A stretch of DNA of 59,356 nucleotides from a virus. Taxonomy: Duplodnaviria; Caudoviricetes. The notes under the pieces are model-generated. The model was not told the origin of the DNA. It saw only the letters and a list, made by a program, of their open reading frames with translations, and made no database searches. Location of the stretch: the IMG/VR virus record IMGVR_UViG_3300034073_001486, positions 1 through 59,356 of that record. One strand, given 5' to 3'. Shown here in pieces: positions 1 to 59,356 of this stretch (position 1 is the stretch's first letter; every line of letters starts with the position of its first letter). The translations under genes and the position numbers were made by a program.

Positions 1-231
1 CGCCTCCCGCTCTGCGTCGGTGAGCGTGAACGGCGTCAACGTGCAGTAGCGGGTCACGTTGCCGGTGATGTAGGGGCAGACCGGCGAGCGGTAGAGCGGT
101 GCAATCCCGTGATTTCCGGCGACCGACGATGAGATCGCCTTCGCTTCTTCTTCGATGCAATAGACATCGTAGATGCGGTCGCCGTCAGCGAGCATCACCG
201 CCCACGCTACCGGCTGCTGACTCTGCATCAT
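1..231 (-). CDS. Small hypothetical phage protein, truncated at the window start (MMQSQQPVAWAVML...TLTDAEREA)
   Basis: Translated by hand; ATG at 231 with GAGG upstream, open to position 1. Confidence 0.6.
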   Translation of the reverse strand, partial: MMQSQQPVAWAVMLADGDRIYDVYCIEEEAKAISSSVAGNHGIAPLYRSPVCPYITGNVTRYCTLTPFTLTDAEREA

Positions 232-254
232 GTCCTCACCTTCCGCCTGTAGTG

Positions 255-497
255 TCATTCGCTCCACGGCAAACCAAAAGTCAACGCAGCGATCTTGGTG
301 TCCAGTTCCCGCAGCCGTTTTAGGTGCGTGGCGTCCAGCCACTCTTGTAGCCGCACCCTCTCGGCCAAAGCCTCCTGGAGTTTGGCTTCGCGGTAATGGT
401 GCGAGCATAGATCACGCTCGCTGCCGATGTCTCGCTTTGCATCGGTGGCTGGCATCTTCAGCCCGCACACATCGCAAGTAACGCTTGCCGTTGCCAT
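255..497 (-). CDS. Small hypothetical protein with CxxC motif
   Basis: C-terminal 80 aa of ORF 255..770; AAGGAG RBS before the ATG at 497. Confidence 0.65.
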   Translation of the reverse strand: MATASVTCDVCGLKMPATDAKRDIGSERDLCSHHYREAKLQEALAERVRLQEWLDATHLKRLRELDTKIAALTFGLPWSE

Positions 498-576
498 GAG
501 CCGACTCCTTTCGGCCCACATTGTACCCCCGTCCACCAACCCGAGCCACCGACATTCCACGTTTTGCGAAACGCGA

Positions 577-609
577 ACTTGCGGGGTACTTGCGGGGTAC
601 ATGCGGGGT
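577..609. repeat. Three tandem 11-bp repeats ACWTGCGGGGT
   Basis: acttgcggggt acttgcggggt acatgcggggt in the intergenic region. Confidence 0.85.
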
Positions 610-637
610 GGCGGCGTTACCTTGCTGGTGTAGAGAA

Positions 638-961
638 CTAGGCCGCAGGCGCCGCGATCACGCCCTGTTCGACGCCCACCTTGGCAACGTAAGCCATCAG
701 ACTGCCGACCACCGCCGCGAGGTCTGGATCGCTCTCGGCACCGGCAAGCAGAGAGTCGACGGTGAGCCACTCGCCAGCGTCGGGGGCGAACTCGCCGCCG
801 TCTTCGGTGCTGCGGAACTTCCGCAGCCGCACGCGGGCCGTGGCGTCCCCGCCGAGAGTCGGGGCTGAGACCACCACCTCCTCCAGCCAGACCTTATCGT
901 AGACCGCGTTGATGCTCGTCGGATTCGCGGCCATGAGCGTAGGTACTGAAATTGCCATCAT
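638..961 (-). CDS. Hypothetical protein downstream of tail fibre (possible fibre chaperone)
   Basis: 107-aa ORF with GGAG RBS directly after the fibre gene. Confidence 0.6.
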   Translation of the reverse strand: MMAISVPTLMAANPTSINAVYDKVWLEEVVVSAPTLGGDATARVRLRKFRSTEDGGEFAPDAGEWLTVDSLLAGAESDPDLAAVVGSLMAYVAKVGVEQGVIAAPAA

Positions 962-967
962 CTACTC

Positions 968-2701
968 CTAGTGAAGATCGACCCAGTTGGTTCCGTCGTA
1001 GACCCTGAGTTTGTTTGTGCTGGAGTTGTAGTAAACGTCCCCAGCCTCATTGCCGCTCGCTGGATCAGCGGCGAGGGGGACGAAGCGGACTGCGCCGGTG
1101 CTTTTGATGCGGACTCGCTCAACGCTGTTTGTGCCGAGCGTAAGAGGCGAAGCCGATAACGTCGCAATGCCAAGCGTTCCGCTTACGGCCGCCAAGGCTG
1201 TGCCGCCTGCGCCGACGCTCAAAACTGTCGCAGATGCGTATGACGCTCCGTATGACAGCACTGCAAATTGGCTAGCACCAGCCGATGAATTGAGACGCAC
1301 CCGCGACATGCTGGTGCCTGCCGGTGCTTGGTAAACGTCAATGGAGTCGAAGCCTACTCGCAGCCTTTCGCTCCCCGCGACAACCGCACTTAAAGTGTCT
1401 GAGCCGCCAACCTGTGCAATCCCCGTGTTGCTATCGCCACTGAAGCACAACGCCGGTGCCGCCGCGCTGCCTGCGGAGACGGTGATGACGCCGTTCACAT
1501 CCAACGCCGTCGCTGGCGTGGTGCGGCTCGCTCCGATGCCGACGTTGCCGGCGAAATAGTTTTGCGCGGTGCCGTCCGCATAAAAATTCCATCTGCCGGT
1601 GGCGCTAGCGATCCCGCTGTACACGCCGTAGTTGTTTGTTGCGGCTGTAAAACCGCTGCCGACAAAAAAACCGTACTGATTTGTGATCGACGCACCAGAG
1701 CCGAGCGTTGCGCCATTTGTGTGAAAAAGCGCTAGAGTGCCGGTTGTCGCATCTGCGGCCATTGTCGCCGCAGATGCGACAACAAGAACATTAGACGTGC
1801 TGTCGGCAGAAACTGTCGGCATGACAAGCTCGCCATACCGCGTAGACGCACTTGAAAGAGTGTGTTGATGGTAAACGCCAACATTGCTTGCACCAGTGCC
1901 GCCGAGGCCAACGTTCCCATCCGACCGCACCCGCACCCGCTCCACCCCTGCGGTCGAAATCGCCACGGTATCGGCGGCTGGGAATAGGAGGCCGGTGTTG
2001 CTATCGCCAGACGCTACGATCGCCGGGGCCGCCGCGCTGCCTGCGGCGACTGTGATCACGCCGTTTACGTCAAGGGCCGATGCGGGCGTGCTGCGTGACA
2101 CGCCGATGCCGACGTTGCCAGCAAACCAGTTTTGCGCCGTGCCGTCCGCATAGATGTTCCACTGGTCTGCACCGGCAGCAACGCCACAAAAAATCACGCT
2201 CTTTGCGTCAATGGCACCATTAAATGTGGCGTTACCCGTAAACGTCGGACTCGCCGCCGGTGCCGCACCGATGTCGCTCGGCGTCAACGCGTCACTGCCC
2301 CCGGTCGCGTGGGCGCTGGCGTGCGTGGTCGACGCCTTCCCAGCGAGCGACGACCCCAAACTCCCCGCCGGCCATCCGCCAATGGGCTGCGAGCCGACGC
2401 CAACATTGCCGATCGTTTTCGTCGACCACGTTGCCGACGAATAGTTGTAACTGAGTGCCACATCGTAGGGTTTCGGCGGAGAGCCGGCCGACACAATATT
2501 GAGGTCGGTGATCTGTGCGAGTGTGTGCGTATGGCTACGCGGCGTCGCCGTCACATACGCCAGCGAGGTGTAAGCGTCGGTGCCGTTGCCGATGACGAGC
2601 GTGTTTTCGTCGGTAACGACGAGCAACTCCCCCGCCAGCGGCGTCGGGTTGACGCTCGTCAGGTTCGCGTTTGTACCCCGTTTGTTTTGGACGCGCGGCA
2701 T
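968..2701 (-). CDS. Tail fibre / receptor-binding protein with Mtd_N-like N-terminal anchor and an internal duplication
   Basis: N-terminal QxKRGT...NPTPLAGE...GNG motif; HxH repeats; two copies of WNxYADGTAQNxFAGNVGIG...ALDVNGVITVxAGSAAAPA about 190 aa apart. Confidence 0.8.
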   Translation of the reverse strand: MPRVQNKRGTNANLTSVNPTPLAGELLVVTDENTLVIGNGTDAYTSLAYVTATPRSHTHTLAQITDLNIVSAGSPPKPYDVALSYNYSSATWSTKTIGNVGVGSQPIGGWPAGSLGSSLAGKASTTHASAHATGGSDALTPSDIGAAPAASPTFTGNATFNGAIDAKSVIFCGVAAGADQWNIYADGTAQNWFAGNVGIGVSRSTPASALDVNGVITVAAGSAAAPAIVASGDSNTGLLFPAADTVAISTAGVERVRVRSDGNVGLGGTGASNVGVYHQHTLSSASTRYGELVMPTVSADSTSNVLVVASAATMAADATTGTLALFHTNGATLGSGASITNQYGFFVGSGFTAATNNYGVYSGIASATGRWNFYADGTAQNYFAGNVGIGASRTTPATALDVNGVITVSAGSAAAPALCFSGDSNTGIAQVGGSDTLSAVVAGSERLRVGFDSIDVYQAPAGTSMSRVRLNSSAGASQFAVLSYGASYASATVLSVGAGGTALAAVSGTLGIATLSASPLTLGTNSVERVRIKSTGAVRFVPLAADPASGNEAGDVYYNSSTNKLRVYDGTNWVDLH

Positions 2702-2722
2702 TAGGTTTGTTGTGTAAGGTCG

Positions 2723-2842
2723 TTACGGGGCGATGAAAAACACAATCGTCCAGCGTGCGATCCAGACGCCTAACACGCCGCCCGCCACGCCTGCCGGGAA
2801 TGAGGCAAGAACCAGCGCGGCGGCGAAGGCGTCGTTGCTCAT
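2723..2842 (-). CDS. 39-aa hydrophobic peptide (MSNDAFAAALVLASFPAGVAGGVLGVWIARWTIVFFIAP)
   Basis: ATGA overlap with the stop of the upstream gene; fills the gap; single TM-like stretch. Confidence 0.45.
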   Translation of the reverse strand: MSNDAFAAALVLASFPAGVAGGVLGVWIARWTIVFFIAP

Positions 2843-3633
2843 GCGTCTGGTAATGCGGCCGTTGGCGGCGTGAAAGTTGCCGTGTAGCGGGCAACGCCTT
2901 TTGTAATGCGAAGGTCGTCTATGTAGCCCCTGTACGGCTGCCCTGCGGCACCTGCATATCCCACAGAATCATTGGTGCGAAAGTAGTCCGTATTGTCGGT
3001 TGCCGTGCTTCCGACCTGCGTCCCGTCGACAAACAGCCGCAGGCTGCCGGATGATCTAGTTAGGGCTATGTGATACCACTGGTTTTGAACAAATGCGTAG
3101 GACTCATTGAAAGTTCCTGCCGTGCCGTAGCGATTTACTGCAACTGCATCTGGAGTTCCGTTGCTATTTGAGTCTCGCAGATTTAAGAGAAGGCTTCCCG
3201 ACGCCGTGCCGCCAAACAGGGTTGCATACTCTGTTGGATGCGCTTCCGAACGGAACCACATTTCGACAGTGAAGTCGCCGGTTCCAAACGTCAGGTCGAC
3301 GCTAGAGCTGAGCGTTAAATAGTCGCCATTCCCGTCAAAATACGCCGACTTTCCGCCGAACTTGCTCTGCGTCGCCGATTGCGTTGCATTTCCGCCAGCC
3401 GTAACTGTTTTCGGCGTGCCGCTAGAATCGGTAAACGTAGAGCCGCTTCCATCCATGTGCAGCAGCAGCGAGACGCTGGCAAAGTTGGGATCAGTCGTCA
3501 CCTGGGGCGGCCACGCCCCAGCCCGCTGCTGCCGCTCGGCAGTCCGCAAGTCCCACACGCCAGACGCCGACCCCTGGGACGTGCTGGGCGTGCGTGAAAA
3601 GCCGATGTAGCTGCCGTTAGAGCGAAGTGTCAT
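2839..3633 (-). CDS. LamG / concanavalin A-like lectin-domain virion protein
   Basis: SLLLHMDG, SAYFDGNGDYL, GDFTVEMW, WYHIALTR, GYIDDLRITKGVARY motifs. Confidence 0.85.
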   Translation of the reverse strand: MTLRSNGSYIGFSRTPSTSQGSASGVWDLRTAERQQRAGAWPPQVTTDPNFASVSLLLHMDGSGSTFTDSSGTPKTVTAGGNATQSATQSKFGGKSAYFDGNGDYLTLSSSVDLTFGTGDFTVEMWFRSEAHPTEYATLFGGTASGSLLLNLRDSNSNGTPDAVAVNRYGTAGTFNESYAFVQNQWYHIALTRSSGSLRLFVDGTQVGSTATDNTDYFRTNDSVGYAGAAGQPYRGYIDDLRITKGVARYTATFTPPTAALPDA

Positions 3634-3661
3634 GGTGCGCTACCGTTGTGATGTGGGGAAG

Positions 3662-4227
<566 letters not shown>

Positions 4228-4231
<4 letters not shown>

Positions 4232-4602
4232 TGATACTCCTTCCAGTAGGCCACAACCTCAAGGTCGCTGGCCGCCGAGGCCGTCACGTACACCGACTGC
4301 CCCTCCTTCACCGAGAGCCCAACATCTTTGAGGACCGGAACCAGCGAAGCGTCGGCCGGAACGCTCACCGTGCTGGCGAGGCGCCCGCCGCCGCCGGTGT
4401 TGGTGGCCGCGTTGTAGACGGTAACCGTCACGTCGCAGGCGCTGGCGCCGTCAACATTGCTTACCAGCACGCTATCGACGAGGTACACCTTGTTGCTTGT
4501 TGAAGCATTGGAGAGCAGTTGCGTCTCCGAGGTGCTGGTCAGAGCGACAAAGGTGTTGGCTGCGTAAACGGCAGTGGGCGCCGCGAGGTTTGGGTTGGCC
4601 AT
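4228..4602 (-). CDS. Small beta-rich virion protein
   Basis: MANPNL...VSNVDG...VPADASL pattern; position in the fibre operon. Confidence 0.7.
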
Positions 4603-4611
4603 GAGTGTTCC

Positions 4612-5109
4612 TTAGCTAAGAGCCCAGATGGTTCCGAGAGACGGTCCAGACGCGGGCTTGTTGGTGAGATCGTTGTACGAACCGGATGTCGCCACAGTAG
4701 CGAGCCCGGTAATATCCGTGGCGGCGGAGTGCGTGTGCGACGAGGCGGCCTTGCCGTCCAGCGTGGTCTGAAGATTTGTCACATCGCCAATTGCGTGCGA
4801 ATGACTGGTCGCGGCGGCCCCGATGTCCGCTGCCGTAATCGCATCGGCCCCACCCGTCGCATGGGATGCCTTATGGGCCGAGGGTGTGCGGGCGTCCGAA
4901 AGCCGCGCGTCATTTGTCAAGACCACGTTGGCTGACAGGCGGGCGTCCGCAAGCGTGCCGGCCGTGAGCTGAGAAGCGTCCGTCACCAGGCTGGCAATGT
5001 TAGCCGCCGTCACACGGCTGGTTGCGGTCGCGCCAGCATCGACGACCGGAACCATGTCGGTTCCGGCGATGGTCTTGGTTGGCAGTGCAGAGATTTTTAC
5101 ATCAGGCAT
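4612..5109 (-). CDS. Tail fibre-related protein with HxH repeats
   Basis: KISALP N-terminus; HKASHATGGADAI, HSH and ATVATSGSYNDL fibre repeats. Confidence 0.75.
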   Translation of the reverse strand: MPDVKISALPTKTIAGTDMVPVVDAGATATSRVTAANIASLVTDASQLTAGTLADARLSANVVLTNDARLSDARTPSAHKASHATGGADAITAADIGAAATSHSHAIGDVTNLQTTLDGKAASSHTHSAATDITGLATVATSGSYNDLTNKPASGPSLGTIWALS

Positions 5110-5115
5110 GCAGTG

Positions 5116-6414
5116 TTACTCCGTCCTGAGCGGATCTCCGCCCTCAGTAATTAGTGTGCTTCCGGACTCCAGAAGCAGGCGGAAATTGGCAATGATCTCC
5201 CCGCAGTCCAACTCAATGTCAGACTCGCCTGCCACAGTCAGCCGCCCCTTGGCGTCTACAGTGAAAGTCGCCACCATGGATGCCGAGCCGTACGATCCAG
5301 GCGTGACCGCCGTGGTGCTTAGGGATGGGTTGGGGTACGTGCCAGAAAGGTCTCCGCCAGCGGAGCCGGAAGGGGCTCGCGAGTCGCCAAGACGGGAATC
5401 CGTGGTCAGCACCACATTGGCCGAGAGACGGGCATCGTTGACCGTCCCCGAGGCGATGTCCTCGCCGGCCAAGACAATAGCACCCGTTCTCCCGGCCACG
5501 GCCTGGACAGGCGCCGCGGCAGCGGCTCGCACGTCCGTGTAGTATAGGTTGGTGGAGCCCTCGGAAATGGCGTCCGTGGTCCCGGGCGAGCCGACGATTT
5601 CGATGTACTGCGAGCCAGACCACCGATAGACCTTGTTCTCAGAGGTGACCACGTACATCTTGCCGGCCTCGCCTGTGGCTGGCAGGTCTCCCGTGGTGGC
5701 GTACTCCAAAACATCGTCTACAAACCCCGGGAGCTGGTTGGACGGCACCGTGCCATTGACCAGCGTGGCATACGTTCCTGCGGCCTGCTTGCCAGACAGA
5801 AGTCCGTCTACCTCCGTTTCCGTGTAGTAACGGTCGTCATGTGTGTGGCCTGTGGCTGACTTGCCAGCAAGAAGGTTGTCTGTCTCAGTCTCTGTGTAGT
5901 ACCGATCATCATGCGCGTGCCCGGCATCCGACTTGCCGTCCAGGGCCGCCTGGAGGCCGGAGACGGTAGAGATGGCCTGGGTGTTGGTGTGCGTGCTGCG
6001 ATCCCGAAGATCGGCATCGGAGCTGTTGGCCGTGGCGCCATCAGCAATTCCGTCCAGCTTCGTTTTCGCAGAAGACCCAGCCCACCATGCCGCAACCGCT
6101 TGGAATACACGCAGAGCGGTCCACGCGCGGCGAGTGGTGGCCGTTCCTGTTTCAGCCTCTGCCTGCGACACCGTATCGCCAGACCACTCCCGCGAGTCGG
6201 AAAGCCTCGGGTCCGTGAGTAGGGCGTATTCATCAAGCCAATACGGCAACGACTGCCAGCGGGTGACGCCGTCACCAATCTTGATCTTCTGGGTGTCTGT
6301 CTCAAAGCCCGCTTCACCTGGAAGGAGAAGCGTATTGCGAGCGGTCCACTCCGCAGCCGTGCCTCGGCGAAACTGGATCTTCTGCTTTTTCCAGTTGGCG
6401 GACTCGGACATCAC
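5116..6414 (-). CDS. Tail fibre protein with Mtd_N/hyaluronidase-like N-terminus and phage tail repeats
   Basis: [11 protein letters not shown]...[17 protein letters not shown]; two [12 protein letters not shown] repeats. Confidence 0.8.
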
Positions 6415-6944
6415 CTGCCCTTTGCGCGGTAGGTGTGCTTCTCCAAAATCCGCTCGCGGAGTTCGCCTGCCTTCACCTTGGGGTTGTGCCGCTTGGCGCG
6501 GGCGATTTCCTCTTTGACGATCTTCTCGTTAATCAGCTTGCGCTGCGGAGCCTGTGGGCCCGGGTCGTACTCCACCGCTCCGCTGACGGCCATCCGACGC
6601 TTCTGGGCCACGCGGAGGATTTCGTCACGGCTGGAAACCCATGCCTCCGGGTCTCGCCAGCCACGCTTGTCGGCAATCCCGCCGCAGTAGTACTTGCCAG
6701 AGATGTTGATCCCGGCCTGCTTGGCCTCCCGCGACAGCCAGCGGGCGGAATGCATTGGCATCTCGTCCAACTGCTGGTTGTTCATGCGTCCCTGCATGAA
6801 GTTCCGGTCGGTCCCCTTTGTCGCAGGAGGAGTCCCAAGTGCCACCATCTCCGCAAAACGAGAAGACGAGCCAGCAGCGACGGCTCGCTTGTAGGCTTGG
6901 ATCGCCTCATGGCCGGCGTTCCTCACGTCACTGGGGATGTCCAT
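6411..6944 (-). CDS. Hypothetical protein downstream of portal
   Basis: 177-aa ORF coupled to both neighbours. Confidence 0.7.
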
Positions 6945-6950
6945 ATAGGG

Positions 6951-8936
6951 TCATTGTCCTTCGGGAGGGGCCTGATCTGGAGCCGGCTGACCGGGCGGAG
7001 GGGGTGGTGGTGGCGGGATCTGATAACCAGACACATCCATCTGGTTGACCTTGCCCCACGCATCCATGAGCGAGTTGAACAGCTCGGGGCGACCCGCCTG
7101 CATGAGGCCCTGAGCCACCGGCATGATGATCTGCAAGAAGTTGTTGAGGTTCTCGGTCTTGGTGGCGATGTTGGGCTTACGCGCGCTCCCAGCCTCCACG
7201 CGGTAGGAGTACTCGCGGACAATCTCGTCCGGGCCCTCGCCCTGGACGTGCATGCCCCACGCCTGCGCCGCCATCGGCCCGAGAATTGGGACAACATCCT
7301 GCGGATAGATCAGCCACCGAGCCAGCAGCGCTTCCTTGCGGGCGACCTCCGAGAGGGCGTCTTCCAAAATCGAAGCATAGTCGTCGGGCCTGACCGAGAT
7401 TTGCTCGCTCTTCACGGTGGCCTCTGCCGCCGATCTGAAGGATGCCCTGGTCATGCCATAAATGAGTTCTGTCAAGCCCACCCGGCGGTCGAACAGCGAA
7501 GTGACCTCGGAGATGATCTGGTACATGTCCGTGGTCACGCCCGGCGTCTGGAACACCGAGATCACATCGTTGACATTCCGGCCGATGGCCTCAGAGATTT
7601 CAACAATCTTGAATCCATTTTCTGCCTTCTCAAGAATCTTGGCCTTGAGATCCGGGTCGGCGGCCTTCGCCACGCCGATCATTGTCTGGCTGCTGGTGGC
7701 GATCCGCTGGGCCAAAAAGCTCATCGCCCAGTTAATGAATCGCAGCTCACCGATACCGGGCCGGATCAAAGAGATGGGCCAAGAGTAGCCGGGCTTGCCG
7801 TGCCATGCCAGGAGCGTGAACGGCCATCCATTCGGCTCGGCCCAGAAGGGGATGGGCCACTGAGCGGCCATGAAGAAGTTCTGCGGGATGCCCGTCTCGT
7901 CGACTGGCTCCTGTAACAGGGCAGGGGGGAGGTTCAGCGGGAAGTCCACGCCTTCGGCCACAACGATGTAGCAGTTTGGCCCAAGGGAGTCGAACTTGCC
8001 CTGGAGTTCCTTGTCGGCGTTCTTGAGCCGATCCCCGAATCCGGTCTTGGAGTAAATCTCCCAGTAGCAGATCAAGTCGTTCGTCTTGCCGCTCTTCCGC
8101 TTGGTCTCATAGCCTCGGTCGCTCTGGTCGGCCCGGGAGGCGTAGGACTCAATGTGACCGCGCAGGTCTTCCCGATTCAGTCCAAACTTCGCCGCCACCT
8201 CGTCGATGGGCTGCGTCCGCTTGCGAGCCGCCCAGCGGATGTCCTCAAACTCATCGGCGTCCGGATCCCACACCAGATTATCCACGGTGTCGTAGAACGA
8301 TCCGGCCATCTTGGTCTGCGAGCCAGGGGGCTGGAAAAGCTCATGCCACCACACGCCCGCGCCTTTAATAAACGCCTCTTCCACCACCTTGCGGCTGTGC
8401 TGCTTGAGGTTCAGTTCATTGGGTGTGTAGTTCAGATAGCTCTCCAGCAACTGGGCGATCACCTTGCGGCGCTCCCACATCATCTGCTGCTGCTGGAGGC
8501 CCTGCTGGTACATCATCATGCCGGGGTCGGGCATCATCACCGGCTGTCCATCGGGGCCGACGACAGGCTGGCCATCAGGCCCCATCTGCGGCACCGGCGG
8601 CTGGGGCTGAATCCCCAAGAGCGCCGGGCCGACGATCGGGTACTCCTTGGGATGCACCGTCCGCGTGGGATTGCGGTGGTGGATGACCGCAGTGAAGAGG
8701 CGCACGGCCTCCCACACACGGTTCACAGACATCCGGAAGGCCGGCGGGTCCATGCCCTTGTTGTAGCCCCGCTCACCCCGAGCCAAGACCTCTTTCCACA
8801 TGACATCCGGGTCAGAGGCGTAGAAGCCCATGGCCTCGTCGGCGTCTAGCTGAAAGGGTCGCTTGTGCTTCTCCGCTTGCTTGATGCACTCAAGCCAGCG
8901 GGTCACAATGGGGCGCAGCGGGTTTTCTTCGGCCAT
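6951..8936 (-). CDS. Portal protein
   Basis: 661 aa; follows TerL; portal-like SAAEATV clip region and Pro/Gln-rich tail. Confidence 0.75.
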   Translation of the reverse strand: MAEENPLRPIVTRWLECIKQAEKHKRPFQLDADEAMGFYASDPDVMWKEVLARGERGYNKGMDPPAFRMSVNRVWEAVRLFTAVIHHRNPTRTVHPKEYPIVGPALLGIQPQPPVPQMGPDGQPVVGPDGQPVMMPDPGMMMYQQGLQQQQMMWERRKVIAQLLESYLNYTPNELNLKQHSRKVVEEAFIKGAGVWWHELFQPPGSQTKMAGSFYDTVDNLVWDPDADEFEDIRWAARKRTQPIDEVAAKFGLNREDLRGHIESYASRADQSDRGYETKRKSGKTNDLICYWEIYSKTGFGDRLKNADKELQGKFDSLGPNCYIVVAEGVDFPLNLPPALLQEPVDETGIPQNFFMAAQWPIPFWAEPNGWPFTLLAWHGKPGYSWPISLIRPGIGELRFINWAMSFLAQRIATSSQTMIGVAKAADPDLKAKILEKAENGFKIVEISEAIGRNVNDVISVFQTPGVTTDMYQIISEVTSLFDRRVGLTELIYGMTRASFRSAAEATVKSEQISVRPDDYASILEDALSEVARKEALLARWLIYPQDVVPILGPMAAQAWGMHVQGEGPDEIVREYSYRVEAGSARKPNIATKTENLNNFLQIIMPVAQGLMQAGRPELFNSLMDAWGKVNQMDVSGYQIPPPPPPPPGQPAPDQAPPEGQ

Positions 8937-8961
8937 GAGGGGCTCCTAATGACTAATGCCC

Positions 8962-9294
8962 CTACTTGGCTTTCCGGCCTTCCAAGGCTTCCAGCTTCTT
9001 CTCCAGAAGGGAGACACGCTCGGACAGCACGGCCTCGGTCGTTTTGGGCCGGTAGTCCCAGAACCCGTATTCCTTCCAGGCCGGGAAGTCCAGTACGCCA
9101 GGGTCGGCCATGTGATGGACGCTGAACCGATCCGTGCCACCGCCATTGGGCGTCAGCACCCAAAGCGTCACCGTCCGGCTAGAGACATCTGTCACCCACG
9201 CCACCTCGGGTCTCGCACCCTCATGGCGGTAGTAATAGACCTGATCGCCAAGCATCGTCTTCGGCATCACATATTCCATCGTTTCGGTCGTCAT
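8962..9294 (-). CDS. Hypothetical protein
   Basis: 110-aa ORF between TerL and portal. Confidence 0.7.
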   Translation of the reverse strand: MTTETMEYVMPKTMLGDQVYYYRHEGARPEVAWVTDVSSRTVTLWVLTPNGGGTDRFSVHHMADPGVLDFPAWKEYGFWDYRPKTTEAVLSERVSLLEKKLEALEGRKAK

Positions 9295-10991
9295 TGCTGC
9301 ATCGCTCCTTGGGGGGCTAGGTAAATCGCACCATCGTCATCGGACTTGCGTTCTCGCCTCCGCTTCTCGGCCAAGTACTTCACCCACCAGGGCTCGGGGC
9401 CCCATGCCTTGGGCGGCGGGTGATACTTGGGCTCAAAGGCACAGAGGTACTCAAGCGTCTGGCAGGCATGCACGTCTCCTCGCGTTTGCGGGGCGTCGGT
9501 GACAAACACCTGACCGTTGACCGTCGTTGTCTTCTTGCGATACCGCCGCATCTCGCGGACAAGGTTGGGGCAAGAGCCTTCCAAGATTTTGAGCTTGGTT
9601 GTCCCGTCGCCTTTGATGTGCAGCAACTGGCGAACGAGGGCCGTGCGGGCTGGGATGTCGTCGGAGCCCGGAATGAACCCAAACCCAGTGAGCTGGGCCT
9701 TAATGTTCCGCTTCTTCAGCTCCTCCGTGTACAGCTCATGCGGCAACCGGCCTGAGCCCAAGTCCCGGAGCAAGCCGCCGTGCATGTCCATGATCATGGC
9801 ATGGATGTGCTGGTCCTTGACCTTCTCTGCGAACTGCTCGCCCCAGATCAGGGCGTTGGCGTTGCGGATGTACAGCTCGTCATAGATCAGTAGGAATCGC
9901 TCGTCTGGCGGCACGGCCGCGAACAGGCTCGCCATCACCGCATGGCCTGGGTCGATGGAGACATAACGGGTCCAGTCGGGCGGGATCTGGCCGGCGGGGA
10001 GATTGTCTCGCGGGTAGCTGTGGACCGACAGATTGAACGTCGGATACATCAGCGTCGACTCGGTGGTGAACTCACCCTCGGCACGCATTCGCAGCTCGTC
10101 CTGCCCGAGAGCCGACCACCGTTCGATGTTCTTCCGCTTTTCCTCGTCGTCGATATGGGCGTTGTCCAAGAACCGGAGAACGAACTTCTTAATGATCGGC
10201 TTGTCGGCGGCCTCCTCCTCGGCCTTCTCGGCACGCTCGCACAAGCCAAGAAGCGCATCGTTCTTGCTCCACGGCATAGCCGACCAAACGAAGCGGCCCT
10301 TGCGGTCAGAGAGGCGGGCCTGCATCTCACCCACCCACCGCTCGTTGTTGATGTCTTCGTCGATGTGGACGAGGTCGGCTTGGAAGCCCTGCGGCGGCTC
10401 GCCTTCACTGGAGAAGCAGTAGATCGTCCAGCCGTTGGTCAGCTCGCACTTGTTGAGGTAGCCAGCGTTCTTCTGCGTCCACGCCATGTCTTTGATGAGC
10501 CGAGGCGGGATCAGCGGAGGGCAGGGCTTCGACTCACGCTTGCGATGGGCGTCGGCCCCGGGGCGGTAGGCACGCCACTGCTGCGTCTCCTCGTCGCGGA
10601 TCATCCGGAACGCCCCGGCCTTAAACAGCATCGGGTACACCACCATGCCGATGTGCTGCCAGTTCTTGCCGATGATCACCAAGTTCCCGTTTTCCTTCGG
10701 GTACTTGTCATAGGGGTCTGAGCCCGTAGCGGCGCGGGCATCCTCCACAAACGAGCAGGCCGATTTTCCGGATCTGTTTCCGCCGATTACCAGCCTTTCA
10801 GATGCCATGCACTTGTGAAACTCTTCCTGCAACGGCATCGGCTCGTACAGCCGCAACGCCTCAATGCGGCGCTGGGCCAGCTCCGACTGGGCGTCCTTGA
10901 GCTGGGCAATCTGATGGGCCGACAGCCCGTCAGATGCCTGAGCCTTCGGGACCAGCGGCGGCGGAATCTGCGGATGTCTTGGTCGTCGCAT
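9291..10991 (-). CDS. terL: Terminase large subunit
   Basis: Walker A GGNRSGKS, Walker B VHIDED, RNase H-like SIDPG; start moved to the ATG at 10991. Confidence 0.92.
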   Translation of the reverse strand: MRRPRHPQIPPPLVPKAQASDGLSAHQIAQLKDAQSELAQRRIEALRLYEPMPLQEEFHKCMASERLVIGGNRSGKSACSFVEDARAATGSDPYDKYPKENGNLVIIGKNWQHIGMVVYPMLFKAGAFRMIRDEETQQWRAYRPGADAHRKRESKPCPPLIPPRLIKDMAWTQKNAGYLNKCELTNGWTIYCFSSEGEPPQGFQADLVHIDEDINNERWVGEMQARLSDRKGRFVWSAMPWSKNDALLGLCERAEKAEEEAADKPIIKKFVLRFLDNAHIDDEEKRKNIERWSALGQDELRMRAEGEFTTESTLMYPTFNLSVHSYPRDNLPAGQIPPDWTRYVSIDPGHAVMASLFAAVPPDERFLLIYDELYIRNANALIWGEQFAEKVKDQHIHAMIMDMHGGLLRDLGSGRLPHELYTEELKKRNIKAQLTGFGFIPGSDDIPARTALVRQLLHIKGDGTTKLKILEGSCPNLVREMRRYRKKTTTVNGQVFVTDAPQTRGDVHACQTLEYLCAFEPKYHPPPKAWGPEPWWVKYLAEKRRRERKSDDDGAIYLAPQGAMQQ

Positions 10992-11145
10992 GACGCTTCT
11001 CGGTGAAGTGGCTACAGAAATCATTCGCCGCCACTATCGGCCACCCGTCCGACTGCGGTGTCAGGTGACACGTTCCCGTCATCGGCGGGTACTGGGTCTT
11101 CACTGCTGGGTACATCAAGAACCACTGGCAGTCTTTGCAGTTCAT
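10930..11145 (-). CDS. Small Cys-rich protein (CxxC...C...C)
   Basis: GGAG RBS; MNCKDCQWF...GTCH...WP...DFCSHF pattern; overlaps both terminase genes. Confidence 0.55.
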   Translation of the reverse strand: MNCKDCQWFLMYPAVKTQYPPMTGTCHLTPQSDGWPIVAANDFCSHFTEKRHATTKTSADSAAAGPEGSGI

Positions 11146-11641
11146 CTCGCTTCTCCTGGAGCTTGACGCTCAACGCGGCCTCTAAGACCTGTCGACGGAT
11201 CTCCGCCTCCAGCTCTTCGTCGGTCATCAGATCGAACGGTTTCTTCGCCCCGCCCATGGCGGTGTTGTTCTGGACCAGCCGCATCACCGAGTCCAGCATC
11301 TTGGTGCGGAACGCTCCGCCCACGGGCGAGTCGTAGTACTGTTTCATGTAGGCGTTGGCGAACCCACGCACGCCACCGAAGTACTCCATGAGCGTCTCAA
11401 GCAGCTCGGAGGAGTGGGGGATGTTGGCGCCGCCGATGCGGGCCGCCGCGACGAAGAGATCGACGCCGCCCTTCTCAATCTGGTCCAGCTTCTTGTTTCG
11501 CTTGACCTTGCGCCCCTTCCGCTCCTTCTTGTTGCGGCACTTGCGACACCGGGCGTGAAAGCCGTCCTTGCTGCGATGGTAGTAGGTAGCGGTGGCAGGG
11601 TATTCGACCCCACAGTCGATGCACTTCTTAGACTGTTCCAA
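11021..11641 (-). CDS. Probable terminase small subunit with N-terminal Zn finger
   Basis: CxxC...CxxC; MTDEELEAEIRR tail; directly upstream of TerL. Confidence 0.6.
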   Translation of the reverse strand: MEQSKKCIDCGVEYPATATYYHRSKDGFHARCRKCRNKKERKGRKVKRNKKLDQIEKGGVDLFVAAARIGGANIPHSSELLETLMEYFGGVRGFANAYMKQYYDSPVGGAFRTKMLDSVMRLVQNNTAMGGAKKPFDLMTDEELEAEIRRQVLEAALSVKLQEKRDELQRLPVVLDVPSSEDPVPADDGNVSPDTAVGRVADSGGE

Positions 11642-12539
11642 CAGCCCGCACGGTAAACGGCCCCTTGGCCGTTGTGATGCAGTTAGGGGAGTTCAGATCA
11701 ACGAGTTTGACGTTGGGGTCGTAGCCGGCGTCCCAGGAGTCCTTGAGTTTGCTGGCCACGTTCTTGGCTTCGATGAAGACCGGCTTGCCGACACAGAGCG
11801 GCTTCCAGTGCCCAGCCCACGCAGACCAGTTACAGAAGACCGGATTGTATCCCAGCTTCTGCGTGCCAACCAAAGAAAGGTCTCGCGTCTGTGTAACATC
11901 TTCGGTACTGGCTTTCTGGGACTGGTACTTGTCGGGGAACTCATAGTAATACCACGGCTTGTCGGCGGTCGTCTTTGGCTCGGTCAGCTCAAAGCACCGC
12001 ATGTCGTACATAATCAGGCCCGTGGGCAGGGCGGCACATTCTTGGATGCCATCCAGCTTGGCGGCCGTGTGACGGTCGTACATCTCCAACTGGAAGTCGG
12101 GATTGACGTTATCGCTCCGCATGTTCTGCCAGCGGAACACGTACACGCACTCATGCGGCGGCGGGCCACAGTACGGAGCCCCGATGCACACCGGTCCCTT
12201 GGGGTAATGGTCGACGAGGAAGTCGAACGAGGACTGGAAGAACGGCTTGGCCAGCGGGTCCGTGCCGGCATACATGTCCGGCTTCATGTCGGAGTCGATC
12301 ATCACCAAGACATCGACGCCAAACTCTCGGGCCATGAGAACGGCCCGGTTGCGGGTCATGGTGATCGGCGTATCGGCAAGGTTCCAGATGCGGACGTTTT
12401 CGACTCGCTGGTCCTTGGAGATGGCGGCGACGAGGGGGGTCATCCACTCGCGAATGTCCGGGTGTTCCGAAGAAATCCCGCCATTACCGCCATAGCTGAA
12501 CGTACAGAAACCGACGTTGAACTTCTGGATCATAGTCAC
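11628..12539 (-). CDS. GT-A fold glycosyltransferase
   Basis: RNRAV, VLVMIDSDM (DxD), PTGLIM and TEDV motifs. Confidence 0.75.
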   Translation of the reverse strand: MTMIQKFNVGFCTFSYGGNGGISSEHPDIREWMTPLVAAISKDQRVENVRIWNLADTPITMTRNRAVLMAREFGVDVLVMIDSDMKPDMYAGTDPLAKPFFQSSFDFLVDHYPKGPVCIGAPYCGPPPHECVYVFRWQNMRSDNVNPDFQLEMYDRHTAAKLDGIQECAALPTGLIMYDMRCFELTEPKTTADKPWYYYEFPDKYQSQKASTEDVTQTRDLSLVGTQKLGYNPVFCNWSAWAGHWKPLCVGKPVFIEAKNVASKLKDSWDAGYDPNVKLVDLNSPNCITTAKGPFTVRAVGTV

Positions 12540-12555
12540 CTCGGGGGAGAGTGAT

Positions 12556-12584
12556 AGTGTAACAGATTACTGTACGGCTGTCAA
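12556..12584 (-). promoter_or_regulatory. Sigma-70-type promoter TTGACA-N17-TACACT with extended TG
   Basis: Perfect -35, 17-bp spacer, TGnTACACT just upstream of the glycosyltransferase. Confidence 0.75.
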
Positions 12585-13570
12585 CCGAAGAGTCCGGCCA
12601 GCGGGTTCGCCCATCCTCCGCGCACCATGTCGCCCGCTTGGCCCCACATGGCACCGAAGTCTCGGCTCGGCTGGTAGAACTGCGGCGCCTCGCCTCGCCC
12701 GTAGACGCCCGACTGCGCCGACTGGCGACCACGTTCCTCGTTGAGCCTTTGGATGAAAGCATCACGCTGGGCGAAGAACTGCTTCGGATCGTACGAACGA
12801 CCGTCGAAGCCGGTCATGGTCGTCTGAAACTCAGACGGCCGAGGAGTCGGAGGAGGGGCGTCCGGCTGCCTGCGAGTGGTGCGTTCCGCCATGGTCTCAA
12901 AGACCATCGGCTGCATCGGGTTGTATGGGGTGCCTTGGGGCTGTGGCTGGATGGGCTGGGCGGGGGCAGAGGGGCTCTTGTACACCTCTCGCGGGTCCAT
13001 CCCCGCATTCCAGTACACGTCGCCTGGGGCGTCGGCAGGGCGTGGCGGGGGGGGAGACGACGTGGACCCTCCAGTTCGCCAGTCGTAGTATTTGGTGAAC
13101 ACGCCGTCCCATTGCGCAGAAGCAGGGCCTGCGCCGCCCTGCGGTCCTTGGCCGCTGGGCCGGGCAAGACGGTAGCCGTCGTCACTGTACATTCGATATG
13201 GCTTGTCCCCAGAGCCGTTGGCACCACCGGCCGTGGGGGCAGGCGACGGAGGCCGTGGGCCAGTGCTTGGCATCGCCCCTGGGTTGCGGCGCTGCCAGTC
13301 GGCGTATGCCTCCGCCATAGGAGTGCCGCCGGACGGCTGCGGCTTATAGGCGTCCATGTCTGGAGCCTTGGTCGGCGCCGGGCTGCTTGTCGGTCCCTTG
13401 AGCGTCTTGCCCTGGGGCTGCATGACCGGGGCGAGCGTGGCAGGGTTCCGGCCAGCAGGAGTCTGGATGTTCTGCCCACGGTTGCCAAAAAGGCGCGTCT
13501 GGAACTGTCGGTAGGAGTCTCCGGCGGCCTGTCGCTGCTGCTGCGTCATCCCGGGCAGAGTCTGCATCAC
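12581..13570 (-). CDS. Pro/Gln-rich low-complexity protein
   Basis: 329-aa ORF with GGAGG RBS. Confidence 0.65.
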   Translation of the reverse strand: MMQTLPGMTQQQRQAAGDSYRQFQTRLFGNRGQNIQTPAGRNPATLAPVMQPQGKTLKGPTSSPAPTKAPDMDAYKPQPSGGTPMAEAYADWQRRNPGAMPSTGPRPPSPAPTAGGANGSGDKPYRMYSDDGYRLARPSGQGPQGGAGPASAQWDGVFTKYYDWRTGGSTSSPPPPRPADAPGDVYWNAGMDPREVYKSPSAPAQPIQPQPQGTPYNPMQPMVFETMAERTTRRQPDAPPPTPRPSEFQTTMTGFDGRSYDPKQFFAQRDAFIQRLNEERGRQSAQSGVYGRGEAPQFYQPSRDFGAMWGQAGDMVRGGWANPLAGLFG

Positions 13571-13716
13571 CGATCCTCCTGCGTCACTGAGTCGGTCCCT
13601 ACGCCCATGCCGTACAGCATCCGCAGCCGCTCCATGTCCTCAGAGGAAAGCGACTGGCGGGCCTCCGCGATCAGTTGGCGGAGGAAGTCCAGGTTTTGAA
13701 TGGCTGGTGCGTCCAT
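13567..13716 (-). CDS. Small hypothetical protein (MDAPAIQNLDFLRQ...)
   Basis: C-terminal 49 aa of ORF 13567..13956; coupled to the next gene. Confidence 0.55.
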   Translation of the reverse strand: MDAPAIQNLDFLRQLIAEARQSLSSEDMERLRMLYGMGVGTDSVTQEDR

Positions 13717-13722
13717 ATGTGA

Positions 13723-13757
13723 GAAACGCCGCCGGCAGTGTGACCTACCGGCGGCGC
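13723..13757 (-). terminator. Probable intrinsic terminator after the capsid genes
   Basis: CGCCGCCGGT...GCCGGCGGCG stem followed by TTTCT. Confidence 0.55.
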
Positions 13758-13781
13758 CCCCGATTGCCCGCGAAGGGCGTA

Positions 13782-14372
13782 TTAGTACTTGGTGTCGACG
13801 ACGGCAAGGACAGCGGTGCCAGTGGTGGCACCGACGCTGCACGCACGGCCGATCACGCCAAGCTCGGCGTTCCCGACGTTCGACGTGGCAGCACTGACCG
13901 TGCTGGGACCGACGCGGCCCGCTGTGGTGGCTCCAGCCGACGCGGCAGTCACGCACGCGAGCCGGTCACCCACCGCAACGTCCGTGCCGGACAGGGCGAC
14001 CGCAACTTCGGTCGGGCCCTGCACCGTCACCCAAAACACATCGTTGGCAGCCACGCCGCCAGCCGGAAGATGCTCGTCGACCACGCCAACGAACTCCTCG
14101 TTGGTCACGGCCGCGTAGCCCTTCACTTCCTCAAACACGGCCGGTCCCGACGTGGTGGTGTCGAACTTGACAACCCGCTTCGGAAGCAGCGCCGCACCCG
14201 AGGTGTTGCGAACCGCCACGCACGTCTTCAGACGATTGCTGCGAATCACGCCCGTGGTGGGGTCAACGTCCGGGAAGTGCTTGATAACACCCACCCAGTT
14301 GCCGCCGTCAGTGGCCGAGGACACACCGAGCGTCTGGCCAAGAGCGAACGGCGGATCAGAAAGCAGACTCAT
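13782..14372 (-). CDS. Capsid decoration/cement protein
   Basis: Follows the MCP; beta-rich, GVVDE...FWVTVQGP pattern. Confidence 0.65.
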   Translation of the reverse strand: MSLLSDPPFALGQTLGVSSATDGGNWVGVIKHFPDVDPTTGVIRSNRLKTCVAVRNTSGAALLPKRVVKFDTTTSGPAVFEEVKGYAAVTNEEFVGVVDEHLPAGGVAANDVFWVTVQGPTEVAVALSGTDVAVGDRLACVTAASAGATTAGRVGPSTVSAATSNVGNAELGVIGRACSVGATTGTAVLAVVDTKY

Positions 14373-14393
14373 GTCAATTTACCTCTCTTGTTA

Positions 14394-15503
14394 TTAGGCC
14401 AGGGCCGCAAGTTTGAAGAAGTTGCGCGGCGTCTTGAACTTCAAGTTGCCGAGCGTGCTTACTACATACCGAAATTGCTGCGTTTGTTCGTCGTAAAAGG
14501 GCCCCTCACTGACCATCAACTGGTTCTCCATGCAGAGGAGCTCCATGTTGCCGATGGCCAGACCGTAGCCGGTGTTGGCGGGCACCGAGTTCTCGCCCGA
14601 GATTTCAACACCGTCCAGCTCAAACACGTCGGTGAAGCCGTAGCTCCGCAGACCGTTCGTCCGGCTGACGATCACCCGCTCCTTGGCGTCCAGCGTGTTC
14701 AAGAAATCGATGAACAGCCGGCGATCTAGGAGGACCATGTCGATCTGGTCCTCGGCCGAGTCGTTGCGACGAGTCTGGTGAATCGCTTCACGCACAGCCT
14801 TCACGCAGTTGGCGGCCCAAGTGCTGCCACCGAAGTACGTGCTGGTGTGGTTAACGATCACGGGAGAGTAAAAGTCAAATTCACTGTCAGCTTCGCCATT
14901 CGGCCACACGCCCGACTTTTGCGAGCCGCCGTAGGCACCCAGCACAGTCGACAGACCGGCGTAGGTGTCGGACGGATACGCAAACGGGTCAGCCGCGTTG
15001 GCCGTCCGCTGGGCGCCGGTCGACACATTGACCGTGCCGTTGGTGCCCATGAACGACTCAATGCCATGGAACCGCAGCTCGTTGCCAGCAGCGTAACCAT
15101 CGATGGTCCACTCCTTGGCGAGGTACTGCTCCATGCTCGTCAGGAGACGCTGGCTCATCTTGCCGGCGACGTTGACAAGCGCCTGAGCCGAGCGGTTCTC
15201 AAGCATTTCCTTCTTGTAAATGGCGTCTGTAACTTGGGCGCCCCGGTACTCAAGCTCCGCATTCTTCCAGAGATTCTGGCGTGCGAAGGAGCGAGGAGTC
15301 TCGCCGTTGTTACCAGACGGCGTGTGATTTCGGTACTGGATTTCCCAGTCGAAACCCCGGCCGCTCATGTTAGTGCGGATGTTACCGGAACCTTCCAGCG
15401 CCGCAAACACCTTGTACTTGCGAAGGCTCGCCACCTCCTCCTCACGGAGATGGTTGACGATGGTCGTCGCAATGGAACGTGCCCAATCAGTCGAACTTGC
15501 CAT
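14394..15503 (-). CDS. Major capsid protein (HK97 fold)
   Basis: 369 aa; follows scaffold; C-terminal GNLKFKTPRNFFKL typical of MCPs. Confidence 0.85.
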   Translation of the reverse strand: MASSTDWARSIATTIVNHLREEEVASLRKYKVFAALEGSGNIRTNMSGRGFDWEIQYRNHTPSGNNGETPRSFARQNLWKNAELEYRGAQVTDAIYKKEMLENRSAQALVNVAGKMSQRLLTSMEQYLAKEWTIDGYAAGNELRFHGIESFMGTNGTVNVSTGAQRTANAADPFAYPSDTYAGLSTVLGAYGGSQKSGVWPNGEADSEFDFYSPVIVNHTSTYFGGSTWAANCVKAVREAIHQTRRNDSAEDQIDMVLLDRRLFIDFLNTLDAKERVIVSRTNGLRSYGFTDVFELDGVEISGENSVPANTGYGLAIGNMELLCMENQLMVSEGPFYDEQTQQFRYVVSTLGNLKFKTPRNFFKLAALA

Positions 15504-16534
15504 CAGATCACTCCATCAGTTACGAGTTGGCTTTTCAGCCTCTCTTCAAAGCTCATCCTCTGGCGCGGTGCCCGAGGCTCTGTAGTTCCAGCACTCCGGT
15601 TTGGAGTGCGTGTTGCACGCTCCCGAAGGAACTGCATGTTCGATTGCGCCACCGGATCAGCCGGTGGGGCGGGTGGCGGAGGAGCCGCTGGCGGGGCGGC
15701 AGGCGGCACGGCGGGAGCCTGCTGCATCTGCTGGTACCGCAGGTTGAGCAGGTCACGCTGGAGCATGCCAGTGGCAAACTGCCAGCGGGCCTTCGGGTCT
15801 TGGATGCCAATCTCGGCGGCCTGGGCGATGTAGCCCTGGATGGCCCGACCCTCGGGCGTGACCTGCCCCTGCTGGTCGTACAGCCAATCGGAGTTCTGAC
15901 GCTCCAGATCCTGCACGTAGTTCTGCGCGGTGTACTGGCCGAGCTGCTGCTGAACAAGCTCCTGCGCCTTCTGCATGGCGACCTGTTCAACGAACGGCTT
16001 CAGAGTATTTTCCGGATCAGTGACAAGCTTACGGGCGAAGTTGGCCGTGTAGGCTTGGTACTCGCGGAGCCGCTGGGCGGCGTCGAACGGAGCGTCCGGA
16101 GAAATAATTTCCTTGCCAGTCTGCGGATCACGGACGATGAAGTTCTTCCAGTCGTCTTTGATCTCCGGAGGAGCCCACCACTTCGGGGCCTCCGGCTGCT
16201 TGGGCTTGCTTGCTTCGGCCTGCGCCCGCTGCCACTCCGAGAACGCCTTCTGGTTCTTCAGATACTCTTGGGCGTAGGGAACGATTTGCTGGTACTGCTG
16301 GAGCTGCCGCTGGCTTTCGATGTAGCCCTGCTTGGCGCGGTACAGATCCTGAGCGATGGACAGGTCGTCGGCCTGTGAGTACTCGGGGAGCGCTTTGAAG
16401 GCCGCCCACGGAGTTGCAAAACCACTGCCCGAAGATGCTTCCGGCTGTGATTCCGTAACAGGCGCGTCGGCAACCGGAGCCTCGGGGGCGTCAACCGGCG
16501 CGGAATTCTGGAGGTCTTCTTCTGCCATGTTCAC
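15503..16534 (-). CDS. Capsid scaffolding protein
   Basis: Acidic N-terminus, Gln-rich coiled coil; directly upstream of the MCP. Confidence 0.7.
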   Translation of the reverse strand: MNMAEEDLQNSAPVDAPEAPVADAPVTESQPEASSGSGFATPWAAFKALPEYSQADDLSIAQDLYRAKQGYIESQRQLQQYQQIVPYAQEYLKNQKAFSEWQRAQAEASKPKQPEAPKWWAPPEIKDDWKNFIVRDPQTGKEIISPDAPFDAAQRLREYQAYTANFARKLVTDPENTLKPFVEQVAMQKAQELVQQQLGQYTAQNYVQDLERQNSDWLYDQQGQVTPEGRAIQGYIAQAAEIGIQDPKARWQFATGMLQRDLLNLRYQQMQQAPAVPPAAPPAAPPPPAPPADPVAQSNMQFLRERATRTPNRSAGTTEPRAPRQRMSFEERLKSQLVTDGVI

Positions 16535-16613
16535 CTAGCTCCTTCGCGGGTAAGGGGGGTCTAGGGAACTAATGCACGGCTAAGTGCAGGTTTGTTACCG
16601 ATTTACGGCGGCG

Positions 16614-17465
16614 CTACTGCTGCTCCTGCATCGCACCAGCAGCCATCGGGGCAAGAAGCCCATACTTTCGCAGGATGCGGATGGAGTCTTCGGTGCCGGG
16701 GTACATCACGTACACCCCAGTGCCCACGTCCATCCCCGGCACGCCGGCGTCGAAAAGTTCCCTCGCCGCTCGGTCGCCGCCAACGGCATCGAACATCTTG
16801 TGGTCAACGCCTAGCCCAGCATCTTTGGCAAAGGCGTTACGCAGGAGCCCGTACACCTCCTTGCCCTTCATCATGTCCGGATACTCGTCGGCAAGCGCCA
16901 GTAGCTCCATTCGCTCGTCTCGGTCCTTCACGCGGCCAAACACGCCCCGCAGGCGTTCCAGCACATCTGGGCTCACCGGCTCGTCGTAACGCAGGAGTGC
17001 CTCTCGCGGATATTCGATATCCACTTCGTACGTGCGGCCCACCTTGTGCGGCAACTTGCCGTACAGCGACAGCGTCTCCTTGTCCAGCCGATCCAACACT
17101 GCGAACGTCTCGTCGTCGGCTGGGCCTCGCAGACCCAGCACGCTATCGGGGCCGGGGTCGACGCTGCGCTCGTCGAACAATTTGTTGTATTGCCGCCGAA
17201 GCTCTTTGATTTTGTCAATGACGGCCTGGGTTTCCGGATCGCGATAGACGCCGGGGCGAAGGTCTTCTCCAGATGGCAGAAACTGCTTCGTCTTTGGCTC
17301 GGCATCGGCAAAGTACCCGCCGCGACCATACATCTGCTCCCCAGCGCCCTTGCCCATGTGTGTCGAAAAGTCAAACCTGTCAAAGTCGTACGGGCTGGCG
17401 TGGTACGCACGGATGGTCTGCCGTACGGCGTCTCCGAGTTCATCGGCGTACTGACTAACGGGCAT
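16614..17465 (-). CDS. ADP-ribosyltransferase-like protein (polyvalent-protein ART type)
   Basis: AYHASPYDFDRFD...GKGAGEQMYGRGGYFAD and YEVDI motifs. Confidence 0.6.
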   Translation of the reverse strand: MPVSQYADELGDAVRQTIRAYHASPYDFDRFDFSTHMGKGAGEQMYGRGGYFADAEPKTKQFLPSGEDLRPGVYRDPETQAVIDKIKELRRQYNKLFDERSVDPGPDSVLGLRGPADDETFAVLDRLDKETLSLYGKLPHKVGRTYEVDIEYPREALLRYDEPVSPDVLERLRGVFGRVKDRDERMELLALADEYPDMMKGKEVYGLLRNAFAKDAGLGVDHKMFDAVGGDRAARELFDAGVPGMDVGTGVYVMYPGTEDSIRILRKYGLLAPMAAGAMQEQQ

Positions 17466-18180
17466 AGCTCGGCTCCGGACTGTTGCGAAGACGCCGGATC
17501 GTTTCTCCGGCTTCGTCGACTAGATACGTTGGGGCGCCTCGGCCGTAGGCGGCAGCATCTCCAGTACGGCCCAAGAGGCGCAGCACATCGTCGGCCCGAT
17601 TGGCCACTGCTCCCGCCATCTTCAGCGGCATGACGGGGGCTACGTATCCCAGCGGCCCAGCGATAGGGGCGGTGATCCAGGTCTCGGGATCAGTAAGCAG
17701 ATCGAACGCCATGATGCTGGTTGGCGACACGCCGTTCTTCGCAGCCCGAGGACGCCAGTCATCTGGAGAGCCGGGTGTGCCGGCGGCTGCCATCGGAGCC
17801 AATCCGGCGACGGGAGTCCGCATGGCAAGGCCAAGAGCGTTGCCGTAGTTGCCGGAGTTGGCCTCTTGGACCGCACGCAGGCCGGTGTCACGCATCCGCG
17901 AGCCAAACGCCAATGCGTAGTTGACGGCCGCTTCCTCGGCATCAAACGCTTCAGACGAACGACGGGGCGACAGCTCGTCCATCACCATCTCCATCCGCAG
18001 GGCCCGAGGGTCAACAGTAACCCCGCGCTCCTTGTCCCAGATGGGCTCGTCATGCATGGAGCGGAAGGCTTGGTAGAAGGGCGACGAGGTCTTCTCGTTC
18101 CACTTGGCCCGCTGGTATTCCAAGTCCTCCAGCCGCCTGTCCGGCGAGCCCCACATCCAGTCAGACCATGTGTCAGCCAT
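17455..18180 (-). CDS. Hypothetical protein, possibly internal virion protein
   Basis: 241-aa ORF; DLLTDPETW motif resembles EVLLDPTTY in the 1236-aa protein. Confidence 0.65.
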   Translation of the reverse strand: MADTWSDWMWGSPDRRLEDLEYQRAKWNEKTSSPFYQAFRSMHDEPIWDKERGVTVDPRALRMEMVMDELSPRRSSEAFDAEEAAVNYALAFGSRMRDTGLRAVQEANSGNYGNALGLAMRTPVAGLAPMAAAGTPGSPDDWRPRAAKNGVSPTSIMAFDLLTDPETWITAPIAGPLGYVAPVMPLKMAGAVANRADDVLRLLGRTGDAAAYGRGAPTYLVDEAGETIRRLRNSPEPSYAR

Positions 18181-18455
18181 CAGCAGTTCCACGCTCGCAG
18201 GGACTTGTTGATCCGTGAGTCGGGGTCGTTGGCCGTCTCCTTGCTGGTCAGCTTTTCCTTCATGCCCTTCATCCTGGCACAGAAGGAATCACGCCTCGGG
18301 CCGCCCTCCGGCTGCGGGGCCTTGAGGTTCGCCCCATGCTCGCGGTTGTAAGCGGCGCGTCCCTTGGCGTTCAGCCCGCCATCGGGATCTTGGCCTTCCT
18401 TGCGGGTCCACAGCCCAGCCCGCAGCTTGCGGATCTTGTCACCGTCCCTGTCCAT
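18180..18455 (-). CDS. DUF6321-like small basic phage protein
   Basis: RKEGQDPDGGLNAKGRA...RRDSFCARMKGM...DPDSRINKSLRAWNC. Confidence 0.75.
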   Translation of the reverse strand: MDRDGDKIRKLRAGLWTRKEGQDPDGGLNAKGRAAYNREHGANLKAPQPEGGPRRDSFCARMKGMKEKLTSKETANDPDSRINKSLRAWNC

Positions 18456-18709
18456 CAGCCAGCCCTCTCCACGCCCATTGGGGTTACTGCAAAACTCTTG
18501 GAAGGCCCGCCGGGGCCGCTTGGGTACACAGTCACGTTGGTAATTCCCTGCTGCCACAAAGGGGCGCCGATCTCGGCCGCCTTAGCCAGCTTCTTGGCCT
18601 CTTCCCCCCGCACCATAAAGTCCCTCACGCGGCCCTGTTTATTGACGACGACGTGGACCGACAGGCCGCCAGATCGCAGCTTGCGGATCTTGTCGCCATC
18701 AGAGTCCAT
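18455..18709 (-). CDS. Small hypothetical protein sharing its N-terminus with the downstream gene
   Basis: MDSDGDKIRKLR; TGATG coupling. Confidence 0.65.
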   Translation of the reverse strand: MDSDGDKIRKLRSGGLSVHVVVNKQGRVRDFMVRGEEAKKLAKAAEIGAPLWQQGITNVTVYPSGPGGPSKSFAVTPMGVERAG

Positions 18710-18712
18710 CAC

Positions 18713-18793
18713 TCACCCTTCCGTCACAAAGAGATCGAAGTCTTCTACGGGCTCTGTGTCGTCGATGTCGTATACCCACGGCCAGAGGTACAT
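18713..18793 (-). CDS. 26-aa acidic peptide MYLWPWVYDIDDTEPVEDFDLFVTEG
   Basis: TGATG coupling to the upstream gene; fills the gap exactly. Confidence 0.4.
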   Translation of the reverse strand: MYLWPWVYDIDDTEPVEDFDLFVTEG

Positions 18794-19098
18794 CAGTACT
18801 GCCCAGGGAGAGACGCGGGGCGTTGAGACCTCTGGACCTCCGGGCTGATGAAGTAACTCGGGTGCCGTTTGATGAGTTCTCGGATCTGCTCCTCGGTTGT
18901 GCCCGCTGGGAAATACAGACCGTCAAACCCTCCGCCCAACTGCGGGTTGCCGCGATAATACTTCTCGGGGTGATACGTGCGAGGGCTCGCCAGCCGCTGC
19001 TCCTCGGCCTGACGCGCTACGGCGTCGGCCTCACTAGCAAAAGGGTTGCCCGGCCAAATGGCCGGCTCGTCAAATCGCCCGGGGTAGTAATTCGGCAT
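18793..19098 (-). CDS. Hypothetical protein
   Basis: GGAG RBS before MPNYYPGRF. Confidence 0.6.
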   Translation of the reverse strand: MPNYYPGRFDEPAIWPGNPFASEADAVARQAEEQRLASPRTYHPEKYYRGNPQLGGGFDGLYFPAGTTEEQIRELIKRHPSYFISPEVQRSQRPASLPGQY

Positions 19099-19111
19099 TT
19101 TCTTCTCCGTG

Positions 19112-19558
19112 TTAGACCGGCTCGTAGGTTTCGTAGAACCCACCGCCTCGGCCGTCGTTTCTCTTTACCTTCTTGAGCAGTCCGCGGGACACGGCCATGT
19201 CCTGTTGCATCTGGCGGTTCTTGGCCTCCTCCTCCTGCTCCATAGCGAGCTTCCTGAGCAGGTAGTCGTACTTCATCTGTTCCGACTGCTGGTCGGCGGC
19301 GAGTCGCCGCATCTCACGCATCTGAGCGACCCGCGAGTCGTTCTCTCGGCGGTGAGCGGCCATGGTGGCGTCGGCAAAACCCTGACCGTCGTTGCCGAGC
19401 ATCGGCGGGAACATGAATCCTCCTTGCTGGACGGGGCTGCGGATGCGTTGGGCCTGGGCCAGGGCCTCGTTCTTCTGCTCGGGCGTCTCGGGCTTCTTCT
19501 TGGGCCGCGTGCGACCAAATCCCTCACCCTCGTCGTCCGGATCTAAGAACAAAGCCAT
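19112..19558 (-). CDS. Hypothetical coiled-coil protein
   Basis: 148-aa ORF with GGGAG RBS. Confidence 0.65.
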   Translation of the reverse strand: MALFLDPDDEGEGFGRTRPKKKPETPEQKNEALAQAQRIRSPVQQGGFMFPPMLGNDGQGFADATMAAHRRENDSRVAQMREMRRLAADQQSEQMKYDYLLRKLAMEQEEEAKNRQMQQDMAVSRGLLKKVKRNDGRGGGFYETYEPV

Positions 19559-19569
19559 CGCAAGTCTCC

Positions 19570-20001
19570 CTACTTGCTATTGGCCTTTTTCTGCCAACGA
19601 CGGACAGCCATCTTCACCAGCTTCCGGCCAATGACCCTCAGAAACGGCAGCGAGCGGCCTTTCGCCGTCTCCTCCATGACATCGACGATCTCCTCAATGT
19701 GATCCAACGATGCCTCACCCCACTCGTTCATCTGGGCCGCCATCTTGTTACATTTGCACGTTGGCGAGGCATGGATGCCTACCGTGGCCAAGAGGGCCTT
19801 TAGCTCGGAGCCGGGGCCGGGCTTGTCGATGGCCTGTTGCGTTACGAACCCAGGCTTGGCAACCCGGGGATAGTCCGGATGGTCGACATCAATCGTCCAC
19901 TGGTCACCGTCTTGGGAAACGACACAGCCCATCACCTCTTCCAGCGTGTAGCCACGCTCACGGCACCGGGCCTCTAGGTACTTCTTGTCGCAGGTTGTCA
20001 T
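19570..20001 (-). CDS. Hypothetical protein (GPGSELK...CKC...MNEWG)
   Basis: ATGA coupling with the Cys-rich gene; 143 aa. Confidence 0.65.
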   Translation of the reverse strand: MTTCDKKYLEARCRERGYTLEEVMGCVVSQDGDQWTIDVDHPDYPRVAKPGFVTQQAIDKPGPGSELKALLATVGIHASPTCKCNKMAAQMNEWGEASLDHIEEIVDVMEETAKGRSLPFLRVIGRKLVKMAVRRWQKKANSK

Positions 20002-20564
20002 GGGAGGGGGTTCAGCGTGAAGGTGCCATTGGCGTTGATGGTGACCGTGGCGACATTGGTTGTGGCACAGCCGTTCTGCGATCCCGGGCTCACGGACAGC
20101 GTTTGCTCTGTCGCATTGTCCCCGACGCACTGAACCCGCACCGTGACGTTTCCGCTGCCGCCGGCCGGCGTGTACCATCCGGCATTGAGACTCACGGTCG
20201 TCGATCCGCTCCACTGGTTTGCAGCCAAGGCGGCGCCAAACAGGATGGTGACCGTCTCCGCCTCAGACCCGCCCGTGTTGTCCGTCCACCCGGTCATGTA
20301 CGTGGTCGACGACGCACCGCAGTCGTACCCCACGGTGGTGCCCAAAAAGGTGGTGCCAGTGTCTAGGTCGCTCTGGCCGGTGTTGCTCCAGTCGTAGGTG
20401 ATCAGGAGAGATTCACACCCGCCACACGGTGTCGCCTGGCACACGCCCGAGCAGCAGTACTCGCCAGCCTGACAGCAGGTGCCCGTGGGCCCACCACAGC
20501 AGCACTTGCCTTGATCGCCCTCGGCACAGTCCACGCCACCGCAACAACACCGGCAACAGGCCAT
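19998..20564 (-). CDS. Cys-rich protein with beta-rich C-terminal domain
   Basis: 16 Cys in the first 50 aa; AGGAG RBS. Confidence 0.75.
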   Translation of the reverse strand: MACCRCCCGGVDCAEGDQGKCCCGGPTGTCCQAGEYCCSGVCQATPCGGCESLLITYDWSNTGQSDLDTGTTFLGTTVGYDCGASSTTYMTGWTDNTGGSEAETVTILFGAALAANQWSGSTTVSLNAGWYTPAGGSGNVTVRVQCVGDNATEQTLSVSPGSQNGCATTNVATVTINANGTFTLNPLP

Positions 20565-20952
20565 GAGACACTCCTACCAACGAGTGCGACACATGGGGGC
20601 CAGAGGCTAGAAAAAATGCGGCAACCAACGCGGCGACACGCGGCGACAGACGGGCCGCAGGAAGCGAGAGACACGGGGAAAACCGTATGGGGGCGGAGAG
20701 GGTGAAAAAAGTCAGGAGGGGATATGACATGAATACGCTGTCGCGCCGGGGGGCCCTGGGGGTGCCTTTGTGCGTGGTGGCATGATCGGCGGAGTGATCG
20801 TAACCCGTTGCCACCACAAGACTTAGTGGCTTCCGCAAGACTCCTCTGGGAAACTGGCGGTTTTCCGTCATGCTTTTGGCGGTTTTCTTTCACGCCTTTC
20901 GGCGTCCGCGTGCATTGCCCCCCACGCTCCCCCTCCCGGTCGGCGCAGGAAA

Positions 20953-20980
20953 AACCCTACCCCCTCGCGAGGGTAGGGTT
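20953..20980. other. Inverted repeat centred on TCGCGA
   Basis: aaccctacc(cc)ctcg|cgagggtagggtt. Confidence 0.7.
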
Positions 20981-21006
20981 CGATGGTCGCCGGTCGGCCG
21001 TCCAGC

Positions 21007-21765
21007 CTATCGGCCGCTGAATGCCTCCCGCATGGTGTCGGCCGTTACCCCTGCCGGAATACGCTTCTGGGTTGTCGGCATCGCCCGATTCAGAATCGTA
21101 CCCCTACGCTGAAAGTTGAACCGCACATACCGGCGTATTTCAATGTCCGTCCGGTCGGCATGCCTCGCCAAAACATCCAGCGTATACCCTACGCTGTTTC
21201 GCGTCTTGAACCAGCGGCAACGCTTGTCTGCATAATCTTGCAAAACGGCCGTCATGCCCCCCCGGAGTTTATTCGGGAGGCCCTTCCGGGATCGACGCGC
21301 CGAGGCATTTTTCGGCAGCACAAGTTCCCCACTGGCGGATTCAATGGCCGAAACCAGCAACGCAGGATCGGCCGACCTGCTGGCCATCCCTGCCCCCCTA
21401 GAATCGTCGGCATCGCGCCGCCGATGGTCTGCTGCCGATCCCTGCGCCTGCCCCGGTTGCCTCCAATGGCGAACGCGGGCCCGTCCGGCATGAAACAACA
21501 TCGCCCGCAAGTGACGGCCGATTTCCGAAAGCGTAGGGGGGAACAACGTCCGGCCATTCCGGGCAATGTAGTCTAACTCGCGGCCGATCCAGTCGTCAGC
21601 CATCCATTCCAGAATGATACTCTGGCGAACATCCTCCCGCATGCTGTCCGGGAGTGGTGTTTCGCCGTTTGCCGATCCGTGCCGATTTAGATAGCGATCT
21701 AATCTCGCCAGCACGGATTCAAGGTCGGCCGCTGAAATGGTAACGGGGGTATAGGCATCGTTCAT
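21007..21765 (-). CDS. Hypothetical basic protein divergent from the early operon
   Basis: GGAGG RBS before MNDAYTP; 252 aa. Confidence 0.65.
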   Translation of the reverse strand: MNDAYTPVTISAADLESVLARLDRYLNRHGSANGETPLPDSMREDVRQSIILEWMADDWIGRELDYIARNGRTLFPPTLSEIGRHLRAMLFHAGRARVRHWRQPGQAQGSAADHRRRDADDSRGAGMASRSADPALLVSAIESASGELVLPKNASARRSRKGLPNKLRGGMTAVLQDYADKRCRWFKTRNSVGYTLDVLARHADRTDIEIRRYVRFNFQRRGTILNRAMPTTQKRIPAGVTADTMREAFSGR

Positions 21766-21884
21766 GGTGTCGATCCTCCACAAGTGTGATCGGCCGGGCA
21801 TCGGCCGCTGGTGTCTAATGTATCATATCGGCCGCTGGTGTCTATACCTTTACTATCGGCCGAAACGAACGCCAAAATATTTTT

Positions 21885-22100
21885 CGGATTTTCCCCGGGG
21901 GGTAAAGGATTACTAAATGGCCAACAAACGCGGCCGACCGCACAATATAACGCGGCCGGACGAACGCGGCCGACCGAAACAACGCGGCAAACGGCCGACG
22001 TTTCGGTATGGTGGCGACGATTCTATTCCCCACCATACCCCCGAAAAAAATCTCCGGATTTTCCCCGGGGGGTAAAGGATTACTAAATGGCCAACAAACG
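21885..22100. repeat. Two perfect 46-bp direct repeats (21885-21930 and 22055-22100)
   Basis: cggattttccccggggggtaaaggattactaaatggccaacaaacg present twice, period 170 bp. Confidence 0.95.
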
Positions 22101-22163
22101 GCCCACAACGCGGGGAGAGAACGTATTACTCCTCGCGCATGCGGGCAGGTAAGGAGGTTCATC

Positions 22164-22283
22164 ATGGACGATGATGCCGATGATATCTCTCCGTTGTTCC
22201 TTCTCTGGGAGGAATACGCGGAGCAGTTAGAAAACGACATGTCTCAGGTCGATGACTGGGATGATTGGTTCGATGAGGAGTGA
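22164..22283 (+). CDS. 39-aa highly acidic peptide, first gene of the early block
   Basis: AAGGAGGT RBS; 17 D/E and no K/R. Confidence 0.65.
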   Translation: MDDDADDISPLFLLWEEYAEQLENDMSQVDDWDDWFDEE

Positions 22284-22287
22284 TTCC

Positions 22288-22782
22288 ATGTACCAGCCCG
22301 AGCGGCTGGAGCGGTGGACGATGCCTCGGGATTACTTCGGTGCCGAATGGCCGGAGTACTATTCCGCCGGTGTCGGCCGCTCCAGGGATTCGGACTGCTT
22401 GGAGGAATCTAACTTCCACGCCATGCTGGCAGCCCTCGGTGGCGAATCGGAGACCGTCCAGGTTGTCCGTGAGTCACACTGGGCCGTTGGCTGGGTGGAG
22501 TGGATTGCCATCCATGAGTCCGACACATGGTCGCTGAAGGTAGCCGATGGGCTGCGGATGCGGCTGGATTCTTACCCTGTCTTGGACGAGGGCGACTGGT
22601 CCAACCGGGAATACGAGGAATGCGAACGCGTCTGGTCGGAGTGCTACACCGACCGGGAGCGTATTCGCTACCTGCGTGATCGCGGTGTTACACGCGGCTT
22701 CCGTGAACTACGGGCAGCCGTCAATGGCGACTGGCATGAGGCATGCAATCTGCTGCCGTGCCCGTCTGACCTGATCTCCTGA
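22288..22782 (+). CDS. Hypothetical early phage protein
   Basis: GAGGAG RBS; SRDSDCLEESNF, HWAVGWVEWI and YPVLDE motifs. Confidence 0.75.
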   Translation: MYQPERLERWTMPRDYFGAEWPEYYSAGVGRSRDSDCLEESNFHAMLAALGGESETVQVVRESHWAVGWVEWIAIHESDTWSLKVADGLRMRLDSYPVLDEGDWSNREYEECERVWSECYTDRERIRYLRDRGVTRGFRELRAAVNGDWHEACNLLPCPSDLIS

Positions 22783-22787
22783 GGAAG

Positions 22788-22977
22788 CCCGGGGGTGGCG
22801 TGGAGTCGATCCCACGCTGCCCCCGGGTAGGACGGTGTCTGAATAGCCCCCTCTGGGCAAAACGCATTCGACGGAGTGCGTAGTCAACGCTGGGAGAGCC
22901 GCCACCGCCCGTGCTAGCCGGCATCGGTGGCCTGTAATCCAACCGTTCGCTCAGAGGGTGCTATTCGGCTGCCGTTC
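22788..22977 (+). ncRNA. Candidate structured RNA (16-bp hairpin plus 29-bp closing stem with internal hairpins)
   Basis: Long stems whose non-Watson-Crick positions are mostly G-U on the + strand. Confidence 0.55.
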
Positions 22978-23009
22978 GGTAGTCGTTCTCTCTAACGATG
23001 AGGTGCTAC

Positions 23010-23894
23010 ATGGGTTACCATGTCGCCCGCATCGTCCAAGATGGCGAAGGAAACGCCAAGATTCGCCACGGGATGCAGGACTATAAAGTCTGCACCGTGT
23101 CGCTGCTGGCGTCCGATGCTTCGGGGTACAACATGTGCCCCAAGGCATACCCCATCACGCGGTTCCGTGAACTGCGTGCGACGGGCTGGACGCTGGAGGC
23201 TATCCGCGAGGATGCACAGAGCAAAGACTTAGCGCTCTGCTCTGTGCCCTGTGTCACCTCCCAATCTGGGCAGGGTGCCATTGGTGAAGTGCCCGAGATT
23301 CGGGCCAATCTCACCCGCTGGTACGTGGAGAATCGGGAGGAGTTTCGCAGCCATCTCTTGGACGAGTTGCGGGGCTATGTTCGCCGAGCCGGGGATGCTG
23401 TTGTCGCATGCCGGCCAAACCTGGATTCCGATGCTCCTTGGGAGCGGACGATACCCGAGATGTTTGACCTGCCGATCCGCTATTGGGACTACACCAAGGT
23501 TTCCAAGCGGCTAGGCAAGGTGCCGGGTAACTATCACCTGACCTATTCGGTCAGTGAGGCTACGACGGCGGAAGACTGGCAGCGGGTCTACGACACGGGC
23601 AGTTCCATATCCGTCGTCTTTGACTCCGAGTGGATGCCGAGCGGCAAGCAGCAGTACCACAGGTTCGGGCGGCTTCCTAAGTGGTACACCGACCCGAATG
23701 GGTATCGGTGGCGTGTGGTGGACGGGGACAGAACCGACCTTCGGTTCCTGGATCCTGCCCAAGTCTGCGTCGGCCTGAGGTTGAAGGGCCGCAAGTGGGA
23801 ACGCTGGTTCGCCCGGTGGTCCGGTTTTGCCGTCAGGCTGCCCCGTGCGTTGCGGGGCGTGTTCGGGAACATTCATCCGGCGAATGCCGCGTGA
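23010..23894 (+). CDS. Gp88-like phage protein (radical SAM-related fold)
   Basis: CP...CxxxC, RPNLDSD, WDYTK, NYHLTYS, VVDGDxxDLRFLDP and VGLRLKG motifs. Confidence 0.7.
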   Translation: MGYHVARIVQDGEGNAKIRHGMQDYKVCTVSLLASDASGYNMCPKAYPITRFRELRATGWTLEAIREDAQSKDLALCSVPCVTSQSGQGAIGEVPEIRANLTRWYVENREEFRSHLLDELRGYVRRAGDAVVACRPNLDSDAPWERTIPEMFDLPIRYWDYTKVSKRLGKVPGNYHLTYSVSEATTAEDWQRVYDTGSSISVVFDSEWMPSGKQQYHRFGRLPKWYTDPNGYRWRVVDGDRTDLRFLDPAQVCVGLRLKGRKWERWFARWSGFAVRLPRALRGVFGNIHPANAA

Positions 23895-23902
23895 GGTGTG
23901 AC

Positions 23903-24127
23903 ATGGGGTACACGCTGACGGACTCCAAACTGCGTTCACTGAAGGCCGCCGTGACCAAGGCGCAGAACAGGCGGGATTGGCCAGGGGTGATCATTGCCTG
24001 CGACAGGGCAGAATCTGCCTTCCGCAAGCACGGGCACCCGGATTGCTGGGCAGACTTTGTGCGGCATCGGGAAGACGCGGAGGTGCAAATGAAACTGCTG
24101 TCGTTTACGGGCCCGATCTTTTCTTAG
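23903..24127 (+). CDS. Hypothetical early protein
   Basis: GAGGTG RBS. Confidence 0.6.
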   Translation: MGYTLTDSKLRSLKAAVTKAQNRRDWPGVIIACDRAESAFRKHGHPDCWADFVRHREDAEVQMKLLSFTGPIFS

Positions 24128-24137
24128 GAGGTGTGAT

Positions 24138-24383
24138 ATGGCGAGCGTGACAAGCCGCCTCGTACGAGCGGCTGACGATCTGCGTGAACTGCGGATCGAC
24201 CTGCACAACCTAGCGATCCGGCTGCTGGAGGACGATGCGGGCTTGTCCGCTGAGTCTTACTGGCTGCTGGATCAGGTGTTTCAACGGGTAGGCGGGCTTG
24301 CAACGCTCACTGCCCGCAAGCGTAACGACGGGCGGTTTTATCTCTCCCCTATGGCACAGGTGACACATGCCGGAACTGACTGA
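24138..24383 (+). CDS. Hypothetical early protein
   Basis: AGGAGGT RBS. Confidence 0.65.
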   Translation: MASVTSRLVRAADDLRELRIDLHNLAIRLLEDDAGLSAESYWLLDQVFQRVGGLATLTARKRNDGRFYLSPMAQVTHAGTD

Positions 24384-24570
24384 CCTGGAGCAGGGCAGGT
24401 GCTTTGTCCTGCTCAGTGACTGCGAGACATGGGACACGGTGCAGGACTGCGTGGTGCGGTTCTCAACCGCAGAGCAGGAGGATGATCGGGAATGGGGCGA
24501 CCGGATCGAAGGATACCGGGATATCTCCATCGAAGAACTGGTGCGGCATTACCTTGCTACAAAGGGGTGA
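24367..24570 (+). CDS. Hypothetical acidic early protein
   Basis: AGGTG RBS; coupled to neighbours. Confidence 0.6.
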   Translation: MPELTDLEQGRCFVLLSDCETWDTVQDCVVRFSTAEQEDDREWGDRIEGYRDISIEELVRHYLATKG

Positions 24571-24573
24571 GAT

Positions 24574-24879
24574 ATGGCCTACAACGGCTGGACGAACTAC
24601 GAAACGTGGAACGTCAAGCTCTGGATCGACAACGACCAGGGCGAACAGGAGTTTTGGCAGGAGCGGGCCGAGGACTGCATTGCCAACACGGACGATGACG
24701 GGGATGCGATTGCGGCCCTGTCGAACGAGTTGGAGGCGGCGTACGACGAGCTGTACGAACAGCAGAAAATGCCGCCCGGCCCACTGTCCGACATCCTGCG
24801 GGCGGCGTTGTCTGAGGTGAACTGGCATGAGATTGCCAGCCATATGGTCGAAGACGCAAAGGAGGTGAGTGATGCGTGA
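24574..24879 (+). CDS. Conserved acidic phage protein (YNGWTNYETW family)
   Basis: YNGWTNYETWNVKLWIDND...VNWHEIA. Confidence 0.75.
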   Translation: MAYNGWTNYETWNVKLWIDNDQGEQEFWQERAEDCIANTDDDGDAIAALSNELEAAYDELYEQQKMPPGPLSDILRAALSEVNWHEIASHMVEDAKEVSDA

Positions 24880-25099
24880 CAGCGTGTCCTTCCGTGCCGA
24901 GGTGGCGTGCCGTGCTGCGGTGGCGTGGTGTGCCGAGGACATCCAAACCCTGCGGCCAGGGTGGAGCGATGCCGAATGTATCGCGTGGCTGGAGTGGAAC
25001 GCAGACGTTATCCAGACCCGCATGATCGAACGTGGCTGGGATGTGATCCATGATCTCTTACTGCGGGAGGAAGACGATGCCGCCGCTGAAGATAGGTAG
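24872..25099 (+). CDS. Hypothetical early protein
   Basis: GGAGGTG RBS. Confidence 0.65.
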   Translation: MRDSVSFRAEVACRAAVAWCAEDIQTLRPGWSDAECIAWLEWNADVIQTRMIERGWDVIHDLLLREEDDAAAEDR

Positions 25100-25289
25100 T
25101 TATACCCTGCCTGACCCCGATGTTATCGGACAGGCAGAGTACCGTGCGCTCTGGGAACACCTGGATTGCAACATGCTTGATGAGCATTCCGCCACGGCTG
25201 TGCCGGAAGCGATCTACATTTTGGAGGAGATGAGAGACTGGTGTGCGTCTTTGATTACCGACATCACACATGGAAACGGAGGTGAGTGA
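25077..25289 (+). CDS. Hypothetical early protein
   Basis: GGAGG RBS. Confidence 0.6.
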   Translation: MPPLKIGSYTLPDPDVIGQAEYRALWEHLDCNMLDEHSATAVPEAIYILEEMRDWCASLITDITHGNGGE

Positions 25290-25453
25290 TGGCAGAAAAA
25301 GTGTACGAGTTTACGTTCATGTGCGTTCAGGCTGCCGAGACATACGAGGAAGCCTTGGAGGCTGCCTTGCAGTACCTGTACGAGCAGCCTGTTGAGCCGA
25401 CTGCGTGGCGTGAGTTGGGCCAGTCCGAATACGAGGAGGTGAGCAATGCGTGA
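25289..25453 (+). CDS. 54-aa acidic early protein (MAEKVYEFTF...)
   Basis: Translated by hand; GGAGGTG RBS, TGATG coupling. Confidence 0.6.
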   Translation: MAEKVYEFTFMCVQAAETYEEALEAALQYLYEQPVEPTAWRELGQSEYEEVSNA

Positions 25454-25784
25454 AGATAGCGTGCAGGTGGGGCGGTTCGACGTGCATGGCGCGTCGTTCG
25501 TCCTGTGCCGGGTGAGTTACAGCAAGGGGCGCGGGTACTTCTTTGCCGCTGATCCATGCGAAGACATGGGCGACGGTGTGATCTCCATCAACCTGGGTGA
25601 TGTCTATCGGGCGGGCAGGCTGGAGCTACTGAAGGAGGCCAAGCGGTTCTCGCAGAAGACCTTCGATGAACTGGCAGCCAAGTGGCGTGCGGCGTGTGAT
25701 GCCGAGGCCCCGGAAGTCATGCGACATGTGGCCGAGGTGACCGAGCGAATGAAACCGGAGGTTCCCCATGTGCCCTCAGTGTAA
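25446..25784 (+). CDS. Hypothetical early protein
   Basis: GGAGGTG RBS. Confidence 0.65.
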   Translation: MREDSVQVGRFDVHGASFVLCRVSYSKGRGYFFAADPCEDMGDGVISINLGDVYRAGRLELLKEAKRFSQKTFDELAAKWRAACDAEAPEVMRHVAEVTERMKPEVPHVPSV

Positions 25785-25885
25785 CTGCTGTGAGGTGGCC
25801 TGGGCTGCCCCGCTGGGATCGTTATTCCATGCCTGCTGTAGGGCATGTGGATGGGTGTATACTACGGACCCCGAGGAGGTGTGTG

Positions 25886-26113
25886 ATGAGGTCCATGACT
25901 AGCGATTACCTGCTGTCCATACCCGGGCAGTATGCCGTGCGGATAGAGGCCATGCTGCATGACCGGCTGGAGCAAGCGTTCCAGGCAGCCCGGTCTGAGC
26001 AGGAGCCGGTGCTGAAGAGTGAACTGTACAGCGAGGCCGCCATGTATGCGGACATGCTGGTGTGCTTTGCCGAGGCCGAGGAATGCGAGGAGGTGAGCGA
26101 TGCCAACGATTGA
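25886..26113 (+). CDS. Hypothetical early protein
   Basis: GAGGAGGT RBS downstream of a TATACT box. Confidence 0.6.
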   Translation: MRSMTSDYLLSIPGQYAVRIEAMLHDRLEQAFQAARSEQEPVLKSELYSEAAMYADMLVCFAEAEECEEVSDAND

Positions 26114-26282
26114 ACTGACAGACGAGCAGGCGGAGGAGTTGAAAGACTCTCTCAGCCATGACATCGACTACTATGACCGTGAGATTGCCAATGCGGAGAA
26201 GACTGGCGACGAGGACATCATCATGTTCCGCCATATCCGCTCCGTACTGTCCGACATCCTTCACCTACTGGAGATTGCGTGA
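26100..26282 (+). CDS. Small acidic protein (MPTIELT family)
   Basis: GGAGGTG RBS. Confidence 0.65.
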   Translation: MPTIELTDEQAEELKDSLSHDIDYYDREIANAEKTGDEDIIMFRHIRSVLSDILHLLEIA

Positions 26283-26593
26283 TGGCACATACACCTGGGC
26301 CTTGGTACGTGGGTAAGTATGGAGACAACGACGCCGACGTCTGTGCCGAAGGCGGGCCTGTTATCTGTGCGATGCGAGGAGGGGCGGCGGAGCCCACGGA
26401 CCCAACGTCCGACGATGACGCAGCCCTCATTGCCGCAGCCCCAGACTTGCTGGACGCGCTTCTGTCGTTTGTGGAACTAGACGCGGACGGCAGCCTGCAT
26501 ATCGACGGCAGCCCAGCGACAGAAGACCCGGTGATCACCGCCGCCAAGCGGGCCATCGCCAAGGCAGAAGGGAGGCACCATGCCGACACTTGA
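26282..26593 (+). CDS. HTPGPW...LIAAAPDLL family phage protein
   Basis: Characteristic N-terminal and internal motifs. Confidence 0.75.
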   Translation: MAHTPGPWYVGKYGDNDADVCAEGGPVICAMRGGAAEPTDPTSDDDAALIAAAPDLLDALLSFVELDADGSLHIDGSPATEDPVITAAKRAIAKAEGRHHADT

Positions 26594-26756
26594 CCTGACC
26601 GAAGCCGAGGCCGATGCCGTGCGGTGTGCCCTGTCGGTTTTTGCCGACCGCATGGGGCAGTGCTACCGGGCAACACAGCACCCAGACTACGACGACCAAG
26701 AGCGACTGTGCGATGCGGTGGTAGAGAAACTCAACAGGGCAGAAGGGAGGGAGTGA
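26580..26756 (+). CDS. 58-aa protein (MPTLDLT family)
   Basis: Translated by hand; GGAGG RBS, TGATG coupling. Confidence 0.6.
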   Translation: MPTLDLTEAEADAVRCALSVFADRMGQCYRATQHPDYDDQERLCDAVVEKLNRAEGRE

Positions 26757-27070
26757 TGGCACATACACCTGCACCTTGGTGGATTGATGAGGACTTAGAC
26801 TGTCTCTGCATCTGCGATGGCGAGGCCAATGAGTTTGGCGAACGCGAGGAGATCGCAGTGCTGTACACCAACCGCCCATCGCTTCGGGCGGTACAGCCAG
26901 CTAACGCCCAACTCATCGCAGCCGCCCCAGACCTGTTAGCTGCGCTGAAGCAAGCGGTCACTGCGTTGAACGTGGCCAAGCGCTTCAAGGTTCAAGACAC
27001 GGACAGCTATCAGATTGCATCCGCGTGCGATGCAGCGATTCGGAGGGCAGAGGGGAGGACCGATGGTTAA
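26756..27070 (+). CDS. Second HTP(G/A)PW...LIAAAPDLL family protein
   Basis: Paralog of 26282..26593. Confidence 0.75.
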   Translation: MAHTPAPWWIDEDLDCLCICDGEANEFGEREEIAVLYTNRPSLRAVQPANAQLIAAAPDLLAALKQAVTALNVAKRFKVQDTDSYQIASACDAAIRRAEGRTDG

Positions 27071-27260
27071 CTTGCAACTAACGCTAGATCAGTACACTTA
27101 CCTGCGGCATGCGGTAAGGCGTGACCTGGACACACTGGAGGAGATGGAGGCGTGGGAGATCGATGACAACGGTCCCGGGCATGAGCGGGAGATCCGGCGC
27201 TGCAAGGCACTGGCCAAGCTGCTGGATAACGTGGAGCAAGAGCAGGTGATCCTACACTAG
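27063..27260 (+). CDS. Small protein (MVNLQLT...)
   Basis: GGAGG RBS. Confidence 0.6.
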   Translation: MVNLQLTLDQYTYLRHAVRRDLDTLEEMEAWEIDDNGPGHEREIRRCKALAKLLDNVEQEQVILH

Positions 27261-27309
27261 AGGGCAATTCGTTCCGGCTGTTTGGGCCTCGGCCCCGAAG
27301 GACGACACG

Positions 27310-27348
27310 GGTGGCGGCGATGCCGGATAGCCGCCACCTATTTTTCTT
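27310..27348 (+). terminator. Intrinsic terminator
   Basis: GGTGGCGGC...GCCGCCACC followed by TATTTTTCTT. Confidence 0.7.
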
Positions 27349-27359
27349 GGAGGTAAGTG

Positions 27360-27605
27360 ATGAGTGACAGGCAAAAGCTGGCGGCGCTGATCGCCGCAGC
27401 GAGGGGCGTCAATGACGCGGTGATGCGTGACCCTGGCGGGTTCTGCGTGGAAACTCTCCACGCTTTGGTGGCTTTGTGTGAGGCAGCAGGATTGCCGGAC
27501 TGCTCCGGCGTGACAGCCGTAACCGACTGGGAAATCAGCGGCGAGGGCGAAGAGAACGTGCGATTCTTTGGGGCTGGCGCCCATGTCGACGCCGAGCAAA
27601 ACTAA
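27360..27605 (+). CDS. Hypothetical protein
   Basis: GGAGGT RBS. Confidence 0.6.
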   Translation: MSDRQKLAALIAAARGVNDAVMRDPGGFCVETLHALVALCEAAGLPDCSGVTAVTDWEISGEGEENVRFFGAGAHVDAEQN

Positions 27606-27616
27606 GGAGGCAGCAG

Positions 27617-27838
27617 ATGACGAGAGCATTTCCAACCGATGAGTACTATGACGAGCGGCGCATCGGGCAGCATGAGGGCATGGAACTACGTGATTTCTTT
27701 GCCGCCCACGCGATGGCCGGACTTCTCGCGCCGAATGTTCCGTGGGACGAGCAATCGGTTCCTGTGTATGCAGAAATGGCATACGAATACGCCGACGCCA
27801 TGCTGGCGGCGCGGCGGCGCAAGGGGTCCAAGGCATGA
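27617..27838 (+). CDS. Small conserved phage protein (LRDxFAA...ADAML family)
   Basis: GMELRDFFAAHAMAGLLA...AYEYADAMLAAR; AAGGAGG RBS. Confidence 0.75.
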   Translation: MTRAFPTDEYYDERRIGQHEGMELRDFFAAHAMAGLLAPNVPWDEQSVPVYAEMAYEYADAMLAARRRKGSKA

Positions 27839-28095
27839 GCGACTGGATCAGTTTCTTCGACAGACTGCCAACGGCTGGGCAGACGATCTACTACTACGGA
27901 CCAGACATCGGCGTGTGGCGTGGCGCATACGCCTACTCGCCGTCCGATCCCGTGTCTCCGCACCTGATCCACTGTGGCGAATCGCCAGGAGTTGCAGATC
28001 GCATGGACGCTCCATGGTGGCAACCGTTTGATGGCCAGGACAGGCCGTCCGCACCAGAAGCTCCGTATCCAAGCAACTACCCGGGAGGTGAGTGA
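27835..28095 (+). CDS. Hypothetical protein with DUF551-like N-terminus (WIS...RLP)
   Basis: ATGA coupling. Confidence 0.6.
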   Translation: MSDWISFFDRLPTAGQTIYYYGPDIGVWRGAYAYSPSDPVSPHLIHCGESPGVADRMDAPWWQPFDGQDRPSAPEAPYPSNYPGGE

Positions 28096-28313
28096 TGGTC
28101 GCAGCGTGGATGGTTAGGGGCTACATGCTGGAGGGTGAGCGCCTGTACTTCGATGCGGCGAGGAGGGTGGAGAACTCACCCAAGCTGCGGCCGTACAAGG
28201 ACATCATCCTTGGTGACTGGCCGGAGGGAGACGATCACCTGCGTTGGGTGATCGAAGCCAAGGTGAGTGAGATTGTGGCGTGGGCTAAACAGATACGGGA
28301 GGATAGTGAATGA
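28095..28313 (+). CDS. Hypothetical protein
   Basis: GGAGGTG RBS. Confidence 0.6.
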   Translation: MVAAWMVRGYMLEGERLYFDAARRVENSPKLRPYKDIILGDWPEGDDHLRWVIEAKVSEIVAWAKQIREDSE

Positions 28314-28723
28314 CAGACAGTGAGATCATGCAGGACTTGTTTGATACGTTTGAGGTGACCAACAAGCTCAACGCCATCGTCGGCGTGGAGAACTTCTTGG
28401 CGGCTCGGCATGCCTTGCTAGACCTGGGGCCCAAGGCCGACACGCCAGCCGTGCAGGTCATGTCCTGCTGCAAGATGCTGTACAAGGCCATCGGTCCACG
28501 CCTCTTCAAGTCCTTCGTCACCTTGGAGAATGTCGCCCCGAGCGAAGGGCTGGATGATGTGTGGAGCCACTGGTGTCCGCTCCCGCCGGACGTTGAACTG
28601 CACAAGCAGGACTATCCGGCCGGCACGCTGCCGCTGTGGAGCAACGGTTCGTCGGTTGTCTTTGCCAGACTTGTGACAGACAAGCACGGCAATGAGGAGT
28701 TCGATTTCGCAGTAACCAAGTAA
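28310..28723 (+). CDS. Hypothetical protein
   Basis: GGAGG RBS; 137 aa. Confidence 0.65.
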   Translation: MTDSEIMQDLFDTFEVTNKLNAIVGVENFLAARHALLDLGPKADTPAVQVMSCCKMLYKAIGPRLFKSFVTLENVAPSEGLDDVWSHWCPLPPDVELHKQDYPAGTLPLWSNGSSVVFARLVTDKHGNEEFDFAVTK

Positions 28724-28734
28724 GGAGTATCACT

Positions 28735-28809
28735 ATGGACAAGGATGTCCCAATGATTCTTGAGCTGGTGGTGGTGGTGATTCGCATTGTCTTGGAGGTG
28801 ATTCGATGA
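28735..28809 (+). CDS. 24-aa hydrophobic peptide MDKDVPMILELVVVVIRIVLEVIR
   Basis: TAAGGAG RBS. Confidence 0.45.
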   Translation: MDKDVPMILELVVVVIRIVLEVIR

Positions 28810-28883
28810 GTGAACTAGCAGATTTCTTGGTCGGCTCGGCCGGGGTGATCCTGGTCCTGTGGTTCTCGTCACGCGGTGGGTGA
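28806..28883 (+). CDS. 25-aa hydrophobic peptide MSELADFLVGSAGVILVLWFSSRGG
   Basis: GGAGGTG RBS, ATGA coupling. Confidence 0.45.
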   Translation: MSELADFLVGSAGVILVLWFSSRGG

Positions 28884-28887
28884 CACC

Positions 28888-29679
28888 ATGATCTACGGCT
28901 ATGCCCGTGTGAGCACGGACGAGCAGTCGGATTCGATCACGGCTCAGGTTGCCACGCTGAAGCGGTTCCTTGCCGAGTCAGGCATGGAGTCCGGAGGCGT
29001 GTTCGCAGATGAGAACGTGTCGGGCTCCGGCATCTGGTTCCGGAACCGGCCGCAAGGGAAGCGGGTGTACGACGCCTTGGCCCCGGGCGACATCTTGGTC
29101 GTCACGGTGCAGGACAGACTCACCCGTAACCTTGCGGACTGGGCCACCATGATGGAGGCGAGGAGGAACATCGGCTGGCAGCTATACATCCTCCAGGCGG
29201 GCCGCTACATCCAGAGTCCCGAGGATGAGATGGTCTACGGCATGCTCGCCTGCGTGGGGGCCTATGAGCCCAGGCGTACCAGCGCCCGGGTCAAGGCCGT
29301 GGCCGAGCATCGTCGCAAGCACGGGCTACCCTATGGCCCGAGCCGCCCGGTCGGATGGCAGAGCAAGGACGGGCAGTACATACCCCTGCCGGCGGAGCGG
29401 GCCATTGCCGACGAGGCGTTACGACTGCGAGAGCAGGGCGTTACTTACCCGGCAATCGCTTTGCGGTTTTGTCACAAGGGCTACAGGAAGCCTGGGCGTT
29501 CCGCCCGGTCGGCTGGCTGGTACTCCCCCGTAGATGTACGGAGTCTTTGTCTCGCGGCTGGAGCCGGATATCCAAAGATTCCGCGATCCGTTTGGAAAGT
29601 TTCTGCGACCGCAGAGAAGCTATGCGCAGAGGTATCTGGTGGTCCTCGGCCAGCTTCCGCAGCGTCGATCCCCGCATGA
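28888..29679 (+). CDS. Serine recombinase (resolvase/invertase family)
   Basis: YGYARVSTDEQ, DENVSG, RP and DRLTR motifs. Confidence 0.9.
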   Translation: MIYGYARVSTDEQSDSITAQVATLKRFLAESGMESGGVFADENVSGSGIWFRNRPQGKRVYDALAPGDILVVTVQDRLTRNLADWATMMEARRNIGWQLYILQAGRYIQSPEDEMVYGMLACVGAYEPRRTSARVKAVAEHRRKHGLPYGPSRPVGWQSKDGQYIPLPAERAIADEALRLREQGVTYPAIALRFCHKGYRKPGRSARSAGWYSPVDVRSLCLAAGAGYPKIPRSVWKVSATAEKLCAEVSGGPRPASAASIPA

Positions 29680-30076
29680 AGCGATCCCAGGCCAGCTCCT
29701 GATCCTCATCGTCCAGCTCCTCAATCGCCAGCCGGACATGGTCCAGCTCGTCGAACATGGGCTTGAGATCAGCCGCCTCTTCCAGCGTCAGCTTGGTTTC
29801 CGCTGGCTGCCTCGTCTCCTTCTTGATCCACTTGAGCATCCCGTTCAGCATGGCCCTGGCGAAGTAGGCTTTCGGATACGGAAGCTTGGTTTTATCGTAC
29901 GTTCGGGCGGCTTTCGTCAGAGCTAGCAGACCTTCGGCCTCCAGGTCATCGACGAACAGGCCCCGCTGCCACGCCGGGCGGGACTGGACAAAGTAGCGGG
30001 CGAGGATCTTGGCGAGCGGGAAGTACTCAGCCGCCAGTGCCTGTCTTGTTTTTGAGAGCTTCGATCTCTTTCTCAT
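29441..30076 (-). CDS. Phage sigma-70-family factor
   Basis: Region 2 DDLEAEGLLALTKAARTYD...YF; region 4 HTH TLRKLAEDHQI. Confidence 0.8.
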   Translation of the reverse strand: MRKRSKLSKTRQALAAEYFPLAKILARYFVQSRPAWQRGLFVDDLEAEGLLALTKAARTYDKTKLPYPKAYFARAMLNGMLKWIKKETRQPAETKLTLEEAADLKPMFDELDHVRLAIEELDDEDQELAWDRFMRGSTLRKLAEDHQIPLRIASLRSQKLSKRIAESLDIRLQPRDKDSVHLRGSTSQPTGRNAQASCSPCDKTAKRLPGK

Positions 30077-30254
30077 GGTGATCTAGCCGGGCCTCATGGT
30101 TCTGAATGGCCTGATGCAACTCTTGCACCAGCTCTGGCAGGTGTTCGACCGAGGCGGCGATGATCGCCACCTTGGTGTGTATAGAGACCGCCCACGGAAT
30201 GACGGCCGCCGCCACCGAGATCAACACCAACCATGCTTCTGCCTCCAAGCTCAT
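30027..30254 (-). CDS. Small TM plus coiled-coil protein (holin/spanin-like)
   Basis: N-terminal TM segment followed by HEARLDHHE coiled coil. Confidence 0.55.
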   Translation of the reverse strand: MSLEAEAWLVLISVAAAVIPWAVSIHTKVAIIAASVEHLPELVQELHQAIQNHEARLDHHEKEIEALKNKTGTGG

Positions 30255-30484
30255 TCGTCTTCCCTCCCGACCATCATCAACAACATGAGACCCGCATACG
30301 GATGCAGCCGACCATCGGCCACATGCTCGCGTATGATCCAGGTCGCTCTCTCTTGTTCGTCATCGGGGTACTGGTAAACGTGTGTGTGTCCGTCGATCAC
30401 GGCGATGAGTCGATTGCATCGAACGCCTCCGCTCTCAGACGGCTGACCCCATGCCGACGATTCAATATCCATCGTTCGATCCAC
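30251..30484 (-). CDS. Hypothetical protein
   Basis: ATGA coupling with the downstream gene; start uncertain. Confidence 0.5.
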   Translation of the reverse strand: MDRTMDIESSAWGQPSESGGVRCNRLIAVIDGHTHVYQYPDDEQERATWIIREHVADGRLHPYAGLMLLMMVGREDE

Positions 30485-30714
30485 CGTGCGATGAGCGAAG
30501 CCAAGAGGGGGAGGACGAAGGCGATGAAGAACGGGTTGAGCGTGGGGTTTCTGCGTCGGTACTCTTCGATGATTCGGTGGGCATAGGTGCTGTCGGGCTC
30601 GTCCGGCGCAAGCATGATTGCCACCAACGCCACGCCCCTTGCACGTCGACTGAGTCGTTCGGTTCTCGTTGCACGGATCGCACGCTCCGCTATCGCTTCG
30701 GCTTCAGTTCGCAT
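30397..30714 (-). CDS. Membrane protein
   Basis: FFIAFVLPLLASLIARWI hydrophobic segment. Confidence 0.55.
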   Translation of the reverse strand: MRTEAEAIAERAIRATRTERLSRRARGVALVAIMLAPDEPDSTYAHRIIEEYRRRNPTLNPFFIAFVLPLLASLIARWIERWILNRRHGVSRLRAEAFDAIDSSP

Positions 30715-30989
30715 TTGCCATCCGGGCAGGCATGGAGTTTGGCGGGCGGGTGATGCACGGCACCCTTCAGCTTGCACTCGCAGTCGGGCGGGCAGGGGCA
30801 GGGGGTCTTGTGACCGTCGCCGTGGGTGATCATGCCGTTGACGCAGAGGCCGCAGCACTTGCCCGCGTCGGGGTTCTCCATGCGGGCCGTGTTCACAACG
30901 AACGCAGCCTCGGCCGCCACCACGGGGCGGAGGTCTTGGGGCTCCGGCGAGATGAGCCGGCCGATGAACAAGAGAACTTCACTCACCAT
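30690..30989 (-). CDS. Small Cys-rich, possibly exported protein
   Basis: CCGLC...GDGH...CPCPPDCEC...CPDGKC. Confidence 0.65.
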   Translation of the reverse strand: MVSEVLLFIGRLISPEPQDLRPVVAAEAAFVVNTARMENPDAGKCCGLCVNGMITHGDGHKTPCPCPPDCECKLKGAVHHPPAKLHACPDGKCELKPKR

Positions 30990-31932
30990 GCTTCAGCATT
31001 CCTATGGCGCCGTAGTCGGGCAGGTGTTGAGGCGGGTAGCCGTCGATTGATCCGTACACCCAGCAGTCACCCGAGCGGACGCAGACATCGAAGTCTTCGT
31101 CCGACGTGACAATCATGCCGGGCACTTGGGGCGGGTAGTCCTTGGGCCAATCCTTCACGGGCTGGTTCCATGGACCCCAGCTATTGACGATGAACCAGAC
31201 ACGGAAAGGCCAGTGTTCCTTGGTGTCGTCGTAGCCAAGGATGGCCATGTCATGGTTCCAGCCTTTGGCCGCTCGCTCATGCGCGTTGCGTCGGCCAGGG
31301 GCGGCCTGCCATGCGGCGTACTGCCCAGAGTGGGCGGCGTAGCCGTTGTACAAAGCGTCTAGCAGATCGTCTTGGGACCGGATCAGCGTGATGCGGCCGA
31401 CGTTGTTCTGCTTGCAGAGGTCTTGTACCTCTTGTGGTACACCCGTTCGCCCCCAGCGTGCGCCGAGGGAGCCGTTGTACTTGGAGAGATCGACAACGTC
31501 GTAGTCATGGCGGGCCAGGAAGCCGACATCTCTCTCAAACTTGGAGGCTCGGGCCGGGCTCATGCCTTGACCGCCGTGTCCCCGAGCCCCATAGGTCGGC
31601 TCGGTGGCGCCACGCTTGAACCAACTGGCGGGCTCGCGGTTCACCAGTAGCTGAGTCGCACGCACGGCATCACGGCAATTGCGAGAGCCGTGGGAGACAC
31701 AGTCTCCAGTGGTCTGCCTTTCGCTGTAGGCGTCCTTGTCGAAGGCTAGAACATACTGCCAGAGCAGGGCACGCTTGCCGATGCCGGAACCTTTGATGTT
31801 CGGTTCTTCGTAATATTGATACCGCTGCCCCTCCAAGAACTCGGCCGTGTCCCGAGGGGAGTTGATGTACCCAGGCATGCCATCGTCGTACGCCTTGAGC
31901 AGCGAGAACGGTGTGTCTAGTTCGTCCGGCAT
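30979..31932 (-). CDS. Papain-like (C1) cysteine peptidase
   Basis: QTTGDCVSHG (Q, C), WNHDMAILGYDD (H), IVNSWG (N). Confidence 0.85.
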   Translation of the reverse strand: MPDELDTPFSLLKAYDDGMPGYINSPRDTAEFLEGQRYQYYEEPNIKGSGIGKRALLWQYVLAFDKDAYSERQTTGDCVSHGSRNCRDAVRATQLLVNREPASWFKRGATEPTYGARGHGGQGMSPARASKFERDVGFLARHDYDVVDLSKYNGSLGARWGRTGVPQEVQDLCKQNNVGRITLIRSQDDLLDALYNGYAAHSGQYAAWQAAPGRRNAHERAAKGWNHDMAILGYDDTKEHWPFRVWFIVNSWGPWNQPVKDWPKDYPPQVPGMIVTSDEDFDVCVRSGDCWVYGSIDGYPPQHLPDYGAIGMLKHGE

Positions 31933-32324
31933 TGCACCTCCACGGCCTTGCAACCCTGGACGATCTTGGCCACCAGCTCGGGCGTCATGGGCACATCCGT
32001 CTTCGGGAAGTACTGCGACAGCGTGGCTTCGATGGCGACATCCAAGCCGGGGTACTTGCCTTTGACGGGGGCGGCGCCGAGGGCCAGCGTGTCCCGATGG
32101 ATCAGACGCCAGACGCCGGTCGTTGCGATCAGCCGGCCGCCGTCCCGCTGCGTGATATCTGCCAGAGCCCGGTACATATCCGCCACGTACTGCCGGTCAG
32201 CCTTGGAGGCCGAGGCCAGGGCCGTGGCCACCTCGCCCGTGGCCGGTTGCTTGGCCGGTTCCCTGGCCGGCAGAAACGTGTAAGCTACGAGAGCCGTAGC
32301 TAATACGATTGGCAGGTGCTTCAC
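31917..32324 (-). CDS. Exported or membrane-anchored protein
   Basis: N-terminal signal/TM MKHLPIVLATALVAYTFLP. Confidence 0.7.
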   Translation of the reverse strand: MKHLPIVLATALVAYTFLPAREPAKQPATGEVATALASASKADRQYVADMYRALADITQRDGGRLIATTGVWRLIHRDTLALGAAPVKGKYPGLDVAIEATLSQYFPKTDVPMTPELVAKIVQGCKAVEVQCRTN

Positions 32325-32548
32325 TGGTCCACCTCCAGCAAGGCCCCTAGCAGGACGTTACACGCCTCCTTGACCTCGGGCGTAGGGTGAGCCTCTCGGA
32401 CAGCGATCACCGCTTGTACGTGATCCAGTAGCGTCTGGGAGGGTGCCTGGAACTTAGGCAGTGAAACCTTGTGCAGCAGTGGTCGGCCGTACACAAACAG
32501 GCAGACGGCGGCGAGGGCGGAAAGGGCGAGGATCTGGGGCAGGCTCAT
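32321..32548 (-). CDS. Small membrane protein
   Basis: N-terminal TM segment. Confidence 0.65.
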   Translation of the reverse strand: MSLPQILALSALAAVCLFVYGRPLLHKVSLPKFQAPSQTLLDHVQAVIAVREAHPTPEVKEACNVLLGALLEVDQ

Positions 32549-33486
32549 AGTATGCGGGCTCCGGGGATAAACAGGGTGACTCCGCCGGGCTCGGCCTGCG
32601 CTTTGACCTGGGAGCCAATGAGCTTGGCCGGGTCCATCAGGCCCCAGCCGTAAGTGTGGTCATGCCCAGGCGGGCCGGCGTCCCGAGCCGACTCGGAGAG
32701 GGCGGCAATGATGTCCGCATGCGTGGCCGGTCCATGGTGCGAGATGTACAGAGCAAGCACGCCGGCAACGAACGGGGCAGCCATGGAGGTTCCCGAGATC
32801 GTCGCGTACCCATCGGCCAGCCAAGTGGAGGTGATGTCCTGGCCGGGGGCGGCGACCACAATCTCTTTGCCGCGCGAGCTGAAGTCACAGATGTTGCCAT
32901 GCTTATCCACGGCACCAACAGCGATGGTCTCATGGAACGCGGCCGGGAAGTTCACGCTGCCGCCGTCGTTGCCGGCGGCGCAGATGACGATCACCCCCTT
33001 TCCAGTTGCAAACTGAATGGCCTGATGCACATTCGCACTGGGGCTTGGGCTACCCAGCGACATGCAGATCAGGTCGACATCAGCCTCGGCGGCGTAACGC
33101 ACCGCCGTGGCAACCGCATCGTTACTCCCCATCCCCGAATGACCAAGCACCTTTAGCGCGATGATCTTGCAGCCGGGGGCGATGCCCTTGGCCGGGCCCT
33201 TGGCCGCCCCGATCACGCCGGCGACGTGAGTCCCATGCCCGAGCGTGTCGTACACCTCGGAGTCAGAGCTGAAGTTCCGCCGGTCAACCACGTTCTCCAA
33301 GGCGTAGTGAGGGGCCACGCCGCTGTCGATCACAGCGACCGTCACCCCCTCGCCCTTGGTCCGCTGCCACAACTCCGGGACGCTGTAGCTTGTCAGCGCC
33401 CAGTCAACGCCGTCCTTCTCGGAGTGCGGGACATGCTGGAGATCCACCCTGTAGGGAGGGAGGTGTACGTAGTCCAGCCCTTTCAC
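32545..33486 (-). CDS. Subtilisin-like (S8) serine peptidase
   Basis: VAVIDSG (D), GHGTHVAG (H), AAGN, SGTSMAAP (S). Confidence 0.95.
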   Translation of the reverse strand: MKGLDYVHLPPYRVDLQHVPHSEKDGVDWALTSYSVPELWQRTKGEGVTVAVIDSGVAPHYALENVVDRRNFSSDSEVYDTLGHGTHVAGVIGAAKGPAKGIAPGCKIIALKVLGHSGMGSNDAVATAVRYAAEADVDLICMSLGSPSPSANVHQAIQFATGKGVIVICAAGNDGGSVNFPAAFHETIAVGAVDKHGNICDFSSRGKEIVVAAPGQDITSTWLADGYATISGTSMAAPFVAGVLALYISHHGPATHADIIAALSESARDAGPPGHDHTYGWGLMDPAKLIGSQVKAQAEPGGVTLFIPGARIL

Positions 33487-33818
33487 TTTCGCTTGCAGGC
33501 CATGGCTTCCAAGATGCTGATCACAACGGGCAACAGGACTTCAACGATCAGCTTCCAGTCCACCCCAAGCGCCGCAACGTCTGCGCCCATGGCGAACGAC
33601 ACCTCGGCGTCATCGTCCACAGACCAGTAGTCCGATGCCAGCAGCTCCATCACCTCGTCGTTACTCTCAACGACAGGCAGGACAAGCCGGGCAATCTCAT
33701 CGACCAAGACCCACTTCTCCAAGAGCGTCATGTCCTTGGAGAAACGCTTGCCGACTGACACTACCTGGAGCAGGAGTTCACGGTGTTGGATCAACCACTG
33801 CAAGATTTTGAGATTCAT
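33483..33818 (-). CDS. Membrane-associated protein
   Basis: C-terminal hydrophobic helix; ATGA coupling to the S8 gene. Confidence 0.65.
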   Translation of the reverse strand: MNLKILQWLIQHRELLLQVVSVGKRFSKDMTLLEKWVLVDEIARLVLPVVESNDEVMELLASDYWSVDDDAEVSFAMGADVAALGVDWKLIVEVLLPVVISILEAMACKRK

Positions 33819-34179
33819 CTGTCTCGCCTTTCTTCGCGCGGATGCACGCAATCGCCACGGCCGCATGTCCCGCGATGTCATATAAAGTCTCTATTACTAG
33901 AGTGTCCATATTGCGGGCATCGCCACGCAGGCGTCGGCACTTCTCGCCAATCCTCGCAAGCTGGTACACCCACGGTTCAATTCCGTCCTCGGCCACTCCG
34001 AGGGCGTTCGACAACGGGCCGTCCTCCGGGCAGCCGTAGTACCCGCGCTTCCGGGAAAGCAGGGCGTACAGGTGATCACACACCGGGCGGTATGGGTCAG
34101 AACTGTCGGTCTCTTGCCGCTTTAACAATGCGTCCGTACTCCGCCCAGAAAGTCGCGTGATGCCAAGGGTCTTCATCAT
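33778..34179 (-). CDS. Nucleotide-modification-associated (Nmad1/DUF1599-like, MazG-related) protein
   Basis: LLSRKRGYYG...RIGEKCRRL...ETLYDIAGHA. Confidence 0.55.
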   Translation of the reverse strand: MMKTLGITRLSGRSTDALLKRQETDSSDPYRPVCDHLYALLSRKRGYYGCPEDGPLSNALGVAEDGIEPWVYQLARIGEKCRRLRGDARNMDTLVIETLYDIAGHAAVAIACIRAKKGETDESQNLAVVDPTP

Positions 34180-34405
34180 TGTCCTCCTCGTCGTTTAACC
34201 AAGCCGTGCGGGCGTGGGCCCACTCCTCCACAAAAGTTTCGATCAATGCGTCATGGTCCAGCGTGTCCCGCAGGCAGATAATGCCGCGATCGACATCCTC
34301 ACCCATGGTGAAATAGCCATGCAGCCCTTCCATCTTGGTCGTCGGCCGGAGATACACCCTCACCGGAAACGTCAGAGGGAATCGATCCTCCAGCCAACGC
34401 TTCAT
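34097..34405 (-). CDS. Metallopeptidase-like protein with EExxH variant motif
   Basis: ETFVEEWAHA...PWHHATFWAEY. Confidence 0.55.
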   Translation of the reverse strand: MKRWLEDRFPLTFPVRVYLRPTTKMEGLHGYFTMGEDVDRGIICLRDTLDHDALIETFVEEWAHARTAWLNDEEDNDEDPWHHATFWAEYGRIVKAARDRQF

Positions 34406-34739
34406 GCGACGGACCAGCCGCCTTCTCCAGGAATTTGGGCACATCCTCTAGCCTCACAATGAGCAGCCACGGCTTGTTGTTCCTACGGTGAAGGACGACC
34501 GGCACCTGCCCGTCGCCGGCATCGACAATCGCCTGCCCCAGCCAGTCGTACGGGTTGCCACGTTCGACTCTCTTCACCTCTAGATGGATGCCCGGCACGG
34601 AGTGAACCACATCCGGAGAGTCTTTCCCGCCCGAGAATTGCTGGCCTCTCCGAGCCGAGCATCCCATGACATCAGACCATATCTTGGCGGCCTCCCGCTC
34701 TGCCCGAGCCCCCTTGGCCCTGCTGTTTATGCCCGCCAT
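34299..34739 (-). CDS. Holliday junction resolvase-like PD-(D/E)xK nuclease
   Basis: NSRAKGARAERE, SPDV, HLEVKR, PVVLHRRN. Confidence 0.8.
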   Translation of the reverse strand: MAGINSRAKGARAEREAAKIWSDVMGCSARRGQQFSGGKDSPDVVHSVPGIHLEVKRVERGNPYDWLGQAIVDAGDGQVPVVLHRRNNKPWLLIVRLEDVPKFLEKAAGPSHEALAGGSIPSDVSGEGVSPADDQDGRAAWLFHHG

Positions 34740-34969
34740 CTCGCCCCCCTGTTCGCATAATCGCGAACATCGATCTCCACCAGCTCGGGAAACTCCTCGG
34801 ACACCAGCTTGCACACGTCGTCCATCGCCCGCTTGTTAAGCACCCGCTCGTTTTGTTGCACCCACTGGCCCAGCCGGGAGGAGTAGTCCCAGTCCCGCTT
34901 GTGCCCTAGCGCCGGCCAGAAGAATCCAAACTTGCAGTTGGTAGTGTTGTAGTAGGCTGCCGACATCAT
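34727..34969 (-). CDS. Hypothetical protein
   Basis: GGAGGTGAGG RBS. Confidence 0.6.
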   Translation of the reverse strand: MMSAAYYNTTNCKFGFFWPALGHKRDWDYSSRLGQWVQQNERVLNKRAMDDVCKLVSEEFPELVEIDVRDYANRGARWRA

Positions 34970-35334
34970 GCCTCACCTCCAGTCATCATCTCGCGGAGCA
35001 AGTCGATGTAATGATTCGGCCGGGCCTCGGCCACGCCGATGTCGATGAGGTAGTCTGTCAGCATCTCGCCACTGTCCAGGTCTTGGAGGTCACCGAGGAT
35101 GCGGCCGTAGGAATCACGGAAGAAGTCAGCCGTAATCAAACGCAGCCGGTCCTCGTTGCCGTGGATCTCCACCCAATCGTCGATAGCCTCGCGGGCCTCG
35201 GGCTGGCAGATCACACCTTCCAGCACAACGCGAGCCGCCACCATGCTCTGGATCGCAGGGACCATGAGGCGAACGTGAACGGTGTCGCACCTAGTGGCGC
35301 GGATGACTGTGACTACGGTGTCCTGCTGGACCAT
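34966..35334 (-). CDS. Thermonuclease (SNase)-like protein, degenerate
   Basis: VIRATRCDTV in place of the usual xDGDT; RDSYGRILG; LTDYLIDIGVA. Confidence 0.6.
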   Translation of the reverse strand: MVQQDTVVTVIRATRCDTVHVRLMVPAIQSMVAARVVLEGVICQPEAREAIDDWVEIHGNEDRLRLITADFFRDSYGRILGDLQDLDSGEMLTDYLIDIGVAEARPNHYIDLLREMMTGGEA

Positions 35335-35717
35335 GAGTAGGTGTTCGCTTGTCGCTCGCGGATGTAAAACTGAGGGATCGATTGAGGTTCGACGCCAAGG
35401 TGTTTCTTTGCCTTTAGCCACGCCAAGAACTCCGGGTCGTAGTTGTCGGGGTCGCACTCCATCTTTGCTGCTAATAGTATACCTAAGTTCAGATCTGGAG
35501 TGTTAGCGTGAATCTTGCCTGAGTGGTACACCCCATGGCATCGCTCGCAGAGCCGGAGGTAGTTCCGCTCCGTGTGCCCCTTGGATCTGTTGGCCCCGCC
35601 GACAATGTGATGTACCTCCAACCGGCGGCGAGGATCAGACTCCGGCCACCAGCAGATGGCACAGGAACGATGGAGGTCGGCCCAGGCGACGAGGGCGGCT
35701 TGCTCAGACTCGGTCAC
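35313..35717 (-). CDS. HNH endonuclease
   Basis: CAIC...LEVHHI...NYLRLCERCHGVYH. Confidence 0.8.
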   Translation of the reverse strand: MTESEQAALVAWADLHRSCAICWWPESDPRRRLEVHHIVGGANRSKGHTERNYLRLCERCHGVYHSGKIHANTPDLNLGILLAAKMECDPDNYDPEFLAWLKAKKHLGVEPQSIPQFYIRERQANTYSWSSRTP

Positions 35718-36219
35718 GCATGGCCCCCACTAGGTCAGCGATGCACCGCTGGAACTGGTCCTCGGACATGGTGGCCTTGGCGTTGTTCAGCCACCACAGG
35801 ATCATCCGGCCGTTGCCGTCTTCGTAACCAATCTCATTGACTATGCGGTCTGGCGAAGGGGCGTAAGGATCGTTTTCCAGAATAGGCCCAAAGGGCAGGC
35901 CAGTCAGCTCGCATACGCCAGCGTTTACCTTTTCTACAAACCAATCCTCTGTCAGCGAAAACGAAAGGCCCCTCTCTCTCGCGCTGCGTTTTGCTCTTTG
36001 GTACAAGAATCTCCCTGTGTTTGCCTGAAACCATCGCTTCACTGCGAGGCGAGATTTTTTTTGCCCTTCCCCGGTGCTTCGATAAATCCTGCTCGCCTCA
36101 CTACAGCATTCCTTACACCAATAGCGCAACCCGTCAGATGTTCCTTTAGCCTTGTAAAAATGGGAGCGCGGCTTCTCCTTGCCGCACTTCGTACAAACCT
36201 TTGTCGCTTCGGCTATCAC
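35704..36219 (-). CDS. Homing-endonuclease-like HNH-fold protein with Zn finger
   Basis: CTKC...CKEC; CELTG...PSPDRI...GY..GN...LNNAK; lower GC than flanks. Confidence 0.7.
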   Translation of the reverse strand: MIAEATKVCTKCGKEKPRSHFYKAKGTSDGLRYWCKECCSEASRIYRSTGEGQKKSRLAVKRWFQANTGRFLYQRAKRSARERGLSFSLTEDWFVEKVNAGVCELTGLPFGPILENDPYAPSPDRIVNEIGYEDGNGRMILWWLNNAKATMSEDQFQRCIADLVGAMRDRV

Positions 36220-36260
36220 GCTCCTTCGTCAGCCTTCTACCTCCGCTAAGGTAGGCCAAG

Positions 36261-36289
36261 AGTATACAAAGATTCAGCGTACAAATCAA
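36261..36289 (-). promoter_or_regulatory. Sigma-70-type promoter TTGATT-N17-TATACT
   Basis: 17-bp spacing, about 40 bp upstream of the endonuclease start. Confidence 0.6.
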
Positions 36290-36299
36290 GAGACAATCG

Positions 36300-36620
36300 G
36301 TTAAACGGTGGAGAGCGTGCATAGCGACTCCGGAAAACCGGGTGTCGCATGCTGTTAAACGGCGGAGCCGCGTTGCAGGAAGCGGGCGTGCGTTGTTGTT
36401 AACGGGGTCCACGGCCTTTACATCCTTCGCCCCGTGCAGCGTGGCCTCGCCATTTCATCCCCGGTCGGAGTCGTCAGCACACCGGGCTTTCTGCAAACTG
36501 CGAGATTGCTTGCGCGGGTCTCGCAGGGGTGTGATCTCTTCACCCCCAACAGGGGTAGTCGCCGGGGATTAGCCCAGCCTTCGGTGGATCACCGATCTTC
36601 AGACCGTCTGGCAACAGGGC
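36300..36620 (-). ncRNA. Candidate structured non-coding RNA or replication origin
   Basis: No credible ORF; several nested hairpins, a possible pseudoknot and direct repeats; strand uncertain. Confidence 0.45.
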
Positions 36621-37247
36621 CTAGTCGAACGTCTTGTTAAACATCTTCCGCCAGTCGGGAATGAAGATGCGGCATCGCTCTTCGTTCCAGCGGCAGAACG
36701 CTGTCAATTCGGCAATCGGGTACTCGGGCTTGGCCTTGGCCAGCCGGTGGAGATGCCACACATAAGTGCCCATCTCGGCACAGTACCGATCCGATTCTTG
36801 TCTGGTGGGGATGCCCAGCTCGCGGCGGGTCAGGGAGCCGTGGGTGTAGGCCACCCACTCATCAACGAGCATGAGCGGCTGGGCCTGCCAATACTCGCTC
36901 TCGCCCTGCTGCCGGTAGGTCTCGTAGATCCGGCCCCGCTCGGACTGGGGCACAGCGGCGAACACTCGGGCCGTCAGGATCGGCGGGGTCGGCAGGATGA
37001 TCCGCAGCCCGTTGCCGGCGTACACGGCGTGCCCGCCCTTGTGCCATTTGGACAGGAAGTGCGAGCCCTCATGGGCGTAGGTGATCAGGTCGGCGTCCCG
37101 GGCCGGGGTGGCCATGGGCAGGCGGCCGGCGATGTCGGACAGAGTTGGCGGGAACTCTGCCGGCGGCGACCACAGCTTTGCTACGTACTCCAGCTCGGCG
37201 GCGCCAACCGCGGCCTCCCCGAATAGTAGCAGCAGTTCCGCGATCAT
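36621..37247 (-). CDS. Gluzincin-like metallopeptidase
   Basis: YAHEGSH (HExxH) and downstream DEWVAY. Confidence 0.6.
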   Translation of the reverse strand: MIAELLLLFGEAAVGAAELEYVAKLWSPPAEFPPTLSDIAGRLPMATPARDADLITYAHEGSHFLSKWHKGGHAVYAGNGLRIILPTPPILTARVFAAVPQSERGRIYETYRQQGESEYWQAQPLMLVDEWVAYTHGSLTRRELGIPTRQESDRYCAEMGTYVWHLHRLAKAKPEYPIAELTAFCRWNEERCRIFIPDWRKMFNKTFD

Positions 37248-37279
37248 GGCACATCCTTGCGCGGCGTCATTGTATCACA

Positions 37280-37525
37280 TTACTTCCCCGGTCTCAACCG
37301 CTTCCGCTCGGCATCCAGCTCCTCTGGATGCGGGATGGAGTACATGGGATTCCCCATGACCCTCACCTCAGAGCTGTCGACATGCGCTACGCCACCCGTG
37401 TCAAACTGGTGAACCACCCAGACGGTGTTGATGCTCGGCCCGTAGTCGATCAGGAACAGGGCGTGCCCCTCCCCGAGCGGCGTGGTCACCAACAGCGGCG
37501 GATCAATCTGTAACATTCCCGTCAT
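37280..37525 (-). CDS. Conserved hypothetical phage protein
   Basis: TPLGEGHALFLIDYG...WVV; GGAGG RBS. Confidence 0.65.
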   Translation of the reverse strand: MTGMLQIDPPLLVTTPLGEGHALFLIDYGPSINTVWVVHQFDTGGVAHVDSSEVRVMGNPMYSIPHPEELDAERKRLRPGK

Positions 37526-37658
37526 GGGAGTCCTCCAGGCGGCGCCGCAGCATGGATATCTCGGCGCTCGCCGCCTCACAGATGCGGGCGTAGTCGTCGA
37601 TGATCTTCCGGAGCCGGGCGATCTCGTCGGCCGGATTGTCTTGTGGCTCGTTCATCAT
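37503..37658 (-). CDS. Small coiled-coil protein (ADEIARLR)
   Basis: ATGA coupling. Confidence 0.55.
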   Translation of the reverse strand: MMNEPQDNPADEIARLRKIIDDYARICEAASAEISMLRRRLEDSHDGNVTD

Positions 37659-37801
37659 TTCGTTGCCATCATCCACATGCCCACATTTGCAGCAGCGTAT
37701 GCCCAATATGTAATCAGCATCGGAATGTTACCTTTGAAGCCTTGCTCAATCGCCACATAGGCGTAGATCAGGCCGGTCACAATGATCAGGTGGCCGCTCA
37801 T
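37655..37801 (-). CDS. Small two-TM membrane protein
   Basis: GGAGGG RBS; hydrophobic 48 aa. Confidence 0.6.
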   Translation of the reverse strand: MSGHLIIVTGLIYAYVAIEQGFKGNIPMLITYWAYAAANVGMWMMATK

Positions 37802-37881
37802 AGACTTCCCTCCCACAATAGGATCGCAGCCATGATCACGCACCACACACACGTCAGGAAACCGGCCTCGTCAGTCACGCT

Positions 37882-38514
37882 TCACCCCATGTGCTTTCTA
37901 GCTTTTGGCGGAGCCTTCGCAGCTCTACCTCCAGCATCTGGATTTGTTTTCGCAACGTATCGTTCTCGCTCTTCAGTCGCTCCGCCTCCGGAGACGAAGC
38001 CGTCTGTGTTTCCATCTACCAAGTCCAAGTAATGTTGCGGGTATAACAATTGTATTAACTGACCGGCCGGTCGCAGGGCAGACTTCGGAGCGACCAGTAC
38101 CGGAACCTCATGCCCCCTGCCACGGTCAAACGTAACGCTCTCCGTCCATTTCTCGTCGCGATCAAGAACAGTGAGCCAGACCCACGCCTTCGTCGGCTTC
38201 GACCGATAGATGTAAATGAGGTTGGTGTAGGACTCCATCCCCATTCCACGGAGATCATCGACGAAGACAGTCTCGTACGGGTAGCTGTCAGGGTCTGTGA
38301 ACGAGAGTGATCGTTCCTTAATCTCAATGGCAAATAGCCCGACAGCATCAGGGGTCTCAACATGTCCGGTTTTCCTGCAATGGTTCTTGACAACAATCTT
38401 TCGTCCATGGCCGACAGATGCGCCGGCGAGCCGCAGTTCTTCGACTACAGCCCGCTCGGCGTTCTGTCCGGACTTAAGGGCTGATTGAAATGAACGTGCC
38501 AACGCGACCTCCAT
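37882..38514 (-). CDS. PD-(D/E)xK nuclease-like protein
   Basis: GQNAER...TPDA...IEIKER; start uncertain. Confidence 0.6.
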   Translation of the reverse strand: MEVALARSFQSALKSGQNAERAVVEELRLAGASVGHGRKIVVKNHCRKTGHVETPDAVGLFAIEIKERSLSFTDPDSYPYETVFVDDLRGMGMESYTNLIYIYRSKPTKAWVWLTVLDRDEKWTESVTFDRGRGHEVPVLVAPKSALRPAGQLIQLLYPQHYLDLVDGNTDGFVSGGGATEERERYVAKTNPDAGGRAAKAPPKARKHMG

Positions 38515-38992
38515 GAAAGTAAAACTGCGGCGGCGTCCATGCCTCGGGCCCAGGGAACGGGCGCTCCTCCTGCTCCCGGATGGCCTTGCACCGCTCGCGG
38601 ATCTCCTCGGGAGTCGGATCATCCGGCTCCCATTCATCTGCCACCCAGGCCACGTCGGCCGGGATGAATTCGTTCCTAGCGATTTCGTCTCCGTACTTAC
38701 GCACGTTGGTGGCCCAGCCTGTCGGCCGGTTGAACCAGCGGGCGATGTCCTCGTCACTCAGGTCTGGTGCCTGCATGACGATCAGGGCCAACCGCTCTGG
38801 GCTCGGCACCCCGCCAAACGTGCTGAGTATTCGCGCCACCGATGCCACTTGCCGGCGGGTGAACCCAAGCGACTGGGCCACCCTCTTTGGGATTTCTCCG
38901 TTGACCAGCACCCGGCGATGAATCTCTTCGGCCAAGACCAAAGCACTTCCGCACATAGTTCCAACAGCCTCGGAACCATCCAACTGTCTCAT
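38474..38992 (-). CDS. Putative HTH DNA-binding protein
   Basis: PKRVAQSLGFTRRQV and SDEDIARWFNR helical motifs; GGAGG RBS. Confidence 0.55.
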   Translation of the reverse strand: MRQLDGSEAVGTMCGSALVLAEEIHRRVLVNGEIPKRVAQSLGFTRRQVASVARILSTFGGVPSPERLALIVMQAPDLSDEDIARWFNRPTGWATNVRKYGDEIARNEFIPADVAWVADEWEPDDPTPEEIRERCKAIREQEERPFPGPEAWTPPQFYFHGGRVGTFISISP

Positions 38993-39107
38993 GTGTGTCC
39001 TCCTCCGTGTGTTCCCTTGGCGGGAATGCGTGTTCCACATCAAACCTCCACAACACCTCCTGCACGGTCTCGGCCGTCAGGAGATCAGCCTGCTCTTGTT
39101 CGTTCAT
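38754..39107 (-). CDS. Hypothetical protein with long run-on into the next gene
   Basis: GAGGAG RBS before MNEQEQ. Confidence 0.4.
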   Translation of the reverse strand: MNEQEQADLLTAETVQEVLWRFDVEHAFPPREHTEEDTHETVGWFRGCWNYVRKCFGLGRRDSSPGAGQRRNPKEGGPVAWVHPPASGIGGANTQHVWRGAEPRAVGPDRHAGTRPE

Positions 39108-40122
39108 GTCTCCTCGCCAGCTCCTTTCTGAACAGATCCCGAATCCACGGCGTGCCAACGCTCTCCGACCCCCAACGCAGATAGCCGAATGGAAGCTCGC
39201 TCATTTTCTTGCCGGCGTACTTGCCGCGCAGAGGATTCATGTACGTGCCGACCGGACGGCGACCACGGAATGTCACATCGACCTCACGCCCGGACACCGA
39301 GCCCGTGGCTCGGCCAATGGTCTGCTTTCGCATCTCCTCCAGGGCCTTGGCGGTTGCGACTTTCTCGGCCTCCTTGGCGGCAAGCTCGGCCAACTCCTCG
39401 GGAGTCAGCGGCCGGTTCTCCTGCCGAGCCTTAAGCATCACCTCACGCTTCACGGCTGGCTCCATCTGGACGAACATGTCCACCGATGTAACAAGCGTGT
39501 GTTCCTGCGAGGCGGGGGTACAGTCGACGATTTTGAAGTGCGGCTTGGCACTGGCCAGCCGAGCGGCTCGGCGGGTTTCGATAGTCGACCCGGAGAAGTC
39601 GACCACGCCCGGGAGAGGCCGAGCCGCTCGGCCCCAGCACTGGAGAGCGAACGCCCGCGAACGAGTGGGCCTCGCCATGATCAGCGTTTGGGTCGGCGGA
39701 AAATCAAATCCAATAGCACAGACGGCCACGTTACAAAGCACCTTCGCCTCGCCAGCCTTGAACGCCCGCAGATTCTCGCGCCGCTCCTCCTCGTCTTGTT
39801 TGCCGTACACGTAGGTCGCCGGGATGCCGTAATTGTTTGTGAGGTAGTGGGCGTACGCCTTCGCCCCGTCGACGCTCGCTGCGAATAGCACGGTTGGCCC
39901 TTCCATCTTCTCGGTTGTGATCACGCACACCCGGTGCTTGGTGGCCTCTTTGTTCAGTTCCATCTGAAGTTGCTTGGTCACAAAGTCGCCGCCCTTCACA
40001 TCGACACCGCTGATGTCCATCGAATCGACGCGGGCTAGTTCACAAACAGGGGGCACGGCCCACTCGTTGTCGATGGCCCAGGCAAGGTCGAATCCTCCGA
40101 CGAATCGTTCGTAGAACTGCAT
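39085..40122 (-). CDS. SF2 helicase, C-terminal half (motifs IV-VI)
   Basis: TVLFAASV, NVAVCAIGFDFP, QCWGRAAR; C-terminal GKYAG...GYLRW. Confidence 0.85.
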   Translation of the reverse strand: MQFYERFVGGFDLAWAIDNEWAVPPVCELARVDSMDISGVDVKGGDFVTKQLQMELNKEATKHRVCVITTEKMEGPTVLFAASVDGAKAYAHYLTNNYGIPATYVYGKQDEEERRENLRAFKAGEAKVLCNVAVCAIGFDFPPTQTLIMARPTRSRAFALQCWGRAARPLPGVVDFSGSTIETRRAARLASAKPHFKIVDCTPASQEHTLVTSVDMFVQMEPAVKREVMLKARQENRPLTPEELAELAAKEAEKVATAKALEEMRKQTIGRATGSVSGREVDVTFRGRRPVGTYMNPLRGKYAGKKMSELPFGYLRWGSESVGTPWIRDLFRKELARRHERTRAG

Positions 40123-40628
40123 GCTCCCTCCTGCATCATCGCCTTGCCGTCCATCCGAAACGGCGTGGCGGTAAACCCGGCGACCATGGCGCCGTTGTCT
40201 TGAAACCACTGGAGCATCGTCACCACTTGGGGGCTGCACATAGTGTGCGCCTCGTCAACGATCACCAGTTGAAAGTCTTTGAACTTGGTATAGCGGGGCT
40301 TACCGCCACGGCGAGATAGCAGCGTCTGCTTGCTGGCGACTACGATCTTCGGAGAGAACCAGTCATCCTCCTCGCAATGGAAGTCAGCCATCTCCAGGGC
40401 GGGGTCCAGCTCTGTGACCTCGCGCACCTTCTCGGCCGCCTGCCAGACAAGCTCACGCAGCGGGCAGATAATCAATGTACGGCCGTCAATCCGGTCGGCC
40501 AGCGTGCAGAAGATCACGGTCTTCCCGGCGCCGGTGAACAGGCCGTTGAGTGTCGCCTTTACGCCAGCCTGCATGGCGGCGAGGTTCTCTTCGACGACCT
40601 GCGATTGATAGTCTCTGAGTACAACCAT
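40035..40628 (-). CDS. SF2 helicase, N-terminal half (Q motif, motifs I-III)
   Basis: LRDYQ, TGAGKT, DEAH, TATP. Confidence 0.85.
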   Translation of the reverse strand: MVVLRDYQSQVVEENLAAMQAGVKATLNGLFTGAGKTVIFCTLADRIDGRTLIICPLRELVWQAAEKVREVTELDPALEMADFHCEEDDWFSPKIVVASKQTLLSRRGGKPRYTKFKDFQLVIVDEAHTMCSPQVVTMLQWFQDNGAMVAGFTATPFRMDGKAMMQEGACSSTNDSSEDSTLPGPSTTSGPCPLFVN

Positions 40629-40644
40629 GTAACGTCCGTGTGTA

Positions 40645-40687
40645 AAAGAAACCCCCGGGGGGCGCGGAGGGATACCCCCCGGGGGTC
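40645..40687 (-). terminator. Intrinsic terminator after ssb
   Basis: ACCCCCGGGGGG...CCCCCCGGGGGT followed by TTCTTTT. Confidence 0.7.
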
Positions 40688-40701
40688 GGCGCGCACGTCG
40701 C

Positions 40702-41052
40702 CTAGAAACTCGCGAAATCCATCTCAGGCTCAGATTCTTCTGCCCGAGCCTTTTTCCCGCCGAGCAGTTGGAGCTGCCGAACTTGCAGAACCATCTTGCT
40801 CTTTGGGTTGCCCTCTTTGTCCGTCCAGGACTGTTGCTCCAACTCGCCCTCAACGAGGACGCTCTGGCCCTTGGTCAGGAACGGGAGGACACCCCCGATC
40901 CGCCAATGGTCACAGTCAATGAACAGCACCTTGTCCTTGCGACCGTTGATCGCCACGCTGTAGCGGCCGACCTCGGTCTCACCCACCATCCGCGACTCGG
41001 CGTCCCGGGTGATGTTGCCCACGGCGATGAACTTGTTGAATCCTGCGCTCAT
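40702..41052 (-). CDS. ssb: Single-stranded DNA-binding protein
   Basis: NK...VGNITRD, KG..VLVEGEL...W; acidic tail ending in F. Confidence 0.9.
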   Translation of the reverse strand: MSAGFNKFIAVGNITRDAESRMVGETEVGRYSVAINGRKDKVLFIDCDHWRIGGVLPFLTKGQSVLVEGELEQQSWTDKEGNPKSKMVLQVRQLQLLGGKKARAEESEPEMDFASF

Positions 41053-41705
41053 GCTTCAACCTCCTGCTTCTTGTTCCAGACCCGATCAAACTCACTCTTC
41101 ACCCGGCGATACACCTCGCTGGGAATTTTCTTCTCACGGGCCCGCAGTTCGACGAGAGCCAAGTGCTTGGCCGCTTCGTCCTTGCTGCCCGCCTCGGCCA
41201 CGGCCTTCTTCGCCCCAGCCTCGTACTGCATGTGCTGGGCGTTGCCCTGCTGCACCTGAGCCGCCTGGGCCTTCGGTGTCGCAGAACTCACATCGTTACC
41301 GTCGTCATCGACCTCGCCCGTGAAGCCCCCGGTGAGGGCCATGAGCAGGGTCCGCTTGGCGTAGGTCATCGCAGCCCCGTAGGACTGCATGTCGCCCTTT
41401 GGCATGATCAGTGGCGCTACGCCGCTGATCCATTGACCGGACACATGACGCAGCGTCCCGACAACCACCCACTGGCCATTGACCATGCCCGACCGGAAGT
41501 CCGGAAGGGCGATGCCGTGGCTGGTAAGCGGGCCCCGAAGGGTTGCACAGCACTGGGCGTAGCTGGCGAACTTCGACCGGAAGTGCGGATTGCTGGAGTC
41601 ATACTCCACCACTGCGTACTCCGACTGGGCCTTCGCCAACGCCGCCGTCAACAAATCCGTACTCGGGGAACTACTCGGCCCAAGAATGAAATGACTGTCT
41701 GTCAT
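41049..41705 (-). CDS. erf: ERF-family single-strand annealing protein
   Basis: ALAKAQ, NPHFRSKFA, HVSGQW, QSYGAAMTYAKR, DDDGN. Confidence 0.88.
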   Translation of the reverse strand: MTDSHFILGPSSSPSTDLLTAALAKAQSEYAVVEYDSSNPHFRSKFASYAQCCATLRGPLTSHGIALPDFRSGMVNGQWVVVGTLRHVSGQWISGVAPLIMPKGDMQSYGAAMTYAKRTLLMALTGGFTGEVDDDGNDVSSATPKAQAAQVQQGNAQHMQYEAGAKKAVAEAGSKDEAAKHLALVELRAREKKIPSEVYRRVKSEFDRVWNKKQEVEA

Positions 41706-42553
41706 AGAACCACCTCCTCCTCCTGCTTGCGTGCCCACTGCGGGATGGACAGCTCCGTGATTTCTCCGTGGTCAGCCGGCATGTACTCGCCGGTCAACCG
41801 CCGCAAACGGATCAACTCCAACGTCCGGTCAAGTTGTTTGCCAGCCTCCTCAACAACGTCCAGTGGCAGCCAGAAGGTATGGCAGTCGTATGGCGGGACA
41901 GAGTGGACGAAGACGAACGGCATCCTGTGCCAGTCCAGCCCCACGGCCATGGCACCTCGCACGTATAGCGCCTCTTGCATGGCGTAGCCGTAGTCAAAGA
42001 TGCTGCGATACAACACATCCCAGTTGGCCGAGCTGGTCTTTAAGTCCCACCAGTAGGTCGGCGTGCAGCCGTCTGGCCTGACACGCACTGGATGCCTGTT
42101 GGTCTCAAAGAACACGGACACCTGCGTCTCGGTGGTCTCTTCCACACACTTGCGTGCGGCAGGGCAGGCCAGCAGGTTCTCTGCCATGGTGGCCAGCTTG
42201 AACCGATACTCCTCGTTGCACGGGATCTGGCCGGCGGCAGCCACCTGCTCCTGCCACTCCTTGTAGGCGTTCCCAGCCCGCCTGCCGTCCTTGCCCAGCA
42301 CCGAGTCCGGGGCCACGGCGAGGACTGACTCAACGTCCCGCCCCTCGCACACCTTCATCATCAGCTCGTCAAAGTCCGAGCCCAGGCTGGTGGCACTGTT
42401 TCCGGCAAACAGGCTGTGCCCGTCGTCCATGAACTTCTGTGCAGCACCGCCGTAGCGGTAGACCGACCAGATGAACGACCGTGAGTCAAAATCGTTCTGA
42501 GCGTGGTAGTCGGCGTTGGGCATGCCGACTACCTTCTTTGGCAAACTATCCAT
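41702..42553 (-). CDS. PD-(D/E)xK exonuclease (RecE/DUF3799-like)
   Basis: NADYH, RVRPDG, WDLKT, YGYAMQEALY. Confidence 0.85.
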   Translation of the reverse strand: MDSLPKKVVGMPNADYHAQNDFDSRSFIWSVYRYGGAAQKFMDDGHSLFAGNSATSLGSDFDELMMKVCEGRDVESVLAVAPDSVLGKDGRRAGNAYKEWQEQVAAAGQIPCNEEYRFKLATMAENLLACPAARKCVEETTETQVSVFFETNRHPVRVRPDGCTPTYWWDLKTSSANWDVLYRSIFDYGYAMQEALYVRGAMAVGLDWHRMPFVFVHSVPPYDCHTFWLPLDVVEEAGKQLDRTLELIRLRRLTGEYMPADHGEITELSIPQWARKQEEEVVL

Positions 42554-42557
42554 GCGT

Positions 42558-42803
42558 TCAGTCCTCCGTGTGAAAAGCCCCCTCCGTGGGGCAGCTACCG
42601 TCCGTTGGTCGAAGAGCGATCTCAGCCAACTGTCCGAGCAGGCCGGAGATCAGGGCGCACAGGGGCCACCGCAGAAAGACGAAGCACCCAAAGACCGTCA
42701 CCCAGACGATCCGGATAATTGGCCAAGCCAGCCCAGAGGGGGCAGACGCTTCCCTATCCAATTGAGCTAGGGGTGCGTTGGTTGGATTGTAGCAGTTTTT
42801 CAT
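42558..42803 (-). CDS. Possible small membrane protein overlapping the tRNA remnant
   Basis: Hydrophobic IIRIVWVTVFGCFVFL; the N-terminus reads through the tRNA-like sequence. Confidence 0.35.
   Translation of the reverse strand: MKNCYNPTNAPLAQLDREASAPSGLAWPIIRIVWVTVFGCFVFLRWPLCALISGLLGQLAEIALRPTDGSCPTEGAFHTED
42741..42776 (-). other. tRNA-Arg-like 5' fragment (candidate attP)
   Basis: GCACCCCTAGCTCAATTGGATAG(GGA)AGCGTCTGCC; no T arm or 3' acceptor strand. Confidence 0.55.
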
Positions 42804-42863
42804 GGCTGTCCAACCGTGCCGATCCCCGCTGGAGCGTGGCTGACTCACCGAAGAGGGGCCACC

Positions 42864-43691
42864 ATGAAGATGACAGAACTTGCCAAACGGTACGCCAACC
42901 GCGTAGGGGCCGCACCCAGCTACCTGGAGCAGCTCTTGGTGCTGACCAAGCGGCTGGACTGGCAGGCCGAGGATATGACTCCCGACCTGATCGACGCCTA
43001 CTTGACCGAGTCCCTTCGACACTTGGCCTCCTCCACTGTCGACAACCACCGCCGCATGCTGCGTTCGCTACTCGCCTTCGCGGCCGAGGAGCGTTTGGTG
43101 GCCAAGAGTATACTCCGTCCTTTGAGGCGTGTCAAGCGAAATCCGCCGAGCCCGCGCGCTTGGAGTCATGCCGAGATCATCAAACTCCTTGAGGCGTGCG
43201 ATGGGCTGCCGGGCCGCACGCTTAAATGCGCGCTGGCTACGTTGATGCCCGCGTGGATACTGGCCGCCTACTCCACCGGCCTGCGATTGAACGACCTGCT
43301 TGCGATCCGGCATGACGACCTCCGTGGCAATCGGATGATGATCCGCCAACAGAAAACCAGCGAGCCGCACATTGTCTTCTTGGATGACAACGCACTCGCC
43401 GCAATCCGCAAACTCCCCGCGTGCGGGCCACGCATCTTCGGGGACTTGGTCGGCAGGTCACGCATCTTAGTGGCGATGCGGAAACTGGTCAAGCGTGCAG
43501 GTCTGAACGGCAGTACAAAGTATTTGAGACGCAGCGGAGCGACTTACTGTGAGGTCCATGGAATTGATGCCAGTCATCACCTCGGGCATTTGTCGCCCGG
43601 GATGAAAAAGTTCTATGTCGACAGGCTCTTGCTGGCCGAGGAGAGGCCGCCACAGCCCGTGGTTCCGCCGATCCCGCTTAGAGCTGGTTGA
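42864..43691 (+). CDS. int: Tyrosine recombinase / integrase
   Basis: STGLR, QQKT, YLRR, LGH and FY catalytic pattern. Confidence 0.85.
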   Translation: MKMTELAKRYANRVGAAPSYLEQLLVLTKRLDWQAEDMTPDLIDAYLTESLRHLASSTVDNHRRMLRSLLAFAAEERLVAKSILRPLRRVKRNPPSPRAWSHAEIIKLLEACDGLPGRTLKCALATLMPAWILAAYSTGLRLNDLLAIRHDDLRGNRMMIRQQKTSEPHIVFLDDNALAAIRKLPACGPRIFGDLVGRSRILVAMRKLVKRAGLNGSTKYLRRSGATYCEVHGIDASHHLGHLSPGMKKFYVDRLLLAEERPPQPVVPPIPLRAG

Positions 43692-46600
43692 CCACGCCCA
43701 GCACCTGGAGCGGGTCTAGGGCGGCTTCCTGCTTCTTCCGCTCGCGCGCCCGCTTGGCGGCATCGGCCTGGATAACGCGGTACAACAGGTACATCTGCCT
43801 TTGCTCCTCTGGCATCTGCCGAAGAACATCCTCTGGCACCGTGATGTTTTCGTATGTTCTGACGCCGGGTGTTGTCTGAAGCATATCGTTCAGCATCTGG
43901 CGGGCGGCCTGCTGCCGCGTTCGCTCTATGTCAATGTCGCGAATCTTTGCTCCGGCAAGAAGATTGAAGGCCAGCTTGGCCATCTTGTCTTGCGTAGTCA
44001 GGCGATCATCCGTCGCTGTGCGATAGACGCCCAGTGCGCGTGAGCCAAACGGAACGACGTTCATTACGGCCTGCTCTAGCGGCCTGCCGTAATCGCCCAG
44101 GTCTCGCTCCAGCACGGAATAGGTGTCCGACAAATCCCGCCCCGAATACAACTGGCGATTGGTCACGTACTCCAGCGGCGCCTTGAGGAGTGGGTTCGTC
44201 TGTCCGAGCAAGTTGCTGCCGGTGTCTCGCAGCGTGTGGCCAAGCGCCGCTAGAGTTGTGGACCCAGTCCCCGGAGACAGAAGATTGAAGAACGATTCCC
44301 ACGGCAAATCGATGCTGGTGAGATACCGCCGCAGCTCCGGGTTGCCGCTGCCCCATTCATCTGGAAGCGGTATGGCGGAACTCTGTCGCAAGTACGGCGG
44401 CGTGAAATTGTCCTCAGACGGCTCAGAGCCCCGCGTGACCGCGCGTATGGACTGGTTCTGAAACCCGCCAGGGCGGCGGATCAAGTTTGTGGTAATGCTT
44501 GGGACGATGCCTTTCTGGAAGCTGTAAAACGGCACCAGCCGCTTGAGGAAGTCGCGCTCTATGGCGCTGTACGCCTGTGGCGAATAGTCCACGTTCACGG
44601 TGCGAGTGACATCGCCGGCAACGCCGGGGTCGATACCGCGCCTGACCTGATTAAGGAATGTCTGCAATCGCAGGGTGTCTTCAGTAGTGCGGTTGACGAT
44701 GTCGTTCAGAACCAGGAGCGGGTTGGTGTTCTCTGGTAGCGGATTGGAGAACACGCCTACTCCACGCAGTCCGAAGAAGTCGCCGAGGAAGTCCCTCCAC
44801 GTTCTGTCTTGGTTGTAGAAGGCCCGCCGAACGGCGCCCTCCGGTCCTTGACCAAGCACAAGCGATGGCGCCGACTGCTCCGGCAGGCCGGACTGTATGT
44901 CGTCGACGGTAGACTGCCCGACCTTCTGCGCCGCTGCTTCTTGCAGAAGACGCCGTGCCCTCTCCTCGTCCGACGCAAGGTTTGCGTACCCGGGCGTGTT
45001 TCTCAGCCGCCGGCCCAGTGCGGCCCGGTTGCCGCGAGCCCCGCGAAACGCAGCCAGAAAATCAAGCGGATTGAAGGCGTCGCTTGCAATCGCATTGACC
45101 ACGCCTCCGTAAATGTTGCGAGTTGTGTAGCCAGGATAGGCCAGGGCCCCAACCTTAAAAGCGTTGGTAATGTTGTCAACGCCGCGAACAAGGCCGCGTG
45201 AAACATTGTCCAGTCTCGTCTGTGGGGCGAGTGTCGAAAGCGCATTGAGAAATCGTTCATTGACGGAGAAATTGGTGACATCGCTTCCGACTCGCCGTTG
45301 CCACATTTGCTGGAAGTTGTCTGGGTCAAAACCCAGTCGCTCGGCTGCCTGTGCGAGCCCGATGTTGACGCCGCCTGCGACATTGGCGGCCGGCGTATTG
45401 TCTGCACGCCTAATGAGCTGCTCAATCAGTTCGCCAGCATTAGCCTGCACTCTAGCCTGACCGCGACCGTAGCGGAGCATGTTTGCCCACGCATTGGTGT
45501 CGTACAGCCCAGTGCCAGTTTGCGCAAACTGCGTGTCGGCAGTGCGCAAAAGGTCAGCATAATCCAAGTAGTTCTGCCGCACTTGGCCCTGCGCCGCGCC
45601 CAGCATCTGCTGCTGGGCCGCAGGGGTTGCCGACGCAAACGCCGGACTATTCATCACGTCGTCGATGATGTACTGATATGGCTGTGGCGTGCCAGCGGCA
45701 GCAAACGCACGCTCCATCAAAAGTGCGGTCGCGTCATCGCTCGGCGAACGGATGAGCGACTGCTGCAACGCCTGCGAGTCAACGGCGTTTTGCGCCTGCC
45801 CAGTGGACACAAGCCGCTCAAACTCATCCGGTGCCGTACCGCTCAGTGTACGCGCTGTTCGTTGAGGGAACGGTATGTCAGTGTACGACCGCCGACTTCG
45901 ACCGAAGTTGTCGCCGGTCGCCAGCAGACGCTCGCCCATGCCGTACGGGTTGTATTGACGCGGGCCGCCTCCGGGAATTTCGGGAGGAGCATCACGCTGG
46001 AATCGCTTGAGCTGACGGGCAACCCAGCCGGTGTTTGCGGCTTGACTGGACCATGTTGGGTCTGGAAGTCCGAGGGCCACAGCATCGGCCGCTGACCGCA
46101 ATCCAATATCATCAAATGTTTCGATCAGCCGGCTGTATTCTGGAACTCGCTCAAAGAGCTGATCGTAATACTGGTTGCCGCTAGAGCGTGGAAGCATTGG
46201 TCCGACGCCACCAGGAGGCACCGCCTGCGACTCTATGTAGTCTGCGGCAGCCTGCATGAGCCGCGAGTCTTCCATGCGCGGGAACGGCATGGCGGGGCCG
46301 TACTGTCCGGCGGGGAGCTGGGCGGATGGCGGCAGGCTGCGGATGCTGTCCTCAACTTCGAACATCTCTCGCAGGAAATCCGACTCCAGCTCTCTGGCGG
46401 TGTTGCGGGCCCGGCGGTTGGCAAGCTGCACGTCGCCGGTCAGCTCCAGGTCGTTGCTGACAGTTCCAAGTCCACCGGCTCGCGAGTCGAAAATAGCGTC
46501 AAGCCCTCGGACGGCTTGGCCGATCCCAGGCGCATAACGCATTGCGCGTCCAGCGCTGTCCAGAAACCGAGCCGCCGCATCCCCCGCAGCGCCGCCGGAG

Positions 46601-47388
46601 ACCGATGCTCCTATGTTTGTTCTAGGAACACGGAAGTCCCAAAGAGCGCCAGCGGATTCATCCAGCCGTCGCCCCGGCTGAACTCCAAGCCGCTGGGACT
46701 GCTGGCGAAACCGCAGCATTGCCTGCGCTCGTTCCGCCGGATCTTCAATCTGTGCAAACCACTGACGAGGAGTCAGCATGCGGGTGTATTCACGTGTGCC
46801 GACATCTGCCATCGGAAGGCCACGCCCGGCCCGCATCGCACCGCCAAAATCCGCTGCATCCTCGGCAAGATTGCGGAAGGCTCCGGAAGCCTCCATCGCC
46901 TTACCGACACGCGACAGTCCACCAGTTTTCCCGAGCAACGCCCATGGGGCGAAGTATGTCGTCGGGTCTAAAAGAACTTCGGCAGCGAGTCCGCCTGCGA
47001 AGTTGCCCCACCCGTCTTCATCTCCAATCACCCCGTACTGTCGGAGCAACTCTCTTCCGGTGACGCGCTCGTCGCTCGTATCCCACAATGCCGACAACGC
47101 CTTGCCGGGGCCCTCTGACAACAGGCCACGCACCATGGCCCCAGGCGTGTCCAAGACCCACCCGATGCCAGCGAGCCCGCTAGTGCCCATGTCGGCCAGC
47201 CGGCCAAGCATGGACCGCTGCTCCTCCTGCGGCATCAGGTCAGAGAGCGTGGCCTTGCGTGGACCCACCGGCACCATGCCGTACGGTTCGATCTCCTCTT
47301 CGTCGCCATACGGGAGTAGACCTGTCTCGGCCTGCTGTTGCAGGATGCCGTAGGGGTCGTATAGATCGAAGAGTGGGGAGAGGGCCAT
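43678..47388 (-). CDS. Large internal virion / ejection protein
   Basis: 1236 aa; last gene of the late cluster; LVPFYSF motif common in podovirus ejection proteins. Confidence 0.7.
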   Translation of the reverse strand: MALSPLFDLYDPYGILQQQAETGLLPYGDEEEIEPYGMVPVGPRKATLSDLMPQEEQRSMLGRLADMGTSGLAGIGWVLDTPGAMVRGLLSEGPGKALSALWDTSDERVTGRELLRQYGVIGDEDGWGNFAGGLAAEVLLDPTTYFAPWALLGKTGGLSRVGKAMEASGAFRNLAEDAADFGGAMRAGRGLPMADVGTREYTRMLTPRQWFAQIEDPAERAQAMLRFRQQSQRLGVQPGRRLDESAGALWDFRVPRTNIGASVSGGAAGDAAARFLDSAGRAMRYAPGIGQAVRGLDAIFDSRAGGLGTVSNDLELTGDVQLANRRARNTARELESDFLREMFEVEDSIRSLPPSAQLPAGQYGPAMPFPRMEDSRLMQAAADYIESQAVPPGGVGPMLPRSSGNQYYDQLFERVPEYSRLIETFDDIGLRSAADAVALGLPDPTWSSQAANTGWVARQLKRFQRDAPPEIPGGGPRQYNPYGMGERLLATGDNFGRSRRSYTDIPFPQRTARTLSGTAPDEFERLVSTGQAQNAVDSQALQQSLIRSPSDDATALLMERAFAAAGTPQPYQYIIDDVMNSPAFASATPAAQQQMLGAAQGQVRQNYLDYADLLRTADTQFAQTGTGLYDTNAWANMLRYGRGQARVQANAGELIEQLIRRADNTPAANVAGGVNIGLAQAAERLGFDPDNFQQMWQRRVGSDVTNFSVNERFLNALSTLAPQTRLDNVSRGLVRGVDNITNAFKVGALAYPGYTTRNIYGGVVNAIASDAFNPLDFLAAFRGARGNRAALGRRLRNTPGYANLASDEERARRLLQEAAAQKVGQSTVDDIQSGLPEQSAPSLVLGQGPEGAVRRAFYNQDRTWRDFLGDFFGLRGVGVFSNPLPENTNPLLVLNDIVNRTTEDTLRLQTFLNQVRRGIDPGVAGDVTRTVNVDYSPQAYSAIERDFLKRLVPFYSFQKGIVPSITTNLIRRPGGFQNQSIRAVTRGSEPSEDNFTPPYLRQSSAIPLPDEWGSGNPELRRYLTSIDLPWESFFNLLSPGTGSTTLAALGHTLRDTGSNLLGQTNPLLKAPLEYVTNRQLYSGRDLSDTYSVLERDLGDYGRPLEQAVMNVVPFGSRALGVYRTATDDRLTTQDKMAKLAFNLLAGAKIRDIDIERTRQQAARQMLNDMLQTTPGVRTYENITVPEDVLRQMPEEQRQMYLLYRVIQADAAKRARERKKQEAALDPLQVLGVVNQL

Positions 47389-47391
47389 AGG

Positions 47392-48813
47392 CTATACGGG
47401 CGGCACAAATCCCGGCGGCAGCGGAGCGGCCCCGCCGGCTGGTCGGCCAGCTCCTGCTGGGCCGTTGCCGGAAACGAATCGCCGCTTCTCAGCGAGCCTG
47501 TAGGCCGTGGCCTCTGCCTCCGCCTGCGGCATGTTATATGGAGGCTTTTGAAGTGCCGCCGCCAGAGACCGTTCGTTCTCGTAAGAGAATCCCGTCCAGG
47601 TTGTGTCGTACGATTCGGCAAGGCGATCAAGTTCTGCCTGCGCCTCGGGAGTGTCGTACTTGCCAGAAGAAACATCGCTTGCTCCGGCAGCAGCCGGGTC
47701 GGCCTTGCGCTTGGCGGCTTCTGCGGCTGCGGCAGCAGCAGGATTCGCAGCCGCCGCTCCAACAATGGCATTGCCGGCGAGCCTTGCCGCCATGTCCAAG
47801 TTCCGTGCATCAACCTGGGCCGCCAATTCGCCGCCGGGAGCCATGTATTGCAGCGAGCGCTGACGCTGCTCTGGCGTCATGCCATTCAGCATGGTTTCAA
47901 GCTGGATGGCCTGCGGAGACAGACGGCCACCGCCAAGCTGGATCTGGGCCTGGAACCGCTTCATGCGATCCGCAACGGATGGCAGGTTCTGTGCGCTGTA
48001 CGGGTTGCGTGCCGCCTGTCGCTCGGACGCTTTCTGCTGAACGGCCGCTGCCCTTGCTCGCGTCTCGTCGGTCGGCACCAGCACCTGCATTCCGCCAGTC
48101 GGACCCTCCATGCTCTCGCGTCGATATGGACCAGGAGACCCGTCTGGGCGTGGCCCGGTTAGATCCTGGCGAGTGCCAGCCCTGCCCGGCGCGCCAGGAA
48201 CCATGGATCCATCAACGGCTTCTAGGCGATAAGTCACGCGGCCGTCCGGCGTGTAAACTGGCACAAACCCCCTGGCCTGCATGTCCAGGTCGCGCTGCGA
48301 TGGCGCATAAAGCCCAGGCATGCCGGGCGCCGCTTGACGCTCGTCGTAGGCCCGCCCTTCTTCGACGCTCGCAAAAGGAGCCCCCATCGGAGCGTTGCCG
48401 CTCAGGTCTCTGGGGCCGGGCACCCGCCGCTGGCCATATCCGCCTTGGCTCAAGTCTTGCTGAAGCTGCTGGGCCTCGCGCTCCGCACGCATCTTCTCTT
48501 GCAAGTCAGCCTGCTTGCGGGCCTCGTCCTCGCTGTAGCCTTGGCTGTACAGATCAGCCTCCATGGCGTCACGCGGTGAGACTGGAGCTGGGGGAACGGG
48601 GGCGGCAGGAGCGGCGACCTGTTGGCCAGTAGCCACGGGGTAGTCAGCCATGTAGCGGTCTGCTTCTTGCGCGGCCGTCTGCGCGTCCATGCCCTTGCTC
48701 ATAAACATCTCAATGAGCTGCTGCCGGCGGGCGGCAAGCTCTTTGGATGGCTTGGGCTTCAGCGAAGGATCAACATTGATCTGGGACGAAGCAAGCGGAT
48801 CAAACGATGCCAT
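47392..48813 (-). CDS. Probable internal virion protein
   Basis: 473 aa, Ala/Gln/Pro-rich; position. Confidence 0.65.
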   Translation of the reverse strand: MASFDPLASSQINVDPSLKPKPSKELAARRQQLIEMFMSKGMDAQTAAQEADRYMADYPVATGQQVAAPAAPVPPAPVSPRDAMEADLYSQGYSEDEARKQADLQEKMRAEREAQQLQQDLSQGGYGQRRVPGPRDLSGNAPMGAPFASVEEGRAYDERQAAPGMPGLYAPSQRDLDMQARGFVPVYTPDGRVTYRLEAVDGSMVPGAPGRAGTRQDLTGPRPDGSPGPYRRESMEGPTGGMQVLVPTDETRARAAAVQQKASERQAARNPYSAQNLPSVADRMKRFQAQIQLGGGRLSPQAIQLETMLNGMTPEQRQRSLQYMAPGGELAAQVDARNLDMAARLAGNAIVGAAAANPAAAAAAEAAKRKADPAAAGASDVSSGKYDTPEAQAELDRLAESYDTTWTGFSYENERSLAAALQKPPYNMPQAEAEATAYRLAEKRRFVSGNGPAGAGRPAGGAAPLPPGFVPPV

Positions 48814-48815
48814 TG

Positions 48816-49841
48816 TCAGTTCCTAACGTACTTGGGTGGCCAGCGACCCTCGCGGACGGCTGCCTCGCGGCGAGCCTCGCGTGCCATGTAGCGATCCTTA
48901 AAGAGGTCGACGAACGCCTGCTCCTCTGAGGGCAGCGTGCTGACATCGGGCGGCGGCGACATTTCTGCGGCAAGCGCGGCAAGGTCGCCGGACTGCATGT
49001 CCACCGAGTCGTCCGGATTGAGCGGCATGTCTGGCTCCTCGCCAGCCTGCACGCGGGGAGACGCCAACCCATCGTCACGCATGAACTCTTGCCCGATCCG
49101 CTCGCCAACCAAGAGGCCCCCGCCACCGGCTACACCGCCAGCCAGTGCGATGTTCGTTAAGTCGGCCATGCTCATCGGGCGTGGAGGAGGGACGGTGATC
49201 AAATCCCGGGGCCCGCCCATCGTCGGGTGCGGGATGATGTCGGTTGGGCCGATGCCACGGCCCCTTGTCCATGCTGTCGTCCCCAAGCGAGGAGTGGTTG
49301 GGCGGGGCTCAGGCCGGGGAGGGATGCCCAGCTCCATGCGGCTGGTCGACGGCGGAGCAAACTGAAGGATGCCTGGGCCGGACGGCTCACCAACAGGAAC
49401 GCCGCTGCCGCTTGGGCCACCCACGGCCACACCTGGCCCCCGAGAACCGAACGGGATGAGCGCCCGAATGGCTTCCACCGGATCGTCGCTCAGGGGCAGC
49501 TCCATCTGCCGCGTCTGGATGTAGTCATCCATCTGCTTGTCAGTGGTGGCCGCAAACTCCATCGGGTTGCCGACTCCATCGTCAGGGGCGATGTTCGCAA
49601 ACGGGTCAGGCTGGGCAGGGGCCTTCAGTCGGCCACCTGAGCCAACAATCATCTGGTACGCCTCAAAGATCGCCTCGGGGTCACGCTGCTGGAGCCGGGC
49701 GGCAAGCTGCGGATCGATCTGTGAGAGGGCAGGGAGGTTGCCTTCGATGACTCGGGCGATGCGTGGATCGCCAGCCAGACGTTGCCCAAACGTGAGCGGC
49801 CCGTCGCCGGCCGCATCCAAGATGCCCTTCAGATTCGCCAT
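48816..49841 (-). CDS. Probable internal virion protein
   Basis: 341 aa with a Gly-rich hydrophobic segment; TAATG coupling. Confidence 0.65.
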   Translation of the reverse strand: MANLKGILDAAGDGPLTFGQRLAGDPRIARVIEGNLPALSQIDPQLAARLQQRDPEAIFEAYQMIVGSGGRLKAPAQPDPFANIAPDDGVGNPMEFAATTDKQMDDYIQTRQMELPLSDDPVEAIRALIPFGSRGPGVAVGGPSGSGVPVGEPSGPGILQFAPPSTSRMELGIPPRPEPRPTTPRLGTTAWTRGRGIGPTDIIPHPTMGGPRDLITVPPPRPMSMADLTNIALAGGVAGGGGLLVGERIGQEFMRDDGLASPRVQAGEEPDMPLNPDDSVDMQSGDLAALAAEMSPPPDVSTLPSEEQAFVDLFKDRYMAREARREAAVREGRWPPKYVRN

Positions 49842-50098
49842 TACTTACGCCCCTTCTTCTTGGGGACATCGGGAAGCTCATCGTCCCCTTCGTAGGGCAT
49901 GTCGTCGTCGGTCACCTCAGGCGTGTTTGGTTTCCCTCTCTTCTCTTCGACGAGGTCGGCGAGGTCGTTCTTGGATGCCCGCTGGTTGAGCTTGTCCAGG
50001 ATCTTCTTCTCCTCGCCTTCATTGGCGACAAGCAACTGCTTCACCATTCGCCGTAGAGCGGAGTTCGTCAGATCGTCCAAGTCAAAATCGATTCGCAT
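49841..50098 (-). CDS. Small charged hypothetical protein
   Basis: 85-aa ORF in the operon. Confidence 0.65.
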   Translation of the reverse strand: MRIDFDLDDLTNSALRRMVKQLLVANEGEEKKILDKLNQRASKNDLADLVEEKRGKPNTPEVTDDDMPYEGDDELPDVPKKKGRK

Positions 50099-50102
50099 GG
50101 GA

Positions 50103-50492
50103 TTACCCTAGAAGACCCCCGAGAAGGTTCATGAAAGCGCCCTGCCGCTGAAGTGCGGCCATCTGGTTGGCGTAGTTGTTCTGTTGCTGCAATGCACCCA
50201 AGTTCTGGCCGTACTGTTCCTGCTGCTGCTGGGCCTGAAGGTTGGCCTGCGAGCGAGACTGCTGATCTTGGAGTTGCGAGTTGTAGGCGTCGGCAATGCC
50301 ATCGGCCATCTTCTGCGCCGAGTCGATGCCAGCCTGATTCCACTGAGCCTTTCCCCGCGACAGCCCGCCACGGTCATACTGCTTGGCGTTCATCCGGGGG
50401 TCGCCCATCGCCATGGCGTTGGCCATCTGCACGCTGGAAAGCTTGGCCGGGTCCAGCTTGAGCAGCGGCTGTTGAAGGTTGACTTGGTTCAA
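50103..50492 (-). CDS. Gln-rich probable ejection protein
   Basis: Ends in NLLGGLLG, like its neighbour. Confidence 0.65.
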   Translation of the reverse strand: MNQVNLQQPLLKLDPAKLSSVQMANAMAMGDPRMNAKQYDRGGLSRGKAQWNQAGIDSAQKMADGIADAYNSQLQDQQSRSQANLQAQQQQEQYGQNLGALQQQNNYANQMAALQRQGAFMNLLGGLLG

Positions 50493-50833
50493 CTGAAGAG
50501 CCCTCCGAGCAGGCTGTTGGCAAAGCCGGTCATCTGGCTCAGGCGGCTATTGGAAAGATCCTGCTGCTGCTGCTGGGCCTGGGCCATCTGTTGCAACCCT
50601 GCCAGCGCCAGTCCCTGCTGGGCTGCCCGCTGCTGGGCTGCATACTGGTTATTCACGTCCTCGGCCGAGCGTCGGTACGCATCGGCGTTCATGGAGCCGA
50701 CATAGTTCAGAACGTCCTGGTGGTTCTGGCCGAACTGCTTGTACGGCGAGCGAGGCTTCATCGCCTCCATGCCCTGACGGATGTCAGAGACGGGCTGCTC
50801 AAACGGGAGTTGCGTGTTGTAGGTAAGCATCAA
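50489..50833 (-). CDS. Gln-rich probable ejection protein
   Basis: Ends in SLLGGLFS. Confidence 0.65.
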   Translation of the reverse strand: MMLTYNTQLPFEQPVSDIRQGMEAMKPRSPYKQFGQNHQDVLNYVGSMNADAYRRSAEDVNNQYAAQQRAAQQGLALAGLQQMAQAQQQQQDLSNSRLSQMTGFANSLLGGLFS

Positions 50834-52533
50834 GCCCGCCTCCCCATCGGGTCACGCCATCCGCCTGTGGCTCCGTGCCATGTATATCCAGCGGCCAAAA
50901 GGCGACGATATTCTTCGGCCTGCCGCGCTGCGGCAGCTCGTCTTGGAGCTTCGTCTTCGTTTCGATACTGCCGCCGCAGCATCTCGGCCTCACGTTCCTT
51001 GCGAGCCGTCTCGGCCGGGGAGTCAAACAATCCGCTAGAGCCGAACGTGTCGTCCCACAATCCGCCCACGGCCGAGGTGGCGTCGTCGTAGCCGCGGCGG
51101 ATCTGATCGACCGTGGAGCCGACGTTCTCATTGGCGGTATTGAAGCCCGACCCGATGGAATCGGCCACGCCTTGCAGGCCCCCCATGGTGGTTCCAAACC
51201 CGCGATTGACACCAGACATGGCGCGGCTGATGGTGCCGGAGGTGTCTCCATACGCACCGCCAAGCGCGCCCATGCCGGCCACCAGCGGCGACAGGGCTGT
51301 GCCGAGCTGGTCGGTGGAGTTGTTCATCGACTCCCGGAGGACGTTCATCGGCTCGGCCATGTTGGCCGCCAAGTCAGCGCGAGAGGCATTGAGGTTGTTG
51401 GCCGTGGTGTTGAAGGCCGACTGGAGAGACGAGGTCGCGCCGCCATAGTCGGATGGAACTAACGCGGCGTAGCCGTCCGACCCCAGCGTCCGCAGGCCGG
51501 ACAGGATGCCAGAGAGCGAATCCATCGGAGCGGTGCGGGACGAGTAGTGCTGGGCGTCCAGCCGGTTCAACGCATCGCTGTATCCTGAGCCAAGGGCAGC
51601 CAAAATGTCGCCGCTCATCAGGTCGCCACGGACGGCGTCCATGCCGGCGGTGTCGAACGCCCCTGAGCCGCCTCCGGCCGCGCCGCCCGAGAACGAGCCG
51701 GAAGCAACGGGTCCGCTAGTGCCTGTGGCATTAAAACCACCGCCACTAGCAACGGCAGGCGCAATGGAGCCAGCAGCGCCAGCCGCAGCGTAGCCTCGCC
51801 CAAGCCCAGACAAGGCATTGTTGCGAGAGGCACCGTAGCCAGACACGGCGCCTTGGTTGGAGGACGCCATGTCGGACAGCGACTTCTGGTAAGCCGACTG
51901 ATTTTGCGCCCATGCAGCGAGAGCGGAGTTGGCTGCTGACCCATACGCGCCCAGTGCTGCCGAGCCGATGTTTGCGGCTCCAGCCATACGGGCGGCGTCG
52001 GCCATTGCCTGCGCCTGCGCAACACCCGAAACCCCCTGGCCAAGCCCACCCATGGCATTCGCCTGAGCATTGCCGAGGGCCGCGTTGGCGTTGGCGTAGG
52101 AGTCGTACATGCCAGCGGCCGACGACCCGGCAGCCGACTGGGCCTGATTGTAGGAGTCGTACATCCCAGCCATGGGAGCAGCCATGCCGGCCATCCCTTG
52201 TCCGTACGCCCCGAGCGCCGCGGCTGCCGAGTTGCCCAGGCCAGCCAATGCCCCGCTCTGGGAGCGGTAGGCATCGGCCATATTGGTGCCGGTGCCCTGC
52301 ATGCCTTGGGTGAAGATGCCGTAGTTCTGCGTGTACTGATCGCCGGCGCGATTCATGCCGCCGGTGAAGTCGCGGAACATCCCGCCGTACGTGCCCGCAA
52401 ACTGGCCGGGCGCGCCGTAGATGCCTTGGAGGATCGGGCCGAGAGCCCCCATGGCCGCCGTGCCGTATTCGTTTGATGTGTTGCCGCCCCACGGAGCAGT
52501 GAATGGCCGCACGTCTGGAAGTTTAAAGCTCAT
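50830..52533 (-). CDS. Gly/Ala-rich DNA ejection (pilot-like) protein
   Basis: 567-aa G/A/S-rich helical protein. Confidence 0.65.
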   Translation of the reverse strand: MSFKLPDVRPFTAPWGGNTSNEYGTAAMGALGPILQGIYGAPGQFAGTYGGMFRDFTGGMNRAGDQYTQNYGIFTQGMQGTGTNMADAYRSQSGALAGLGNSAAAALGAYGQGMAGMAAPMAGMYDSYNQAQSAAGSSAAGMYDSYANANAALGNAQANAMGGLGQGVSGVAQAQAMADAARMAGAANIGSAALGAYGSAANSALAAWAQNQSAYQKSLSDMASSNQGAVSGYGASRNNALSGLGRGYAAAGAAGSIAPAVASGGGFNATGTSGPVASGSFSGGAAGGGSGAFDTAGMDAVRGDLMSGDILAALGSGYSDALNRLDAQHYSSRTAPMDSLSGILSGLRTLGSDGYAALVPSDYGGATSSLQSAFNTTANNLNASRADLAANMAEPMNVLRESMNNSTDQLGTALSPLVAGMGALGGAYGDTSGTISRAMSGVNRGFGTTMGGLQGVADSIGSGFNTANENVGSTVDQIRRGYDDATSAVGGLWDDTFGSSGLFDSPAETARKEREAEMLRRQYRNEDEAPRRAAAARQAEEYRRLLAAGYTWHGATGGWRDPMGRRA

Positions 52534-52560
52534 GAAATCTCCCTATGGAGCTAATGTCCG

Positions 52561-53631
52561 TTAGGCCGGCACGGCCACACGGGCCTCTTGCCTGACAACG
52601 CCCTCCAAGGCAGCGCCTACGACCACGTCCTTCGTCTCAATGGCTGCCGACGTGGTAGTGGCAGTCACCGGAGTAATGGTCACCCCGGTAACAAATGTAA
52701 TGTCCACAATGCCGCCAGCAGTGATCGCACACGTCTCGGGGTCAAGGGTAAAGGTGGTCGGAATGCCAACAGTGTCCGTGGTGTACGAGATTTCACCGCC
52801 GGCCACTGACACCTCTGCCACTCCCGCCGTGGCGTATGTGATTCCGTCACGCACAACATTGACGCGCGGGTTGGCTCCCGAGAGATACGACAAGTTCCTG
52901 GCGACTACCCTGGCGTCCCTGCCGTCGCGGCCGTTTCGGCCAGGAATTCCTGGAAGCCCTGGCCATCCATTGAGGCCGTTCATGCCGTTCCTTCCAGGAA
53001 AGCCGTCGCGTCCGTTCTGGCCAGCGACGCCCGGAGCCCCTGGCGCACCACGGGCACCGGCTCCCCCCGGCGCGCCAGGCGGGCCCGCTGCTCCTGCCTG
53101 TCCGTCGCGGCCATCGCCGCCAGCTTGTCCCGGCAATCCGTTCAGTCCGTTAATGCCGTCGATGCCGGCCAAGCCGTCGCGCCCATCCCTGCCGTCGACT
53201 CCATCCGTGCCGGACGGACCAAGAAAGTACAGCTCGCGAGTGAACAATCGCTCGGTGATGGTTTCGCCGCCGAGATTGTTGCCGTTGCCGGTGCTGAAGT
53301 TGTTGACGACAAAGTTTTGGGTAGTCGGGAAGTAGAAGTTGTCGCCGCCGTAGTTGTAGGAGTTCCATTCGCTACTGTAGTCCGGCATGTCATAGAACGA
53401 TCGTTCGTCAAAAATGATGAGATCGCCGTACTCGTTGATGTTCCAGCCGTTGTTGTTGTAGACGCCGCGTCCGCCGGACTGTTGCTGTTGAGCTGGCTGA
53501 AGGTTGACGCCTCCTCGGTGCGTCAGCGGCTGGTTGCAGTTCCCCAGCGCTTGCGTAAGCTGCTTAATCGCCCCCGTTGGCAGCACCCCTCGCAGAGCAT
53601 TGATGACGGCCGGCGTCGACTGCGTCAACAT
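52561..53631 (-). CDS. Collagen-like tail protein
   Basis: 34 consecutive G-X-Y triplets encoded at 52915-53220. Confidence 0.8.
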   Translation of the reverse strand: MLTQSTPAVINALRGVLPTGAIKQLTQALGNCNQPLTHRGGVNLQPAQQQQSGGRGVYNNNGWNINEYGDLIIFDERSFYDMPDYSSEWNSYNYGGDNFYFPTTQNFVVNNFSTGNGNNLGGETITERLFTRELYFLGPSGTDGVDGRDGRDGLAGIDGINGLNGLPGQAGGDGRDGQAGAAGPPGAPGGAGARGAPGAPGVAGQNGRDGFPGRNGMNGLNGWPGLPGIPGRNGRDGRDARVVARNLSYLSGANPRVNVVRDGITYATAGVAEVSVAGGEISYTTDTVGIPTTFTLDPETCAITAGGIVDITFVTGVTITPVTATTTSAAIETKDVVVGAALEGVVRQEARVAVPA

Positions 53632-56231
53632 TACTCAGCGCCCTCCATGCCAATCCGATGGATAATCACGGCATCCGAGGCTTGCTCGCCCCCAAACGCC
53701 ACGGCGACATGCCGGTCGCCCCCAGATGAACGCGGGTCTAGGTGCCCCGAGTAGTAGGCGGCCGCGTACCCGTTGGCATCACCAAGAGACGACCGAGTCC
53801 GCTTCATGTTTAATGTGGCCTCTGTCGACCCTGCTATGGTCACAAAGCCTGACCCGCGATCCGTTGCGATGGCGTTTGCCCGGGGCGCCGCTGCGTTGTT
53901 GTAGTGCAAACGCACCCCAAGGTTGGCGTCCTGCTCTGTAGGCTGATAGACGACCGCCAGCGAACGGCTGCCGTCCTTGTCCGTGATGGAGAAGTTGCCG
54001 GAACGGAACTGGTACTGGACCGGCGTGCCGCCGTCTGACAGCCCCGTAAACTTCACAAACCCGCCGCCGCTTGTGCCATGGAGGTTCTGCATCCTAGTGC
54101 CAACCATCGCTTGGCATGCGGCCGTGACTGGCTCTGCGTAGCTCTCTTCCCACCACGCCTTTGTAGCAACGCAGTAGCACATCGCCCGCGACGGCTTGGC
54201 GTCAGACGACTGGCAATAGAAGAACCTTACGGTCCTGGTCGACATGTCGGCCGTGACGTGGAATTGGTCGGCCTTGGAGAAGTCGATGACGCCATCGCGC
54301 CAGAGGTTGTCGACCGGGGCCGACACAGCTTCCTCTGACGAGCCGTCGTAGGCGTACATACCATGCGTGTCGACCAAGAACGCTACGCCGCCCATTACGG
54401 CCCAGCAGCGGCTGTTGAGGACGCCGCGATACGCCCCAAGGACGATGGAAGCGTCGATCACCGGCTGGGCCACGTAATTGAGCTTATAGGTGTGCGACTG
54501 CTGCACCACCAGCAGCTCGGATGCCAGAGGAACCAAAGCGACGATTTTGTCTGGGGTGCCCGTGTTCTCTTGTACCACCAGCTCGTTGGACTCCGGCACG
54601 CTTTCCGGCTCGTCGATTTCGGAGTACATCAGGCTGTTGCGGCGTTCCCCCGAGGTGTCGACGGCATACCACGCCCGGTCTTGGAACATCACCGCCACGG
54701 CAAACTCTGGCGGCGGCGGTGCAAATCGCCGGGCGTTGATCTGACCGCTTGGCAGGGTAATGGGCATCAAGCCGTAGCCGCCCCGAGTTGCGTCCTTTAG
54801 CTCGTCGTCGCCTAGCGTATCGGTGTAGCTGCCCGTGAACGCCTCGTCCGTCCGCTGGATAGTCGCCACGCGGAACAGGATCACGTCCTGATTCGCAGTG
54901 GTTCTCCATAGCTCCATGGCAGACACGCGGTCATCCAGGCCGTGGTGTGCGAAAGACCACGCGATGCCGCCAGAGGCGTCGCCGGCGTCGACCTCAACCA
55001 GCTCCGAGATCGACGACGGGATAGGCTCACCGGCTGTGTCATCTATGTACCGGATGCAACACTTGTATGTCCCGCGAAGCCGCTGACCCATGGTGGCCAT
55101 GGCCTGAGCAGTTGTGTCCAGGATGATGGCAGATGGCCGGTCCTGATACTCGCCCCCGGCAAAGACAGCCACGGCCGCGACAGCCCCAGAGCCGTCAACC
55201 GATGCCGTGACGCCGGCGCCTGATCCGGTGGCGTCGGACACGGCAGGCGCGATGGTGATGATGGGCGGAACCATGTACCCGGTTCCGCCGGACGTGACCG
55301 TCACGGACGCCACGGAGTACAGCATGTCCACAGACAGGGAGGCCCCAGTGCCACCTCCGCCAACAATCGACGCCGTGACTCCGGCGGTTGTGGCGCCCGT
55401 CCCTGCGGCCAGAATCTGGATCGAACTAATGCGGCCAAGCGTGTCGACGCTGGCAACGGCGTTGGCGCCAGTCAGGCCCTGCGCCGTGGAGAAGACAACC
55501 GATGGAGATGTCGTTGCACTGGATGTGTACCCAGCGCCGCCGGCAGCGATAGCGACGGACTCTACTCTTCCGGAAATGCCTACCGAGAAGGACGCACCCG
55601 AAGCGATGCCTCCAGCGATGGAAACGCTCGGTGTAGCCTGATACCCAGAGCCGGGGTCTGTGATGCGAATCCGCGACACTCGGCCGTCCGAGATGTTGGC
55701 GACCGCTGTTGCAGGGGTGGTCGGCGTCCCCCCAGAAAACGCCACGGTCGGCACGTTGTTGTACCCGGCGCCGCCGTTAACGATCTGGACGCTTTTCACA
55801 AACCCAGAAGCCCCAGTAGTAAAGGCTGCGCATGTCGGCCCCCGGGCTGGCTTGTTGATGCCAATCGCCTCCACGGTCGCAGAGTCTCCATCCCACCGAA
55901 TCCCGCGCCCCATGCCGTCCACGCCGTACACGTCGTTGTAGCGACCCTTAAAGAACGTCATCGGCCGGGGCGGCCCTGTGTGGGCGTAGGCCGTAGCGGC
56001 TGCGCCCGTGCCGCCGCCGCCGGCAAACGAGACTGTGGCAGCGCCCGTAAAACCGCTCCCACCAGAGGCAACAACGACCGTCTCAACTTGGCCGCCCGAC
56101 AAGTGGGCGTAGGCTGTGACGCCAGTGCCGCCCGCAACGATCACCGTGGGCGGCGAGGTGTATCCGGTGCCTCCCGTTGTGACGGTGATCTTAGTCAGTC
56201 GTCCAGTGTTGCGGCTGCCGATCTGGCTCAT
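53631..56231 (-). CDS. Tail nozzle / stabilisation protein with inserted Gly-rich repeats
   Basis: Repeated GGxGY...PxV units, then beta-propeller-like FQDRAWY, LMYSEIDEPE. Confidence 0.7.
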   Translation of the reverse strand: MSQIGSRNTGRLTKITVTTGGTGYTSPPTVIVAGGTGVTAYAHLSGGQVETVVVASGGSGFTGAATVSFAGGGGTGAAATAYAHTGPPRPMTFFKGRYNDVYGVDGMGRGIRWDGDSATVEAIGINKPARGPTCAAFTTGASGFVKSVQIVNGGAGYNNVPTVAFSGGTPTTPATAVANISDGRVSRIRITDPGSGYQATPSVSIAGGIASGASFSVGISGRVESVAIAAGGAGYTSSATTSPSVVFSTAQGLTGANAVASVDTLGRISSIQILAAGTGATTAGVTASIVGGGGTGASLSVDMLYSVASVTVTSGGTGYMVPPIITIAPAVSDATGSGAGVTASVDGSGAVAAVAVFAGGEYQDRPSAIILDTTAQAMATMGQRLRGTYKCCIRYIDDTAGEPIPSSISELVEVDAGDASGGIAWSFAHHGLDDRVSAMELWRTTANQDVILFRVATIQRTDEAFTGSYTDTLGDDELKDATRGGYGLMPITLPSGQINARRFAPPPPEFAVAVMFQDRAWYAVDTSGERRNSLMYSEIDEPESVPESNELVVQENTGTPDKIVALVPLASELLVVQQSHTYKLNYVAQPVIDASIVLGAYRGVLNSRCWAVMGGVAFLVDTHGMYAYDGSSEEAVSAPVDNLWRDGVIDFSKADQFHVTADMSTRTVRFFYCQSSDAKPSRAMCYCVATKAWWEESYAEPVTAACQAMVGTRMQNLHGTSGGGFVKFTGLSDGGTPVQYQFRSGNFSITDKDGSRSLAVVYQPTEQDANLGVRLHYNNAAAPRANAIATDRGSGFVTIAGSTEATLNMKRTRSSLGDANGYAAAYYSGHLDPRSSGGDRHVAVAFGGEQASDAVIIHRIGMEGAE

Positions 56232-56494
56232 GCTGGGCTCCGGCCGACTCTAATGGCCCCATCATCGCCCTGGTACACAATGCGGTCGGCGTCGCGCGGA
56301 TAGCGAAACATTCGGACTACGGGAGCGGTGGAGCCGGTATGCGACGCGAGCGTGACAGGCACCGCGCCAGGCCGGACGTTAAGCTTGCCTGGGGAAATGC
56401 ACTGAAGATTGACCTGCGTCACCGCCGCTCCTGGGGGCAGCGAGTACGGCGAAGCGTTCGTTGCCAAGCCGGCCCACTTCTCAATGCTGATCAC
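56228..56494 (-). CDS. Probable detached N-terminal segment of the nozzle protein
   Basis: WAGL...P..LP......N......G.L..RPG resembles nozzle N-termini; ATGA coupling. Confidence 0.5.
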   Translation of the reverse strand: MISIEKWAGLATNASPYSLPPGAAVTQVNLQCISPGKLNVRPGAVPVTLASHTGSTAPVVRMFRYPRDADRIVYQGDDGAIRVGRSPA

Positions 56495-57627
56495 GGCGCA
56501 CCTCCGTCAATGTCATCGGGCAGAAGCGGTGACCGCCACCCGTAGGCGTCCCACACCACCTTGTCGGCGTCCATCGTCGGGGCAACGGAATCATTTTCCA
56601 TCGCTAACCGCAGATCCCGCTGATACATGGCAAACGCTTTGTCTGGGCTCTTGTCTCTGATCCTCGCCAGCCAGTACTCGCACGCACTGAGCATGGCGTT
56701 GTGCATGCCGGTCGGCATGTCGACCGGATCAGTAATCACGTACTTCACGCCGGCGTAAGACAGTGCCGCGTCGATGGTCGCCGTGGAGGTGTTGGCAATG
56801 GCCGTAATCCGAGCCTCGGCGGCGTACGGGTTCATCGACCCATATGAGTCTGGGTGGTTGGCAGCGGTGCCGATTCGCAGCACCGAACCGACCATGTCAG
56901 ACGAGAAAGACGTTCCGCTGCCGGAAACGGAGGTGCCTGAGACCGTGATCGTCCCGGCCCGAGCTGGCGTCTCATGGCCCGAGAGCCGCAACAGCCTAGG
57001 TGATCGACGATATGTGAAGTCCAAGGCTTCAACCTTGATCGGGTAGCCCAAGACCTGGATGGCGTACCCCATGGAGTCCGGGTCTTTGCGGACGGTCCAG
57101 TAAGCCGGCGGGCCGGCGATGTCATCCGCCCGCTCCATCTTCATGGCGTGGTCCTGGCTCACGTACTGAAAGCCGGTCCAAGACGACTCGTCGATGGGCG
57201 GGTCTAGGTTCCGGAAGTCTGCCGGCAGCGGGTAGACCGAACGATACAGGCGAGCCGACACGGCTTCGTCGATGTCGTCCGAGAGCTTCAGCGTGGCGTC
57301 TAGTACCAGAGTGGTATCACTGGCCCGCGTCAGAATCTTGCAGACGATATCCCCGATCCGGACATGGAACCGAGTGGCGTCCAGCGGGAACGCATCCCCC
57401 GTAACCTTGGTCAGCGTGCGGGTGCCAGAGTTGTAGGTGACCGTCCCAATCCAATCGTCCTGGAAGATGATCCGGCCGTGGGTGTGGTAGTACTGCCAGT
57501 CACGCATCCATGCCAGCTCTTGGTAAGCTCGCTGAACGGCCGTGCGAATGTCTCGCTGCTCGGCGTCTTGGGGCCCGCCGAACGAGGATGTGATCAGGTG
57601 TTCGACGGCGTCTTGGTAGGTCAGCAT
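56491..57627 (-). CDS. Head-tail adaptor / tail tubular protein
   Basis: AVQRAYQEL...W, YPLPADF, GPPAYW motifs. Confidence 0.7.
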   Translation of the reverse strand: MLTYQDAVEHLITSSFGGPQDAEQRDIRTAVQRAYQELAWMRDWQYYHTHGRIIFQDDWIGTVTYNSGTRTLTKVTGDAFPLDATRFHVRIGDIVCKILTRASDTTLVLDATLKLSDDIDEAVSARLYRSVYPLPADFRNLDPPIDESSWTGFQYVSQDHAMKMERADDIAGPPAYWTVRKDPDSMGYAIQVLGYPIKVEALDFTYRRSPRLLRLSGHETPARAGTITVSGTSVSGSGTSFSSDMVGSVLRIGTAANHPDSYGSMNPYAAEARITAIANTSTATIDAALSYAGVKYVITDPVDMPTGMHNAMLSACEYWLARIRDKSPDKAFAMYQRDLRLAMENDSVAPTMDADKVVWDAYGWRSPLLPDDIDGGAP

Positions 57628-57702
57628 GGAGGGCTCCTACTGATTAATGCCCCCAGCGGAAGACCTGCGTTTTACGGCCGAAATACCTTACCTGACGGCA
57701 GT

Positions 57703-57738
57703 AGGGCCGTTCGCGATTCGCGAATCCCGAACGGCTCT
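57703..57738. other. 36-bp imperfect palindrome centred on TCGCGA
   Basis: agggccgttcgcgattcg|cgaatcccgaacggctct, 16 of 18 positions complementary. Confidence 0.75.
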
Positions 57739-57740
57739 CT

Positions 57741-57989
57741 CTAAGGTGTGTAGGGTACTTCCGGCGGCTTGTAGGAGATGTGTTCCCACTGGTACTTCTT
57801 TTCACCATCCTTGGCATAGCACTTCAGTTCGTAGGTGTGCTGGCCGAAAAGCGTGCGTAACTCGCCGTCCACCAGGACATTCACCATGTCCTTCGCGTCG
57901 GGAATCATGAGGAAGCGGGGCATAGACAAGTCCCGAGTCTGCCCATCTAGCGGGCCGCCGACCACCGGCACCTTTTCGTATTCGCCCAT
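57741..57989 (-). CDS. Hypothetical protein (GGPLDG motif)
   Basis: AGGAG RBS, TGATG coupling. Confidence 0.6.
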   Translation of the reverse strand: MGEYEKVPVVGGPLDGQTRDLSMPRFLMIPDAKDMVNVLVDGELRTLFGQHTYELKCYAKDGEKKYQWEHISYKPPEVPYTP

Positions 57990-58153
57990 CACTTGACTCC
58001 TAGCAGTCTCATCGCCGCAACGTAGTAGACGCCGAAAATGACCTTGGCGACGAACCACCAGACTCGCCAAGACAGGACGATAGCAGCGAGGCCAGCCCCA
58101 ACGGCGTAGGTGAGCCACCACGGATTCGACGGGCCGGTCAGGTAGAACGTCAT
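57989..58153 (-). CDS. Small membrane protein
   Basis: GGAGGTG RBS; hydrophobic. Confidence 0.55.
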   Translation of the reverse strand: MTFYLTGPSNPWWLTYAVGAGLAAIVLSWRVWWFVAKVIFGVYYVAAMRLLGVK

Positions 58154-58584
58154 CACTTCACCTCCGGCGGCTCGGGTAGCGGCATCCAGTGCGAAGCGGG
58201 ATCCCAATGCGTTGGGCCTCGTTCGCCGTAGCGATCACGCATTATGGGTTTTCCGGGCAAGTTGCGTTCGTCGCCGTCCCAGCAACCGACATCAACATCT
58301 ATCCAGTATTCCTCAATGTCGTCAATAAAGCATGTGTACAAGACGGGTTCATTGATTGGCGGCAGCCGCTCGCTCACGGGAATCCAGCGAAAACGATCCG
58401 CCGCGTTGAGGGCATCGCAGATGACCTTTGCATCGTCTTCCCAGATGCACTCGCAAACGCCTTCGTACTTTTCCTTGTAGTGCTGGTCGTCCATCATCAC
58501 GGGCTGCGTCATGTCCACCACCGTGCTGTCGAAGCAACAGTGGCATGACTCCGACCCGGCCACAACTTTGTATCGGTCAGCCAT
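58153..58584 (-). CDS. DUF551-domain protein
   Basis: RWIPVSERLP...SHWMPLPEPP. Confidence 0.75.
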   Translation of the reverse strand: MADRYKVVAGSESCHCCFDSTVVDMTQPVMMDDQHYKEKYEGVCECIWEDDAKVICDALNAADRFRWIPVSERLPPINEPVLYTCFIDDIEEYWIDVDVGCWDGDERNLPGKPIMRDRYGERGPTHWDPASHWMPLPEPPEVK

Positions 58585-58801
58585 CGGTCGGCACCTCCTG
58601 CTGTCTCGCCCGCAGCATCGCGTCGGCCACTTCATAGGCTTCCGCCGCGTAGGAGTCGCAACTCTTGCCGTTCTGGAATCCAGCCAGCAGACCAGTCAGT
58701 GCCGCCGCCGCGAACTGGTCGCGGAGCCGCTGGCGTACTTCGGCCTTCATTTCAGCCTCAAGCCGCTCCGGTGATGTCAGAATGTCTTTCAGTGTCGCCA
58801 T
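58577..58801 (-). CDS. LRDxFAA...ADAML family protein (paralog of 27617..27838)
   Basis: LRDQFAAAALTGLLA...AYEVADAMLRAR. Confidence 0.7.
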   Translation of the reverse strand: MATLKDILTSPERLEAEMKAEVRQRLRDQFAAAALTGLLAGFQNGKSCDSYAAEAYEVADAMLRARQQEVPTDG

Positions 58802-58989
58802 GTCCCTACGCTCCGTCTGTGATGCCACTGGGGCGGCCCACTCGTCGCCTGTCGGTTTGTGTCCCGCCGCGCACGTCTCGCCCCAGCCCACCGTCAGCGT
58901 CATGACCAGTGTGTGGCGCACGGTCGGCTGACGGCGAGCAAAGTGTTTTGGAAGAAATCATTGTACGTTTTTCTTGCTGTCACACCTTG

Positions 58990-59208
58990 TCACACCAGCA
59001 ACTCAATCAACTCATGCGGCAGTTGCTCGCGCAAGTCCTCCAGCTCATGTCGCGCCTGAGCTTCTAGTTCGCCGTATTTCAGCCTCGCCCGGATCGCCTC
59101 GCGGATGCCCTCCAGTGCGATGAGCGCCTCGCGGCCCGCGAGAGCGTAGCGGTGTTCGCGTTCGTCGTCGGGGTCGGAAAGGTCAAAGCGGAGAATCGCG
59201 GTCGCCAT
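58990..59208 (-). CDS. Conserved small phage protein
   Basis: AILRFDL..PDD......A......AL......IR..LKY pattern. Confidence 0.65.
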   Translation of the reverse strand: MATAILRFDLSDPDDEREHRYALAGREALIALEGIREAIRARLKYGELEAQARHELEDLREQLPHELIELLV

Positions 59209-59356
59209 TAGTTGTCACTTTTCGTCAGGTTGTGTGCAGCCAGATCGTATGGGAAAAACGATCATATTCGATGTGTTTCTCGTATGAGTTGGGCCGGTGC
59301 CGCCGCGCGTGGCGGGTTATCAGTCCGCTGCAACGACGGCACCGGCTGCATGTCAG

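Follow-up and report, generated by a model that had tools for sequence, protein, structure and literature searches.

What is encoded by some 190 nt of DNA that fold into two long stems between a pair of small phage genes, and what might such a structure do for the genes on either side of it? Phage early regions are mosaics of constantly exchanged genes, and how expression stays reliable in them is poorly understood. The locus discussed here occupies 22788-22977 of the window, that is, of the whole stretch of DNA analysed, a complete virus record of 59,356 nt from a tailed phage. The structural genes of this phage (portal, terminase and tail proteins) lie on the - strand, and a block of small genes on the + strand, presumed to be an early operon, spans approximately 22165 to 30586 and includes a serine recombinase. 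The locus falls within a 227-nt spacer of this block, between the stop codon of the upstream gene (22780-22782) and the ATG of a gp88-like gene (23010). A sequence-only reading had proposed a single structured RNA of about 190 nt at this place, with three guesses as to its function: an early decoy or sponge RNA, an antitermination element, or an RNA excised by RNase III. The features needed to follow the argument are these:

22288-22782, + strand: upstream early gene (phrog_4313, E 8.7e-08), homologues of which precede the leader in several relatives
22788-22827, + strand: hairpin 1, a GC-rich stem of 16 bp with 2 G-U and an 8-nt loop
22830-22858, + strand: P1 5' arm, conserved core 22833-22857
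22862-22881, + strand: class-A interior, P2 hairpin (8 bp, GACG loop)
22886-22947, + strand: class-A interior, P3 domain, variable at its tip and with the inner helix 22901-22907/22925-22931
22949-22977, + strand: P1 3' arm, conserved core 22950-22974
22966-22985, + strand: hairpin D, 8 bp with a GUUC loop, followed by a U/C-rich run and placed just before the ribosome-binding site
22995-23035, + strand: translation-start hairpin (predicted fold), enclosing the Shine-Dalgarno sequence GAGGTG (23000-23005) and the ATG (23010-23012)
23010-23894, + strand: gp88-like gene, 294 aa (Pfam PF17338 GP88, E 2.9e-19; phrog_1617, E 5.2e-34)

Fold and modules of the spacer

Both long stems described at the outset were recovered when the sequence was re-read. 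Hairpin 1 (22788-22803/22812-22827) has 16 pairs including 2 G-U, and the P1 stem (22830-22858/22949-22977) has 29 positions, made up of 22 Watson-Crick pairs, 5 G-U pairs (at 22831, 22836, 22837, 22840 and 22856) and 2 mismatches, both pyrimidine (22838/22969 and 22848/22959). The two sub-hairpins noticed inside P1 (22862-22869/22874-22881 and 22901-22907/22925-22931) are likewise present in the minimum-energy fold. As RNA, the + strand of 22788-22977 has a predicted energy of -117.3 kcal/mol against -78.5 +/- 4.7 for shuffled sequences (z -8.24), and none of 200 shuffles was as good, making the fold far more stable than its controls. The - strand reaches -95.3 kcal/mol (z -5.19), leaving the + strand better by 22 kcal/mol, and the + strand folded with DNA parameters gives -54.6 (z -5.34). 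The proposal that selection acts on a + strand RNA, rather than on a DNA palindrome, is borne out by this strand asymmetry, by the compensatory changes found in relatives and by a constant orientation with the operon.

The element had been said to match no recognised tRNA, terminator or ribozyme core, and this impression held. Searches of the whole window against Rfam 15 returned no family at the gathering threshold, the best sub-threshold match in 22600-23200 scoring 19.8 bits against a threshold of 100. ARAGORN found no tRNA or tmRNA gene in the window or in five relatives, and Rfam models together with a hammerhead motif scan found no known self-cleaving ribozyme in the window.

The idea of one 190-nt RNA survives as to its structure but not as to its unity. 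The stretch consists of two modules, hairpin 1 (22788-22827), which is specific to the window, and P1 (22830-22977), which is optional among relatives. A 21-nt core of hairpin 1 has no match in viral contigs; by positional comparison, the hairpin occupies the place taken in relatives by a long hairpin termed S1, and its apical part resembles a local hairpin of the S1 5' arm. In P1, conservation among relatives does not extend to the three pairs at the outer end (22830-22832/22975-22977), and the last 11 nt of the 3' core (22964-22974), TTCGGCTGCCG, form a strand that is shared with hairpin D and is also the repeat that bounds the P1 indel in relatives.

The P1 family and the leader around it

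Protein-anchored and pattern searches yielded viral loci (6 + 20), 24 loci from metagenomes and a single contig from a metagenome-assembled genome (MAG) labelled uncultured Rubrivivax. Removal of duplicates left 34 flanked instances, and the addition of rarer stem variants brought the family to at least 39 distinct modules, with 24 distinct arm pairs, in uncultured phages sampled mostly from freshwater. A nearly invariant stem of 22-26 bp is common to all modules. A degenerate two-arm pattern search for divergent members returned already known loci only, and a covariance model run against 150 other genomes of the MAG's bacterial family found no copies; the single binned contig provides only a hint of a Rubrivivax-like host. 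A full-text literature search with the P1 arm motifs retrieved no papers. The P1 family is a new RNA motif, absent from Rfam 15, although its general kind is already known, and it is sufficiently well supported to be added to RNA family libraries.

Across 22 core stem positions in the 24 arm pairs, 440 cells are Watson-Crick, 53 are G-U, 2 are A-C and 33 are other combinations, and under a covariance model for its own type the window reaches 181 bits on the + strand, against 37 bits on the - strand. One variable stem position keeps its pairing (C-G in 19 arm pairs, U-A in 4 and U-G in 1), another alternates between U·C (17) and U-G (6), and three rare versions of the distal stem (the L059/L062, L087 and L005/L056 types) retain pairing through several double changes. 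The covariation anticipated in relatives is clear for the class-A fold and weak for P1 alone. The whole class-A fold, which is that of the window, is 98.4% paired over 17 sequences compared with 34-45% when slid, with 3 pairs showing double changes and none of 500 shuffles reaching its covariation score. P1 alone is 88.4% paired, compared with 29-48% when slid, with 2 pairs showing double changes; 73 of 500 shuffles reach its score, and MAFFT misaligns the rare variants. The formal covariation of P1 is weak because most of its pairs never vary.

Orientation is the same as that of the operon in all 34 flanked instances, and in 32 of them a Shine-Dalgarno sequence and start codon follow the module's 3' end at a distance of no more than about 35 nt. 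In L036 the start is 86 nt away, and in L027 the first of two tandem P1-type modules is followed by the second. A second type of long-stem module also stands in tandem upstream of the P1 module at L023:9322-9503 and L005:2653-2823, with base strands as in P1, a different distal stem and a 130-nt interior. Ahead of P1 in one metagenome contig, L049:1148-1190 on the - strand of the locus resembles the 3' half of a tRNA, with a T-arm-like portion; ARAGORN finds no tRNA there, and a different small gene follows P1.

P1 itself is accessory. When the search was anchored on the two other types of downstream gene, 44 close relatives emerged at 70% protein identity or more; the P1 base motif is present in 17 of them and absent from 27, and it occurs in none of 110 more distant relatives. 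Phages whose downstream proteins are 95-100% identical differ by a clean indel of P1, bounded by an 11-12 nt direct repeat, TTCGGYTRCCG. Without P1, the leader runs in the order stop codon, S1 long hairpin, hairpin D, U/C-rich run, GGAGGTG and ATG. All 19 distinct leaders of this kind have an S1 whose 5' arm starts at the upstream stop codon, and the interior of S1 is also variable. The base strands of P1 are the same as those of S1, and because of this identity P1 looks like a tandem paralogue of S1. The window is atypical in bearing hairpin 1 in place of a canonical S1.

In each of four complete relatives and in the window, the shared strand marks a single locus with 1-3 copies, always on the operon strand. 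The leader is always single per genome and lies between an upstream early gene and a member of one of two unrelated families, the GP88-like proteins and a 270-aa type. Over the 34 instances, the downstream gene encodes a GP88-like protein of 294-297 aa in 9, a GP88-like protein of 249 aa in 7 (E 9.5e-33) and the 270-aa type in 16, with another gene in one instance and the second module in the last. The 270-aa type, 7 of 25 members of which match DUF7227 weakly, was rejected as a relative of GP88 (BLASTP E 2.6; hhalign probability 0.2%). The upstream genes also differ among the 34 instances, and with both neighbours variable, the leader marks an operon slot rather than one gene family. It may be described as a conserved RNA joint between variable genes, reaching from stop codon to ribosome-binding site and built of repeatable hairpin units with common base strands, in operons that also use hammerheads before ribosome-binding sites.

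Hairpin D lies at the 3' end of this joint. It uses the last 9 nt of the P1 3' arm and is therefore mutually exclusive with the P1 base. In single-sequence folds of 40 distinct versions, D forms in 39 (median z -3.3), with about ten compensating stem versions, which together indicate that it is selected. In the intact RNA of the window, the P1 base has a predicted pair probability of 0.93-0.95 against approximately 0.05 for D, and forcing D costs 4.1 kcal/mol; in fragments starting inside the P1 3' arm, D is the predicted 5'-terminal hairpin. With its U/C-rich tail, D of the window scored as terminator-like, and the U-run after D is absent from 4 of the 39 D-forming versions, of the GGTAGCCATTCA, GGTAACCATTCA and GGCAGTCACA types, representing 20 loci. 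An upstream partner of the P1 5' base, hairpin U (at least 9 pairs), is found in 17 of the 34 instances, and the window has no real partner of this kind (z 0.2). In P1-less leaders, the states with the S1 base or D paired are separated by 1.0 kcal/mol (L061) and 2.5 kcal/mol (L073). For all three downstream gene types (the window; L061, L073 and L135-L137), the Shine-Dalgarno sequence and start codon are enclosed in a predicted hairpin with the first codons, which suggests that translation of the slot's gene may need activation. Pairing of a free D strand with the ribosome-binding site was not found in the common type.

The operons of relatives also carry candidate type II hammerhead ribozymes one gene earlier, of which examples are given here:

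L010:3417-3477 (same contig as L054:871-931) and L004:2334-2393, operon strand: hammerhead candidates
L058:668-729, L133:863-918 and others, operon strand: further hammerhead candidates

They number 13 distinct sequences, whose stems covary; all lie on the operon strand and end 10-25 nt before the Shine-Dalgarno sequence of the gene just ahead of the S1/P1 leader. With 39 bits, one exceeds the Rfam gathering score of 37, and 10 of 12 further loci score 29.8-35.3 bits. In L058, the gene following the hammerhead is a homologue of the window's own upstream gene. The window has no hammerhead by Rfam or motif scan, with no match at E<=1 in 20200-22800. Placed as they are 5' of a ribosome-binding site, the hammerheads of relatives imply that cleavage at such a position is already used in this operon type. 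In an earlier report (PMC3088659), hammerheads flank phage genes, one of them lying 13 nt before an early start codon and coinciding with a mapped 5' end.

Processing, cargo and competing readings

The reading tentatively preferred here, plausible if short of probable, is that of a cis-acting mRNA processing and insulation leader, the stems of which would be cut by a double-strand-specific RNase and the end-capping hairpins of which would be encoded beforehand. On this view, S1 of relatives would be the parent form of a modular long hairpin and P1 an accessory copy of it. The long, near-perfect stems would be cut by a double-strand-specific endoribonuclease, for which host RNase III is the obvious candidate, and the cut would uncouple the gp88 cistron from the sequence upstream. 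The severed strands would then refold into the small hairpins encoded alongside: hairpin D would cap the new 5' end, just before the ribosome-binding site, and the new 3' end, that of the upstream mRNA, would be capped by hairpin 1 in the window and by hairpin U or the local S1 5'-arm hairpin in relatives. Both products would be protected in this way, the downstream gene would gain a leader independent of its context, and a by-product of some 90-140 nt, the interior, would be set free. We infer the cleavage, its enzyme and the stabilising effect from how long the stem is and where it lies, from the strand that its base shares with a neighbouring hairpin, from the fold predicted once a cut is simulated and from the ribozymes found in this type of operon. 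The evidence thereby favours a processed RNA over the two other functions guessed initially.

With 29 positions, 27 of them paired, the P1 stem has the approximately two helical turns or more of an RNase III site. Against the processing reading stands the dispensability of P1, 27 of 44 close relatives being without it, so that any essential processing must reside in S1 and D, and the window lacks a canonical S1. The near-invariance of the stem sequence is not explained by an RNase III model alone, since RNase III needs little sequence specificity, and the selection on the interiors is left unaccounted for too. The occurrence of a single leader in each genome, in contrast to the repeated sites of T7-type early regions, the weak formal covariation of P1 and the lack of a hammerhead in the window also count against this reading. 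If the stems are indeed processing sites, they represent a natural insulator design of use for the annotation of uncultured phages and for synthetic biology.

The interiors of the modules introduce a second possibility. Between identical arms, they range from about 40 to 180 nt and fall into at least ten unrelated types, and they assort independently of their flanks, as L005 has a module 96% identical to that of the window beside a gp88 gene only 68% identical, and L003 and L004 have gp88 genes 93-95% identical to the window's with interiors 59-64% identical. In class A, one P2 pair is U-G in 7 of 17 sequences, U-A in 5, G-C in 4 and C-G in 1, and the P3 tip is replaced in relatives by different hairpins or a short tetraloop. 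In class B, the P2 loop GAUCAGC is kept on at least 5 different stems beside a complementary GCUGA, with which it could form a pseudoknot. The interiors are thus themselves subject to structural selection.

Such behaviour would suit an RNA in which the stem is a carrier or processing stem and the interior a functional early small RNA (a decoy, sponge, regulator or unrecognised ribozyme) differing from phage to phage, and this account is possible, if unlikely. Its strength lies in the diversity of interiors between constant arms, in their independent assortment, in the structure that they keep (the covarying P2 of class A and the class-B loop) and in a presence and absence between near-identical phages that resembles that of accessory early genes. 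Retention of GAUCAGC on at least 5 stems also fits a functional cargo better than a mere spacer. No interior, however, matches a known RNA family; the longest antisense match of the window's interior in the phage genome is 12 nt, a length equalled in 95 of 200 shuffles; the contigs of public RNA runs, a kind of data unable to reveal one, contain no discrete small RNA; and it is the stem, not the interior, that is the best-conserved part. The early guess of a decoy or sponge is retained only as a minority reading. In a form of this account that seems similarly doubtful, the invariant stem would be a universal adapter through which exchangeable RNA cassettes are swapped, stacked (1-3 in tandem) and dropped at one slot of the early operon. 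If that were true, the cassettes would be cut from the early transcript and act alone, as an anti-defence decoy, a regulator or a self-cleaving or ligand-binding fold, and the slot would be the equivalent, in RNA, of the places where phage early regions carry variable accessory genes. Functional cargos would, more generally, constitute a class of exchangeable phage small RNAs.

The overlapping base strands could also support a conformational relay, a reading that must be considered quite unlikely. The alternative pairings would be chained from the S1 base through hairpin U and the P1 base to hairpin D; a ribosome terminating at the upstream stop codon would open the first helix, and the change would reach D and set read-through or downstream translation, with P1 as a relay unit that preserves the function. 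The placement of the S1 5' arm at the stop codon in all 19 distinct P1-less leaders is as such a relay would have it, as are the near balance of S1 base and D (1.0 kcal/mol in L061; 2.5 kcal/mol in L073), the repetition of the same base strands with a short linker in each module, the terminator-like score of D with its U/C-rich tail, and the separate hairpins that hold the start region in each of the three gene types. The chain is nevertheless broken in the window, where hairpin 1 lacks the base motif, no real U exists (z 0.2) and the P1 base is locked (0.93-0.95). Moreover, the U-run is missing after D in 4 of 39 D-forming versions, and the free D strand has no pairing with the ribosome-binding site in the common type.

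A DNA-level or selfish element, its RNA fold incidental, is improbable in any of its variants, whether a palindrome like that of a miniature transposable element, a site for a recombinase or invertase, a joint at which gene modules recombine, or a signal in single-strand DNA. The clean presence and absence with an 11-12 nt direct repeat at the borders may be read in this manner, as may the conserved arms around swapped interiors with variable genes on both sides, the tandem copies in L027, L005 and L023, the serine recombinase gene in the same operon (28876-29679) and the significance of the DNA fold (z -5.3). However, no inversion was detected: none of 741 module pairs share 14-mers in inverted orientation, compared with 150 pairs that share them in the same orientation. 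The conserved G-U pairs are A-C mismatches on the other strand, and the stem holds 53 G-U against 2 A-C. There is but one locus per genome, of fixed orientation and register between stop codon and ribosome-binding site, and no copies occur in 150 other genomes of the linked bacterial family. The direct repeat, finally, is part of the stem, as is expected of tandem duplication or deletion of a hairpin unit rather than of transposition.

An element that acts on RNA polymerase, either a put-like RNA for processive antitermination or an intrinsic terminator or attenuator, hardly merits belief, for while the position within the first kilobase of the presumed early operon, the stable stem-loops and the terminator-like score of D would suit it, the module is optional, its interior variable, its site single per genome and without an Rfam match, and the U-run after D is not conserved, leaving the antitermination element guessed at first with nothing in its support. 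A small chance is left to something outside all of these readings.

Known systems and the surrounding region

Processing hairpins cut by RNase III are familiar from phage early mRNAs, as in the early region of T7 and the N leader of lambda. After the cut, the remaining parts of the hairpin stabilise the products and can alter translation of the next gene. The element shares with these hairpins its long double-stranded stems and its intercistronic or leader position in an early polycistronic transcript. It differs from the T7-type sites, which lie between most genes, in having one locus per genome, and from the T7 and lambda hairpins in that its stem is near-invariant with a swapped interior, its module is optional and its cleavage is putative.

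Correia elements offer a second parallel. In Neisseria mRNA they form long hairpins that RNase III binds or cuts (PMC2649163). They measure about 100-160 nt, with terminal inverted repeats and variable cores, are often found 5' of genes and co-transcribed with them, use TA sites for insertion and reach over 100 copies in a genome (PMC2649163). The phage module shares with them inverted repeats of comparable length at its ends, a variable core between these, and presence or absence between strains. Unlike them, the module has one locus per phage genome, its 11-12 nt bounding repeat is part of the stem, and P1 keeps a fixed register between stop codon and ribosome-binding site. A miniature element of the Correia type was rejected on copy number, one locus and not many copies being found in each of four complete relatives and the window.

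RNA cleavage just upstream of the ribosome-binding site, which frees a gene from its upstream context, is common to hammerheads flanking phage genes (PMC3088659) and the synthetic RiboJ insulator (PMC6206723). The candidate type II hammerheads of the relatives occupy the same position one gene upstream. The window's element differs from hammerheads and RiboJ in matching no ribozyme model and in conserving a long regular helix where those have a catalytic core. In Cluster K mycobacteriophages, the extended start-associated sequences are inverted repeats of 17 bp with spacers of 4-13 bp; many genes in each genome have them, linked to a 13-bp start-associated motif (PMC3203893). Like P1, they are imperfect repeats around a variable spacer, lie just upstream of the starts of non-structural genes, keep a single orientation, are conserved and have an unexplained function (PMC3203893), whereas the P1 arms measure 26-29 nt/bp, its structured interiors 40-180 nt and its locus is single. 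A Cluster K sequence was rejected on arm length, spacer size and number of sites.

An invertible DNA switch (inverton) was also rejected, with no flipped pair among the 741. Integron attC sites form arrays, each after a cassette and with conserved core sites; judged on arrays alone, an attC site was rejected for a locus that is single per genome. By analogy, the element would seem to function most like the RNase III hairpins of phage early mRNAs and the Correia elements in mRNA; copy number, spacer size, target duplication and model scores place it within none of these systems.

A PDB sequence search with the gp88-like product gave chance-level matches only, its matches in the ESM Atlas are GP88 clusters only, and an AlphaFold model from a 45-sequence alignment has a mean pLDDT of 52.2; a full-text literature search for PF17338 returned no papers. 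The upstream gene is listed as an open reading frame from 22252, with ATG 22288 (MYQPER...) as its likely start, and its stop codon, TGA, lies 5 nt ahead of hairpin 1. At the level of DNA, 22000-24000 has no similar sequence in deposited phage genomes. Seven public RNA runs from two studies contain small shares of the sampled words; the contigs from four of these runs are limited to 22965/23027-23300, at the start of gp88, and cannot show RNA ends, and one contig bears a sequence upstream of the gp88 start that is unlike the window.

Further along the + strand block, the serine recombinase (28876-29679) matches phrog_95 integrase (E 1.4e-35) and phrog_125 DNA invertase (E 3.4e-28), and no link between it and the long hairpin was found. 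By codon-position GC, the approximately 1.9 kb of 20215-22164 hold few convincing genes, the sole long frame being one of 264 aa on the - strand (21007-21801), without a PHROG match. Immediately beyond, at 22165-22284, what is apparently the opening gene of the + strand operon is a 39-codon open reading frame that has a strong Shine-Dalgarno sequence and stops where the next gene starts; its peptide is highly acidic, with many D, E and W residues. The divergent region between the - and + strand blocks contains two sets of direct repeats: 21800-21817 and 21827-21844 are copies of an 18-nt unit, and 21884-21930 and 22054-22100, 170 nt apart, are copies of one of about 46 nt. Both sets are probably operators or promoters of the early operon.

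Follow-up and report, generated by a model that had tools for sequence, protein, structure and literature searches.

What might burst the host of a phage that carries two proteases, a set of small membrane proteins and no recognisable peptidoglycan hydrolase? The question is raised by nine overlapping genes that form a cassette on the minus strand (30027-33881, by the ORF list) of the window, the whole 59,356-nt stretch of DNA analysed here. An earlier note had proposed that a subtilisin and a papain-like peptidase, with membrane partners, replace the holin-endolysin pair and open a largely proteinaceous envelope. We suggest, with confidence just short of even, that the region is a lysis module whose endolysin is replaced by a divergent papain-family (C1-like) peptidase, termed E, acting in the periplasm. 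This reading builds on gene content, folds, conserved residues, membrane and signal features, natural fusions, the absence of known hydrolases and an association with Planctomycetota.

A conserved cassette in a probable planctomycete phage

The window is the ~59-kb genome of a phage, probably from a planctomycete host. CheckV rates it 100% complete, in agreement with the earlier description as near-complete, and the earlier guess of a planctomycete-like host is backed by Planctomycetota MAGs, which hold 11 of the 19 genomic loci with E, several on long contigs. A serine recombinase (28876-29679) and a tyrosine integrase make the phage look temperate, and most of its ORFs have no assigned function.

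The cassette had been described as a tightly coupled run, and all described ORFs indeed exist on the minus strand, with neighbours overlapping by 4-169 nt. The earlier boundary at 33818 is an internal ATG and needs extending, since homology in the relatives L001 and L004 begins at residue 2-3 of the 132-aa ORF of the first gene, A, and makes 33881 its likelier start. The cassette is conserved in related phages: within the window's phage group, 43 of 46 loci keep the order S8 subtilase, D, E, H and sigma gene, and contig ends or an intein interrupt the other three; a grouping kept so consistently goes beyond chance. The whole genome encodes roughly eight small, strongly hydrophobic proteins, five of them in the cassette. 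Genes for replication, recombination and nucleases come before the cassette, and after it comes a gene for a sigma-70-family factor (29441..30076, minus strand; Sigma70_r2 E=4.8e-5, just under the cut-off; phrog_234 'late sigma transcription factor' E=1.9e-4). The sigma gene overlaps H by 50 nt and is present in 44/46 loci, always after the cassette; it is context and lies outside the module. This position looks more middle-like than late, which counts against a lysis role. Scans for promoters and terminators gave results at chance level.

E is a divergent papain-family peptidase

E (30979..31953, minus strand, 324 aa) had been read as a papain-like C1 peptidase with intact Q/C/H/N residues. 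It has no Pfam match at E<=0.01, including to PF00112, yet fold, profile and conserved residues agree on that assignment. A profile of 71 E-family sequences matches 26 PDB sequences, nearly all C1 peptidases (caricain, E=2.9e-4; xylellain, E=6.1e-4). The AlphaFold model (pLDDT 93) predicts about 250 residues in a full two-lobed C1-type fold, preceded by an N-terminal extension. Foldseek finds 107 matches to it in the PDB at E<=0.001; papain-family C1 chains rank at the top, xylellain first (E=6e-8), with 9-17% identity and TM 0.5-0.66 to the solved structures. C85 and H234 never vary across 71 relatives, and Q80, S258 and W259 are each present in at least 90% of them; N257, which opens the N257-S258-W259 motif, is present in at least 90% of 14 relatives. 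Fold matches in BFVD include phage proteins automatically named 'Peptidoglycan binding-like' and 'N acetylmuramidase (Fragment)', to be taken as a lead only, and a 'Viral cathepsin' fragment at only E=0.21. We know of no C1-family enzyme that cuts peptidoglycan.

The unfused E has no signal peptide, no transmembrane (TM) segment and no recognisable I29 propeptide. It is 64-71% identical to its counterparts in L001-L004, against 35-55% for neighbouring proteins, and E genes frequently carry inteins. Such high conservation and frequent inteins are unusual for lysis genes and were counted against the lysis reading.

Partner proteins of E and natural fusions

The protein encoded upstream, D (31917..32324, minus strand, 135 aa), starts with a signal or anchor, behind which lies a helical domain without a known fold; its model (pLDDT 92.7) has no PDB fold match at E<=0.001. 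Of 101 loci, 86 have a D-like gene no more than 1.5 kb upstream of E, and all 70 distinct D-like sequences begin with a hydrophobic segment (anchor or cleavable signal), although the signal-like N-terminus of the window's D is weaker and only weakly hydrophobic. Downstream of E, F (30690..30989, minus strand, 99 aa) is the Cys-rich small protein already recognised in the earlier note, with 9 Cys and the conserved motif CxxC...HGDGH[KR]T.CP.C. An F-like gene is found within 1.5 kb downstream of E in 61/101 loci. The window's own F has no lipobox; relatives in L005, L006 and L008 do (LIAGC, FAAGC and VVGC), and those in L012, L019 and L077 combine a signal peptide with a thioredoxin domain.

The partners are also found joined to the enzyme. 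D is fused N-terminally to E in seven proteins (P0147, P0170, P0172, P0183, P0194, P0144 and P0198) and F C-terminally in three (P0147, P0198 and P0229), so that natural fusions run in one chain from an N-terminal TM segment through D and E to F, with or without thioredoxin. The anchor or signal of D, the lipoboxes or signal plus thioredoxin domains of F and the TM-D-E-F fusions imply that E must act outside the cytoplasm. The functional core is therefore D-E-F, an anchor protein, a C1-like peptidase and a Cys-rich periplasmic protein, and not the pairing of S8 and C1 enzymes on which the earlier note had centred.

The S8 subtilase

The S8 subtilase, B (32545..33486, minus strand, 313 aa), is beyond the core. 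The claim of an intact D/H/S triad with only about 45 aa before the catalytic strand stands: PF00082 matches residues 45-282 (E=4.1e-53), phrog_3677 'protease' matches at E=7e-77, a six-frame search finds it too, and D54, H84, S234 and the oxyanion N173 are located in standard motifs. It has neither a signal peptide nor a long prodomain. The subtilase is found in 30/39 related viral records, lies ~17 kb from E in G029, G032 and G033, and, across 82-88% of its length, shares 36-40% identity with proteins of 77 phage records. Its homologues in the cultured phages Tsamsa (Bacillus) and MTATph1 (Moorella) sit among DNA-metabolism genes, far from the amidases. The idea of two cooperating protease classes thus fares unevenly: a second protease of another class does recur next to the C1-like gene across independent lineages (S8 in the window, Trypsin_2 in L085 and L077, M10 in L020), and the Trypsin_2 N-termini in L085 and L077 read as signal peptides of secreted proteins, but the genomic company of the S8 homologues in cultured phages speaks against it. 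The link of S8 to lysis is the weaker one.

These observations bear on a quite different role, in which S8 and E work in the cytoplasm in host take-over, counter-defence or cleavage of phage proteins, the endolysin belongs to an unrecognised family elsewhere, and the clustering with membrane genes is incidental or regulatory. Both enzymes lack signals, nuclease and recombination genes precede the cassette in the window, the S8 homologues keep their DNA-metabolism company, E is conserved and intein-bearing like core enzymes, and function is assigned to few ORFs of the genome. Against this, the fusions place the E domain outside the cytoplasm, D is exported or anchored in 70 distinct sequences and F carries lipoboxes or periplasmic-type thioredoxin domains. 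On balance we regard a cytoplasmic role as quite unlikely.

Small membrane proteins and a holin-like protein

The membrane proteins reported in the earlier note are real, the hydrophobic start of D being the weakest case. A (33483..33881, minus strand, 132 aa), immediately upstream of S8 and overlapping it by 4 nt, has a C-terminal hydrophobic segment at residues ~102-130 and no Pfam or PHROG match, and is present in 39/46 loci of the group. C (32321..32548, minus strand, 75 aa; 33/46 loci) has an N-terminal TM segment, and L005-type relatives have an analogous 96-107-aa N-terminal-TM protein at its position. G (30397..30858, minus strand; 29/46 loci), of up to 153 aa with an uncertain start, overlaps F in a different reading frame, carries a TM segment near its C-terminus (residues 105-128, NPFFIAFVLPLLASLIARWIERWILNR) and is kept in L001, L003 and L004; a similar C-terminal TM motif occurs in L005-type relatives. 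Between G and H lies H' (30251..30484, minus strand, 73-77 aa), a small soluble conserved protein of 34/46 loci with no Pfam or PHROG family match.

H (30027..30254, minus strand, 75 aa), with an N-terminal TM segment and a coiled coil, is holin-like and present in 44/46 loci. It matches phrog_1296 'holin' at E=6.6e-4 and DUF7365 at E=1.2e-4, the latter below the DUF7365 cut-off. Among 34 H-like proteins, 21 match phrog_1296 (best 4.5e-6), nine a 'hemolysin' PHROG (XhlA-type) and three Rz-like spanin PHROGs, so that every annotated match outside the holin family is also lysis-related. Five related loci have H-like genes without E, which was counted against the lysis reading.

Search for peptidoglycan hydrolases

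The earlier note had recognised no lysozyme, amidase or peptidoglycan endopeptidase, and Pfam searches at E<=0.01 likewise find no peptidoglycan hydrolase family among the 98 ORFs of the genome. The comparison was widened to 39 E-bearing viral records, 31 of them at least 90% complete and including four genomes of 158-171 kb. Six-frame searches for Phage_lysozyme, Amidase_2, SLT, GH19, M15_4, M23, NLPC_P60 and Amidase_3 gave 0/39 for each, and CHAP, GH25, Muramidase and PG_binding_1 were found in none of five complete representatives. As a control, the same pipeline recovered the amidases of both cultured phages, Tsamsa and MTATph1. Two proviruses at least 95% complete that share the capsid type have no E, an observation counted against the lysis reading. 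So was the chance that a new hydrolase family, unlike any in these profiles, is hidden among the many hypothetical ORFs.

Mobility of the module

The earlier statement that the cluster lies far from the capsid genes appears to hold for the window, where the portal gene is at 6951-8936 and structural matches, within PHROG lists of 25 families, fall at 1-21.8 kb and 43.7-59.2 kb, but it is not general. In L005, L008 and L009 the module directly follows the capsid gene and precedes the cement and head-tail joining genes. Such a site could suggest that E, and possibly S8, are virion maturation proteases that process the prohead or tail proteins. However, capsid gene end and cement gene are adjacent in 54 of the 64 related loci that have both, and the module separates them in only three, which marks it as an insertion. 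In L006 it sits instead between a 681-aa ORF (read as primase-like) and a 442-aa ORF (read as ParB-methyltransferase-like), far from head genes, as in the window, and its partners carry export signals. The C1 fold, to our knowledge, matches no known prohead protease family, and we consider a maturation role very improbable. By these gene orders, the module moves as a unit. The capsid-cement slot of L112 and L169 holds a secreted small Cys-protein and a thioredoxin-type membrane protein; among the matches listed, 1/120 relatives of that Cys-protein is precomputed as Peptidase_C39_2.

A proposed lysis mechanism

We infer the lysis role from the architecture of the module, and the course of events may be as follows. 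E, and probably S8 too, would build up folded in the cytoplasm, as neither has a signal peptide. The signal-anchored D and the Cys-rich F, a lipoprotein or thioredoxin-linked in relatives, would be exported earlier, and A, C and G, all small membrane proteins, would likewise be in place. When infection ends, the holin-like H, possibly aided by G, A or C, would open the cytoplasmic membrane, and E would enter the periplasm and join D and F. There it could cut a load-bearing envelope layer and so burst the cell; the target would be either proteins that form the wall or tether the outer membrane, or peptidoglycan at its peptide stems. The CxxC motif of F and the thioredoxin features suggest that the catalytic cysteine of E might be under redox control in the oxidising periplasm. 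Endolysins occur as one enzyme family in signal-less (canonical) and signal-anchored (SAR) forms, and the E family shows the same pattern.

The target was formerly sought in a largely proteinaceous envelope. This premise is dated, as Planctomycetes do possess peptidoglycan (PMC4432640), and the substrate of E could equally be peptidoglycan peptides. The protease-based lysis proposed in the earlier note is partly supported: it keeps the hydrolase absence, the conservation, the host and the holin-like H on its side and loses its S8-plus-C1 core and its premise about the envelope.

A periplasmic system need not be lytic. Membrane-tethered proteases might, in infection or lysogeny, trim proteins of the host surface or periplasm, with lysis left to something else; possible aims include destroying receptors against adsorption of progeny or superinfecting phages, dismantling surface structures or helping phages leave a thick protein coat. 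D, F and the fused forms do put the system in the periplasm, the phage has its temperate look, the module behaves like an insertable moron, its middle-like site in the window adjoins a sigma gene, and the secreted proteases paired with it in other lineages would act before a holin opens the membrane. Yet unfused E and S8 would have no access to the periplasm before a membrane breach, H-like proteins match holin families, and the genomes would remain without a recognisable lysis enzyme. Such envelope remodelling seems unlikely to us. As a lysis module, the D-E-F cluster with its holin-like protein and subtilisin may explain how this phage group bursts its host.

Comparison with known systems

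In fold, and in how Q, C, H and N-S-W are ordered and conserved, E resembles MEROPS C1 peptidases such as xylellain (3ois), procathepsins B/L/K/X, Lpg2622 and Cwp84 of Clostridioides difficile, which its PDB entry describes as surface-layer associated. E differs in having no PF00112 match, signal peptide or I29 propeptide, in its obligate separate partner D and in being phage-borne. CHAP and NlpC/P60 endolysin domains, clan CA cysteine peptidases active on the peptides of peptidoglycan, have Cys-His chemistry on a papain-like core, serve phages in lysis and would set the precedent for an E that cleaves peptidoglycan stems; E, unlike them, has the full two-lobed C1-type fold, and neither family was detected. 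The S8 enzyme resembles the phrog_3677 proteases of large Bacillus, Brevibacillus and Moorella phages in sequence, and their role is likewise unassigned. Tsamsa and MTATph1 have ordinary amidases, whereas the S8 gene of the window abuts D-E-F in a genome without a recognisable one.

Baculovirus V-CATH, a viral C1 cathepsin that liquefies the dead host together with a chitinase, belongs to an animal virus and is a secreted zymogen with a tissue target, no membrane-partner system and no close relationship to E. It is nevertheless a virus-encoded papain-family protease that breaks host barriers for release at the end of infection. SAR endolysins such as P1 Lyz and phage 21 R are of another enzyme class, have no D domain between anchor and enzyme, and join in one protein what the window encodes as separate D and E genes. 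Fused relatives of E match them in an N-terminal TM segment, often Gly/Ala-rich, ahead of the enzyme, and the Cys and thioredoxin features suggest thiol-based control comparable to the disulfide caging of P1 Lyz. In the holin-endolysin-spanin cassettes of Gram-negative phages, exemplified by lambda S, R and Rz/Rz1, the enzyme is a peptidoglycan hydrolase and not a C1-like peptidase. D and F match spanins in neither sequence nor fold, they flank the enzyme or are fused to it in relatives, and the window's F is without the lipobox. The likeness lies in the architecture: a signal-less hydrolase amid several small membrane proteins, an inner-membrane-anchored D whose periplasmic domain gives it the topology of an i-spanin, an F that is a lipoprotein in relatives as an o-spanin is, a holin-like TM protein (H) and mobility between genome contexts.

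Organization of the gene cluster

The cluster comprises nine genes on the minus strand between 30027 and 33881, with mutual overlaps of 4-169 nt, in a record of 59,356 bp rated 100% complete by CheckV and with a GC content of about 61%. In order of transcription, these are A (132 aa, C-terminal transmembrane (TM) segment), the S8 subtilase gene B, C (75 aa, N-terminal TM segment), D (135 aa, N-terminal signal or anchor), E (324 aa, 30979-31953), the Cys-rich F (99 aa, 9 Cys), G (up to 153 aa, TM segment at residues 105-128), the soluble H' (about 75 aa) and H (75 aa, N-terminal TM segment and coiled coil). The earlier note had described ORFs, an S8 triad, a C1-like peptidase, a Cys-rich protein and TM proteins in this cluster, and each of these items was recovered; the upstream end of A alone is shifted, with 33881 being the probable start. 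Judged by its sequence, B is a clear Peptidase S8 subtilase. Residues 45-282 match positions 1-288 of Pfam PF00082 with 181 bits (cut-off 21.8; E=4.1e-53), and a six-frame search confirms the match. The catalytic triad is in order (D54 in VIDSG, H84 in HGTHV, S234 in GTSMA) with oxyanion residue N173 in NDGG, all of which we take to be standard S8 motifs. B carries no signal peptide.

The cassette is always followed by a sigma-70-family gene, found here at 29441-30076 on the minus strand with a 50-nt overlap with H. This gene is convergent with and overlaps a serine recombinase gene (28876-29679, plus strand; Resolvase, 2.4e-28). A tyrosine integrase family was matched among the ORFs of 38.4-59.2 kb, with 42816-43691 as the presumed ORF, and the phage looks temperate. 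Promoter and terminator scans of the window stayed at chance level and no tRNA genes were found in it. Within 1-21801, two ORFs match Mtd_N (best 2.4e-14) and one matches Laminin_G_3 (7e-23). The Pfam lists for the window hold no reverse transcriptase family, hence a diversity-generating retroelement is not evident.

A papain-like peptidase outside the family models

E matched no family in Pfam at E<=0.01 or in PHROG, Peptidase_C1 included, and the Pfam domains precomputed for 120 listed relatives amount to a single intein. A PDB search with the AlphaFold model of E (pLDDT 93, pTM 0.91) gave 107 matches at E<=0.001, with papain-family structures ranking highest and xylellain and procathepsins in the lead. 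At the same threshold, 26 matches were found in BFVD, mostly labelled Peptidase C1 or papain-like. A profile built from 71 E sequences weakly matched caricain at E=2.9e-4 and xylellain at E=6.1e-4 (profile positions 75-257), and nearly all of the 26 PDB sequences scoring at E<=1 were C1 peptidases. The catalytic order Gln-Cys...His...Asn(-Ser-Trp) is kept, with C85 and H234 invariant and Q80, S258 and W259 conserved in at least 90% of sequences (n=71); N257 is conserved in at least 90% of 14 sequences. As predicted from model and alignment, E is papain-like in fold and catalytic residues, yet it fails the Pfam family model. The protein has neither a hydrophobic segment nor a signal peptide.

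The E family is large: it has 898 matches in 90% clusters, falls into 842 clusters at 50% identity and occurs on at least 587 IMG/VR contigs. A tblastn search of 50,697 cultured-phage records returned nothing. LAGLIDADG or Hint inteins sit exactly between D84 and C85 in several relatives (P0121, P0126, P0130, P0125, P0109 and others), so that the catalytic cysteine is also the +1 splice residue. Under a strict pattern, such inteins occur in at least 21 of 150 family representatives, and P0125 carries a second one after its NSWG motif.

Extracytoplasmic partners and fused forms

A D-like gene lies at most 1.5 kb upstream of E in 86, and an F-like gene at most 1.5 kb downstream in 61, of 101 loci, a set that includes some contigs fetched twice. 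All 70 distinct D-like sequences have, at the N-terminus, either a hydrophobic anchor or a signal that looks cleavable. The model of D is a helical bundle (pLDDT 92.7) with no fold match in the PDB at E<=0.001; in protein-atlas searches, neither D nor the F-like protein of locus L005 had a usable match. F-like proteins share the motif CxxC...HGDGH[KR]T.CP.C. Those of L005, L006 and L008, all loci in Planctomycetota metagenome-assembled genomes (MAGs), bear a lipobox. In locus L012, the F-like protein combines a signal peptide with Thioredoxin_2 (1.4e-10), and those of L019 and L077 have a signal peptide and a thioredoxin domain matched below the cut-off.

The three components also occur on single chains (representatives P0147, P0170, P0172, P0183, P0194, P0144, P0198 and P0229), which run from an N-terminal TM segment through a D-like domain and E to an F-like motif, followed in some by thioredoxin. 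These chains have no Pfam matches of their own. Because the fusions and signals place it there, the D-E-F system can be assigned to the outside of the cytoplasm. A programmed frameshift joining D to E was rejected, as the D/E frame offset differs between the window and related locus L001. A complex prediction for E and the D domain, run without controls, scored 0.00 and says nothing for or against binding.

Searches for wall hydrolases

The earlier note had recognized no lysozyme, amidase or peptidoglycan endopeptidase in this genome, and our profile searches agree. Pfam scans of 98 window ORFs at E<=0.01, with complete family lists, found no peptidoglycan hydrolase. The six-frame searches extended to 39 records with E, and 31 of these are at least 90% complete. 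Phage_lysozyme, Amidase_2, SLT, M15_4, M23, NLPC_P60 and Amidase_3 each gave 0/39, while CHAP, GH25 and PG_binding_1 gave none in five complete representatives. Two cultured phages served as positive controls and each had an amidase-family match. The negatives for GH19 (0/39), Muramidase (0/5 complete representatives) and GH108 (2/39, both sub-threshold and both rejected) carry little weight because their controls matched in no control genome.

The GH108-like stretch in the window (17620-17727, plus strand) covers 35 residues of the GH108 N-terminus with 15.5 bits against a cut-off of 21.2. We attribute it to chance because it is antisense to the gene at 17455-18192 and has no in-frame start before 17866. 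The second match, in related genome G033, contains two stop codons. Among the best 25 PHROG families listed for the window ORFs, phrog_1922 ('baseplate hub subunit and tail lysozyme') matched an 866-aa protein (53631-56231, minus strand). The match consists only of three tandem C-terminal repeats of ~90 aa (profile positions 817-911 of 932) without a lysozyme domain, and was rejected. G844 and G845, proviruses at least 95% complete, have an L005-type capsid and no E; their apparent holin and endolysin pair was read from the sequence as a small TM protein and a RusA-like resolvase. A Phage_lysozyme search of five Planctomycetota genomes (0/5) was uninformative.

These searches bear on the possibility that the proteases serve cytoplasmic proteolysis and that an endolysin is hidden elsewhere in the genome. 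The S8 homologues of cultured phages sit among DNA-metabolism genes, which counts against a lysis role. The fusions and the signals on D- and F-like proteins argue the other way, and we regard such a cytoplasmic role as quite unlikely.

A candidate lysis module

H matches the 'holin' family phrog_1296 at 6.6e-4, and 21 of 34 H-like proteins match it as well (best 4.5e-6), with every other annotated match being 'hemolysin' or Rz-like spanin. Rz-like PHROGs were matched by only 3 of the 34, and H matched none of the Pfam holin families. We suggest, as close to an even chance, that the cassette is a lysis module in which the C1-like peptidase E takes the place of the endolysin and F controls its catalytic thiol. 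The cassette would follow the logic of lysis because it combines a signal-less enzyme, periplasmic partners, the holin-like H beside E, signal-anchored natural fusions and mobility with the absence of another recognized lysis enzyme. E would reach the periplasm without an export signal, its partners D and F being already there, and would act on proteins of the envelope or on the peptides of peptidoglycan. Peptidoglycan is indeed present in planctomycetes (PMC4432640).

Several further observations speak against lysis. The cassette has a middle-like position in the window next to the sigma gene, H-like genes are also found without E, and E is unusually conserved and carries inteins. Remodelling of the envelope without lysis is a rival reading that would suit the middle-like position and the extracytoplasmic partners. 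The holin-like H and the lack of recognized hydrolases favor lysis instead, and remodelling alone seems unlikely to us.

Conservation and insertion into other lineages

Conservation of the cassette in related phages had been proposed in the earlier note as a check, and it holds. The phage group of the window has genomes of about 57-63 kb, and 43 of its 46 loci keep one shared order of S8, D, E, H and the sigma gene; in the three exceptions, contig ends or an intein break the locus. The loci L005, L006, L008 and L009 from Planctomycetota MAGs encode a small TM protein, D, E, a lipoprotein F, a tail-anchored G and a holin-like H. In three of these (L005, L008 and L009), the module lies between a Phage_capsid_4 capsid gene on one side and the genes for cement and head-tail joining on the other. 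The module of L006 is flanked instead by a 681-aa ORF read as primase-like and a 442-aa ORF read as ParB-methyltransferase-like. The capsid-cement position represents an insertion, because among 64 related loci that include the cement gene and the end of the capsid gene, 54 have the two genes side by side and only 3 carry the module. The remaining loci carry other inserts, including an ORF read as an HNH endonuclease.

The same slot in L112 (9043-10616) and L169 (1593-3299), two loci with the capsid type of L005, holds a secreted ~190-aa Cys-protein together with a CxxC protein of the thioredoxin type whose TM segment is C-terminal. The small Cys-protein has 569 relatives, two of which are named as Pirellulales MAG proteins, and Peptidase_C39_2 is precomputed for 1 of 120 listed relatives. 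The L112 protein had no match among PDB sequences and cultured phages. This arrangement suggests that a cysteine peptidase and a thiol-redox partner form a unit that can be exchanged at the capsid-cement slot.

A second protease of another catalytic class adjoins the module in independent lineages. Trypsin_2 proteins with N-termini read as signal peptides are found beside it in L085 and L077, from phages of 166-170 kb, and L020 has a Peptidase_M10 protein with PG_binding_1. Of 39 E-bearing records, 30 have S8, at a distance of about 17 kb from E in G029, G032 and G033. Genome G002 has the S8 gene at each of its ends (541-1269 and 59449-60177), a sign of terminal redundancy. In the 166-kb phage, an 82-aa two-TM Transgly_assoc protein (L085:7524-7772; PF04226, 1.7e-6) encoded three genes downstream of the module may be a further membrane component of that cassette version. 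A record of 117,778 bp (the source of L002, L038 and L045) contains two cassette copies, 64% and 58% identical to the E of the window, and looks like two joined phage genomes. Two Planctomycetota genomes (G040 and G041, behind L009 and L017) each have two C1-like genes on different contigs, suggesting that a single genome can carry two or more such prophages.

Extending the lysis reading, we tentatively propose that D-E-F might represent a new and widespread class of 'proteolytic endolysin', a generalization that we rate somewhat short of an even chance. Its members would consist of a C1-like peptidase, a membrane-anchored helical protein with a new fold, and a Cys-rich or thioredoxin protein that is redox-active. 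Entire clades of Planctomycetota phages, 57-171 kb in size, would rely on it and do without a muralytic enzyme, with the second protease (S8, trypsin-like or M10) acting as co-lysin. The barrier to be broken would then be held together by protein. Alternatively, a papain-family enzyme would have been recruited to cut peptidoglycan cross-links.

Hosts and implications

The planctomycete-like host put forward from the sequence is supported for the E family at large. Among E loci in species-representative genomes, 11 of 19 are in Planctomycetota MAGs (Pirellulales, Planctomycetaceae and Thermoguttaceae), and four of six E contigs of at least 100 kb are from Planctomycetota, one being a 7.8-Mb chromosome. 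On one Planctomycetota contig, a C1-like gene lies 12 kb from a relative of the portal (32% identity). The case is thinner for the window's own clade, for which it draws on GC content and two binned viral contigs, one Pirellulaceae and one Chitinophagales. Other E members occur in MAGs labelled SAR202, Flavobacteriales, Aquaspirillum and Paludibaculum, hence a restriction to Planctomycetota is not proven. A portal search of genome samples gave 2/401 for Planctomycetota versus 1/401 for Bacteroidota, the latter a MAG holding a related viral contig, and this difference is in the expected direction but too small to count. Among cultured phages, the portal had one weak match, to a Microcystis phage at 23% identity. 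The DUF1559 family is greatly expanded in planctomycetes and is a hallmark of the group. A DUF1559 gene (L093:2071-3156; SBP_bac_10, 3.2e-23), whose product has an N-terminal methylation motif (N_methyl), on a low-GC (36%) phage fragment with a D-E module may be host-derived.

The composition of the planctomycete envelope has been a matter of dispute for decades (PMC4432640), and an envelope-breaching phage enzyme would be a natural probe of which layer bears load. A 2025 review of Planctomycetota uses the word 'phage' once (PMC12673574). Our literature search found no paper with such a module, or with lysis by planctomycete phages, in its title or the start of its abstract. The E family is large and unnamed, and all 39 related records searched lack any tested hydrolase family above cut-off. 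Should E turn out to carry out lysis, it would represent the first endolysin equivalent from the papain family, one that requires an anchor subunit acting in trans and probably has a thiol switch. It could then also be a tool to lyse or protoplast planctomycetes, which are difficult to work with genetically. If E has no such role, an unknown lysis enzyme is hidden in these phages and would be worth finding too.

Comparison with known phage systems

Virion maturation would make E or B comparable to a prohead protease, and the insertions beside capsid genes bring the module close to head assembly in some lineages. The module has no fixed place in the head-assembly block, however, being absent from it in 54 of 64 loci and present in 3, and over 20 kb separate it from the portal gene in the window. 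The earlier note had found a prohead-protease role not obvious for the same cluster, and we consider virion maturation highly improbable.

The candidate lysis module would work like a holin-endolysin-spanin cassette, but it fails the defining test of a muralytic enzyme, as no known family of peptidoglycan-hydrolysing enzymes was found in the 98 ORFs or the six-frame searches. D shares the topology of an i-spanin. The lipobox on F-like proteins of L005, L006 and L008 is an o-spanin feature that the F of the window is missing, and neither D nor F matches a spanin family. The E of the window differs from a SAR endolysin in having no N-terminal signal-anchor, whereas an N-terminal anchor is present on the fused representatives P0147, P0170, P0172, P0183, P0194, P0144 and P0198.
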